DNA of 43,007 nt, from assembly GCA_964523515.1 (NCBI GenBank), contig CAZFZP010000001.1:59715-102721 (forward strand), in the 5' to 3' direction. The translations under genes and the position numbers were made by a program. The notes below the pieces were generated by a model, which saw nothing but the letters and a program-made list of their open reading frames with translations, had not been told where the DNA came from and ran no database searches. The stretch is from an uncultured Gammaproteobacteria bacterium. Lineage in GTDB: Bacteria; Patescibacteriota; Microgenomatia; Daviesbacterales; UBA10151. Of this stretch, positions 1-43,007 are shown piece by piece; within the stretch, counting starts at the first letter, position 1; every line of letters starts with the position of its first letter.

Positions 1-90
1 TATGCCACTAAAGATGAGCTAAAGCTATCTAAAAATAAGGTGGTGTTTGCAACAGATGACATTGAGGTGATTAATATCAGGCAAAGATAG
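1..90 (+). CDS. possible 3' end of an upstream gene (partial, YATKDELKLSKNKVVFATDDIEVINIRQR*)
   Basis: Frame 1 is open from the window edge to TAG at 88-90. It is too short to assign a function. Confidence 0.45.
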   Translation, partial: YATKDELKLSKNKVVFATDDIEVINIRQR

Positions 91-134
91 GACTCTTTAT
101 TCTAAAGAGGTTAGTTTTTTTACTAATCGTGGTG

Positions 135-143
135 TGCTACACT
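135..143 (+). promoter_or_regulatory. putative extended -10 promoter (TGcTACACT), leaderless-type
   Basis: TGn + TACACT ends 9 nt before the ATG at 153, and no SD sequence is present. Confidence 0.5.
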
Positions 144-152
144 GTGATCGTT

Positions 153-365
153 ATGGTTTTACTTTTAGTATTTATTTTATTACTGAACCTTATTTTCCCT
201 TCGACTGCAATGGCTTACTTAGATCCGGGTAGCGGTAGTTATTTTTTGCAAGTTGTCCTAGGTTTGTTACTCGGTTTTCTGTTTACACTTAAAATTTACT
301 GGGGGCATATTAAAACGTACCTTCAAAAAATTATTTCTAAATTATCTAATCGTATTAAGGAGTAG
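153..365 (+). CDS. small membrane protein with YLDPGSGS motif (signal-like segment, AxA site, TM helix, basic tail)
   Basis: In the ORF track as 129..365. The ATG at 153 is preferred because of the promoter spacing. Sequence: hydrophobic stretch, P-S-T-A-M-A, then YLDPGSGS, a hydrophobic helix and a Lys/Arg-rich tail. It ends 5 nt before the next gene. Confidence 0.8.
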   Translation: MVLLLVFILLLNLIFPSTAMAYLDPGSGSYFLQVVLGLLLGFLFTLKIYWGHIKTYLQKIISKLSNRIKE

Positions 366-370
366 GTTTA

Positions 371-1756
371 ATGGTACATCCCAGTTCATTCCGTGATCCA
401 AGTGGAGAAATTTTTCTTCACCAGGGACAAGTCTACCGGAATATTTCTAAACTATATAAAGAAAACTACCTGCACTTAATCAACTCCGGATTATATCAAG
501 AGTTAGTTCGACTCCAACTTCTAATACCCCACAAAGAGGTCAGGTCTATAAAATCTTCACCCTTATTTGACCATTTTAAAACCATCAAACCACTTCAGAT
601 ACCCTTTATATCCTATCCCTACGAATGGTCGATTAGCCAACTTAAAGATGCAGCTTTAACTATCCTGACAATTCAAAAAATCGCCCTTGAACACCAAATG
701 ATCCTAAAAGATGCCTCTGCATATAATATCCAATTCTTTCAAGGTAAACCTATCCTAATCGATACCCTGTCATTTGAAAAATACCAAGAAGGACAACCAT
801 GGATAGCCTACCGCCAATTTTGTATGCATTTTTTAGCCCCCTTAATGCTGATGAAACATACAGATCGTCAACTAAATAAATTGATGCAGCTATATATCGA
901 TGGAATACCCTTAGATTTAGCTAGTAAACTTTTACCAGTTCACACCTATTTGAACCGGGGAATCCTTTTTCATCTTCATCTTCACTCAAAAGCTCAGGTA
1001 TACTTTGCAAGTAGGCACAAAGATACAAAAAAATCAGCTGTAAGTAGACGTGGTTTAGAAGGACTCCAAGATGATCTTTCTAATATCGTTGAAAAAATCA
1101 CTTTAGCTGACAGTCAAACCGAGTGGGGAGATTACTACAATAATCATAACTACTCAATTAAGGCTCTCGCAGAGAAATCAAGACTAGTATCTCAACTTGT
1201 TAAGCAAACCCGGCCTAAAACGATTTGGGATTTTGGTTCTAACAATGGAATGTATAGTCATTTATTCAAACGCAAAGACTTACAGATTGTCTCATTTGAC
1301 TATGATACACAAGCCGTTGAATCTAATTACCTATATTGCAGAAAGTATAATCTAGTAACTTGCCTGCCTTTGCTGATGGATCTAAAAAATCCAAGCCCTG
1401 AAATCGGTTGGGGTAACCAAGAACGTTATTCTCTAACCCAACGGGGACCTACTGACACCTTACTGGTACTGGCGCTACTTCACCACTTAGTTATCACCAA
1501 TAACATACCCTTTATTAAGTTAGCCCAGTGGTTTAATCAGCTTTGTCAAAACATGATCATTGAATTCGTTCCTAAAACTGACTCCCAGGTTAAGAAATTG
1601 TTAGCAAATCGGGATAATTTTCTTTATGATTATGATGTTGAACAATTTGAAAGGGTATTCTCAAAACATTTTCGAATATTGAAGAAACAGCATATACAAG
1701 ACTCTGAAAGAATTATTTATTTAATGAAAACGCGTGGTGGGGAAACTCTCGGATGA
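371..1756 (+). CDS. noeA: NoeA-like protein: N-terminal protein-kinase-like domain fused to a class I SAM-dependent methyltransferase
   Basis: SFRDPSG, ISYPYEWS, LKDASAYNIQF (catalytic-loop-like) and IDTLSF (DFG-equivalent) in the N-terminal half. IWDFGSNNG SAM-binding motif I and LALLHH in the C-terminal half. The symbol means family resemblance only. Confidence 0.75.
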   Translation: MVHPSSFRDPSGEIFLHQGQVYRNISKLYKENYLHLINSGLYQELVRLQLLIPHKEVRSIKSSPLFDHFKTIKPLQIPFISYPYEWSISQLKDAALTILTIQKIALEHQMILKDASAYNIQFFQGKPILIDTLSFEKYQEGQPWIAYRQFCMHFLAPLMLMKHTDRQLNKLMQLYIDGIPLDLASKLLPVHTYLNRGILFHLHLHSKAQVYFASRHKDTKKSAVSRRGLEGLQDDLSNIVEKITLADSQTEWGDYYNNHNYSIKALAEKSRLVSQLVKQTRPKTIWDFGSNNGMYSHLFKRKDLQIVSFDYDTQAVESNYLYCRKYNLVTCLPLLMDLKNPSPEIGWGNQERYSLTQRGPTDTLLVLALLHHLVITNNIPFIKLAQWFNQLCQNMIIEFVPKTDSQVKKLLANRDNFLYDYDVEQFERVFSKHFRILKKQHIQDSERIIYLMKTRGGETLG

Positions 1757-3342
1757 TCTCTAGGATATTCAAACTACCTTTCTATCCAATTTTGATTGGT
1801 ATATTTCTAGCACTGTCATTATTCTCACTAAATATTAATGAGTTAGAAATTAGAGACTTAGCTCAACCTTTAAGTATCTCTCTTTTTATCGTCATTATTT
1901 TGTGGACTTTAATTAATTTCCTATTTCTTAGTAGAAGTAGGTCGGCGATAGTGACAACAGTAATCTCTATTTTTATCTTCACTTACAGTCGGGTGCATGA
2001 CCTAATCGAATTACTATTTTCTCCGAATTCTGAAACACAACTTCTCATTACTTATTTTTTAATGACACTGCTCATATCTCTAGTCGTCATCTATGTAGTA
2101 AAAAAAAATACTCTGAAGATTCCCGTTATTACGACGGTATTGAACATTTTAGCCTTATCTTTACTGGTTCCTCCGATTTTAACGATTAGTTTAGTTCACT
2201 GGGAGAGAATAAACCGTCTGATCATCACGAGCAATCTTTCTTATACCATTAAATTAGACAGCATAACTAACACTCCGGATATTTACTATATAGTCATAGA
2301 TAGTTATGCCAGCAATAGCTCCTTAAAGCAATTTTTTCAATACGAGAATTCTGAATTTACTGACTACCTAAAAGATAAGGGTTTCTATGTCGCTGACCAA
2401 AGTCAATCTAATTACCCACAAACAGTACTCTCTTTACCTTCAGCATTGAATATGAAGTATGTCGATGAATTGGTCAAACAAGTCGGTTTAACATCCCAAG
2501 ATACAGTACCATTATTTGAACATGGCGAGAAAAACCAACTAGTCTTATACCTTATATCGAAGAGTTATAAATTTTTTAATTTCGGAGCTGGTGGTTACTT
2601 TACAGAAAAAAATAGGTTTGCCGATTTTAATTATTCTTATAATAATCATAATATCAACATCTCTGCCATTACTAGATTATTCCTGGAACAAACATTACTG
2701 AACCCTCTTTTATCTCAACTTGATTGTACGGTACAATCTTCATTTATCTGTATTGGCTCGACTAACGACCGTAGAGATCTATATTATTATCAATTAGCCC
2801 ATCTAAAGCAGGTGCCCTTGATGGCCAAGGAACAAGGTCCTAAATTTGTTTTCGTACATTCGTTACTTGTCCACGGTCCATTTGTAATGAATGAAAAGTG
2901 TGAATACCTACCTCTTTTGGTTGAAAAATCAAAACCGTGGAGGGAGAATTACCGTAATGCTATCACTTGCACCAACCAATTATTAAAGGAGACTATCGAT
3001 GACATAATTAAAAATTCGGTTAATCCACCGATAATTATTCTTCAGTCTGATGAGGGTACTTACCCTGACAGGTTTAGAGGTACCAATATAGATCTAGGTT
3101 ACACTGATGCTACAGCTGATGAGTTGAAAGAAAAATTTGGTATCTTAAACGCTTATTACCTTCCAGATAGAAATCCCGATCAACTACTCTACCCTTCTAT
3201 TACTCCGGTAAATAGCTTTAGGGTTATTCTAAATTCATATTTTGGGGAAGATCTACCCTTAATTAAGGATGCCAGTTACTCTCCGATTCACAAAAAATAT
3301 CCTTACAATTTATTTGAGGTGACAACTTTATTAAAAAATTAA
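1753..3342 (+). CDS. membrane-anchored sulfatase-like / alkaline-phosphatase-superfamily protein (LtaS/EptA-like; NoeB-like)
   Basis: About 5 N-terminal TM helices, then PDIYYIVIDSY, SNYPQT..SLPS (putative Thr nucleophile), FVH...HGPF and IILQSDEG. ATGA overlap with the upstream gene. Confidence 0.75.
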   Translation: MISRIFKLPFYPILIGIFLALSLFSLNINELEIRDLAQPLSISLFIVIILWTLINFLFLSRSRSAIVTTVISIFIFTYSRVHDLIELLFSPNSETQLLITYFLMTLLISLVVIYVVKKNTLKIPVITTVLNILALSLLVPPILTISLVHWERINRLIITSNLSYTIKLDSITNTPDIYYIVIDSYASNSSLKQFFQYENSEFTDYLKDKGFYVADQSQSNYPQTVLSLPSALNMKYVDELVKQVGLTSQDTVPLFEHGEKNQLVLYLISKSYKFFNFGAGGYFTEKNRFADFNYSYNNHNINISAITRLFLEQTLLNPLLSQLDCTVQSSFICIGSTNDRRDLYYYQLAHLKQVPLMAKEQGPKFVFVHSLLVHGPFVMNEKCEYLPLLVEKSKPWRENYRNAITCTNQLLKETIDDIIKNSVNPPIIILQSDEGTYPDRFRGTNIDLGYTDATADELKEKFGILNAYYLPDRNPDQLLYPSITPVNSFRVILNSYFGEDLPLIKDASYSPIHKKYPYNLFEVTTLLKN

Positions 3343-3351
3343 GACATATCC

Positions 3352-4023
3352 TTAATGCTTGACGAGATTTGTTTTAGATTTCTCGCGGGTAAAATCTCGT
3401 CTCTCCCCTAAGAGTTCATTTTTTGAAAGATCATAATATGTAGCCTTATCTTCATCTTGAGGTTGAGGTTTTATTTTATTTAGGTTAGGTACAGTTTGTT
3501 TAAATAACTCCCAGCCAAAGTTCAAACATCGGTAATAGACATCTTCTACTTCATCAATCTCCGGAAAAATTGAAAAATTTACCTGAGAGATTATCGGACC
3601 ATCATCTATACCCGGAGTTATCTCATGAATTGTTACACCATGCGAAGACTCATTATTTTTCAAAGCCCAATTGATAGGTGAGACTCCCCGATATTTTGGT
3701 AGCGGTCCATTATGGATGTTAATAATTTTTTTGCATTTTTTTATAAACCACTCTTTGATTATCCTGTTATAGGTAACTGACACTGCCAGATCGATATCCC
3801 AAGTATCACCCTTAACTGAAGGCAGGTCTTTATAATGACCCGATTCAATTATTTTTACATCATTTTCTCTGGCCCATTTGGTAAAGGATGGCTGCCAAAT
3901 CGGCTCCGGCATCGATGGAACAATCTGAGTTAAATTATAATCTGGGCTGTTTAAAAAATACTCAGCTACCTTTATGGCAAGAGACCCTTTTCCCAGTACA
4001 ATTACTTTCTCTGTTTCATTCAT
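3352..4023 (-). CDS. formyltransferase (Fmt-like N-terminal domain), probable nucleotide-sugar N-formyltransferase
   Basis: INIHNGPLPKYRGVSPINWAL and HGVTIHEITPGIDDGPII motifs. At 223 aa it lacks the Fmt C-terminal tRNA-binding domain. Confidence 0.85.
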   Translation of the reverse strand: MNETEKVIVLGKGSLAIKVAEYFLNSPDYNLTQIVPSMPEPIWQPSFTKWARENDVKIIESGHYKDLPSVKGDTWDIDLAVSVTYNRIIKEWFIKKCKKIINIHNGPLPKYRGVSPINWALKNNESSHGVTIHEITPGIDDGPIISQVNFSIFPEIDEVEDVYYRCLNFGWELFKQTVPNLNKIKPQPQDEDKATYYDLSKNELLGERRDFTREKSKTNLVKH

Positions 4024-4051
4024 AGCTTATTCAAGTGATATTGATTTCGGT

Positions 4052-4060
4052 ATTATAACA
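4052..4060 (-). promoter_or_regulatory. putative extended -10 promoter TGtTATAAT for the formyltransferase
   Basis: Perfect TGnTATAAT on the minus strand, 28 nt upstream of the ATG at 4023. Confidence 0.55.
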
Positions 4061-4069
4061 TTCACACTC

Positions 4070-4098
4070 TTGTAAAAGTTTGGTTGGTTTCGTAGACT
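4070..4098 (+). promoter_or_regulatory. putative sigma70 promoter TTGTAA-17-TAGACT
   Basis: -35-like at 4070-4075 and -10-like at 4093-4098 with a 17-nt spacer. The ATG at 4108 follows 9 nt later. Confidence 0.45.
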
Positions 4099-4107
4099 TT
4101 GCACGAT

Positions 4108-5223
4108 ATGAAAATACCACTAATAGATTTAGGAGCGCAGCATCAGCCCTTAATGAAGGAGATCAACTCTTCCATCAAAGAAATATTTGAAAACTCCAGC
4201 TTTATAAAAGGCCCTACTCTTCAAAAGTTTGAAAAAGAGTTTGCCAAGTTTATTGGTACAAAATATGCTGTTGGGGTAGCTTCTGGCACCGATGCATTAC
4301 ATTTATCATTGATGGCTTTAGGAATCGGTCCTGGGGACGAGGTCATTATTCCAGTTAATACTTTTATCTCCACCGCCTACGCTGCTCTATATGTTGGGGC
4401 TAAGCCGGTATTTGTTGATATAGATGAAAACACTTACAACGTTGATGTAAACATGATCGAGGATAAGATCACTAAAAGGACTCGAGTTATAATTCCAGTT
4501 CATCTATATGGTACCCCAGCTCAAATGGACAAAATCCTCTCGCTGGCAAAAAAATACAATTTAATAGTTATCGAGGATGCCGCTCAAGCCCACGGTTCCT
4601 GCTTCAAGAATAAAAAAGCCGGCACAATGGGGAATCTGGCAGCTTTTAGCTTTTACACCAGTAAAAATTTAGGGGCATGCGGAGATGCGGGTGCAATCAC
4701 TACTAACTCTAGAAAAATGGCTGATTTATTGATCCGCCTACGCGATTTTGGCAGATTATCTCATACCCAATATAGCGAGGTTGGGATAAACAGCAGATTA
4801 GACACCATTCAGGCAGCTATCCTTTCTATTAAATTGAATCATTTAAACCGATGGAATGAGAAGAGAAGACAGGTAGCTAGGTATTATCATCTGAAACTTG
4901 AAGCTCTTAATATTCCAGGGCTGATTGTTCCTCAGATAAGTAAGGACTGTCTTCCCGTTTATTATGTTTATACAATCAGGTGCAAAAAACGTGACAAACT
5001 AGCTGAATATCTTCTATCAAATGGCGTTCAAACCGGAATATACTATCCATTGCCGCTGCACCTTCAAAAATCATTAAAAAGTTTAGGGTATAAAAAAGGA
5101 GATTTTCCAATTACTGAAACTGTCTCTGAGGAGATCCTTTCATTACCTATGTACCCTGAGCTAACTCACTCCCAACAAGACTTTGTTATAAAAGCCATAA
5201 TGGATTTCTATGCAAAAAATTAA
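4108..5223 (+). CDS. DegT/DnrJ/EryC1/StrS PLP-dependent sugar aminotransferase
   Basis: MKIPLIDL start, SGTDAL, IIPVHLYG, IEDAAQAHG, SFYTSKNLGACGDAG (catalytic Lys) and NSRLDTIQAA. Confidence 0.95.
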   Translation: MKIPLIDLGAQHQPLMKEINSSIKEIFENSSFIKGPTLQKFEKEFAKFIGTKYAVGVASGTDALHLSLMALGIGPGDEVIIPVNTFISTAYAALYVGAKPVFVDIDENTYNVDVNMIEDKITKRTRVIIPVHLYGTPAQMDKILSLAKKYNLIVIEDAAQAHGSCFKNKKAGTMGNLAAFSFYTSKNLGACGDAGAITTNSRKMADLLIRLRDFGRLSHTQYSEVGINSRLDTIQAAILSIKLNHLNRWNEKRRQVARYYHLKLEALNIPGLIVPQISKDCLPVYYVYTIRCKKRDKLAEYLLSNGVQTGIYYPLPLHLQKSLKSLGYKKGDFPITETVSEEILSLPMYPELTHSQQDFVIKAIMDFYAKN

Positions 5224-6217
5224 GGTAGGTGTCGTTGGGCTCGGTTATTGGGGGCCAAACTATGTCCGCAATTTCCATAAACATCCACAAGTAGATACAG
5301 TTTATTGCTGTGATCTCTCAGAATCAGCGCTTCTTAAAATCAAGCATCATTACCCACTGCTTCATATAACTAAAAACTATCAAGACTTAATTGATAACCC
5401 TGAGATCGATATCATCGCTATCGCCACTCCACCTATCTCCCACTTCAAGATTGCCAGTGATGCCCTCAAGGCCGGAAAACATGTTCTGCTGGCTAAACCC
5501 CTAACAACTAATTTATCTGATGCTAAAGAGTTGTTAAGGCTTGCCAAAAAAGGAGGACTGCTGATGCATAGTGACCTCACCTATCTTTATAGTAATCCAG
5601 TTAACTATATTAAGGATGCCGTTGATAAAGACAAATTAGGTAAACCGGTATTTTATGATTCAATCCGCTCTAACGCCGGCCCGATCAGGAATGACGCTAA
5701 TGTCATCTGGGATCTGGCTCCCCATGACCTAGCTATTCTGGACCATATATTTCACCTTAAACCCAAATCAGTTTTAGCAACCGGCTCCAAACACTATAAA
5801 AAATCAACCACCGAAGAGATGGCTCATATTGCTTTGACTTTCCCCAATGATTTCGTTGCCCATATCCACATGTCTTGGTTATCGCCTGTCAAGATGAGAG
5901 CTATCACGCTATCCGGAACAAAACAGATGATTCATTTTGATGATGTCCAACCCGAAGATAAGATCAGAGTTTATGATAGCCAGATTATAGAAGTTAAGGA
6001 AAAATCCTCAGCCCGCAAGTTATTTTATAGAAACGGTGATGTTCTAATCCCAAAATTAAAAACTGATGAAGCTCTATTTATAGAGTTTGATGAGATTATA
6101 AACCAGATTCTAAATGATAAGATTGACTATCTTAATGCAAAAATCAGCCTTGGTGTAATAGAAATACTTGAAGCATGTGATAGATCTATAAAAGAAAAGC
6201 GGCTTATCAGACTCTAA
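5210..6217 (+). CDS. Gfo/Idh/MocA oxidoreductase (WbpB/WlbA/GnnA-like sugar 3-dehydrogenase)
   Basis: VGVVGLGYWG Rossmann motif, IATPP..H, HVLLAKPL, WDLAPHD and SWLSPVK. Overlaps the DegT gene. Confidence 0.9.
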   Translation: MQKIKVGVVGLGYWGPNYVRNFHKHPQVDTVYCCDLSESALLKIKHHYPLLHITKNYQDLIDNPEIDIIAIATPPISHFKIASDALKAGKHVLLAKPLTTNLSDAKELLRLAKKGGLLMHSDLTYLYSNPVNYIKDAVDKDKLGKPVFYDSIRSNAGPIRNDANVIWDLAPHDLAILDHIFHLKPKSVLATGSKHYKKSTTEEMAHIALTFPNDFVAHIHMSWLSPVKMRAITLSGTKQMIHFDDVQPEDKIRVYDSQIIEVKEKSSARKLFYRNGDVLIPKLKTDEALFIEFDEIINQILNDKIDYLNAKISLGVIEILEACDRSIKEKRLIRL

Positions 6218-6219
6218 TC

Positions 6220-7347
6220 TTAAGACCATTCATGGTCGACAAGATAATCCACAATGATCTTTGAGGGATTCTTTTCAATAACAAGGGGGGGTCTTCGATA
6301 ACGTTTATAATTTCTTAGAAAGCCTTTAATGGTTCTTTTGTTATCTTTTGCCAGTATGGCATTCTCGTTTAGTCCCTCCATATTCTCCGTCCTGTCACGA
6401 AGCCCTAAATATGGCACTCCCATATAATATGACTCAATTTGGTTAGTAGCGCTATCGGTAGCCAAAAACTCAGCATTTTTAAGCAACTTCATAAAATCCT
6501 TATAAGGAAATCTAGGGGCTATAATCACTCTTTTTTGAATATCTGGGTCCCAGGTCTTACTTAGTGACCCTACAACACTAGTTGTTAAAGGGTTGTTTAA
6601 CAGCACACATTTGAGCCTGGGATCAGCATTCTTGATTACAAACTCAAGTGTTTTCTTAGAATACTCCTTCCTGAAAATTACATGTTCCTGACGATGCATA
6701 AAAAGGTAGTAATATCTGCCAAACTTCGCTATCTCAGACGGAGTTCCAGGAGTATTAATAGCCCATTGGTAGCTCTCTATTAGAGTATTCTGCTTAGTAT
6801 TTAATTTAGCGGCTTTAATTCTCTTAAGGTTACCTTTAGCCCAACTATTTTGAGGGGTTAAAACGTCAGCTAGCCTCCAGATTATATTCCGGCAGATCTC
6901 CTCGGGGAAGGGAATTAATAAATTTCCTGACGAGAGACCAGACTCATTGTGAATTAACTTAACTCCCAAGAATAACTTAGCAATTATTGCTCCCACTAAA
7001 GATGAAACAGTATCACCCTGGACTATGAAATAAGTGTCCCCCTTCTTAAGCCCTTTCAACTCTTGATTTAATCTTCCAGGAGCTATCAGTAAAGTTTTAA
7101 ATACCCAAAATATGAAAAAAAACATTGAGGATTTATTTGCCTTCTCAGGGAAGGCGATATCAGCCCTCATCAGTCCTATGTAATCTATCAACTCATCAAA
7201 ATGAATTTTGCTCTGTCCCGAGGATATGATTTTAAAAGGGATCTTCCTTAGCTGAAATTCTTTGATTATAGGGGCATGTTTAATCAGTTCACCTGTTACC
7301 CCGATAAAAAAATAGATATTTATTTTCCTTTGTTTTTCCAACCCCAC
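6220..7347 (-). CDS. divergent UDP-N-acetylglucosamine 2-epimerase-like protein (WecB family, GT-B fold)
   Basis: GVTGELIK, SGQ, VQGDT, HNESGL, PFPEE..R, HRQE, TDS and RDRTE map onto WecB motifs, but several are degenerate. Confidence 0.75.
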   Translation of the reverse strand: MGLEKQRKINIYFFIGVTGELIKHAPIIKEFQLRKIPFKIISSGQSKIHFDELIDYIGLMRADIAFPEKANKSSMFFFIFWVFKTLLIAPGRLNQELKGLKKGDTYFIVQGDTVSSLVGAIIAKLFLGVKLIHNESGLSSGNLLIPFPEEICRNIIWRLADVLTPQNSWAKGNLKRIKAAKLNTKQNTLIESYQWAINTPGTPSEIAKFGRYYYLFMHRQEHVIFRKEYSKKTLEFVIKNADPRLKCVLLNNPLTTSVVGSLSKTWDPDIQKRVIIAPRFPYKDFMKLLKNAEFLATDSATNQIESYYMGVPYLGLRDRTENMEGLNENAILAKDNKRTIKGFLRNYKRYRRPPLVIEKNPSKIIVDYLVDHEWS

Positions 7348-9590
7348 CCCCTTCTGAGCAGAAGGACAATCATAACTAATAACCCTGCTAGCATAGTTAC
7401 TTTAGAAGATTTAATCCCATTAAGCAAATTCTTTTCAGGAGCAAATTCTAGAGATAGATTATAGCTTCCTACCTTATCAATTACAAATCCATTTGCATAG
7501 CCATTGGCTATTATATGCCGATTAGTTAATAAATATTCATTCTCCATTTTAAGTAACCATCCTGGATGATAAGTATTGTTAAATACTAATATAAACCTGC
7601 CTGCACTTCCTGTAATCTTAACTTCATAGTTTACAGGAGATATTTTTCTGTACTCAACTTTTTTTGGAGATACCTCAATCTTAATTAGTGCCGGATCAGT
7701 AATTTCTATAAACGGACTGCACTTTTGTTTATTAATGCAGATAAAAATCTCCGATTGAGGATTATATTGCTTATTTTTTAACAAAGATAGTAGCTCTTCC
7801 GGAGACTCACCAAATCTTACAGAAGATGGGGCATATATTACTGGTACAATCTTTTCCTGAGGCAAAGAAAACAGAGCGACCTCTGGAGAGTCAAATATCT
7901 GAGTCAGATTCGACTGCTCAATCATCTTCTTAGATCTTTTCAAAGCATCAAAGTTATAACCAAATGCTGCAACATCTGTATCTTTTCTAAAGGCAATAAT
8001 ATCTGCCGAAAAAAATTGCGCCGTTCCAATTAAATTATCGTCAATCTTTCCTTCGCTCTCTGCTGTCAATATATAACCATGAAACGATTTAGCGTCATAG
8101 GTTTTGGTAAGTGTTGGATAATTAAATAAATACTCACTTCCGTCTACTCCTTTATAACCACTAGTCCAGTTATAAAATCCAGAAGCACCTCCCATTACTG
8201 GAATTGATAATATCCTATGATCTCCTATTGGAATAGATTGATTGGCTGCTTGGAATGACGAAGGAACTTCCACTTTTATATCTCGTCCCCCAAAAGTAAC
8301 CATGGCACCAGTGAAAAATGGCCAGTGAAATAATAAAAGTAAAAATAATACGGAAAATAAGACAGTTATTCTGCTGCTCACATTTTTAATTTTCCAGAGG
8401 AGGTAATACGCTCCGTAAGCGAAAAGAGGGGAGTAGATAATTGGCAAGAGCATCCCAATTTTTTCTAAAGGATTTCTATAGAGTTGGAATATTATTGAGG
8501 ATTTAAAGATCAAAAGAAAGATAAACCCAAAAGGGAAAGAGGTTCCCTTAACCAAGAATAGCAATAATGCCATGCTAACTATTAGAAAAATCTTCACTTT
8601 ATTTGATCTAAGCTGAATCGCCCCCAAAATTGTCAGAACTGGAATTGTCCAACTCAATAATATAAATAAGGGAGTTTTGTATAAACTGCCAAAAACCTCG
8701 CCTCGATACAAAAAACCACCATGAATGAGTCTAATAACATTATCCACCGTAAAGTCTTTACTGTTTGCCTTAAGCGTTCCAATAGCATGTCCAATATCCG
8801 TCTCAGAAGCAAAAGCACTCGTGGAAAGATTAATAAAGGGAATTATCCACCAAAGATTAATGACTACCCAAAAGACAATCATTGAAAAGAAATACAATAA
8901 AGGCAATAAATTATACTCAACGTGCCCATTATTAGATTTAGACTTACTCAGAACAAGTGTATAAATAAACGGTAGTAACCATAAAAGTAGAGTTGATGAG
9001 GGAGCGGAGTAGCCAAAGGAGAATAGTAAAGTAATTAAGGGAAGCAGAAAAATAAAAATTAATCTTTTTTTATTTAATCCGACAATAAAAAGATATAAAA
9101 ATAGCGGCGCCAAAGCATAAAAAAACATAAAACTTAAGGCAAAGCGATACCAAACTCCCAACATAGATATAGGATTAAACAGATAGAAAACCGCAGCCAC
9201 TAGACCTACTACTAACAATTTTTCTTTACTAACTTGATCTTTAAAAAAATTAATTGTTAATAGATAGCAAGAAAAAGATCCAATAAACATCAACACAGCA
9301 AAGGTTCCAGCCTGTATTAACCAAACAGGTAGTCCTTGATTAACCAAGAATAACTCAAGGTGTAAATAAGGAATCATTGGATTAACTCCTGGGACAGCAA
9401 TACCTGACCCTACTTCATTCCAAGAATACTGATACAACTGAATAGACCGAGCAGGGTTAGCTAATACCAGACCCTCTTCTCCTGTTGCCAACATCTTACC
9501 ATCCTTGAACCAAATGATAACTGTGGACAAAGAAAGGAAACATAAAAGTAGCGATGGCAAGACGATTGACTTTAAAAGTTTAAATTTCAT
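7320..9590 (-). CDS. large polytopic membrane protein, probable GT-C glycosyltransferase (AftD/YfhO-like)
   Basis: About 12-13 TM segments, an acidic first loop (TGEE), FYLFNP, INLWWI.P and YRNPLEK. The C-terminal extracytoplasmic domain has YfhO-like LVFNNTYHPGW...HIIANGYANGF, followed by a terminal TM helix. Confidence 0.65.
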   Translation of the reverse strand: MKFKLLKSIVLPSLLLCFLSLSTVIIWFKDGKMLATGEEGLVLANPARSIQLYQYSWNEVGSGIAVPGVNPMIPYLHLELFLVNQGLPVWLIQAGTFAVLMFIGSFSCYLLTINFFKDQVSKEKLLVVGLVAAVFYLFNPISMLGVWYRFALSFMFFYALAPLFLYLFIVGLNKKRLIFIFLLPLITLLFSFGYSAPSSTLLLWLLPFIYTLVLSKSKSNNGHVEYNLLPLLYFFSMIVFWVVINLWWIIPFINLSTSAFASETDIGHAIGTLKANSKDFTVDNVIRLIHGGFLYRGEVFGSLYKTPLFILLSWTIPVLTILGAIQLRSNKVKIFLIVSMALLLFLVKGTSFPFGFIFLLIFKSSIIFQLYRNPLEKIGMLLPIIYSPLFAYGAYYLLWKIKNVSSRITVLFSVLFLLLLFHWPFFTGAMVTFGGRDIKVEVPSSFQAANQSIPIGDHRILSIPVMGGASGFYNWTSGYKGVDGSEYLFNYPTLTKTYDAKSFHGYILTAESEGKIDDNLIGTAQFFSADIIAFRKDTDVAAFGYNFDALKRSKKMIEQSNLTQIFDSPEVALFSLPQEKIVPVIYAPSSVRFGESPEELLSLLKNKQYNPQSEIFICINKQKCSPFIEITDPALIKIEVSPKKVEYRKISPVNYEVKITGSAGRFILVFNNTYHPGWLLKMENEYLLTNRHIIANGYANGFVIDKVGSYNLSLEFAPEKNLLNGIKSSKVTMLAGLLVMIVLLLRRGWGWKNKGK

Positions 9591-10405
9591 TTTTTTACTG
9601 ATGACACGAGTGAAACTCCAATCTCTCCATAAGTTCGGTTATTTAACTGATCTATCCAAAAAAACAACCCATATGGATTAACCGTAAGCATACCATCTTT
9701 AGAATTGGTGTTAAATTTGCTGACAACTCTTCTTATTGAGGAATTTTTTCTATTGACTAAGAACCTTGCTGCTAAATTTAAAAGGTGATGATTAAAAGGT
9801 AGGCAATACGAAGTTAGAATCTGTGTTTCGATAGACTTGAATTTAGAGCTTTTTAATTTAGATGTCAACAATGATTGAGAATATAGCCTTAGATGATTGT
9901 TCCAAAAACCAGCCCAAAAACCTGATTTAATATGAGTTCCCATAAACCTTTCTAAGACCCAATTTATTGGATCCCAAAAGAACGGATAGTTGGCATGGGG
10001 CACACTAAAAAAAGCCAGGCCCGAAGGTCTTAATATTCTGTAGACCTCTGATATTCCTTTGGCATCATTTTCAAGGTGCTCTAAAACTTCACTCACGATA
10101 ATCAAGTCAAAGCTTTCATCCTTAAATGGCAACTTATAGATGCTTCCCTTCTTTAACTCTATCTTATCACCTAGCAAATTTCTCTTGGCACTTTTTAACG
10201 CTTTAGGGTCAGGATCTATGCCTATTATCTCTGCACTAGGAATTACTGAAGAAAGTAAATATAGATAAAACCCATCTCCACAACCAATATCCAAAATTTT
10301 CTTAGGACGAGATTTAATTATTCTCTCCAATATCCACCTTGCTCTTCGCCTTAAGGCTACATCACCTGTACGGGATAACAGGTTCTCTATTTGATTATTT
10401 CTCAT
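9587..10405 (-). CDS. class I SAM-dependent methyltransferase (Methyltransf_11-like)
   Basis: ILDIGCGDG, LPFKDESFDLI, EVLEH and RILRPSG. The ATG at 10405 is preferred because it gives a short overlap with the upstream gene. Confidence 0.9.
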   Translation of the reverse strand: MRNNQIENLLSRTGDVALRRRARWILERIIKSRPKKILDIGCGDGFYLYLLSSVIPSAEIIGIDPDPKALKSAKRNLLGDKIELKKGSIYKLPFKDESFDLIIVSEVLEHLENDAKGISEVYRILRPSGLAFFSVPHANYPFFWDPINWVLERFMGTHIKSGFWAGFWNNHLRLYSQSLLTSKLKSSKFKSIETQILTSYCLPFNHHLLNLAARFLVNRKNSSIRRVVSKFNTNSKDGMLTVNPYGLFFWIDQLNNRTYGEIGVSLVSSVKK

Positions 10406-11549
10406 ATTGATAGTGTTCAATAATACCTTGAATATTCTTCTCGCCAAAATTCTTCACTGCATACTTTCTACACCCACTACGAAGGATCTTTAGTTCCTCC
10501 GGCTTTTTGTATAAGCTATTTATAATATTACTAAAACTTACCGAGTTAGGAGTTACTAGTTTACCTACAAGCGAAGAGACAACATCTGATAATCCTCCTT
10601 TTTTAGAAGCAACAACTGGGGTACCACAAGATATTGCCTCCATCGCCACAAACCCCCAACCCTCGTCTACAATAGATGGAACTATTAACAGATCAGCTGC
10701 ACTATAATACAGAGGTAACCTATCATTTTCTATTCTACCCAAATAAGTTAAATTCCGATTCTTTTTAGCTGCCTGTTCAAGATATGTTCTCGAGGGTCCA
10801 TCACCTGCAATCATTACATTAATATGTTTATTAAGTTTATCCAACATCTTTACTATAATTTTAATGCCCTTAGTTTCAATTAATCTACCTACAAATAAAA
10901 CTGTAAATCCTTTAAAATTAAGTTGTTTTTCCGCTAATATTTTATTATGTGGTATAAATCTAGATAAATTTAACCAGTATCTAAAAAGTTTAACTTTTTC
11001 TTTCTTGACGCCTATAGAAATTAACTCATCTGCTGCAGTTTGAGTTGGTGCTAAAACTGTATCTGCCATATTAAAAATCAAACTGGCCACTTTTGTGTAT
11101 AATCCCTCTTTTGGGAAAAAATACATGTTGTGAATACTACTAACTAAACGTTTTCTAAATACAACTGCTAATATCCCTCCCACTGTTGTAGGTACTAACC
11201 CTTGTGAATGTACAACATTTATATTATCTGAGTGTTTGATCAAAATAAATAAACTAATTATAAAAAGCCCCGGAAATAAATATAAAAACTCTAATAATGG
11301 ATAGTGGGTCAGCTTGTGGACAATATTAAATCCTAACCAGGGAAATCTATAAACCGATACCCCTTTACTATTTTCAAAATAAGGAGCTTGAACCATTGAT
11401 GCAAGCGGTTGGTAGGTAGAGATTAACACCTTCCAGCTACTTTTTATTAATCCCGAAACTAAAGCTTGCAGATGAGATTCTACTCCTCCAAAATTTGGAG
11501 GATAATGTGAGGTTATAATTAGAACCGTCTGCTTCTTGTTAATTGTCAT
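10395..11549 (-). CDS. GT4 glycosyltransferase
   Basis: PPNFGGVE, FVGRLIETKG and EGWGFVAMEAISCGTPVV (EX7E). Confidence 0.92.
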   Translation of the reverse strand: MTINKKQTVLIITSHYPPNFGGVESHLQALVSGLIKSSWKVLISTYQPLASMVQAPYFENSKGVSVYRFPWLGFNIVHKLTHYPLLEFLYLFPGLFIISLFILIKHSDNINVVHSQGLVPTTVGGILAVVFRKRLVSSIHNMYFFPKEGLYTKVASLIFNMADTVLAPTQTAADELISIGVKKEKVKLFRYWLNLSRFIPHNKILAEKQLNFKGFTVLFVGRLIETKGIKIIVKMLDKLNKHINVMIAGDGPSRTYLEQAAKKNRNLTYLGRIENDRLPLYYSAADLLIVPSIVDEGWGFVAMEAISCGTPVVASKKGGLSDVVSSLVGKLVTPNSVSFSNIINSLYKKPEELKILRSGCRKYAVKNFGEKNIQGIIEHYQYEK

Positions 11550-12684
11550 AATATTTTAATATCATACGAGCGTTTTTTTGACTGTACCGGATTTTAGCAT
11601 AAACCATTGCACTGATCTTCATATTATCTAACTTCTTTTTATTACGTATTAGTTGCTCTAGGGTGTCCTTAATTATTTTGGGTGTAATTTTTATTAAAAT
11701 TCCCACGTCTGATGTAATTGCTTCTTTAATTCCTCCTCTATTTGATGCAATGACTGGTAAACCGGATGATAATGCCTCAAGAATAACCCTACCGAATCCT
11801 TCTTCATGAATTGATGGGACAATTAACACATCTGCCGCATTATAGAAATTAGCCAATTCCTTATTATTTATTTTTCCTTTAAATAAAATGTTTGAATTTC
11901 TGATAACTTCTGCTTCTACAATTGGAGTCAGGGGTCCATCGCCAGCAATTAAGTATACAATTTTCTTGTTTTTTGAAAGCCGAGTAGCCTGCAAAAGTTC
12001 TTTTATGCCCTTCACTTCGACCAATCTACCGACAAACAAGCAGATGAATTTGTCCTTAGATAAATTTAATATCACTCTTGCTCGATCTTTAGCTCTATAT
12101 TTAAAAGTTTTCTGATCTACCCAATAAATGAAAACTTCAACATTCTCTTTCGGTACACCTAACCCCACTACCTCTTCATACGACTGTCTGGAAAGAGTTA
12201 AAACCTTAGTGCAACTTTCGAATATCACTTTTATAAAATACCTATACAAACCATTTTTAGGAAAATTGTATATGGAATGAGTTGACACTATAAAAGGTAC
12301 CATAAATATCTTACTCAAAAAAAATCCAACTGCTCCAGCGACTAAGCCCTGACTATGAATAATTTTTATTTTAGAATGAGATTTAAACATCAGCAATAAA
12401 CCACCAATAAATAGTGGTGGAAATAAGTATAAAAATTCCAGAAAGGGATATTTTTCTAATAGCAGAAAAAGATTCATTCTAAGCCAAGGGATTCTGTAGA
12501 CAGTTAGTCCTTTAGATCTTTCTATATATTTACCCTTTGCATTGGTGATCAAGGGTTGATAGGTCAATACTGTAAATTTGAAACCTCTACCTATTCCCAC
12601 CTCTATCAAATCATCTAAATGGGTTTCTACTCCCCCAATATTAGGCCTAAAAGGCGTTGTTAAAATTAATACCTGCTTATTCAT
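11539..12684 (-). CDS. GT4 glycosyltransferase
   Basis: PNIGGVE, FVGRLVEVKG and EGFGRVILEALSSGLPVI. Confidence 0.92.
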   Translation of the reverse strand: MNKQVLILTTPFRPNIGGVETHLDDLIEVGIGRGFKFTVLTYQPLITNAKGKYIERSKGLTVYRIPWLRMNLFLLLEKYPFLEFLYLFPPLFIGGLLLMFKSHSKIKIIHSQGLVAGAVGFFLSKIFMVPFIVSTHSIYNFPKNGLYRYFIKVIFESCTKVLTLSRQSYEEVVGLGVPKENVEVFIYWVDQKTFKYRAKDRARVILNLSKDKFICLFVGRLVEVKGIKELLQATRLSKNKKIVYLIAGDGPLTPIVEAEVIRNSNILFKGKINNKELANFYNAADVLIVPSIHEEGFGRVILEALSSGLPVIASNRGGIKEAITSDVGILIKITPKIIKDTLEQLIRNKKKLDNMKISAMVYAKIRYSQKNARMILKYYDN

Positions 12685-13519
12685 TATTTTTTGAATACTT
12701 TATCCTACCAATTAAGTAACCAAATCCCCCACACAAGGTTTCCATCCCTAATACATAAATCAATAATATCGTTAGCTTAGGATTACTAATCAGAATTTTC
12801 CATTGTTTATAAAACACTGGCCTTAAAAAATAGACAGTTTTAGCTCCAACTAGTGAAATACTATTCTTTTTAAGATAACTGTGTGTACCCAGCCCGTAAT
12901 AATATTTTTTTCTTAATAATGAGACTAGGGAGGGAATCCTTTCATAATGATATATTAATGACCTTACTCTACCAATCTGATAGCCACTTTTTTTCACTCT
13001 TTCTGGTAAATCCCAATCTTCTGGACCTGTAATTGAAGTATCATAACCGCCAATTTTATCAAGAACCTTTTTTTTAAAAAACCTAGCAGCATCGGTGATT
13101 GGATCTCCTTTCCTGTTATAGAAAAATCTCTCATAAGCCTTTATCTGCTCCCAAATATTGGAAGCTACTGACTGCTCAGGAATAACTATCGCATCTATTT
13201 GTTTTGTTTTAAAAAGTTTCACGGATTTTTCTATTAAATCTACTTTTAATTCCATGTCAGCGTCAAGAAAAAGGATCATCTCTCCATTTGCTTTTTTTAA
13301 GCCTAAATTCCGTTGAGCACTTCTTTCTGGACCATAATCATAGATATGAGTCGTATACTTTCTTGCTATTTGTTTAGTTTTATCAGTAGATTTATTATCA
13401 ACCAAAATCACCTCTATCTTTTTGTAAGTTTGATGTTTGATTGATTTTAGTAAGCGCTCAATAACCAGCTCTTCATTTCGGGTAGTGACAATTACTGAAA
13501 CTAAATTTATATCGCTCAT
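12677..13519 (-). CDS. GT2 glycosyltransferase
   Basis: VSVIVTTRNEE, VDNKSTD, RN.G, FLDADM and GPEDWD. Confidence 0.92.
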   Translation of the reverse strand: MSDINLVSVIVTTRNEELVIERLLKSIKHQTYKKIEVILVDNKSTDKTKQIARKYTTHIYDYGPERSAQRNLGLKKANGEMILFLDADMELKVDLIEKSVKLFKTKQIDAIVIPEQSVASNIWEQIKAYERFFYNRKGDPITDAARFFKKKVLDKIGGYDTSITGPEDWDLPERVKKSGYQIGRVRSLIYHYERIPSLVSLLRKKYYYGLGTHSYLKKNSISLVGAKTVYFLRPVFYKQWKILISNPKLTILLIYVLGMETLCGGFGYLIGRIKYSKNNE

Positions 13520-13531
13520 TTTATATATTTG

Positions 13532-13544
13532 TGATAGAATAGCA
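13532..13544. promoter_or_regulatory. overlapping divergent extended -10 elements (+ TGaTAGAAT 13532-13540; - TGcTATTCT 13544-13536)
   Basis: Lies in the 42-nt gap between the divergent genes starting at 13519(-) and 13562(+). Confidence 0.4.
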
Positions 13545-13561
13545 AAACTTTACTGTGATCA

Positions 13562-14380
13562 ATGAAAAGCACTGAGTCGAATATTAAATCCCTGTCACGA
13601 AATTGGCAACTACCCACCTTTAAGGTTAAAGAGTTTCGATCCAAAAGAACCAAATATTGTATTTTAATCCCGGTGATTAATGAGGGATCTAAAATACAGA
13701 AACAACTAATAAGAATGCGCCGTTATTCTAGATTGGCAGATATTATTATCTGTGATGGGGGGAGTACCGATGCATCTATGAATATTAAATTTTTAAAGTC
13801 GCAGGGAGTTAGAACTTTACTGATAAAAACAAGTATCGGTAGACAGGGAACTCAGCTTCGGATGGGTTGCAGCTATTCTTTAAAACAAGGGTATGAAGGA
13901 ATTATTGTCCTCGATGGAAATAACAAAGATGGAGTTTCGGCTATACCGAAATTTATAAACGCACTCGATGAAGGCTTTGACTATGTTCAAGGTTCAAGAT
14001 TTATTAAAGGAGGCTACCACGAGAACACTCCTCCTCTACGATATTGGGCTATTAGATTGATGCACGCTCCACTCCTTAGCTTGGCTGCCGGAAAATGGTA
14101 CTCTGACACTACTAATGGTTTTAGAGCACTAAGTAGAAAGTATCTTTTGGATAAACAGGTTGATCCTTTCAGAAATATCTTTATTAAATATGAATTCTTT
14201 TTCTACCTTACAGCTCGTGCTAATCAGCTTGGATTTAAAACCAAGGAACTCCCTGTCACTCGCAGATATCCTAAAGGGGAGATTCCAACTAAAATAAAAG
14301 GGTTCTACGGAAACCTAGATATGTTAATAACAGTATTCAAAGTTTTATTTAGATACTACCACCCAGTAAGTAAGTTGTGA
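13562..14380 (+). CDS. GT2 glycosyltransferase, DPM1-like (polyprenol-phosphate glycosyltransferase)
   Basis: ILIPVINE, CDGGSTD, LDGNNKD, VQGSRF and DTTNGFRA. Confidence 0.85.
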   Translation: MKSTESNIKSLSRNWQLPTFKVKEFRSKRTKYCILIPVINEGSKIQKQLIRMRRYSRLADIIICDGGSTDASMNIKFLKSQGVRTLLIKTSIGRQGTQLRMGCSYSLKQGYEGIIVLDGNNKDGVSAIPKFINALDEGFDYVQGSRFIKGGYHENTPPLRYWAIRLMHAPLLSLAAGKWYSDTTNGFRALSRKYLLDKQVDPFRNIFIKYEFFFYLTARANQLGFKTKELPVTRRYPKGEIPTKIKGFYGNLDMLITVFKVLFRYYHPVSKL

Positions 14381-14399
14381 TAGGATGGGACCAAATATT

Positions 14400-15533
14400 A
14401 TGACTAAGCGCGCTTTAATAACCGGTTCTTCGGGGTTAGTTGGATCAGAAGCAGTTAAATTCCTATGTAAAAAAAACTGGAAGGTCTTTGGGATTGACAA
14501 TAACATTAGAGCTTATCTCTTCGGAGAAGATGCTTCAACTGAACCAGAAAGAATTAAATTAGATATCTCACTTAAAAACTTTTTTCATATCCCCGTTGAT
14601 ATTCGCGATAACGAAGCTATAAATAAAGTGTTTGCAAGTTACGGTCCGTTTGATTTTATTATTCATGCTGCATCTCAGCCCGCTCATGAATGGTCGACAA
14701 ATAACGCGATAGAGGATTTTCAAATTAACGCCCTGGGTACTATGAATGTTTTAGAAGCATATAGACAAAAATCTCCCCGGGCTGTCTTCATTCATTGCTC
14801 GTCTTCCAAGGTGTATGGGGATCACGTTAATCGACTGCCTTTAAAAGAATACTCGTCCCGTTTTGATCTACCCAAAAACCACCCATTGTTTGCGGGTACT
14901 ACGGAAGATATGCACCTAGATAAATCAATGCATTCTCTTTTTGGGGCTTCTAAGGCCTGTGGGGATATTATGGCTCAAGAATATGGTAGATATTTTCACT
15001 TACCAATCGCATTATTTAGACCTGTGTGTATCACTGGCCCTGCTCATAAAGGAGCAAAACTACATGGTTATTTAGCATACCTTGTTAAATGTATCGCTGA
15101 TGGCACTGAATATACAATTAACGGTTACAAGGGCAAACAAGTTAGAGGGAATATTCACAGCTATGATTTAGTCACCGCCTTTTGGGAAGTGTTTAAAAAT
15201 CCCAAACATTCATATGGGACCGCTTACAACATTGATGGAGGCAGACTTTCTAATAACTCAATGCTGGAGGCTATCGCTCAAGCAGAAAAAATACTGGGTA
15301 CAAAAGGTAATATTAAGTATTCAGACGTTAATCGACAAGGTGATCATATGTGGTGTATTTTTTCGAATGCTAAGTTTCAGAAAAATTACCCAAAATGGAA
15401 GATTACTTATGATAACGATCGCATAATGGAAGAACTATGTGCAGTTCACCAAATAAATATAAAACAAGATGATGGTATAAAAGTACAAAAGAGGCGAGGT
15501 AGACCGAGAAAGGTTGATGTAAGCAATTTGTAG
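14400..15533 (+). CDS. NAD-dependent epimerase/dehydratase (CDP-tyvelose/paratose 2-epimerase-like extended SDR) with C-terminal AT-hook-like tail
   Basis: LITGSSGLVG, IIHAASQP, SSSKVYG, SLFGASK and GYKGKQVR. The tail contains KRRGRPRK. The start could also be 14385. Confidence 0.88.
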   Translation: MTKRALITGSSGLVGSEAVKFLCKKNWKVFGIDNNIRAYLFGEDASTEPERIKLDISLKNFFHIPVDIRDNEAINKVFASYGPFDFIIHAASQPAHEWSTNNAIEDFQINALGTMNVLEAYRQKSPRAVFIHCSSSKVYGDHVNRLPLKEYSSRFDLPKNHPLFAGTTEDMHLDKSMHSLFGASKACGDIMAQEYGRYFHLPIALFRPVCITGPAHKGAKLHGYLAYLVKCIADGTEYTINGYKGKQVRGNIHSYDLVTAFWEVFKNPKHSYGTAYNIDGGRLSNNSMLEAIAQAEKILGTKGNIKYSDVNRQGDHMWCIFSNAKFQKNYPKWKITYDNDRIMEELCAVHQINIKQDDGIKVQKRRGRPRKVDVSNL

Positions 15534-15581
15534 TCGTGTAGTCTGTTTACATGAACTGTCTGGTATCTGAATATATATTTA

Positions 15582-15590
15582 TGCTATGAT
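15582..15590 (+). promoter_or_regulatory. putative extended -10 promoter TGcTATGAT
   Basis: 10 nt upstream of the ATG at 15601, with no SD sequence. Confidence 0.55.
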
Positions 15591-15600
15591 TCACTGATAA

Positions 15601-16488
15601 ATGAGTAGAGAATCAGCTTCTGTACGACAAGTTTCACAAATAGAATCTAATATGGGTTTTGAGAGTTCTGGGATGTTAAGGTTTCTAAGTCAGAATCCTC
15701 GTGTTAGCCAGATTATGAATGCCTATTCTTTTGCATTCATTGATAGATCAGGAGATTGGAAATTTCCTACAACTGTACTTCCCGAGGATGAAAAAACTGA
15801 TCCAGAATTAGCTAACCAGGCATTTAGAGGAAGGGTCGCACGTCACACTACAGCTGTAGGTATGACAATGAACATGATACTAACTGAATTAGAGAGTTCT
15901 TCTGATGTGGGACTTGACTCTGATACAATCCGACTCGCTACTGAGGTCATGGTTTTACACGACATTGGAAAATTAGAAGAGATCCTGCTACGCCAGCCCT
16001 TAGGATCTTCAGGCAAAGCATATGATTTAGCAGAGGATCACGTTACAGATTTACTTCTCAAAGCAGGATACCCACCAGAGTTTGTACAATTACCTGGTAG
16101 TATTGGACATAACGGAGCCCGGGATTTTGTCACAGCTCCGCTTCTTTGGCCTTTAATTAGACAAGCTGCTTATTTATCAGATGAACTATTACAAGAAACG
16201 GTCATTCAACCAGACATCACTGCAAAATCCAGAAGATTACAAACAGATACAAGATATGCTGACTTAAATAACTCTGGATTCCCTGAAAGATCATACTTAC
16301 CTCAATTTACAAATCCTGATCAAACTTTGAGACCAAAATATAAGATACAGGAAGAAGCTACAATTCAAATGGCCATAAATCTCAGCGATAAGTTTATGAT
16401 TGAGTGGAGTGATTTGGGTAGATTCCTCATCCAAACAGCAGTTGAGAGAGAAATTTATCGAGCAGAGTTATTATCTTCTCCTAATTAA
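15601..16488 (+). CDS. HD-domain (metal-dependent phosphohydrolase-like) protein
   Basis: H...HD...H...D pattern: ARHTTAVG, VLHDIGK, IGHNG and YLSDEL. Confidence 0.65.
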   Translation: MSRESASVRQVSQIESNMGFESSGMLRFLSQNPRVSQIMNAYSFAFIDRSGDWKFPTTVLPEDEKTDPELANQAFRGRVARHTTAVGMTMNMILTELESSSDVGLDSDTIRLATEVMVLHDIGKLEEILLRQPLGSSGKAYDLAEDHVTDLLLKAGYPPEFVQLPGSIGHNGARDFVTAPLLWPLIRQAAYLSDELLQETVIQPDITAKSRRLQTDTRYADLNNSGFPERSYLPQFTNPDQTLRPKYKIQEEATIQMAINLSDKFMIEWSDLGRFLIQTAVEREIYRAELLSSPN

Positions 16489-17602
16489 GTTCTTCACTAA
16501 TTAACTTCAAGCTTTTTTTTGCCTGTTGATTCCAATTAAACTTTTTACTCCAATTTAAACACTCTTGGCTAACCTTTTGATATAGATTCTTGTCTAAGAC
16601 TAACTGCTCTACTCTATTCGCTAATCCCTGTACATCCCCTAACTTGACTAAAAATCCAGTTTTATTGTTCTTTACAGAATCCTTTGTCCCTTGCGTGTTA
16701 TACCCAACTACTGGAGTTCCAACCGAGTTAGCCTCGATATTTACAAGTCCCCAACCTTCTCTAATAGAAGGATTCAGCAAAATTTGTGACTTAGCTAATA
16801 ACTTAAATTTATCCTTTTCTGAAACAAATCCCCAAAATTTAACTTTTCCTTTACCAACATCTCTAAAAATTACTTTTTTTAAATATTCCTTATATTTTTT
16901 ATCTCCTTCACCAATTATCCAAAACTGCCATTCAGAATACTTTCTGTGTAACTTTTCAAAAACTTTTATGCTGTCCTCGATCCCTTTATCTTTAGCTAAT
17001 GCTCCAAGAAATGTAATGGTTGGCCTACTATTTTTTATTAAGGAGTAGGGCTTGATAATATTTACTCCATTGTGGACTACATGTATTTTCGTTTTACTTA
17101 TCCCCCAATTAACTAGGTCATTTTTAGTAGAGTTGGAAACTGTTAAAAATTCTATATTTTTATATATAATTTTAAAAATTAAAGGTTCTAGGTAAAAGCC
17201 TACTACAGCTACTAGATAATTAAAGGGTTTGGGAAGTTGATTCAGAAACCAAATTTCTTTTGTCACTTCATGAATAAATGCCAATTTTTTAGATCTGACA
17301 TACAGCGGTGTGAAGTATGGTATTCCATGAAATTGATCTATAACTAAATCAAAGTTTTCTTTATTACCATACAAGTACCACCAACATGCCCTAATATGCG
17401 TCCCTATAACAGCATGTCCGCTTCTATAATAGGTTACCCCATCAATAATCTCTTGGGTTTTTGCTTCTTCATATTTTGAGGTAAAAATAGTAACTTTATG
17501 CCCATTTTTAACCCAATATTTGGCGTGTTGATGAGTTACAATTTCTGCTCCTCCTGAGTTAGGATGCTTTAAGCCACGCCAAGAAAAAATTAATATATTC
17601 AT
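16481..17602 (-). CDS. GT4 glycosyltransferase
   Basis: WR..KHPNSGGAE, FLGALAKDKG and EGWGLVNIEANSVGTPVV. Confidence 0.92.
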   Translation of the reverse strand: MNILIFSWRGLKHPNSGGAEIVTHQHAKYWVKNGHKVTIFTSKYEEAKTQEIIDGVTYYRSGHAVIGTHIRACWWYLYGNKENFDLVIDQFHGIPYFTPLYVRSKKLAFIHEVTKEIWFLNQLPKPFNYLVAVVGFYLEPLIFKIIYKNIEFLTVSNSTKNDLVNWGISKTKIHVVHNGVNIIKPYSLIKNSRPTITFLGALAKDKGIEDSIKVFEKLHRKYSEWQFWIIGEGDKKYKEYLKKVIFRDVGKGKVKFWGFVSEKDKFKLLAKSQILLNPSIREGWGLVNIEANSVGTPVVGYNTQGTKDSVKNNKTGFLVKLGDVQGLANRVEQLVLDKNLYQKVSQECLNWSKKFNWNQQAKKSLKLISEELN

Positions 17603-18405
17603 CCTATATTTACTCTAAAACTAAGTTCGGGGTCAAATTTCCATCTTCGTCTATTCTTACCCGAGTAAAATCTAATTATCCTTAAACGATAAAACACAGC
17701 CAGTGTATCCCAAACCATCAAAAAAACAGTCTTTAGAAACTTTTTATTAGTTACCGTGGAAGTACCTCCAAATTTTAAATTAATTTCTACCGGAGCTTCG
17801 AAAATGCGGTTATAACCCAATGAATTAGCTACTGCTAATATTTCAATATCGAAAGCAAAGGCTTTGACTAGAAGCCTTGGTAAAACCTTCTCTAGAACCT
17901 CTCTCCTAAAAAATTTCATCCCTACCTGAGTATCTTTAATCTTTAATCCAAATAATATCCACGCCAGAAATTGATAACCAATAGAGAGTACTTTTCTTTG
18001 CCAGGGATATATAACTTTTGATGCCGGATGTCTTTTCGATCCAACTATAATATCGGCCTTATACCACTCAAAGTGCTCCAGTAACATCGATAGGCCATTC
18101 GGGTTTAAATCCATCCCTGAATCTATGAAAGCGACTATGTCACCTCTTGCCCGAGCCATCCCATATCGCACTGCATAACCCTTACCATGATTCGTTTCAT
18201 ACCCTACCACTTTAATATTTCGGTAGTTTTTGGAAAACAAGTAGGATTTTTCATAAGTTTTATCTATCATTCCATCAACAACACAAATAATCTCAAAACG
18301 GTGTCTTATTTTTTGCAGGACCCGGTAGATTCTTCTTAAATCTTTAACAATTGTTTTTTGCTGTTTATAGGCAGGTATTATTAAAGAGATTAACTGTCTG
18401 CTCAT
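17599..18405 (-). CDS. GT2 glycosyltransferase, dolichyl/polyprenyl-phosphate glucosyltransferase-like
   Basis: SLIIPAY, VVDG..D, NHGKGYAVRYG, FIDSG.D, VGSKRH, DTQVGMK and FAFDIEIL. Confidence 0.88.
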   Translation of the reverse strand: MSRQLISLIIPAYKQQKTIVKDLRRIYRVLQKIRHRFEIICVVDGMIDKTYEKSYLFSKNYRNIKVVGYETNHGKGYAVRYGMARARGDIVAFIDSGMDLNPNGLSMLLEHFEWYKADIIVGSKRHPASKVIYPWQRKVLSIGYQFLAWILFGLKIKDTQVGMKFFRREVLEKVLPRLLVKAFAFDIEILAVANSLGYNRIFEAPVEINLKFGGTSTVTNKKFLKTVFLMVWDTLAVFYRLRIIRFYSGKNRRRWKFDPELSFRVNIG

Positions 18406-18413
18406 TAGACGCC

Positions 18414-18419
18414 ATTATA
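18414..18419 (-). promoter_or_regulatory. putative internal -10 box TATAAT, leaderless-type
   Basis: Perfect TATAAT 8 nt before the ATG at 18405, in a 27-nt intergenic gap. Confidence 0.5.
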
Positions 18420-18432
18420 TGGCCTAAACAAA

Positions 18433-19680
18433 TTATTTTGAAGACCCTTTAAAAATAAATGGATATAACATCAGTGTAACTAACATTCCCGAGGCCACAA
18501 AGGTAGAAATTTTAATTACACTTAATACATCTTGATGAAAAAACCAGATTAATATTACCTGGATAAGTGCTGCTGCGAGTGAGACAGTTACAGATCTTAC
18601 TTTTCCAATCGAGAGATAAAAACTCATCAGTAAATTCGCCAATGTAAACATTGTGGCAAATAAGCCAAACCAAACAAGGTTTTGTGACATCTCTAAATAT
18701 TTCTGGTTATAAGTTATTGATACAACTAACTGTGGCCAAAAGTAATAAATTGATAGGATAACTGTAGAAAGTAGGGCCGTCAGTATGAAACTATAATAAA
18801 ATATAGACATATACTCTTGCTTTCTGGCTTTTCTTTGAGAAACAAGTGGAAACATTACAGCCCCTATTGGACCGCTGCCAAAAAGTATAATTCGACCCAG
18901 TATTGACATGGCAGCATAAGCTCCTGCTTCTTGTGAAGAAAAGAAATGTTTAACTAATAAAAGGTCTACAGAGTACAAAGAGGTAGCGGTGAAGGAAAAT
19001 ATCATCACCGGGATGGTAAAATGAAATATTTTGGTTAAGTTTGGTAACTTTTTAACTTTGTTTACCGTATATTTAGATAAAAAACGGTGGGTCATAATCC
19101 AACCCAATACCGTTGCTAGAAAAATTCCCATCACTACTCCAAATACTGAATATCCTAAAATCACTAATGCGACTCCCAACCCTAACCTAGTTAAATTTTC
19201 AACTAATATACTGCTAACAAGCTGCCCGAAATGAATTAATCCTTGAAGAATAGAACGATTAAAGCCTGTTGGTACTGAAAATAAAAACGTCGCTGCCATC
19301 AGCCATATCAATGAAAGATTGCTAATATGTAGAAATTTTCCCATTATTGGAGAAAATATCAAGATTAATAAAAACATTACTACGGCAACTGTAAGTGACT
19401 TCTTTTTAAACCAAGTTACCAGTTCGGCAACTTCATTGTCACCAGAAGCAGATGAGACGAATTTGACAATGGCTAAACTTACACACCCGGGAATAATTCC
19501 AATCAATCCACTCAAAGAAAGCAGAGTGGCTAACTCTCCATATTGAGCAGGAGGCAAAACCCTACCCATAGCCACATGATAAATATAATTAATAAAATTG
19601 GTTATATTGCTACCAATAATCATTACCAAGCTCCCACCAAATAAAGGATGTTTAACAATTAACTTAAAAAGTGAGGTCAT
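18433..19680 (-). CDS. wzx: Wzx/MOP-family oligosaccharide flippase
   Basis: About 12 TM helices, R.L.P..YG, D...VKHFF...AGAY and V.FP.VS. A start at 19680 gives an ATGA overlap with the upstream stop. Confidence 0.85.
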   Translation of the reverse strand: MTSLFKLIVKHPLFGGSLVMIIGSNITNFINYIYHVAMGRVLPPAQYGELATLLSLSGLIGIIPGCVSLAIVKFVSSASGDNEVAELVTWFKKKSLTVAVVMFLLILIFSPIMGKFLHISNLSLIWLMAATFLFSVPTGFNRSILQGLIHFGQLVSSILVENLTRLGLGVALVILGYSVFGVVMGIFLATVLGWIMTHRFLSKYTVNKVKKLPNLTKIFHFTIPVMIFSFTATSLYSVDLLLVKHFFSSQEAGAYAAMSILGRIILFGSGPIGAVMFPLVSQRKARKQEYMSIFYYSFILTALLSTVILSIYYFWPQLVVSITYNQKYLEMSQNLVWFGLFATMFTLANLLMSFYLSIGKVRSVTVSLAAALIQVILIWFFHQDVLSVIKISTFVASGMLVTLMLYPFIFKGSSK

Positions 19681-20828
19681 GCTACCCAATATCCCCTGAA
19701 GAATAAACTTGCCTCTATGATTAATGCCATCACAAGTACCGACATTAACACAATTTTGGACCATTTCGGAAAGTTATTAAACAATATTGCTAGGGCTACA
19801 AAACTAGGAAATAATACAATTATATACCTAGGAACAGAAGAAAAACTTCCTTGTAACGGTGACAGCATAAAACCTACCAGGGCATAGAATAAATAAGACA
19901 ACCTAATCTTTTTTAAATACCCATATATCGGTAAAAACAAAAACAGAATACCAGTAATAAACTCCAATACTACGGTTTGATAAATTGGATTTGTTGGGTC
20001 AGAATGGAACAAAATATTAATATAGCGATAAAAGACCTGCGGTAGTAGTATGATTCCTAACTGTCTCTGTTCGCCGATTGTTCCCTGGAGATGATAAAAA
20101 GCCAGCGGATCTCCTGTTTGAGACCACTGATATATCATGTAAAGTAACAGGCCTACCGGGATAAGTAAAAGTTTCAAACCATCTTTAAATTTTCCTTTTT
20201 GTAAATATAACTCAATTAGTAAAGTTGGTAAAAGCAGTACTCCAAAAACTCTAGTTGCAGACGCAAACATTCCACATAAGGAGGCTTCATACCACTTATT
20301 TATTCGAGCAAAATAAAACGACAAAATACTCAATAAAAAAAATAGTGACTCAGAATAGACCGCCGCAAAGAAAAAAGATGTAGGAAAAACGAGTAACAAA
20401 ATTACAGTTAGATTAACTAGTGATGTATCAAAATCAATCCTCAGCAGTTTCCATAAAAAATATAGAGCAACTAAAAAACATACCGAAGAAATTAACACTC
20501 CCATTATTGTTGAATAAAACATAGTGTTATAGAGTTCTCCATAAAAGGGGCGGGATAATATATTTATCAAAGCCGGATATAAAGGAAAGAAGGCCTGCTC
20601 CTTGGCATTGTATCCAAATATTGAGATTGCCAAAAAATGCTCACCGTCAAAGTTGGCCCAAGCAAAAACCTCTGGAATAAGAGGATAATTATTAGATCCT
20701 CCACCTAAAAATTTATCACTGTAACCTAAGGGAAGAAAATTAATAGCAGCAATCAATACTATAAATAACCCAATCCGCCAACTCAAAAATAACAACAAAA
20801 CTGTTTTAAAAATTTTACGATCCAACAT
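19677..20828 (-). CDS. PIG-V-like (GT76) GT-C mannosyltransferase family protein
   Basis: WANFDGEHFLAI...GY, AFFPLYP, FF.A.YSESLF, ATR..G and S.PRY...FP. Polytopic membrane protein. Confidence 0.85.
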   Translation of the reverse strand: MLDRKIFKTVLLLFLSWRIGLFIVLIAAINFLPLGYSDKFLGGGSNNYPLIPEVFAWANFDGEHFLAISIFGYNAKEQAFFPLYPALINILSRPFYGELYNTMFYSTIMGVLISSVCFLVALYFLWKLLRIDFDTSLVNLTVILLLVFPTSFFFAAVYSESLFFLLSILSFYFARINKWYEASLCGMFASATRVFGVLLLPTLLIELYLQKGKFKDGLKLLLIPVGLLLYMIYQWSQTGDPLAFYHLQGTIGEQRQLGIILLPQVFYRYINILFHSDPTNPIYQTVVLEFITGILFLFLPIYGYLKKIRLSYLFYALVGFMLSPLQGSFSSVPRYIIVLFPSFVALAILFNNFPKWSKIVLMSVLVMALIIEASLFFRGYWVA

Positions 20829-21858
20829 TTTTATAAACCTTTGCGGTCTCTTCAGCAGTTATCTTCCAGGAAAATTTCTTACTATTTTGAAATCCCTTAA
20901 TAATTAGCATCTCCCGAAACCGATTATCATCCCTGATCTTAGAGATGGCGTCAGCTATAACAACCGAGTTATAAGGATCAACTAACACTGCCCCATCTCC
21001 TGCTACCTCAGGCATTGATGATATTTGTGATGTGATAACTGGTAGCCCGCAAGCTTGTGATTCAATAATGGGTAACCCAAAACCTTCATAATATGAAGGT
21101 AACAATAAAACAGTGGCTAAATTCATAATTTTAATTACTAAATCATTTTCTAAAAAACCCATCTTGATAACCAAAGGATGCTTATCATAAAGCTGTAGGA
21201 ATTTTTTATATGACCTCAACTCAGGATGATTGAGATCATCATGATCTTCAAAACTCTTCCCAATTAAAACAAGCGGAATATTTGCCTTAAGACATCCTTC
21301 TACTATATTTATTAAGTTTTTATTCCAGTTAACATTACCTATGTATAAGGCAAACTGGTCCGGTAGTTCGTAGCGCTTCTTTACTTCATTTAATATCTCT
21401 TTATTTTTAATTGCCACAAAATTATTGCCTACACCGAGGTGTATGGGAAAAACTTTTTTAGGATCAACATCTAAATACCTGACAATATCTTCCTTAGCAC
21501 TCTCCGAGATAGTTATAACGGCTTTTACATATTTTAGAGATCTTTTCTGTTGAATAAAGGCGATCCTGCCTCTCATGCCCACTGGATAATGATTTGGGAA
21601 CACTAACGGTATTACATCGTGGATGGTTACTATAGCTGGGGTTTTGGTTATCGGTAGAGTACTCCTAAAAAGATCAAAGAAAGTATGGTGAACTATGTCT
21701 ATCTGACTTAATTTACCAATCGACCCTACTTCTTTAATCTCAAGATCTTCCCGTAATCTTAACTCATCTAATAAATTTTTTGTGTGTTGACCAATGCCTC
21801 TAAATTGATGACCATTTTTTAAAGGACCAACATTAAAACCCACCTTAATTTTAGTCAT
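20815..21858 (-). CDS. GT4 glycosyltransferase (MtfB/WbaZ-like)
   Basis: RGIG, VTIHDVIP, KN and EGFGLPIIESQACGLPV...SSMPEVAG. A start at 21858 gives an ATGA overlap. Confidence 0.92.
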   Translation of the reverse strand: MTKIKVGFNVGPLKNGHQFRGIGQHTKNLLDELRLREDLEIKEVGSIGKLSQIDIVHHTFFDLFRSTLPITKTPAIVTIHDVIPLVFPNHYPVGMRGRIAFIQQKRSLKYVKAVITISESAKEDIVRYLDVDPKKVFPIHLGVGNNFVAIKNKEILNEVKKRYELPDQFALYIGNVNWNKNLINIVEGCLKANIPLVLIGKSFEDHDDLNHPELRSYKKFLQLYDKHPLVIKMGFLENDLVIKIMNLATVLLLPSYYEGFGLPIIESQACGLPVITSQISSMPEVAGDGAVLVDPYNSVVIADAISKIRDDNRFREMLIIKGFQNSKKFSWKITAEETAKVYKNVGS

Positions 21859-22715
21859 GAAGTCATGTACCTCCAGTATGACCGAGGAAACCTTAGGGCT
21901 GAGAAAAGTGAAAAAATAACTCCTTGATACCCATCCAAAATACCTTTGTGTCTTATCAGTGTTAAAAGAAACCACCAGATTGGTTTAATTAAAAAATTAA
22001 TTACCATTCCAACCATTCCTTTATCAGTTTTATTGGCATGCATCTCGTTAACCATTAAATTGATGTAACGGTTATTTCGCTCCAAGTAACGTTCAAAGGT
22101 TGGCGAGTCCCGATGTAACATGTAATTTTGCAGCCAACCTACTCTTCCCTCAACCACCATCTGCTCATGAACATCTTTACAAGGCAGATAAGCTTTTCCT
22201 CTTTTAATCAGCCGGATAGCTGGATCAGGGTAAGTGCCACCATATTTTAAATACTTTCCTAGGAAAAAATTTCTTCTGGGAATAAAAAAAGCGTTATATT
22301 CACCAATCGCATCACCGACCCTACCATCCCGCTCTTCAATTAACCTCTGATGTTTCAAGAAAAGTTTTTTGTCTGAGAGTTTTGATTGGTATGCTTCAAG
22401 TTCAGTCCTACTCATCTCTATAACTCTTTTTATCTCGTTATCTAATTCAGAGGTTATAATCTCATCAGCATCAAGCTGTAAGATCCAATCATTACCCGCT
22501 TTATCGATTGCTATTTGTTTATTAATATGGAACATTGATGGGTTTTCCTTTACAAACACTTTAGCTCCAAAACTTTTGGCAATATCAACCGTCTTATCAG
22601 TAGAGCTTCCATCAACCACAATTATCTCCTCAGCCAGATCTTTTACCGACTGCAAACATCTTGTTAAGTTATTTTCTTCATTAAACGTAGCGATTACTAC
22701 TGATATTTTATTCAT
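21855..22715 (-). CDS. GT2 glycosyltransferase (LgtF/WaaE beta-1,4-glucosyltransferase-like) with internal insertion
   Basis: SVVIATFNEE, VDGSSTD, LDADE, PRRN, YPD...RL, VHE and G.LDG..G. Confidence 0.9.
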   Translation of the reverse strand: MNKISVVIATFNEENNLTRCLQSVKDLAEEIIVVDGSSTDKTVDIAKSFGAKVFVKENPSMFHINKQIAIDKAGNDWILQLDADEIITSELDNEIKRVIEMSRTELEAYQSKLSDKKLFLKHQRLIEERDGRVGDAIGEYNAFFIPRRNFFLGKYLKYGGTYPDPAIRLIKRGKAYLPCKDVHEQMVVEGRVGWLQNYMLHRDSPTFERYLERNNRYINLMVNEMHANKTDKGMVGMVINFLIKPIWWFLLTLIRHKGILDGYQGVIFSLFSALRFPRSYWRYMTS

Positions 22716-22719
22716 ATAG

Positions 22720-24333
22720 CTAATACAGACTCACCAAGTAAAAAGCATCCGTTCCATTAGGATAACTTATTAGCTCTTTGATTTGAAATAGTGACTTTTG
22801 GCGTAAGCCATCATACTGACTGGGAGTTAATACATATAATAATCCTGGTTGTGGATCGCTCTCAATTGCATCCCAGTTTCCGAAGTTAAATTTAGAAAAC
22901 GAAGAAACTAAATTGGAACTCCTTTGATCTGTCTGATTATATTCAACAGTTTTTAAAAACTCAGGTAAAGGAATTTTAAGGTAGTATAACAAGAAAATAT
23001 ACGGTTGGGATCTTGCGTCCGTTACAAAAACAGTAGAATATTCCGGATTATCTTTTATATGCTCCGCAATTTGTTTCATCCCATATTGCCAATCAATTCC
23101 ATACTGCTTAGGATACGCAGTTAGATAGCTCTTAAAATAAATCGTTGTAAGATATGCCATCGTTAAGGTGACGGCAACAGCTACCAGTAATTTAACTCTA
23201 GTATTTTTGAAAAGCCCCATAACTCCCACAAGCCCAATAGCCTCGATTAAATGCCAGCTTCCCATGGTAAACAATGCCCGAGCTGCATGTGGAACTTCAT
23301 CTGTCCCTCCACTCAATGAGGCAGGTAAGGGGGCAATTAATGCCCAGAATAATAGCAGCAAATACTCTCTTTTTCTATTTTTTAGAATCCAGACAAACCC
23401 AGCTACTAAAAATAGAGCTTCGATTTGATAAAATTGTCCATATTTTTGAGTTGAGAATTTTGGATTACGATCACCACTTATAAAAAGATAGGTGGGCGAA
23501 AAATGTGCTAAATATCTATCGTAGGTTACCTCTAATCGTCCCAGGAAATAATTATTTGTTTGTTTGAAAAGCCTGGTGTTGCTAATGACATCTTCTGCGA
23601 TTGAGGTCTGTTTCATCCGAGCGAGTCCTAATAATGATGGTTGGATAACATAAAGCAGAGATGTTGTTAAGATGATGGCTAAAGAAAAAATTACATTCTT
23701 TTGAGAGTATAAAATCTCTTTTTTATATATAAAAGCTAATAAAAACATGGCCGGTGGCACCACCACCAAAGAGGCATGATATACTAGGATAGAGATTCCA
23801 AAACTAATCGTTGCCAGGGGTAAATATTTAGACATTCCATTTAATGATTTAAAAAACCACCAAAAACCAAGCATAAAGAAAAATAAAGCAAAATTAGCCT
23901 CGTGATTAAAACGGGAGAATTGGATAGCGTAAGGCGATATCGCCATCAACAATGCTCCTGCAAAACCTATCCGTTTATCCTTAAAGACATCTTTTCCAAT
24001 CAAAAATATTAATAAAACATTTAACACCCCAAATAAAGCTGGTGCAAATCTTACTGCAAAATCCGTTAAGCCAAACACTGCTACAAATGGGGCTGTTAAA
24101 TAAAAATGGATTGGATGCTTATCATCCTCAAAGGATTTAAAAACAAGCGGAAATAGATTTCCCCATTCATCCTTTCCATAATGAACTATGGTCCAAGCAT
24201 TATATCCAACCGCTGCTTCATCCCAAGAAATTGCTGGAGGAACTACCCCAAGTTGATAAAACCGCAAAAAGGAAGCAATAAGAAGAACCACTAATAGATA
24301 AAGTAAGTTTTTATTTCTCAATATCATAAACAT
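22720..24333 (-). CDS. ArnT/PMT-like GT-C glycosyltransferase (GT39/GT83-like)
   Basis: LR.Y.L...P...WDEA..GYNA, GKDEWG, SP..I.FSR, YL.HF.P..LF..GD, PH..RA and DWQYG. Confidence 0.88.
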   Translation of the reverse strand: MFMILRNKNLLYLLVVLLIASFLRFYQLGVVPPAISWDEAAVGYNAWTIVHYGKDEWGNLFPLVFKSFEDDKHPIHFYLTAPFVAVFGLTDFAVRFAPALFGVLNVLLIFLIGKDVFKDKRIGFAGALLMAISPYAIQFSRFNHEANFALFFFMLGFWWFFKSLNGMSKYLPLATISFGISILVYHASLVVVPPAMFLLAFIYKKEILYSQKNVIFSLAIILTTSLLYVIQPSLLGLARMKQTSIAEDVISNTRLFKQTNNYFLGRLEVTYDRYLAHFSPTYLFISGDRNPKFSTQKYGQFYQIEALFLVAGFVWILKNRKREYLLLLFWALIAPLPASLSGGTDEVPHAARALFTMGSWHLIEAIGLVGVMGLFKNTRVKLLVAVAVTLTMAYLTTIYFKSYLTAYPKQYGIDWQYGMKQIAEHIKDNPEYSTVFVTDARSQPYIFLLYYLKIPLPEFLKTVEYNQTDQRSSNLVSSFSKFNFGNWDAIESDPQPGLLYVLTPSQYDGLRQKSLFQIKELISYPNGTDAFYLVSLY

Positions 24334-25849
24334 AGAAAGCTACTTTCCCTGTCAGATCCTCTATGATCTTACTTTCTGATAGCTGAGCTATTTTTTGATC
24401 GGGATCCACAAAAACTAAGTATCTGCCAGTGGGTAATGAGTCAATCTCCAAATTTTTGAATTCAAAGTTTGCAAATTCAGACACTGTTGAGATTCCCCAC
24501 TTATCAGCTCTGTTATATTTAACCTCTGACCTAAATTTTTCTGGAGGATATTTTAAGTAATAGAGGGCAAAAATATAAGGTTGTCCGTATCTATCACTGA
24601 TGATAACTTTATCATACATTTTGAATTTATCTTGATAGGACAAAAACAACTGTTTGTAAGGATACTGCCAATCCCCTGAGGAAGCATTATTGTATCTCGT
24701 TAAAAAGGCATTCCAGTACACTCCAAAACTGCCAAGAAAAATCATCAAGATTATAGATAATAAAAGCGTTTTATACTTTAGATAACCGATTAATTGGGTA
24801 ATACCCAAAGCTGTAACCAATGAAAAAAAGGGAAATAGAGCTATCGATCTTAAGGCATGGGGGGATTCTTTGGTGATCACGGCGGGGATAGGAGCTATCA
24901 GAGTAATTAAAATCACCCATATATTAAGCGGTTTATTTTTCCAAAACAAATATAGCACTCCAGATATTAAAAACGGTACAAAGATCCAATACAGCTCACC
25001 AAACCCCTGGAGATGGCTTCTTTGGTTAAGATCCCCACTTATAAATAAGAAGTGTAGGTTAAAGTGACCCAGATAATTTTGTATTAACTGGGGTAATAAA
25101 CTTATTTCAGTATCTCGGTTAAAAAGACTAACTCTTTCAAATCTAGTACCGCCTTCTGGAGAAAGCAAAAAGCGCAGTATGGGCGCATACGATAAAACTA
25201 GCACTAACACAAAAAGCAGCGGGTGTTTTAGTTGGATAAATCCTGATTGATGCCTAAAATAGCTAAAAATCAGAAATGGTAAGGCAAGTGGTACCAGCAA
25301 TCGGAAACTATTATAGCTATACATACTTAGGGCTAAACTTATTGCTGAAAAAAGCAGTAATTTTGGCATCTGCAATGATTTGAAAAAGACATAAACTCCC
25401 AACATAAAAAAGAACAATCCTGCCGTTGCCTCATAACCAGTCCTACTAAAAATAAAATAGCCTGGAGTGACGGTAAGAATAAAAGCTCCTAATAACCCAG
25501 TCGTGATACTGTAAAACATATTCTTGCCAATCAGATAAATTACTATTATTGTTCCTAAAGAAAATACTACGGCTGGCAATCTTAATGACCACTCATTAAA
25601 TCCCAAGATCATTTGGAACAGTGAAACTGTATAAATATAAACAGGTAGTTTAAATTCGCCAAAAGCTCGCAGATGAAGCGGGAGAAAATCTCCCCATTCA
25701 TCTTGTCCGTTTTGAGTTATAGAATAGGCATTATAGGCAATCGATGCTTCGTCCCAATATAATGACGCTGGAATCTCATTTATTTTGTATAAACGAGTTA
25801 CCAAAAACAGAATAATTATTAGTATAAAAAGTATTCTTTTTAGTTCCAT
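24311..25849 (-). CDS. ArnT/PMT-like GT-C glycosyltransferase
   Basis: WDEASIAYNA, GQDEWG, FGEFKLP, FSRTGYE, PHALRS and DWQYP. Confidence 0.88.
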   Translation of the reverse strand: MELKRILFILIIILFLVTRLYKINEIPASLYWDEASIAYNAYSITQNGQDEWGDFLPLHLRAFGEFKLPVYIYTVSLFQMILGFNEWSLRLPAVVFSLGTIIVIYLIGKNMFYSITTGLLGAFILTVTPGYFIFSRTGYEATAGLFFFMLGVYVFFKSLQMPKLLLFSAISLALSMYSYNSFRLLVPLALPFLIFSYFRHQSGFIQLKHPLLFVLVLVLSYAPILRFLLSPEGGTRFERVSLFNRDTEISLLPQLIQNYLGHFNLHFLFISGDLNQRSHLQGFGELYWIFVPFLISGVLYLFWKNKPLNIWVILITLIAPIPAVITKESPHALRSIALFPFFSLVTALGITQLIGYLKYKTLLLSIILMIFLGSFGVYWNAFLTRYNNASSGDWQYPYKQLFLSYQDKFKMYDKVIISDRYGQPYIFALYYLKYPPEKFRSEVKYNRADKWGISTVSEFANFEFKNLEIDSLPTGRYLVFVDPDQKIAQLSESKIIEDLTGKVAFYVYDIEK

Positions 25850-27492
25850 TCGACAATTTCAAAAGCAAGATTACCATCTAGAAAATTTACAGTTTTTAAT
25901 CTGGGAACATCGCTGGGAAGATCTCCACCTTTACCAATAAACAATAATTTTTTTCCCTGATTTTCTTCAATTATATCTTCAAACTTAGTACCAGTATCTC
26001 CTAAATCTGGAAAGTAATATTTATCAAACTTTAACACTCTTACCCAATCATGAGTTTCAAACCTGATTAAGTTAGAATTATTTTGATATTGGACAGGATC
26101 AAACCCAAGAAAGAAAAGCATAAACATGTGTGGTTCCCCATAATGCCTACTAAATATAACAGTGTCGTATTTATCTTGATTTTCCTTGACATATTCAACA
26201 ACCTCTTTGTAACCATATTGCCAATCTCTTGAATAATTTTTAGGGTACACAAAAAATAGATTTTGCAGATATAAATAAATACTAAATACAACCATAGCGG
26301 TAAATGTTAAAAGTACAATGCTCGATAAAATTTGACCCCTATTCTTAACCCACTGCCATCCCTTAACTATTCCCAATCCACAGACCATTAAAAATGGTGG
26401 CAGAGTTATCATAGTTCTTAGGGCATGGGGAATACTGTCATTGGTCACTGAAACTGGTACAAATCCTAATAATATCCAGGAAGATAAAAGAAACCTAAAT
26501 TTATTTTTTTCTTTAAATAAACAGTATAGTCCAATAAAAAGTAACGGTAATTGGAATAAATATAGCTGTCCCACACCTTGAACGTGATGTTGTTTATGTG
26601 GCGCCCCAGAGATAAATAGAAAATCAGGTGTAAAATGAGCTAAGTAGTTACTGGCAATATAATAACTTATATAAGTCACTTTATTGTGAATTAATCTGGG
26701 TAGCGGATCCGGAAGAGTGGATAACCCTCGTCGCTCATTAATTCTAGGAACTAACCCCGGATCATCAGTCACACTAACCAGCTTGTACCGAGAGTTTCTA
26801 TCCTGACTTACGGTGAATGGAACTAAGGGCAGCAGCAGCACCCCAAACAGTATCAACACCACCAATAGCTGTTTCTTCCACCTTAAAAGGTCTTTTCTGT
26901 ATATCCATAAAATAACCACTAAAAACAGTGGCACAAAGACCCTGGCACTGTTATAGGTATAAACTGAGAGTGCCAAAGGAATCATTGCTAAAATTAACCA
27001 CTTTTTATCCTCAAATCCTTTTACCAATAACCACACACCTAAAACTATCCAAAATACCGCAAAAGATGACTCAAATGAGGCCCGGGTTAATTGAATATGC
27101 CAAGGAGAGATAGCTAGTAAAAAAGCTGCGGTTGCGCCTATTAAATCACTCCTAAATATCTTTCTTGTCAAAAAATACAGCAATAAAACCGTCAGTGTCC
27201 CATAAATAACCGGTGTGATTCTTACTCCTAGCTCATTTAGCCCAAACAAGTAAATACCAGGGATGGAAACATAGATTTGAGCTGGTAATTTATACTCGCC
27301 ATACGCCTTGAAATGAACCGGAAAAGTTACCCCCCACTCGTCTTTTCCAGTCTTCATTACAGAATAGGCGTTATAAGCAATCGAAACTTCATCCCAATTT
27401 AGACTAGGTGGAACCTCAGTAACCTTGTAGAATCTCAAAAAGAAGGCAATAGCTACAATCAGGATCAAAAAAAGTATGTTTCTTAAATTCAT
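25840..27492 (-). CDS. ArnT/PMT-like GT-C glycosyltransferase
   Basis: WDEVSIAYNA, GKDEWG, YGEYKLP, SPWHIQLTRASFE, PHALR and DWQYG. Confidence 0.88.
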   Translation of the reverse strand: MNLRNILFLILIVAIAFFLRFYKVTEVPPSLNWDEVSIAYNAYSVMKTGKDEWGVTFPVHFKAYGEYKLPAQIYVSIPGIYLFGLNELGVRITPVIYGTLTVLLLYFLTRKIFRSDLIGATAAFLLAISPWHIQLTRASFESSFAVFWIVLGVWLLVKGFEDKKWLILAMIPLALSVYTYNSARVFVPLFLVVILWIYRKDLLRWKKQLLVVLILFGVLLLPLVPFTVSQDRNSRYKLVSVTDDPGLVPRINERRGLSTLPDPLPRLIHNKVTYISYYIASNYLAHFTPDFLFISGAPHKQHHVQGVGQLYLFQLPLLFIGLYCLFKEKNKFRFLLSSWILLGFVPVSVTNDSIPHALRTMITLPPFLMVCGLGIVKGWQWVKNRGQILSSIVLLTFTAMVVFSIYLYLQNLFFVYPKNYSRDWQYGYKEVVEYVKENQDKYDTVIFSRHYGEPHMFMLFFLGFDPVQYQNNSNLIRFETHDWVRVLKFDKYYFPDLGDTGTKFEDIIEENQGKKLLFIGKGGDLPSDVPRLKTVNFLDGNLAFEIVEWN

Positions 27493-27554
27493 AACTGTTA
27501 TTTAATGGTATCAACTTCTTCAAGGGAAGTAAATTAATCTTAAACAAGAGACAG

Positions 27555-29141
27555 TTAATTAACTGGAGAGTACAACTTGAATCCAATTTTATGATTAGGT
27601 AGAGAAATTTCATGCACTACTTTCAAATTTCTTGCCGGGTCAGGAATATTGTCATGAGGAACTACATATAAATAATTTTTTTGAATTTTTTCATTGTCCC
27701 AATTGATATCCCTAAACTGGTACTTATCAAAAGTAATTCCAAATGAAATGATCTTTGCCTCCTGAACCTTACGCGGATCTAAATAGGTATAAAAAGGTAT
27801 GTATGAACTAGGTACGCCAATATAGTAATATTCCTTGTCTCCAAATCTACGATCAATAATAATCTGCTCAAACTGATCATAGTGCTGATTAATATACTGG
27901 GCTATCTGCTTGTAGCCATATTGATACCCCTGTGCATTCTCAATAGGGAAATAGATAAAGTAAGCCAGGACAAAATAAAAAAACGACAGTAGCACGAGTC
28001 CCCCTCCTAAAGCCTTTAACCAGATGCTCTTTTTTACAAAGTTCAAGATATACAAAATTCCCACAGCAGTAATCATTACTGTCGGTACCAACTGAGGTAG
28101 GCTTCTCCAATTATTGACTTCTCCTTGAGTTACAGAGGCTGTTAAGGGTGAGGCAATTAGTAGAAAAAAGACAAATTTACTATTACCTTGATAAAGAGTC
28201 TTTAACTTAGATAGTCCCCAAACAAAGGCAACTAAAAAGGGGGCTAGAAAGAATCCAAATTGGTAAGGATTTTCCTTAGGTAACATTCTGGCACCATAAA
28301 AAAATTGATAGTCTAGGCTTGTATATAACGAATACTTATCCAGAACTGCCTTTAATATGATCTGAAATCTTTGATAAGGGTTAGAATATTCCGATAAGAG
28401 TCGTCCTACACCTATATCTTTAGTAATGAATTCACTATTAGCCCGACTTGAGCTTAGATTAGAAATAAAGTCAAGAAAAATAGGTGTTATCAGTATAGAA
28501 AATAACAATAGAGCTCCTAGATAAATTTTCTTTTTAAAAACGGCTTCTCTATTGAAAACCAGCAATGCAAGTATAATCATTGGTGTTAAAACCCATTCAG
28601 TGTAATATGAGTAAATCGACAGAGCAAAAGAGATAAAGCTTAATAGGGTCAGCCAATCCTTGCTATATCTTAGGCCTAAAAAAAACAAGTAAATTCCCAA
28701 AACGACGAAAAATAGAGCATAGTTTGATTCCAATGCCCAGCGAGAAGCTGAGAAATGCCATGGGGAGAAAGCCAGCAAAAAAGATGTGACTATTGCAAGT
28801 TTTCTATTTTTTGTGAGCTCCATGACCAGAAGCCCAACCAAGACAACTGTCAAACTCCCTAAAATCGCCGAAGGGAGACGGACGGCAAAGTCATCATTAC
28901 CTAATAGTGAGATGGTGATTAACGGTATGTAGACCGCTAAGGGTGCTCCGTAACCTCCATGAGATCTCCATAATATCGGTAAATATTCACCTGTCCCATC
29001 TTTCAAAGTTTTGGAGATTGAGTAAGCTGCATATGCTGATCCGATTTCATCATTAGATAAATGTGGAGGAACATAATCCAACAAAACAAAACGGGCTACA
29101 AGCGCTATAAAAATTAATGCAAAGACATATTTTATGTACAT
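27555..29141 (-). CDS. ArnT/PMT-like GT-C glycosyltransferase
   Basis: NDEIGSAYAA, VRLPSA, SPWHFSASRWALE and GYQYG. Confidence 0.85.
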   Translation of the reverse strand: MYIKYVFALIFIALVARFVLLDYVPPHLSNDEIGSAYAAYSISKTLKDGTGEYLPILWRSHGGYGAPLAVYIPLITISLLGNDDFAVRLPSAILGSLTVVLVGLLVMELTKNRKLAIVTSFLLAFSPWHFSASRWALESNYALFFVVLGIYLFFLGLRYSKDWLTLLSFISFALSIYSYYTEWVLTPMIILALLVFNREAVFKKKIYLGALLLFSILITPIFLDFISNLSSSRANSEFITKDIGVGRLLSEYSNPYQRFQIILKAVLDKYSLYTSLDYQFFYGARMLPKENPYQFGFFLAPFLVAFVWGLSKLKTLYQGNSKFVFFLLIASPLTASVTQGEVNNWRSLPQLVPTVMITAVGILYILNFVKKSIWLKALGGGLVLLSFFYFVLAYFIYFPIENAQGYQYGYKQIAQYINQHYDQFEQIIIDRRFGDKEYYYIGVPSSYIPFYTYLDPRKVQEAKIISFGITFDKYQFRDINWDNEKIQKNYLYVVPHDNIPDPARNLKVVHEISLPNHKIGFKLYSPVN

Positions 29142-29956
29142 TATTTAAGCGGGCTGGTTGCTATAATAATACTCAGAAAAAATAGTGCAAGATAAAGTGT
29201 TCTATTCACAGAGCTAAAACCTCTAAGTATAAAATAGATCAGGAATGGTGATAAAAGTGTAAAAGTATTCAGAATATTTACTGACCGTGATGAAGCTGAT
29301 ATAAATATAACAAACATTATACTTATGATTATTAACATCTTGGATCTGTTCCAACTTTTCAAATCTAGTATGATCCCCAAAACCAACGGATAGAGATTAG
29401 CTAAATATATCGTATCGTAGAGATTTTTAATTGTAAAAAAACCTGCTATTTTAGATAGTATGACATATAAGTAAACTGATTTATTGAATAGCATGAGTCT
29501 TAGTTTATAGGGCAGATAGAGGGATTCATCCCTCAAACGGGAGATATATAAATTAGCTCGGTCATCAGTAATAATTAAATTGTTGACTTGATATGAAAAG
29601 AGTGGCTTAACAATTCCACTAACATAAAGGGAAGAAAATAGAAGATAAAGAGCAGTGATTAGAAGTAATATTTTCTTAAACTTATAGGTAAAATAGCACG
29701 CAGATAGAAAGCTTGCTCCAATTCCGAGTATAGTAATAAATGAGTCCCGAGTTTGTGTCATTAATGGCATTGCAGCCATAAATATTAAAGGAAACGAGGT
29801 AAATGAAATTTTAAATATCGATAATTTTTTATGTGTAAATTGTAAATAAAAATATATCGACGATAATAGAAGAATACTATTCAGTATTCCAATAAATATC
29901 TCGCCATGATTAAAAATGTTTAATAAAAAACATATTAGGAATAAGGCGATGATCAC
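29141..29956 (-). CDS. hypothetical polytopic membrane protein resembling the central part of the ArnT-like paralogs
   Basis: About 7 hydrophobic segments and a loop ISRLRDES..LP..LR..LFNK..Y. GTG start. No DE catalytic loop is visible. Confidence 0.65.
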   Translation of the reverse strand: MIIALFLICFLLNIFNHGEIFIGILNSILLLSSIYFYLQFTHKKLSIFKISFTSFPLIFMAAMPLMTQTRDSFITILGIGASFLSACYFTYKFKKILLLITALYLLFSSLYVSGIVKPLFSYQVNNLIITDDRANLYISRLRDESLYLPYKLRLMLFNKSVYLYVILSKIAGFFTIKNLYDTIYLANLYPLVLGIILDLKSWNRSKMLIIISIMFVIFISASSRSVNILNTFTLLSPFLIYFILRGFSSVNRTLYLALFFLSIIIATSPLK

Positions 29957-29962
29957 TACATT

Positions 29963-29971
29963 AGATTAGCA
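29963..29971 (-). promoter_or_regulatory. putative extended -10 promoter TGcTAATCT, leaderless-type
   Basis: 6 nt before the GTG at 29956. Same hexamer and spacing as at 42966-42974. Confidence 0.5.
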
Positions 29972-30048
29972 CAATTATTAAAACAAAGTAATACTTTCTA
30001 ACTTTTAAATCAAGGGCTAGTAGCTGATTGGATTTCAAAAAAGATAAG

Positions 30049-30792
30049 TCATCGTGGTATGAAGCGAAGATCATTTCTAATTCCTAACTTATGCAGATAT
30101 AGAGCTAAAATAGTCAGAAAACCATCCAGAATGAATTTAGAGCCTTTAAGGAATTGAATCGAGGATGCCTTTTCATGATATCTAGTTGGAATAGCAATCT
30201 CACCGATTCTTTGATGATAACTCAATGATGAAATAGTCATCTCTTGGTCAAAGACAAAATCATTAGAGAATCGCTGAAAGGGAACAGTTCCCAGTAATTT
30301 TGCCGAATAAGCTCTAAATCCGGAAAAGTGCTCGGTAAAATTAACTCCCAGTAGGATATTCTCTATTAAACAAACAGCTCTATTAACATAATACTTCAAG
30401 GGGGGCATTCCACCCTCTATCGCCGACTTCTTGTTTTGAACCCGGCTCCCAAACATAAAGTCATACCTGCCTTGTAAAATTGGCCGGATCAACTCCTCAA
30501 TTAAACTGGCATCGTATTGATAGTCCGGGTGAAGCATAACCACCACATCTGGGTTTAATTTTAATGCTTCCTGGTAGCAAGTTTTTTGATTGCCACCGTA
30601 TCCCAAATTCCGTGAATGAGTAAAGACTGTAATTCCTAATTTTTTAGCCACCTCCACTGTATTATCACGGCTTTGGTCATCAACCAGTATAAGATGTTTC
30701 TTAAAATTATCAGGAATCTCCTTATAAGTATCGATTATGGTTTTAGCTGCATTATAGGCGGGCATGACAATTACAACTTTGGGAGAACTCAT
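30049..30792 (-). CDS. GT2 glycosyltransferase, DPM1-like (paralog of 32964..33701)
   Basis: VMPAYNA, VDD.SRD, N.GYGGNQK, MLHPDYQY, GSR, SGFRA and FVFDQE. Confidence 0.92.
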   Translation of the reverse strand: MSSPKVVIVMPAYNAAKTIIDTYKEIPDNFKKHLILVDDQSRDNTVEVAKKLGITVFTHSRNLGYGGNQKTCYQEALKLNPDVVVMLHPDYQYDASLIEELIRPILQGRYDFMFGSRVQNKKSAIEGGMPPLKYYVNRAVCLIENILLGVNFTEHFSGFRAYSAKLLGTVPFQRFSNDFVFDQEMTISSLSYHQRIGEIAIPTRYHEKASSIQFLKGSKFILDGFLTILALYLHKLGIRNDLRFIPR

Positions 30793-30857
30793 ACTATAAT
30801 ATTTACATTTTTAAAACATAAAAAGCAATTGTTCCGTAATAATAATGGGGGGTTGAT

Positions 30858-32483
30858 TTAATAAAGGATGCCCTGACACTTTGATTCCCAAATTAATCGA
30901 CGATCTAATGACTGGCATTTGGCCAAAGGATTGGTTGAAAAGCCTCTTAATTTAGTAGCATTAGATAGATCAGTAAGTTCAAACTCCAGTTTTAAATGAT
31001 GCTCTTCTGCCTGCTGATCAGATATTGCTAAAGTATCACCAATAATTATCTGTTCTTTATAGATATCCTGATACCAGTTTATGGCTCTAATCTGAATTCT
31101 ACCTAAATCATAATCTTCGTAAAGCTCCACCTCTCCTGAATAGTATGGACTTTTCAGTTGTGCACGTAACTTATGTTGTAAATCTAGAGGATTGTAGGCC
31201 GTTAAATAAGCCATTCTTAACCCTATTCCTGGGTCTCGGCCAGAATCTATAATTATTTTGCTGTCTTTATAGTTTCTTAAATTGCTCATTAAAGATACAT
31301 ACGCATTCCCATAATAAGGCGCCGCTTCATATTTAAAAAGCACAAAATAGGAAACATAAAATGTTGCTAGGCTATGCAGTAGAATAAAACATAGGGTAAT
31401 TACAATTATTTTTGATGGTAAATTAACTCTAGTGAAACCTATAAATCCCACAGAAATTACTAGAGCAACTAACCATAGTTGGTCAAGCGCTCGCAGTGGA
31501 TAGTAGCTATCTCCGGTTAATGATGCTGGAATAGGAGAAATTATAATAAGCAACAATAACAATTTAATTTTTTCTTTGTCAATAAAATATTTCAAATATT
31601 TAATTCCCAAAAAGAAAGGGGCAATAAAAATCATATAAAATGGTCCTAGGCCTGGGGAGACTCGATTTAAGGATGGCCCTAAATCAAAAAAAATATTACT
31701 TGGACTAGAATAAATTAAGTAGCGTTTTATAAACTCCAAAAAAAATATTTTATCATTTCCATAACCCACCTCAATCAGTCTACGGGTTAACGCACCTGAT
31801 GTTGCAATCCAAAGATGAGGTAGCATCATTATCATAAAAACAGTAGCACCTATAATAACCGGCGTTTTATTCTTAAGAAAGTAGTTTTTATATATCAATA
31901 AGAAGAGTGGTAAAAAGATAACTGCAATAATTCTCTCGCTATAATAAGCATGTGTGGAGAGTGCTAATAAAAAGGATCCTAGTATAAATAATTTTGACTT
32001 CCTTAATGATACCAAAAAAAATAACATACTAGCTACAAAGATGGTGACTCCTAAGTTTCCTTCGGCAACTAGGCGACTAAAATAAATAAAGATCGGAGAT
32101 ATGGCAATAATTAGTGCAAAAACTAATGACAAACCGTCTTTATATTTAGATTTAAATAGATTCTGGGCAAAGAAAAACGTTATTAAAACTAGTGCCGTGC
32201 CGAAGAATACAGACACGAGACGAACAGATTGAATCGTGTTTCCAAATAGTTTTATCGGGATAACGGCCAAATAAGTATACAATGGTGGTTGATACGAACC
32301 AAACGATCTGAAAAGAATCGGAAAAGATTCACCATATCTGTCTTTTCCTGTGTTTAACAGTGAAAAGGCGTTGTATCCATGAGATTCTTCATCTCGATGA
32401 ATTCCCGCTGGTACCTTACCCACATCATACAGTCTTAAAAACAAGGCCAGCATAACTATTATCAGAAGTAATATTCTTTTCAT
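30858..32483 (-). CDS. ArnT/PMT-like GT-C glycosyltransferase
   Basis: LRLYD...P.G.HRDEESHGYNA, GKDRYG, FGSYQPPLY and SP..IYFSR. A start at 32483 gives an ATGA overlap. Confidence 0.87.
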   Translation of the reverse strand: MKRILLLIIVMLALFLRLYDVGKVPAGIHRDEESHGYNAFSLLNTGKDRYGESFPILFRSFGSYQPPLYTYLAVIPIKLFGNTIQSVRLVSVFFGTALVLITFFFAQNLFKSKYKDGLSLVFALIIAISPIFIYFSRLVAEGNLGVTIFVASMLFFLVSLRKSKLFILGSFLLALSTHAYYSERIIAVIFLPLFLLIYKNYFLKNKTPVIIGATVFMIMMLPHLWIATSGALTRRLIEVGYGNDKIFFLEFIKRYLIYSSPSNIFFDLGPSLNRVSPGLGPFYMIFIAPFFLGIKYLKYFIDKEKIKLLLLLIIISPIPASLTGDSYYPLRALDQLWLVALVISVGFIGFTRVNLPSKIIVITLCFILLHSLATFYVSYFVLFKYEAAPYYGNAYVSLMSNLRNYKDSKIIIDSGRDPGIGLRMAYLTAYNPLDLQHKLRAQLKSPYYSGEVELYEDYDLGRIQIRAINWYQDIYKEQIIIGDTLAISDQQAEEHHLKLEFELTDLSNATKLRGFSTNPLAKCQSLDRRLIWESKCQGILY

Positions 32484-32980
32484 ATATAAATCTTTTTGTT
32501 TTTCCATATCCTTAAACTACCTAATATAGAAAAATATGCTACCGGTAAGTAAAAGACTGATACCCCAAATAAATCTGTTGATTTTGTAAAGCCTAGTAAA
32601 AAAATTAAGATAATGACTAATATAAGTTGCTCTTTTCCGATATTTTTTAAATAGTTGTAACCTCCTAAAAATATCAGAGGAATTAAAAGATAGCTAAGTT
32701 TTGAACTAAAATAGTTCTCAAGATCGAAGGATCGTCTAATTTTGGCGAAATACTTAGTAGCCACTACCTCAAAGTCGCTCAGATAATATTTTATCGGTGG
32801 CCGTCTATAAAAAATTCCCAATTCTTTGGAAAAATATTCACTTCTTTGGTAAGTCTGAATTTTTTCAACATCATTTTTTATAAATAAGTTTTCATCTATA
32901 CCGTTTACGAACAGAAGTAAAACGAAGATACATAAAATTACTTCGACCCAAAAATGATTTACTCTATCTAAAGCGTTCAT
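32480..32980 (-). CDS. hypothetical membrane protein (166 aa), possibly a truncated GT-C-like module
   Basis: One N-terminal TM helix, a soluble loop, then F....YF...YLLIPLIFLG and further TM helices. Overlaps both neighbours. Confidence 0.65.
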   Translation of the reverse strand: MNALDRVNHFWVEVILCIFVLLLFVNGIDENLFIKNDVEKIQTYQRSEYFSKELGIFYRRPPIKYYLSDFEVVATKYFAKIRRSFDLENYFSSKLSYLLIPLIFLGGYNYLKNIGKEQLILVIILIFLLGFTKSTDLFGVSVFYLPVAYFSILGSLRIWKNKKIYI

Positions 32981-33701
32981 CTTTTCTGATCCCTAAATTA
33001 TGAAGATAGAGTCCTAAAATACAAAAAAATCCCTCTATAATAAATTTAAATCCCTTAACAAATTGTATTGAGGATGCCTTGTCATGATATCTTGTGGGAA
33101 TAGGAACCTCGCCGATTCTTTGTCCAAAGCTCAATGACGATATAGTCATCTCTTGGTCAAATACAAAATCATTAGAAAATCTCTGAAAGGGAACAGTTTT
33201 TAGTAGACTCGCTGAAAAAGCCCGAAAGCCCGAGAAGTGCTCGGTAAAATTTACTCCCAACATAGTGTTTTGTAATAAACAGACAATCCTATTTATATAG
33301 TATTTTAGTGCTGGCATACCTCCATCTAGAGCAGTTCTTTTTGTGGCTATCCGACTACCAAACATAAAATCATAACGGCCCTGAGCAATAGGACGGACTA
33401 ATTCCTCAATCAACGAAGCATCATACTGGTAATCTGGGTGCAACATTACAATAATATCAGGATTTAACTTTAATGCCTCCCAATAGCAGGTTTTCTGATT
33501 GCCTCCATATCCAATGTTTTGAGGATGAGTAAAGACCGTAATTCCTAATTTCTTAGCTACTTCAACTGTGTTATCTCGGCTATGGTCATCAACCAAAATA
33601 ATATTCTCCCGTAACTTTTTGGGTATCTCCAAATAGGTATCAAGAATTGTTTTAGCAGCATTATATGCCGGCATAACAATTACAACTTTAGGAGTTTTCA
33701 T
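32964..33701 (-). CDS. GT2 glycosyltransferase, DPM1-like (paralog of 30049..30792)
   Basis: Same motifs as its paralog, with long identical runs. The ATG at 33701 is preferred over the TTG at 33707. Confidence 0.92.
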   Translation of the reverse strand: MKTPKVVIVMPAYNAAKTILDTYLEIPKKLRENIILVDDHSRDNTVEVAKKLGITVFTHPQNIGYGGNQKTCYWEALKLNPDIIVMLHPDYQYDASLIEELVRPIAQGRYDFMFGSRIATKRTALDGGMPALKYYINRIVCLLQNTMLGVNFTEHFSGFRAFSASLLKTVPFQRFSNDFVFDQEMTISSLSFGQRIGEVPIPTRYHDKASSIQFVKGFKFIIEGFFCILGLYLHNLGIRKDERFR

Positions 33702-33710
33702 AGACAAAAC

Positions 33711-35330
33711 CTATACCTTTAAAGCGTAAAAAGCAACACTTCCATTATAAAAATAGAAAGTTTTAATTATTTTTGTTTTTTCTATAGACGAGATGTTTAA
33801 ACTCCAAGGACTGGCAATAATCAATGCATTTTTTAAATAGCGATCTTCTCCCCAATTTACAGCTCTGATTGAATACTTGCCAAATAGTGTCTCCCGGGAT
33901 TTATTACCTAGGCGATACTCCTTTTGGAACTGCACAGGCGGGTACTTTATATAGTACGCCAAATAGTAGTGACTCGCCGTTCCTATCCTAGGAGCTATCT
34001 CCCCGAACTTAGGATCAAAGACAATTTGCTCCACACTATCATAGTACTGCAGCGTAAATTCAGCAATCTGCTTAAACGGATAATGAATTTCTTGTGATTT
34101 TTCATTTGGAAAATCAACTATATAAATATGTAAAAAATAAAGGAAATTAAAGGTAAACAAAATGGTTATGACGACTATCCCCATCAACCGTATATTTAAA
34201 TTCTTCAGCCTACTCCAAGATATAACTTGCCAAATTCCAATAGCACACAAAATATTTAACATCGTAAAGACCATGATGCTCCGGTGCGGACTAAATTTCT
34301 CAAAAGTCAAACCACTAGGTAGCATTCCTATGAGAATCCAGGCTAATATAAAATTCCTTTGATGCCGTATGTCTCGATTTTTAATAATGTAGTAAATACC
34401 CACCAAAATAAAAGGTAACTGGATTGCCATCAAAGGTCCACTCCCCAAAGGACCCTGATTAGTTAAATCTAGTCCTCTTAAAAAGAGATACTCCGGATTA
34501 AACTGTTCCAGATATCGGGTTAGACTATAGCTCGTTATTGTTAAAACTCGTTCCACCCTAGATAAGCCGTGTATCTTCTCGCCAAGTACTGGATCTTGGA
34601 TGATAAAAACTGTTTCTGACCTATATCTACTATCTGGATTTAAGACAACTATTGAGATAATTGGGATGATCAATACTACCCACATCAAAATTACCGGTAG
34701 AATTTTTTTTCTCTCTGGCCATAATGTATTTTTATTAAGCCAAATAAATATAAGCAGTAACAACGGTATTATTATGGCATGGGAAAAATAAGTATACATA
34801 GCAACCGCAAGGGTAATAAATCCTAAATAGAGCCACCTCACCTTTTTGTTGGATAAATATTTGCATAAACCGGTAAAACCAACGAGTAATAGGCAAATTC
34901 CTATCGTACTCTCAAAACTTTTACGCCCGTAAAATATCTCAAAGGGAGTAATTACTGTTAGAGCACTCGCCAGAATTGCGATAGTTTGATTTTTAAATGA
35001 ACTCTTAACAAACCAGTAGATGGCTGGGATGGTCAAAATGCTAAATAAAATTCCCGGAATCTTAATAATCCACTCGTGATCTCCAAATAATAGATAAACT
35101 AAACTAGTTGCATAGGTGCAAAAAGGTGACTTAAAGTCATTTATGGAAATAAACATTGTGGGCATAAAATTCCCATAAATATCTTTGCCCGTCTGGGCTA
35201 TAGAGATAGCATCATAAAGTTGACTTATCTCATCATGATTTAATTGAACCGGATATTTATCAATCCAAAAAACTCGCAAGAATAATCCAGCAAGAATTAG
35301 AATGATAAGTGATACTTGATACCTATTCAT
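33711..35330 (-). CDS. ArnT/PMT-like GT-C glycosyltransferase
   Basis: LR......P..LNHDEISQLYDA, GKDIYG, DFKSP, YLEQFNPEYLF..G and PHRS. Confidence 0.87.
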   Translation of the reverse strand: MNRYQVSLIILILAGLFLRVFWIDKYPVQLNHDEISQLYDAISIAQTGKDIYGNFMPTMFISINDFKSPFCTYATSLVYLLFGDHEWIIKIPGILFSILTIPAIYWFVKSSFKNQTIAILASALTVITPFEIFYGRKSFESTIGICLLLVGFTGLCKYLSNKKVRWLYLGFITLAVAMYTYFSHAIIIPLLLLIFIWLNKNTLWPERKKILPVILMWVVLIIPIISIVVLNPDSRYRSETVFIIQDPVLGEKIHGLSRVERVLTITSYSLTRYLEQFNPEYLFLRGLDLTNQGPLGSGPLMAIQLPFILVGIYYIIKNRDIRHQRNFILAWILIGMLPSGLTFEKFSPHRSIMVFTMLNILCAIGIWQVISWSRLKNLNIRLMGIVVITILFTFNFLYFLHIYIVDFPNEKSQEIHYPFKQIAEFTLQYYDSVEQIVFDPKFGEIAPRIGTASHYYLAYYIKYPPVQFQKEYRLGNKSRETLFGKYSIRAVNWGEDRYLKNALIIASPWSLNISSIEKTKIIKTFYFYNGSVAFYALKV

Positions 35331-36562
35331 CTCTTTGTAAATTTAGCAATTCCATAACAGGTTAATATCCCCATAAATAACCACCCTACCAAACTAACTG
35401 TCCACACTCTGTCTGGATAGTAAAGGCTACCCGGTAAGGCAAGCAACAGTAGTAAAACCAACACCCTCTGAAGCCGTCGATCTTTATTAGTCACAATTCT
35501 AAAAAATCCATAAATTGCAGGCAGGATAAGTAAAACTGTCCAACCATTAAAATATAAGCTAGGTTGAAAATATGATAACCACTGGATTGTTCCCACCACT
35601 ACAATCTGTATTTTATTGGTTAATAACCAATTTAATAAATATGGCATTCCAGCTGCTTCCCCATAACCTCTAATGGTATTTATTCCATTTATAACTGTTA
35701 GGGAAGTAAAAATTGTTGGGGAAAATAGCTTTAGAGTTAGAAACCAGTAAGAAAAAATTCCTAAAATAACAGGTAGTATTAACTTATTCTCAAAAATCTT
35801 ACCAAGTCTTAGCGTGAGCTGAATTAAATGAAACTCCGCCCTTCCATGATATTTTTTAGCAGATTCAACTAAAAAGGTCGGGGTTGTTTGTCCCTTGCCA
35901 GAGTAACCAACTTCATGGACTAACTCTACTCTTGGTTCAAACCCAACTTGTAAACCCACTCTCTCTAATCTTCTGCAAAGATCAAACTCCTCATAATACA
36001 TGAAGAATCTTTCATCCAAACCTCCTATTTTTAGATATACATTCCTACTCATCACCAAACATGCTCCGTAAATTGTCTCCACCTTACATAATTCGTTACA
36101 ATACGGTGTATAAAAATCATAACCTGCCTTCACATGGAAGATATATTCTTTTATTGCGTTTATCATGGTAGGGTAATTTCTCACTGAAGGTTGTATGGAA
36201 CCATTATTATTTATAAATTTCGGTCCCACTAATCCAAACTTTTTATGATTAATCAAATCATCAACTAGAATATTAAATCCATTCTTAGCTCTTAAAATGG
36301 TATCGGGATTTAAAATTACCAGATAATCTCCACTAGCATGTTTAACTCCAAGGTTTACACCCTTAGAAAAACCCAAATTTTGATTACTTGTAATTAGATT
36401 TACAGATTTAAGTGATTCCACAACCCGACAAGTTAAATCAGTAGAATTGTTATCTACCACTACGATCTGACAACCAGGATTTTTATCAGTTATAGAGTCA
36501 ACACATTTTTTAATTGTCCCAGCATTATTATAAGTAACAATAATAACCGAAATTAAAGCCAT
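35327..36562 (-). CDS. GT2 glycosyltransferase (WbbL-like) fused to a C-terminal membrane domain
   Basis: SVIIVTYN, VDNNSTD, NLGF, LNPD, GAC and DERFFMYYEE.D, followed by about 150 aa with about 4 TM helices. Confidence 0.88.
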   Translation of the reverse strand: MALISVIIVTYNNAGTIKKCVDSITDKNPGCQIVVVDNNSTDLTCRVVESLKSVNLITSNQNLGFSKGVNLGVKHASGDYLVILNPDTILRAKNGFNILVDDLINHKKFGLVGPKFINNNGSIQPSVRNYPTMINAIKEYIFHVKAGYDFYTPYCNELCKVETIYGACLVMSRNVYLKIGGLDERFFMYYEEFDLCRRLERVGLQVGFEPRVELVHEVGYSGKGQTTPTFLVESAKKYHGRAEFHLIQLTLRLGKIFENKLILPVILGIFSYWFLTLKLFSPTIFTSLTVINGINTIRGYGEAAGMPYLLNWLLTNKIQIVVVGTIQWLSYFQPSLYFNGWTVLLILPAIYGFFRIVTNKDRRLQRVLVLLLLLALPGSLYYPDRVWTVSLVGWLFMGILTCYGIAKFTKR

Positions 36563-37701
36563 TAGTTAGGTTTTACCGGCTTAACATGGATAATAATTAG
36601 CAACATTACTAAACCACTAAAAACGCTGTGTAATAAACTTCTTGAAAAATTATAGTCTACACTAACTCCTAACTGCTCCCAAATACTCAAAGTCCTTTCT
36701 GGACCAGAAATTATCGGTGAAAATATCCCCACCGTTAATGAAGGGTCGAAGAAAAATAAAGACCCCAGCCAAGTAAGCAGTACTCCAACTATTATTAATG
36801 ACTGCTTAAAATTAGACTCTACTAAATCAATTATTAAAAATGGAGTCAACCAAATCAACCATTGGGGATGTGTGTGGGTAAAGATAAAAAATAAAGATAA
36901 TATTACTAATCCTCTCTTCCACAGATATCTAACATCTATTTTGTGATAATAGAAAAGACCGTACAGAACAATCAATAAAGTTGGAAATACTAAGATTGAC
37001 TGACCACCTGAGACTGGGATAGAAGCATAAAAGCTCTTTAAGGACTGAGAGGCCATTAAAGCTGACGATCTAAAACCTTCTGATGAAAAGTAGATTAAAT
37101 TTCCAATTATATATGGACCAAGAATTAGTATTACTAAAACTAATCTTTTTAGCCAACTATTTACCTGTAAAACAAAAGGGATAAGTAAAAAAATCGGAAA
37201 GATCTTAAATGCTACTCCCATACCTAAACTTAATCCACCCCAAAGCTCTTTACCTTTAATAAACAATAATAAGGATAAAACAACAAACATGGTAGGAATA
37301 ACATCAAATTGTCCCATTAAATATGTAGTATATAAATTAATCGGGTTAAATAACCAAAGACTCAAACTAAGTATCTTCTGTTTTTGACTGGAAAAAAATC
37401 TCATCAAAGATAACCCTAATATTAGATCAAAAGGTAAATATCCCAGTTTTAATAACCAACCTATATTCTCTGTAAACGGCTTTAATAAAAATCCATAAAA
37501 ACCATCCAGTAAGTAAATTGCTGGCGGATAGTTAAATAACTGCTCCGGACTGCTTTGGTCATAAAAATTTAATATTTGTCCATTTGACATTATTTTTGAT
37601 GCTGCTACAAAATGGGCCAAATCTGGATGAAAACTTATTACCGATAATATTACTCTCAATACGATTGCCGAAACAACAATAGTCACTACCTTAATGTTCA
37701 T
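36562..37701 (-). CDS. GT-C-type membrane glycosyltransferase (GT87/ALG6-ALG8-like)
   Basis: R.......HPDL, FNYPP, LKL....D, WLFNP, GQFD, K..P and HPQW..W..P. Polytopic membrane protein. Confidence 0.75.
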   Translation of the reverse strand: MNIKVVTIVVSAIVLRVILSVISFHPDLAHFVAASKIMSNGQILNFYDQSSPEQLFNYPPAIYLLDGFYGFLLKPFTENIGWLLKLGYLPFDLILGLSLMRFFSSQKQKILSLSLWLFNPINLYTTYLMGQFDVIPTMFVVLSLLLFIKGKELWGGLSLGMGVAFKIFPIFLLIPFVLQVNSWLKRLVLVILILGPYIIGNLIYFSSEGFRSSALMASQSLKSFYASIPVSGGQSILVFPTLLIVLYGLFYYHKIDVRYLWKRGLVILSLFFIFTHTHPQWLIWLTPFLIIDLVESNFKQSLIIVGVLLTWLGSLFFFDPSLTVGIFSPIISGPERTLSIWEQLGVSVDYNFSRSLLHSVFSGLVMLLIIIHVKPVKPN

Positions 37702-38770
37702 TGGTTATCTCCATTATACTATTAACAAACTGGCTCTTTGAGTACATTTTTGTTTTTTTTCTGGCTGCATCTGAGATAATTTTTCCTTCTTTTTCATTTT
37801 TTATAAGACTACAAGTTTTATCAACTAACTCATCTAGAGTATCCCACAAGAATCCACTTACCCCATTTTCTACTATCTCAGATTGCCCACCCTTGTTAAT
37901 AACTACTGGAATACAACCCGCCGCCATGGCTTCCACTGTTGAGATGCCAAAATGTTCCCATTTTTGCGGATCTGTTTCTAGGTATCCCATGGCATGCCAA
38001 AATATACTCGATTCTTGATATAATTTTGTCAGATCGTTATAGCTTAAGTTGGAATGAAATATAATATTTTCACCTGTAGCTTTTTTTTGTAAATCTATAA
38101 AATATTCTTTATCGCTTTCATCAACTAAACCAGCCAAATGTAAACTCCAGTTTTTATCTTCTAGTCGCTTTGATAACTTTTTAAATCCCTCAATTAATAT
38201 ATGCTGTTTTTTAGTTCCCTCCCCCATAAATCTACCTACCCCCAAAATTTGTTTTTTCTTTTTATGTTCTCCTACAAATCTACTAGTATCTACTGGCGGA
38301 TAAACAACCCGACCTTTAATTGTTAATTTTTTTTCTATATGTTCTTTAGTAAACTGTGAGTTATATATGGCCAATTTCCAGCTTTTTAATTTAAGTATGT
38401 TTTTAAGTCCTTGTGTTTCTATGTTGGACAGAGGCATCTGAAAATGTAACACTGAATTCTTCGATGTGGATTGAAAGAGACTACCATCACAGTTATAAAA
38501 TAGCCAGTCATATTTTTTTAAAAAAAATATTCTTTGTAGCATAGCGCTTCCCTGTCCCATTGGTGCTTTTACAAAACTTACATTGTCTAGATTTAAACCA
38601 TGAATTCTAGAATTTTTTCTTTTCATCTGTTCAGGGTCCATGCTTGATAAATGAGAATCTAATAAAATATCAACTCTGTGTTTTTTTGATAATTCCTCCG
38701 CAATAGTAAGCATGTATTTTTCCCCTCCACCTGCGGTGTCTAAATAGGGTGTATATATTGCAATTTGCAT
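37691..38770 (-). CDS. GT4 glycosyltransferase (ALG11/ALG2-like motifs)
   Basis: GGGE, NSQFT, VVYPPV, VGRF and EHFGISTVEAMAAGCIPV. Confidence 0.92.
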   Translation of the reverse strand: MQIAIYTPYLDTAGGGEKYMLTIAEELSKKHRVDILLDSHLSSMDPEQMKRKNSRIHGLNLDNVSFVKAPMGQGSAMLQRIFFLKKYDWLFYNCDGSLFQSTSKNSVLHFQMPLSNIETQGLKNILKLKSWKLAIYNSQFTKEHIEKKLTIKGRVVYPPVDTSRFVGEHKKKKQILGVGRFMGEGTKKQHILIEGFKKLSKRLEDKNWSLHLAGLVDESDKEYFIDLQKKATGENIIFHSNLSYNDLTKLYQESSIFWHAMGYLETDPQKWEHFGISTVEAMAAGCIPVVINKGGQSEIVENGVSGFLWDTLDELVDKTCSLIKNEKEGKIISDAARKKTKMYSKSQFVNSIMEITNEH

Positions 38771-38773
38771 ATT

Positions 38774-39583
38774 TTAATAACGGAAATCGTTCTTAAGAAG
38801 TTGTTCGTCAATTTTACTGTATGTTTCTGACAAAGATTCCATTCTTTGTAGCTGCCATAGTTTAACGTAGCTAATATACACCGAAAATGTTTGCAGTAAG
38901 CTGTCAATCACACCAACCGTCCCACCAAAAACACCACCCCTGGTTACTGTTTCCTTCCATAATTGAGTAAACAAAATCTTTATAAATCTTGGACCCGTCA
39001 TCTTGGGGTGACTATCTTTCAATTTTAATCCAGCATCTATATTTCCCCAGGATAAACTTTTCAAAACCATTGAATCAATATCACGATGCGTCAGGTGTAA
39101 AAATGGATTTTTAAACCTTCCAACCTTTCCATCTACCACTGGCTGTTCATGCACTTCTCCTTGATAACCTTTTAACTTATCTTTTTTAAATAACCTGACT
39201 ACAAAATCTGGCCAAAAAGCTTTGTATGATTTTTCCTCACCTAAAATTATATTTCTTCTCGGAATGGCCCAAGCTACTTCTTGAGAATCTAACTCTCCCA
39301 TTTTTTGTAAAATTTCTTCTTTTAGGAAACTCAAAACTCGTTCGTCAGCATCTACAAATAAAACATAATCCCCTTGGGCTTTTTCCAGAGATTGATTTCT
39401 CCATCCAGCAAAATTATTCCCTGTTACTTTAATTACCCGATCAGTATACTTTTTTGCAATCTCTAAAGTTTTATCCTCTGAGCCACTGTCTGCCACGATT
39501 ATCTCGTCAGCCCATTTTACAGATTCTAAACATGTTTTTAACATACTTTCCTCGTTTTTTGTGATTATAATGACACTTAACAT
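38774..39583 (-). CDS. GT2 glycosyltransferase (LgtF/WaaE-like)
   Basis: MLSVIIITKNEE, DSGSED, VDADE, PRRN, WPD...RL and VHE. Start placed at 39583. Confidence 0.92.
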   Translation of the reverse strand: MLSVIIITKNEESMLKTCLESVKWADEIIVADSGSEDKTLEIAKKYTDRVIKVTGNNFAGWRNQSLEKAQGDYVLFVDADERVLSFLKEEILQKMGELDSQEVAWAIPRRNIILGEEKSYKAFWPDFVVRLFKKDKLKGYQGEVHEQPVVDGKVGRFKNPFLHLTHRDIDSMVLKSLSWGNIDAGLKLKDSHPKMTGPRFIKILFTQLWKETVTRGGVFGGTVGVIDSLLQTFSVYISYVKLWQLQRMESLSETYSKIDEQLLKNDFRY

Positions 39584-39584
39584 A

Positions 39585-40436
39585 TTACTTAATGTAACTT
39601 CCTTTACCCAAATTATTAAGTAAAAAATCAAAAAAAGCTTGTCTTCTGATAGGATTTCCAATATTTATTAAGACCTCCCGGAGCAAGGCAAATTGTGTCC
39701 TTAAAGATAAAAACTTGTGCGCAAACACCATCCTATTTCTGGTAAGAAAATAATCTTGTAGGGATGAGCCCAGTCCTGTTGATTGGGCATTTTTGTGGTA
39801 CATTACAGCATTTGGTATATATGTCACTTTAATCCCCTTTATTTTAGCCCTGAAACACAGATCTACATCTTCTAAATACAGAAAGTATCTCTCATCAAAT
39901 AGACCAACTTGATTAAATACTTCTGCCCTAACCATCATACCAGCCCCAGTTATAAAATCCACCTGTTTGTTGTTTTGATACTGACCTACATCTTGCTGAT
40001 CCACCCCAATGTGAGTACCCAATACATTATTTTTATCCAGATGACCGCCCGCAAACCAAATTGTTTTTTTATCTTCAAACATTATCTTAGGCCCAACTAT
40101 TCCACTCCCTTCATTACTTATCTCCTTAATTAATACAGAGATCGTATCCTCTTCCAAGCTTGTATCCGGATTAACGACAAATATAAAATTGCAGTCATCT
40201 TTCAGGGCCATCTTTATCCCAATATTGTTTCCACCTGCATATCCCAAATTATTCCCAGTTTGGATAAACTCTACTCCCTTGAACTCTTTGACCCTTTCTT
40301 CGATCCCATCCTCGGAATTATTATCTACCACATATATTTTTAGTGGCTGATGATCACTTTTAAAAATCGACTCAATACATTTTATTGTTTCTTCAACCAC
40401 TTTGAAATTTAATACAATTACTCCAACTTTATTCAT
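39585..40436 (-). CDS. GT2 glycosyltransferase (WbbL/rhamnosyltransferase-like)
   Basis: IVLNF, VDNNSED, NLGYAGGNN.G, NPD, TGAG, FDERYFLYLEDVD and RNR. Confidence 0.92.
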   Translation of the reverse strand: MNKVGVIVLNFKVVEETIKCIESIFKSDHQPLKIYVVDNNSEDGIEERVKEFKGVEFIQTGNNLGYAGGNNIGIKMALKDDCNFIFVVNPDTSLEEDTISVLIKEISNEGSGIVGPKIMFEDKKTIWFAGGHLDKNNVLGTHIGVDQQDVGQYQNNKQVDFITGAGMMVRAEVFNQVGLFDERYFLYLEDVDLCFRAKIKGIKVTYIPNAVMYHKNAQSTGLGSSLQDYFLTRNRMVFAHKFLSLRTQFALLREVLINIGNPIRRQAFFDFLLNNLGKGSYIK

Positions 40437-41356
40437 CGGTTTTTTAATTTTTGCAATATTCTTTTAATAGAATTGCTGGGGAGAGTTTTGAGATTTAGCC
40501 AATATTTTATCTCCGTACCACTTTCCTGACATAATAATTTAAGATCTTCAAAGGTTATACTTTGCTCAGCAAAATTTCTCATCTCCCAAAGTTTGATATA
40601 TACAACCAAAAAGGAGAACGCCTGAAGCAATGATAGTGTTAATCCGTGCAATCCATCTTTATAACCATCGCTGGCAAAATATCTGCTTAAAAATTCACCC
40701 AGAGGTTTTTTAAACAAATCCTCCCAGTGAAAAACTGTTTTATTCTTGTATAACTCCTCAGCTTGAATCGAAGAATATCTGTTCATTCTCTCGATGTATT
40801 GAAATACAGAGGAGTAGTGGTTATGGACTATCGCAAAACCCTCATCCTCAGGAAGCCTTAAACCCAATCCATTAGTTTTAGGTTTACTGTGAATTTCATC
40901 TTGCCATTCAATACTCCCTAATTTAAAAAAACGGATATGATAATCTGGCCACCAACCTGAAGCCCTCATCCACTTTCCAAATATAATATTTTTCCTTGGT
41001 ATCTCAATAAAGGCTGACGCCACCTCTTTCTCGACCATCTCCATCAAACTCTTAGCCAATGTTGCTGGGATTACCTCGTCTGCATCAAGCACCAAAATCC
41101 AACCGTTTTTGGACTTGGAAATTGCATAATTTCTAGCTGGTTCGACATAACGGGTATATTTATGATACAAAACTCTGGCTCCTAATTTTTCAGCTATAGA
41201 AACTGTGTCGTCTGTAGAATACATGTCACAAACAATTATTTCGTCGGCAAATACAACTGACTTAATAGCTCTTTCTATATTTTTCTCCTCGTTAAACGTA
41301 TTTATTACAACTGAGATAAGCTGATTACGATGTAATGAGGTGTCTTTATTTGTCAT
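40433..41356 (-). CDS. GT2 glycosyltransferase (LgtF/WaaE-like)
   Basis: SVVINTFNEE, D..STD, LDADE, PRKN, WWPDY..R and GYKDGLHG. Confidence 0.92.
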   Translation of the reverse strand: MTNKDTSLHRNQLISVVINTFNEEKNIERAIKSVVFADEIIVCDMYSTDDTVSIAEKLGARVLYHKYTRYVEPARNYAISKSKNGWILVLDADEVIPATLAKSLMEMVEKEVASAFIEIPRKNIIFGKWMRASGWWPDYHIRFFKLGSIEWQDEIHSKPKTNGLGLRLPEDEGFAIVHNHYSSVFQYIERMNRYSSIQAEELYKNKTVFHWEDLFKKPLGEFLSRYFASDGYKDGLHGLTLSLLQAFSFLVVYIKLWEMRNFAEQSITFEDLKLLCQESGTEIKYWLNLKTLPSNSIKRILQKLKNR

Positions 41357-42959
41357 AACTTTTAATAACTAACGCTGGATTTTTATCACTAGTATGTATA
41401 ATATCTGCGCCTTCTAAAACTAGTGTGTCGGTCGCAGAACCAATGTACAAAACGTTTCCATTTAGTGATTTAACAAACTCTTGTATCTGACTATTTTGCA
41501 ACGAACCTATATATACATTTCCAAACTGTTTAAATCTAACGCTCGAAAGATAGCTTCTAGATTTGTTTTGATTAATAACATCTTTCGGGTCTATATTAGT
41601 ATACGCAGGGTAAGCATACTCTAGATTATCTATCCTATCGGATAAGATGACATAACGATACTGAGTTTTATTTTTTTCAACATAATCTGTAGCCAATTTT
41701 GCTGATTCTGACCAAAACCTGCCAAATTCAAAGGGGGCTAGAAAATAAAGTCGTTGCGAAAACAATAATATCTGAGCAATAAATATTATTACTAAAATCC
41801 ACCGAAGTCTTACTGTTAGATTAGATAACCCCATGGCCGACAAGATTATTAATGGAGGTAGCATCATAGCTGAACGTAAAAAATGTGGGTTACCAACTAG
41901 GGCTGTTGCTAAAGGAGCAACCATTACCCATGAGATTAAAAATACCAACAATCTTTTATTTTTATTCAGTAAAGATATAGCTCCTAGTAAAATAAATATT
42001 AACTCCACTAGATAAAAACCCCCAGAAACACTCATGTTGTGACGAGGATTTCCGTCGCCATGCAGGAAAAGAAAGTCAAAAGATAAATTTTTCAGATAAT
42101 TTTCAGTGTATAAAAAAGCATACTCCAGATATTTGTTTAATAAAATCGGTTTAATTAATTGTGGTATCTGGCTGATAGTTCTCTCCGAGTTTATTTTCTG
42201 GGTAATAGACTCCGCGATGTCCTTGGATGAAAAGATATTAATATCAACAAACCTACTTTCTGAATTATTCTGAATGGTTTGTAAAACAGAGAGTACAACG
42301 GCCGCAGTTAAGATGAGAGTACTAATCATAGTCACTAATATCTGTTTTTTAGAGAACAGCGTTTTTACTGAATTTGTAAACCACAAAAGAGATATTAGAT
42401 ACAGTGGTAGGGTTAATTTATAAGTCGGATAAGCATGAATAACTAGTCCAAAAGAGAGGGCTGATAAAATCAGGTACCACCTTCTTTTTTCCAGATAAAT
42501 TACTAAAACAGTTCCCAATATCAATAAAAACAAGGCAAAATTAGTCTCAAATCCTGCTCTGCTAAGGTTTATTCCCCAAGGAGAGGTGGCAGCTAAAAAA
42601 GCAGTAGCTAAAGCGGTTTTTTCAGAAAAGAATCTTTTTGAGAAAAGGTACAACAGATAAATTAACCCAACTCCTGATAGGAGTGATAATAATCTAACCC
42701 CTAAATAGTTTGGTCCAAACAAAGCCACAAATGGAATAGAGCCATAAACATACCCTGCTGGCCTACCAGCTCCCATCTCAAAGGTAACTGGCCAAGGATT
42801 ACCTAGTTGGTCAGTGCCGTTTTTTAGGAGTGAATAAGAATCCAGTGCGATTGTTAACTCATCTCCATATAAAGGAACTTTGTCCAGGTTATAGAGCCTT
42901 AAAAAAGCTCCCAGGATTAGAATAACCACCAGGATCAAAAGGTGCTTCGGAATCCCCAT
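41346..42959 (-). CDS. ArnT/PMT-like GT-C glycosyltransferase
   Basis: LRLYNL...P..GDE, GTDQLG, SPW.I.LSRAGFE, NYL......FLF..GDGNPRH and PHFLRS. Confidence 0.88.
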   Translation of the reverse strand: MGIPKHLLILVVILILGAFLRLYNLDKVPLYGDELTIALDSYSLLKNGTDQLGNPWPVTFEMGAGRPAGYVYGSIPFVALFGPNYLGVRLLSLLSGVGLIYLLYLFSKRFFSEKTALATAFLAATSPWGINLSRAGFETNFALFLLILGTVLVIYLEKRRWYLILSALSFGLVIHAYPTYKLTLPLYLISLLWFTNSVKTLFSKKQILVTMISTLILTAAVVLSVLQTIQNNSESRFVDINIFSSKDIAESITQKINSERTISQIPQLIKPILLNKYLEYAFLYTENYLKNLSFDFLFLHGDGNPRHNMSVSGGFYLVELIFILLGAISLLNKNKRLLVFLISWVMVAPLATALVGNPHFLRSAMMLPPLIILSAMGLSNLTVRLRWILVIIFIAQILLFSQRLYFLAPFEFGRFWSESAKLATDYVEKNKTQYRYVILSDRIDNLEYAYPAYTNIDPKDVINQNKSRSYLSSVRFKQFGNVYIGSLQNSQIQEFVKSLNGNVLYIGSATDTLVLEGADIIHTSDKNPALVIKSYDK

Positions 42960-42965
42960 ATAGTT

Positions 42966-42974
42966 AGATTATCA
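42966..42974 (-). promoter_or_regulatory. putative extended -10 promoter TGaTAATCT heading the long minus-strand operon, leaderless-type
   Basis: 6 nt before the ATG at 42959, with no SD sequence. Confidence 0.55.
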
Positions 42975-43007
42975 TAACTCAAAACTACTCAATCTGATAC
43001 ACTATGG

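Follow-up and report, generated by a model that had tools for sequence, protein, structure and literature searches.

Introduction

The rhizobial genes noeA and noeB are host-range genes whose chemistry has been unsolved since 1995, and their homologs are found in well over a thousand species, according to the available sections of Krysinska et al. (2022, PMC9758233). The same sections describe the NoeA family, exemplified by Lani_1194 of Legionella anisa, as the fusion of an atypical kinase with a methyltransferase, and report homologs of the neighbouring Lani_1193 in 65% and of Lani_1195 (NoeB) in 38% of 816 Lani_1194 neighbourhoods. The gene trio is already in print in that paper, its chemistry unsolved. 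On the Sinorhizobium meliloti plasmid pSymA, a 71-aa 'hypothetical protein' (WQP30190.1) is encoded in the nod operon between nodL and noeA; its gene overlaps the start of noeA, noeB comes next, and its leader ends in AHA and is followed by YLDPGTGS, a transmembrane (TM) helix and a basic tail. Lani_1193 is perhaps a protein of this type, as far as the available sections of that paper go (PMC9758233). To date the microprotein has been annotated solely as hypothetical.

WbdD of Escherichia coli O9a, which like NoeA is a bifunctional kinase and methyltransferase, has a membrane-binding C-terminus of its own. It phosphorylates a glycan terminus and controls how long the O-antigen chain becomes (PMC3482155, available part). 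Relative to NoeA, the order of its domains is reversed. Among microproteins of envelope pathways, DltX is encoded by the first gene of the dlt operon, a gene that is easily missed. The available part of PMC12148441 describes DltX as a microprotein that spans the membrane once, exposes an invariant Tyr on the outside and binds the membrane enzymes of its pathway, and whose motif is also found in fused form in related systems; the motif, FXYXXF, is at the C-terminus, the partners are MBOAT and SGNH proteins and the reaction is an acyl transfer.

Here we analyse a small open reading frame (ORF) in a stretch of DNA of 43,007 nucleotides (hereafter the window) from a small-genome groundwater bacterium (Patescibacteria). 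The ORF opens a cassette that lies at the margin of a large cluster of surface-glycan genes, a setting that differs from the nod operon of S. meliloti. Its product is homologous to an N-terminal anchor of TagF-like enzymes, a relationship that, as far as our searches show, has not been described.

Identification of the small ORF

The small ORF, a member of what we call the YLDPG(S/T)GS microprotein family, occupies positions 153–365 of the forward strand and encodes 70 amino acids, with the stop codon at 363–365. It begins with a leader of 21 residues, MVLLLVFILLLNLIFPSTAMA (153–215), which has a hydrophobic core and ends in P-S-T-A-M-A, with Pro at −6 and A-M-A at −3 to −1 of the predicted cleavage site. 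The motif YLDPGSGS (216–239) follows, its predicted outward position resting on the positive-inside rule and on the fusions described below. A predicted TM helix, Y30–W50 (240–302), contains the family-invariant Q33 and a small-xxx-small pair, G37/G41. The protein ends in a basic, probably amphipathic tail, K47–E70 (291–362), predicted to be cytoplasmic, which carries six Lys/Arg and one His (K47, H52, K54, K59, K63, R67 and K69), includes I-S-K (family consensus F-S-K/R) and has the C-terminus SKLSNRIKE. An earlier sequence-only reading of this DNA had described the same ORF, leader, motif, helix and tail, and the coordinates that it gave are all correct. Contigs from four DNA runs, compared over positions 1–1200 of the window, showed zero differences within 153–365; the 20 sequencing runs that were found include no RNA run listed as carrying this DNA.

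On the same strand, an ORF of at least 470 aa encoding a polytopic membrane protein ends 38 nt before the small ORF. The small ORF contains, within its final two codons, the ribosome-binding site of the noeA homolog, AAGGAG (357–362, forward strand), which is 8 nt ahead of ATG 371. The start codon of the small ORF is uncertain: inspection of the sequence revealed no ribosome-binding site at the usual distance from either ATG 153 or GTG 129, the first in-frame alternative start, which would give 78 rather than 70 aa. The nearest AAGAGG (105–110) is 18 nt ahead of GTG 129, and an inverted repeat of 10 pairs (126–148) spans this codon. The frame is open upstream to position 78, where it encodes K/KR, with no ATG, GTG or TTG before 129. 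An in-frame ATG is also present at 210 (M20), as the earlier reading had pointed out.

The microprotein family

A word-indexed search with the small protein returned 15 candidates, 14 of them relatives of similar length at E ≤ 0.01; these 14 have A-Y-L-D-P-G-S and the Gln of the helix in common. Against a profile built from these relatives the small ORF scored E = 5e-30 (103 bits). In a search of 1.84 billion representatives, the family profile matched 12,977 clusters at E ≤ 1e-3 and, with the stricter threshold of E ≤ 1e-10, 4,926; the best 150 representatives were 59–175 aa long. Pfam and NCBIfam held no model for the small protein and gave sub-threshold noise only (FTR1, 18.3 bits against a cut-off of 25.3), and its matches in the ESM Atlas (at most 0.89) were solely 'hypothetical protein' clusters. 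A literature search returned no paper with YLDPGSGS, YLDPGTGS, YIDPGTGS, YIDPGSGS or YLDPG, and a single chance match for YIDPG. By its sequence and conservation, the 70-codon gene encodes a real, tiny, predicted single-pass membrane protein of a very large unnamed family.

The small ORF conforms to the family pattern: A-Y-[LI]-D-P-G-[ST]-G-S, then a TM helix carrying Gln at +11 (counted from the Tyr), then a basic tail. Residue counts were made on the 142 of the best 150 representatives that were parsed by a strict motif pattern, each of the other eight differing in one motif residue; as they come from best-scoring members, they somewhat overstate conservation across the whole family. In the motif, the Tyr was found in 142 of 142, never replaced by Phe or Trp, and was followed by Asp at +2 (141), Pro at +3 (142), Gly at +4 (135), Ser or Thr at +5 (141), Gly at +6 (139) and Ser at +7 (138). 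The sequence-only reading had made its interpretation depend on conservation of the motif, which these counts bear out. Conservation extended into the helix, with Gln at +11 in all 142, Ala or Gly at +15 in 141 and Gly at +19 in 124. The conserved small-xxx-small pair together with the invariant Gln suggests, from sequence, that the helix may take part in helix packing. On the tail side, the most conserved residues were Trp at +28 (135), Lys at +25 (129) and Phe at +34 (116), followed by Lys or Arg at +41 (99) and Ser at +40 (90).

Three trivial or conventional explanations of the motif were rejected. Chance was ruled out by the E value of 5e-30 with the family profile. A sortase- or exosortase-type sorting signal did not fit for three reasons: the motif sits at the N-terminus, the tail is longer than such a signal allows, and enzymes of this kind are not linked to the gene. 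The protein is not a lipoprotein, having no Cys.

Linkage to noeA and noeB

In the window, the small ORF is directly upstream of a NoeA homolog (371–1756) and a NoeB homolog (1753–3342) is nearby, the neighbourhood that is typical of the family. One genome per species was scanned with the pattern AYLDPGSGS. There were at least 600 matches, 473 were confirmed among the matches listed, and the best 80 loci were kept; as the motif itself was the search pattern, these loci also overstate its conservation. They came from Patescibacteria, Chloroflexota, Binatia, Bacteroidota, Planctomycetota, Acidobacteriota and Gammaproteobacteria, and include one Bradyrhizobium and one Nitrosopumilus contig. A NoeA homolog was directly downstream in 71 of the 80, mostly overlapping or within 60 nt. 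With iterated HMMs, NoeA was counted in 71, a NoeB-like protein in 66 and both in 64 loci, and for two loci without an adjacent NoeB, a strong homolog is encoded in another part of the genome (E = 8e-143 and 5e-138). Among the nine loci without an adjoining NoeA, two have NoeB directly next, two have a PEP-utilising/PPDK-like protein of 1,023 aa, one has a methyltransferase together with a TagF-like enzyme and a YidC-like protein, and some are truncated contigs.

When 401 Patescibacteria genomes were scanned separately with a DNA pattern, 17 of them contained 20 matches in total, the reversed control giving none. The 18 matches that were analysed, those outside one unpublished genome, are all small ORFs of the family, followed by NoeA in 16, by a NoeB-like protein in one and by neither in one. 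Since both sets of loci were found via the motif, they describe the neighbours of the small ORF and say nothing on NoeA genes without it. The link to a NoeA-like gene proposed in the earlier reading was thus recovered in two independent scans. In 61 related small genomes the pattern was all-or-none, NoeA being found in five and a strong NoeB in the same five. The small ORF is intact in four of the five NoeA-bearing genomes and a remnant in the fifth (G016), where it is in frame in its tail half only and where NoeA carries an internal TAG; no clear copy of it was detected in the remaining 56.

The S. meliloti protein WQP30190.1 is a member of the same family and is encoded at the same position relative to noeA and noeB as the small ORF described here. 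On plasmids, 65 records matched the NoeA homolog of the window. A tblastn search of plasmids with the small protein found nothing at E ≤ 0.1, a search that is insensitive for this query, given that it missed the known pSymA copy. A Singulisphaera plasmid carries the same small ORF upstream of its noeA homolog, where it is missing from the incomplete gene table of PLSDB; as the sequence-only reading had anticipated, such ORFs are real genes that annotation easily overlooks. The small ORF is the first gene of a conserved trio with noeA and noeB.

Neighbouring enzymes

The NoeA homolog (371–1756, forward strand, 461 aa) is predicted to combine an N-terminal atypical kinase-like domain with a C-terminal class I SAM methyltransferase, and is 31% identical to Sinorhizobium noeA over 97% coverage (E = 5e-61). 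Residues R23, D114, N119 and D131 were invariant in 34 of 34 aligned sequences, in agreement with the catalytic equivalents of the kinase-like domain given in the available sections of PMC9758233. The structural model has a pLDDT of 90.6, and class I methyltransferase folds were matched over residues 247–459 (Z 16–18). In VIA-align, a methylphosphate-capping enzyme ranked top (Z 17.8), many others were within 2 Z units, including WbdD (16.1), and WbdD ranked second in Foldseek. A NoeA profile searched against PDB sequences had WbdD as its best match (E = 0.0037), and a phmmer search of PDB sequences with the single NoeA sequence gave nothing significant. No kinase was matched in NoeA by Pfam, and the fold-search matches all came from the methyltransferase domain. 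While WbdD carries its own membrane-binding part, NoeA has none and appears to have a separate anchor.

The NoeB homolog (1753–3342, forward strand, 529 aa) is predicted to consist of an N-terminal helical membrane block and an outward domain of the alkaline-phosphatase superfamily with a Thr nucleophile. It matched the Pfam Sulfatase family (E = 4e-5); phmmer found nothing significant among PDB sequences. Its model (pLDDT 89.6) placed EptC 6a82 (E = 4.6e-9), MCR-1 9nww, ICR-Mc 6bnc and EptA 5fgn at the top of the Foldseek results. The nucleophile T224 was present in 33 of 34 aligned sequences, and D183, H369, H374 and D433 are conserved; position 434 is Glu here and His in 29 of 34. The sequence and model together indicate an enzyme of the EptA/EptC/MCR type, with a predicted membrane block, outward domain, Thr nucleophile and metal ligands.

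Fusions to TagF-like and other enzymes

A search of longer proteins with the family profile yielded 523 matches (E ≤ 0.1) among 8,000 scored candidates. A single-sequence search among longer proteins had found no fusions, a blank that reflects a failure of sensitivity, given the 523 matches of the profile. Fusion classes were counted on the 120 best of the 523. In 87 the anchor is joined to a TagF-like glycerophosphotransferase domain (motif within the first 60 residues in 86), in 17 to NoeA (15) and in one to a SAM methyltransferase (P0172, motif likewise within the first 60 residues); the other 15 are different or over-long gene calls (9). The motif was thus inside the first 60 residues in 101 of the 104 TagF-like and NoeA fusions taken together.

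The TagF-like fusions, annotated as 'CDP-glycerol glycerophosphotransferase family' (PF04464), carry an N-terminal module homologous to the small protein, with leader, AxA, YLDPGSGS, TM helix and basic stretch. They reached profile E values down to 5.8e-11 in 5.8 billion sequences and are solid, with clusters of up to 26 members, named isolates of Neptunomonas, Vibrio and Sneathiella, and also Nitrospira and further genera. A-Y-L-D-P-G-S-G was invariant in 20 of 20 aligned TagF fusions. These proteins differ from the small protein in that the module is fused to the enzyme and in having Ser, Gly or Ala in place of the Gln at +11; as this Gln is not kept, the contacts of the helix may differ between the two systems. 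Nearly all of the anchor–NoeA fusions come from metagenome clusters with a single member. Some of them, such as P0182 and P0181, are plainly gene calls extended too far in GC-rich DNA, so that part of these fusions may be read-through artefacts.

At 79 metagenome loci with a TagF fusion, the motif lay in the TagF ORF in 77, NoeA was found in none and a NoeB-profile match in 24. The partner of the TagF-like enzyme is a YidC-like domain fused or adjacent to an outward phosphotransferase domain: an adjacent YidC-like ORF was present at 61 of the 79 loci, compared with 2 of 80 NoeA-type loci. Pfam 60KD_IMP was detected in five of ten TagF-fusion neighbours checked, four of these five also having a sulfatase-fold domain. 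In hhalign, this outward domain and the one in NoeB proved homologous (probability 97.9%, E = 5.6e-13), whereas the membrane block of NoeB and the YidC-like block did not align. Because the outward domains are homologous and the cytoplasmic enzyme differs, the anchor and the outward domain are the two parts common to both cassettes; the membrane block varies between them, as does the cytoplasmic enzyme. A literature search on YidC, TagF and LtaS together found nothing relevant.

Predicted leader processing and topology

Across the 142 parsed representatives, the residue before the Tyr (−1) was Ala in 136, Gly in 5 and Ser in 1; position −3 was Ala in 104, Val in 21 and Ser in 10 (135 of 142 together), and Pro was found at −6 in 64. 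A hydrophobic leader was present in 137 of the best 150 representatives and weak or lacking in 13. Small residues at −3/−1 were found in 134 of the 137, and a basic n-region in 125. By sequence, most family members have a textbook signal-peptidase-I site. Cleavage cannot be universal, because several Chloroflexota copies and a minority elsewhere have weak or non-hydrophobic leaders, with Lys, Glu or Pro at −3, and for the same reason a free N-terminal Tyr cannot be a requirement in every lineage.

In the copy studied here, the h-region VLLLVFILLLNLIF, with P16, A19 and A21, provides hydrophobicity, a helix breaker and small residues at −3/−1. There is no Lys or Arg in the leader, whether translation starts at ATG 153 or GTG 129, and hence no basic n-region, a peculiarity that the sequence-only reading had also recorded. 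Its proposal of signal peptidase I processing holds up in the residues at −3, −1 and −6, which agree with those of the family; it is weakened by the missing n-region of this copy and does not extend to every lineage. On balance, the leader is probably removed by signal peptidase I after A-M-A. Its removal would leave a protein of 49 residues, of which about eight (YLDPGSGS) would be outside and the basic tail inside, with a single TM helix between them.

The catalytic domains in the fusions must be cytoplasmic because they need CDP-glycerol, ATP or SAM. As these domains follow the TM helix, the motif would be outside and the tail inside, with which the positive-inside rule agrees; we infer an N-out/C-in topology for the small protein too, with a cytoplasmic tail and an outward motif. 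M13 procoat and Pf3 coat are the models for small N-out/C-in membrane proteins, with a leader, a short acidic translocated stretch, a TM helix and a basic tail. The small protein is like them in design and size, with no relation in sequence; nor do they have an invariant motif. Insertion of N-out proteins is usually dependent on YidC and the proton motive force (PMC8548208, available part), a dependence which, by analogy, fits the dedicated YidC-like partner of the TagF cassettes.

Discussion

We consider it fairly probable that the small protein acts as an N-out/C-in anchor of procoat-like design and keeps NoeA at the membrane, next to the EptA/MCR-like NoeB. Leader cleavage, topology, binding to NoeA and NoeB and chemistry all enter this reading as predictions. 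The small protein would be the free-standing form of an anchor that elsewhere is fused N-terminally to cytoplasmic envelope-modifying enzymes. The tail would most likely keep the soluble kinase-like/methyltransferase NoeA on the inner face of the membrane, and the helix, with its small-xxx-small pair and Gln, would most likely pack together with the outward motif against NoeB. A phospho-head-group made inside could then be handed to a transferase acting outside. One plausible chemistry would proceed in three steps. NoeA may phosphorylate and methylate a membrane-bound acceptor, much as WbdD does a glycan terminus; the product of NoeA may next cross the membrane; and NoeB may then move the phospho-head-group onto an envelope glycan, in the way that EptA and LtaS enzymes use bulk lipids as donors. 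The small protein is read as a bridge because the anchor and the outward domain are common to both cassettes while the other parts vary. Of the roles that the sequence-only reading had offered, that of an accessory subunit is the best supported, since elsewhere this module occurs as an in-frame fusion with NoeA or TagF-like enzymes. A plain tether leaves the invariance of the outward motif unexplained, and for this reason a DltX-like relay and a lipid-handling role both have to be weighed.

In the relay, the outward Tyr, Ser or Thr would transiently carry a phospho-head-group, drawn from a donor lipid by the Thr nucleophile of NoeB, to the final acceptor, or the stub would itself be the acceptor, as pilin is for Neisseria PptA; we hold this to be unlikely. 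No need for a protein relay is known in the EptA, LtaS and MCR enzymes, and in the fusions the motif is joined to the cytoplasmic enzyme and not to the outward one. Such a relay would account for a Tyr that never changes to Phe or Trp and for the near-invariant hydroxyl residues at +5 and +7, and the motif is retained together with an outward domain of the alkaline-phosphatase superfamily in both cassette types. DltX offers a precedent, being a microprotein with an invariant outward Tyr, free or fused (PMC12148441, available part), but the motif here is unlike FXYXXF and is at the opposite end of the protein. The C-terminal FXYXXF with its invariant Tyr is absent from the small protein, whose sole conserved Tyr motif is N-terminal. 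No MBOAT (DltB) or SGNH (DltD) partner was found by Pfam among the 25 proteins of the window that were scanned, the neighbours being NoeA-like and sulfatase-fold proteins. With these hallmarks absent, the analogy to DltX survives as an idea alone and not as membership in that family.

Decidedly unlikely, in our estimate, is a lipid-handling helper, in which the helix with its Gln and the Gly/Ser-rich stub at head-group level would bind a donor lipid made by NoeA or help to flip it for NoeB. The Gln at +11 in every parsed member is consistent with this, as is the YidC-like partner block of the TagF cassettes, seen at 61 of 79 loci and as 60KD_IMP in half of the neighbours checked; against it, other residues replace the Gln in the TagF fusions, there is no known donor lipid and the proposal is pure inference.

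The sequence-only reading had also considered the motif as a substrate of the neighbouring kinase-like domain, a suggestion that is disfavoured, as the fusions and the positive-inside rule place the motif on the face opposite the catalytic domain. The Ser of the tail (I-S-K here) would share the inner side of the membrane with NoeA and could instead be a substrate or regulator of its kinase-like domain. This is very improbable: the Ser is far from invariant (90 of 142, with Lys or Arg next to it in 99), and the same anchor is also found on TagF-like and methyltransferase enzymes without a kinase domain. That there is no functional protein here, the ORF being due to chance or a leader-peptide-type upstream ORF regulating noeA by its translation, would suit the uncertain start, the lack of a clear ribosome-binding site and the inverted repeat over GTG 129 but is contradicted so strongly by amino-acid conservation over thousands of clusters in many phyla and by the in-frame fusions to enzymes that we set it aside.

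Returning to the anchor that holds NoeA beside NoeB, the result for the window alone is an ordinary one, another copy of the cassette in a Patescibacteria genome. For the family it means that the microprotein is a third conserved part beside noeA and noeB, and reconstitution of NoeA and NoeB without it may fail. The fusion to TagF-like enzymes turns this into a concrete hypothesis, that of a tether and bridge at the membrane; it also connects two cassettes hitherto viewed separately. More speculatively, and with rather low probability, the YLDPG(S/T)GS stub may be the coupling element or covalent head-group relay of a very widespread inside–outside machinery for envelope decoration, in which one anchor joins interchangeable cytoplasmic head-group enzymes (NoeA, TagF-like enzymes and methyltransferases) to homologous outward transferases of the alkaline-phosphatase superfamily (NoeB or the YidC-like fusions). 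If this were true, a single system would exist in two versions, the rhizobial noeA/noeB genes and the TagF/YidC-phosphotransferase cassettes.

Sequence context of the small ORF and the cassette

Upstream of the small ORF encoding the YLDPG(S/T)GS microprotein, an inverted repeat of 10 base pairs (126-148, plus strand) lies between an upstream membrane-protein gene and the ATG start codon at position 153, overlapping the alternative GTG start at position 129. Within the EptA/MCR-like protein NoeB, residues 433-435 (window 3049-3057) read D-E-G in place of the metal-binding D-H-G. Of 34 aligned homologues, 29 have His at the middle position of this motif and five have Glu. Four paralogous glycosyltransferases of the PMT_2/GT-C type (512-550 amino acids) are encoded in a row on the minus strand at 22720-29141. 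Based on annotation of the window ORFs up to 29141, they are surrounded by many GT1, GT2 and GT4 genes, and this glycosyltransferase-rich region also contains genes for a Wzx-type flippase, a DegT aminotransferase, a formyltransferase and epimerases.

Variants of the small protein and its motif

In one relative (G016, contig C66; locus L006), the small ORF on the minus strand at approximately 1486-1706 is in frame for its tail half only, the motif half being broken, and the adjoining gene for the kinase-like/methyltransferase protein NoeA contains an internal TAG. This may mean that the cassette is decaying as a unit, or that the contig was misassembled. A library representative of 161 amino acids (P0015) carries the whole module of leader, motif, TM helix and tail twice in tandem in a single ORF, which is consistent with each leader crossing the membrane from inside to outside. 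Another variant (L107; G196, contig C2, plus strand) has extra hydrophobic segments after the motif, extending 81 amino acids past it, with neither NoeA nor NoeB encoded within 1.5 kb.

Homologous large Cys-rich secreted proteins are encoded in two relatives, G031 (L008:1405-2904) and G026 (L009:1411-3075). In both, YVDPGTG is located at the predicted mature N-terminus, following a signal peptide with a final Ala, and no TM helix follows the motif. Neither genome contained NoeA or a strong match to NoeB. The occurrence of YVDPGTG in these proteins may reflect use of the motif beyond the cassette, or convergence.

Other partner enzymes

Fusions of the small-protein module to the N-terminus of TagF-like enzymes adjoined YidC-like/sulfatase-fold proteins in 61 of 79 metagenome loci (L113-L191). 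The latter are proteins of approximately 840-1,000 amino acids in which a YidC/Oxa1-type insertase domain is fused to an outward sulfatase-fold domain; some of these loci encode the YidC-like part on its own, as a protein of approximately 240 amino acids. In two Acidobacteriota loci (L050 and L052), the small ORF is followed, in place of NoeA, by a protein of 1,023 amino acids containing both a PPDK_N and a PEP-utilising mobile domain, which is another ATP-dependent phosphotransfer enzyme.
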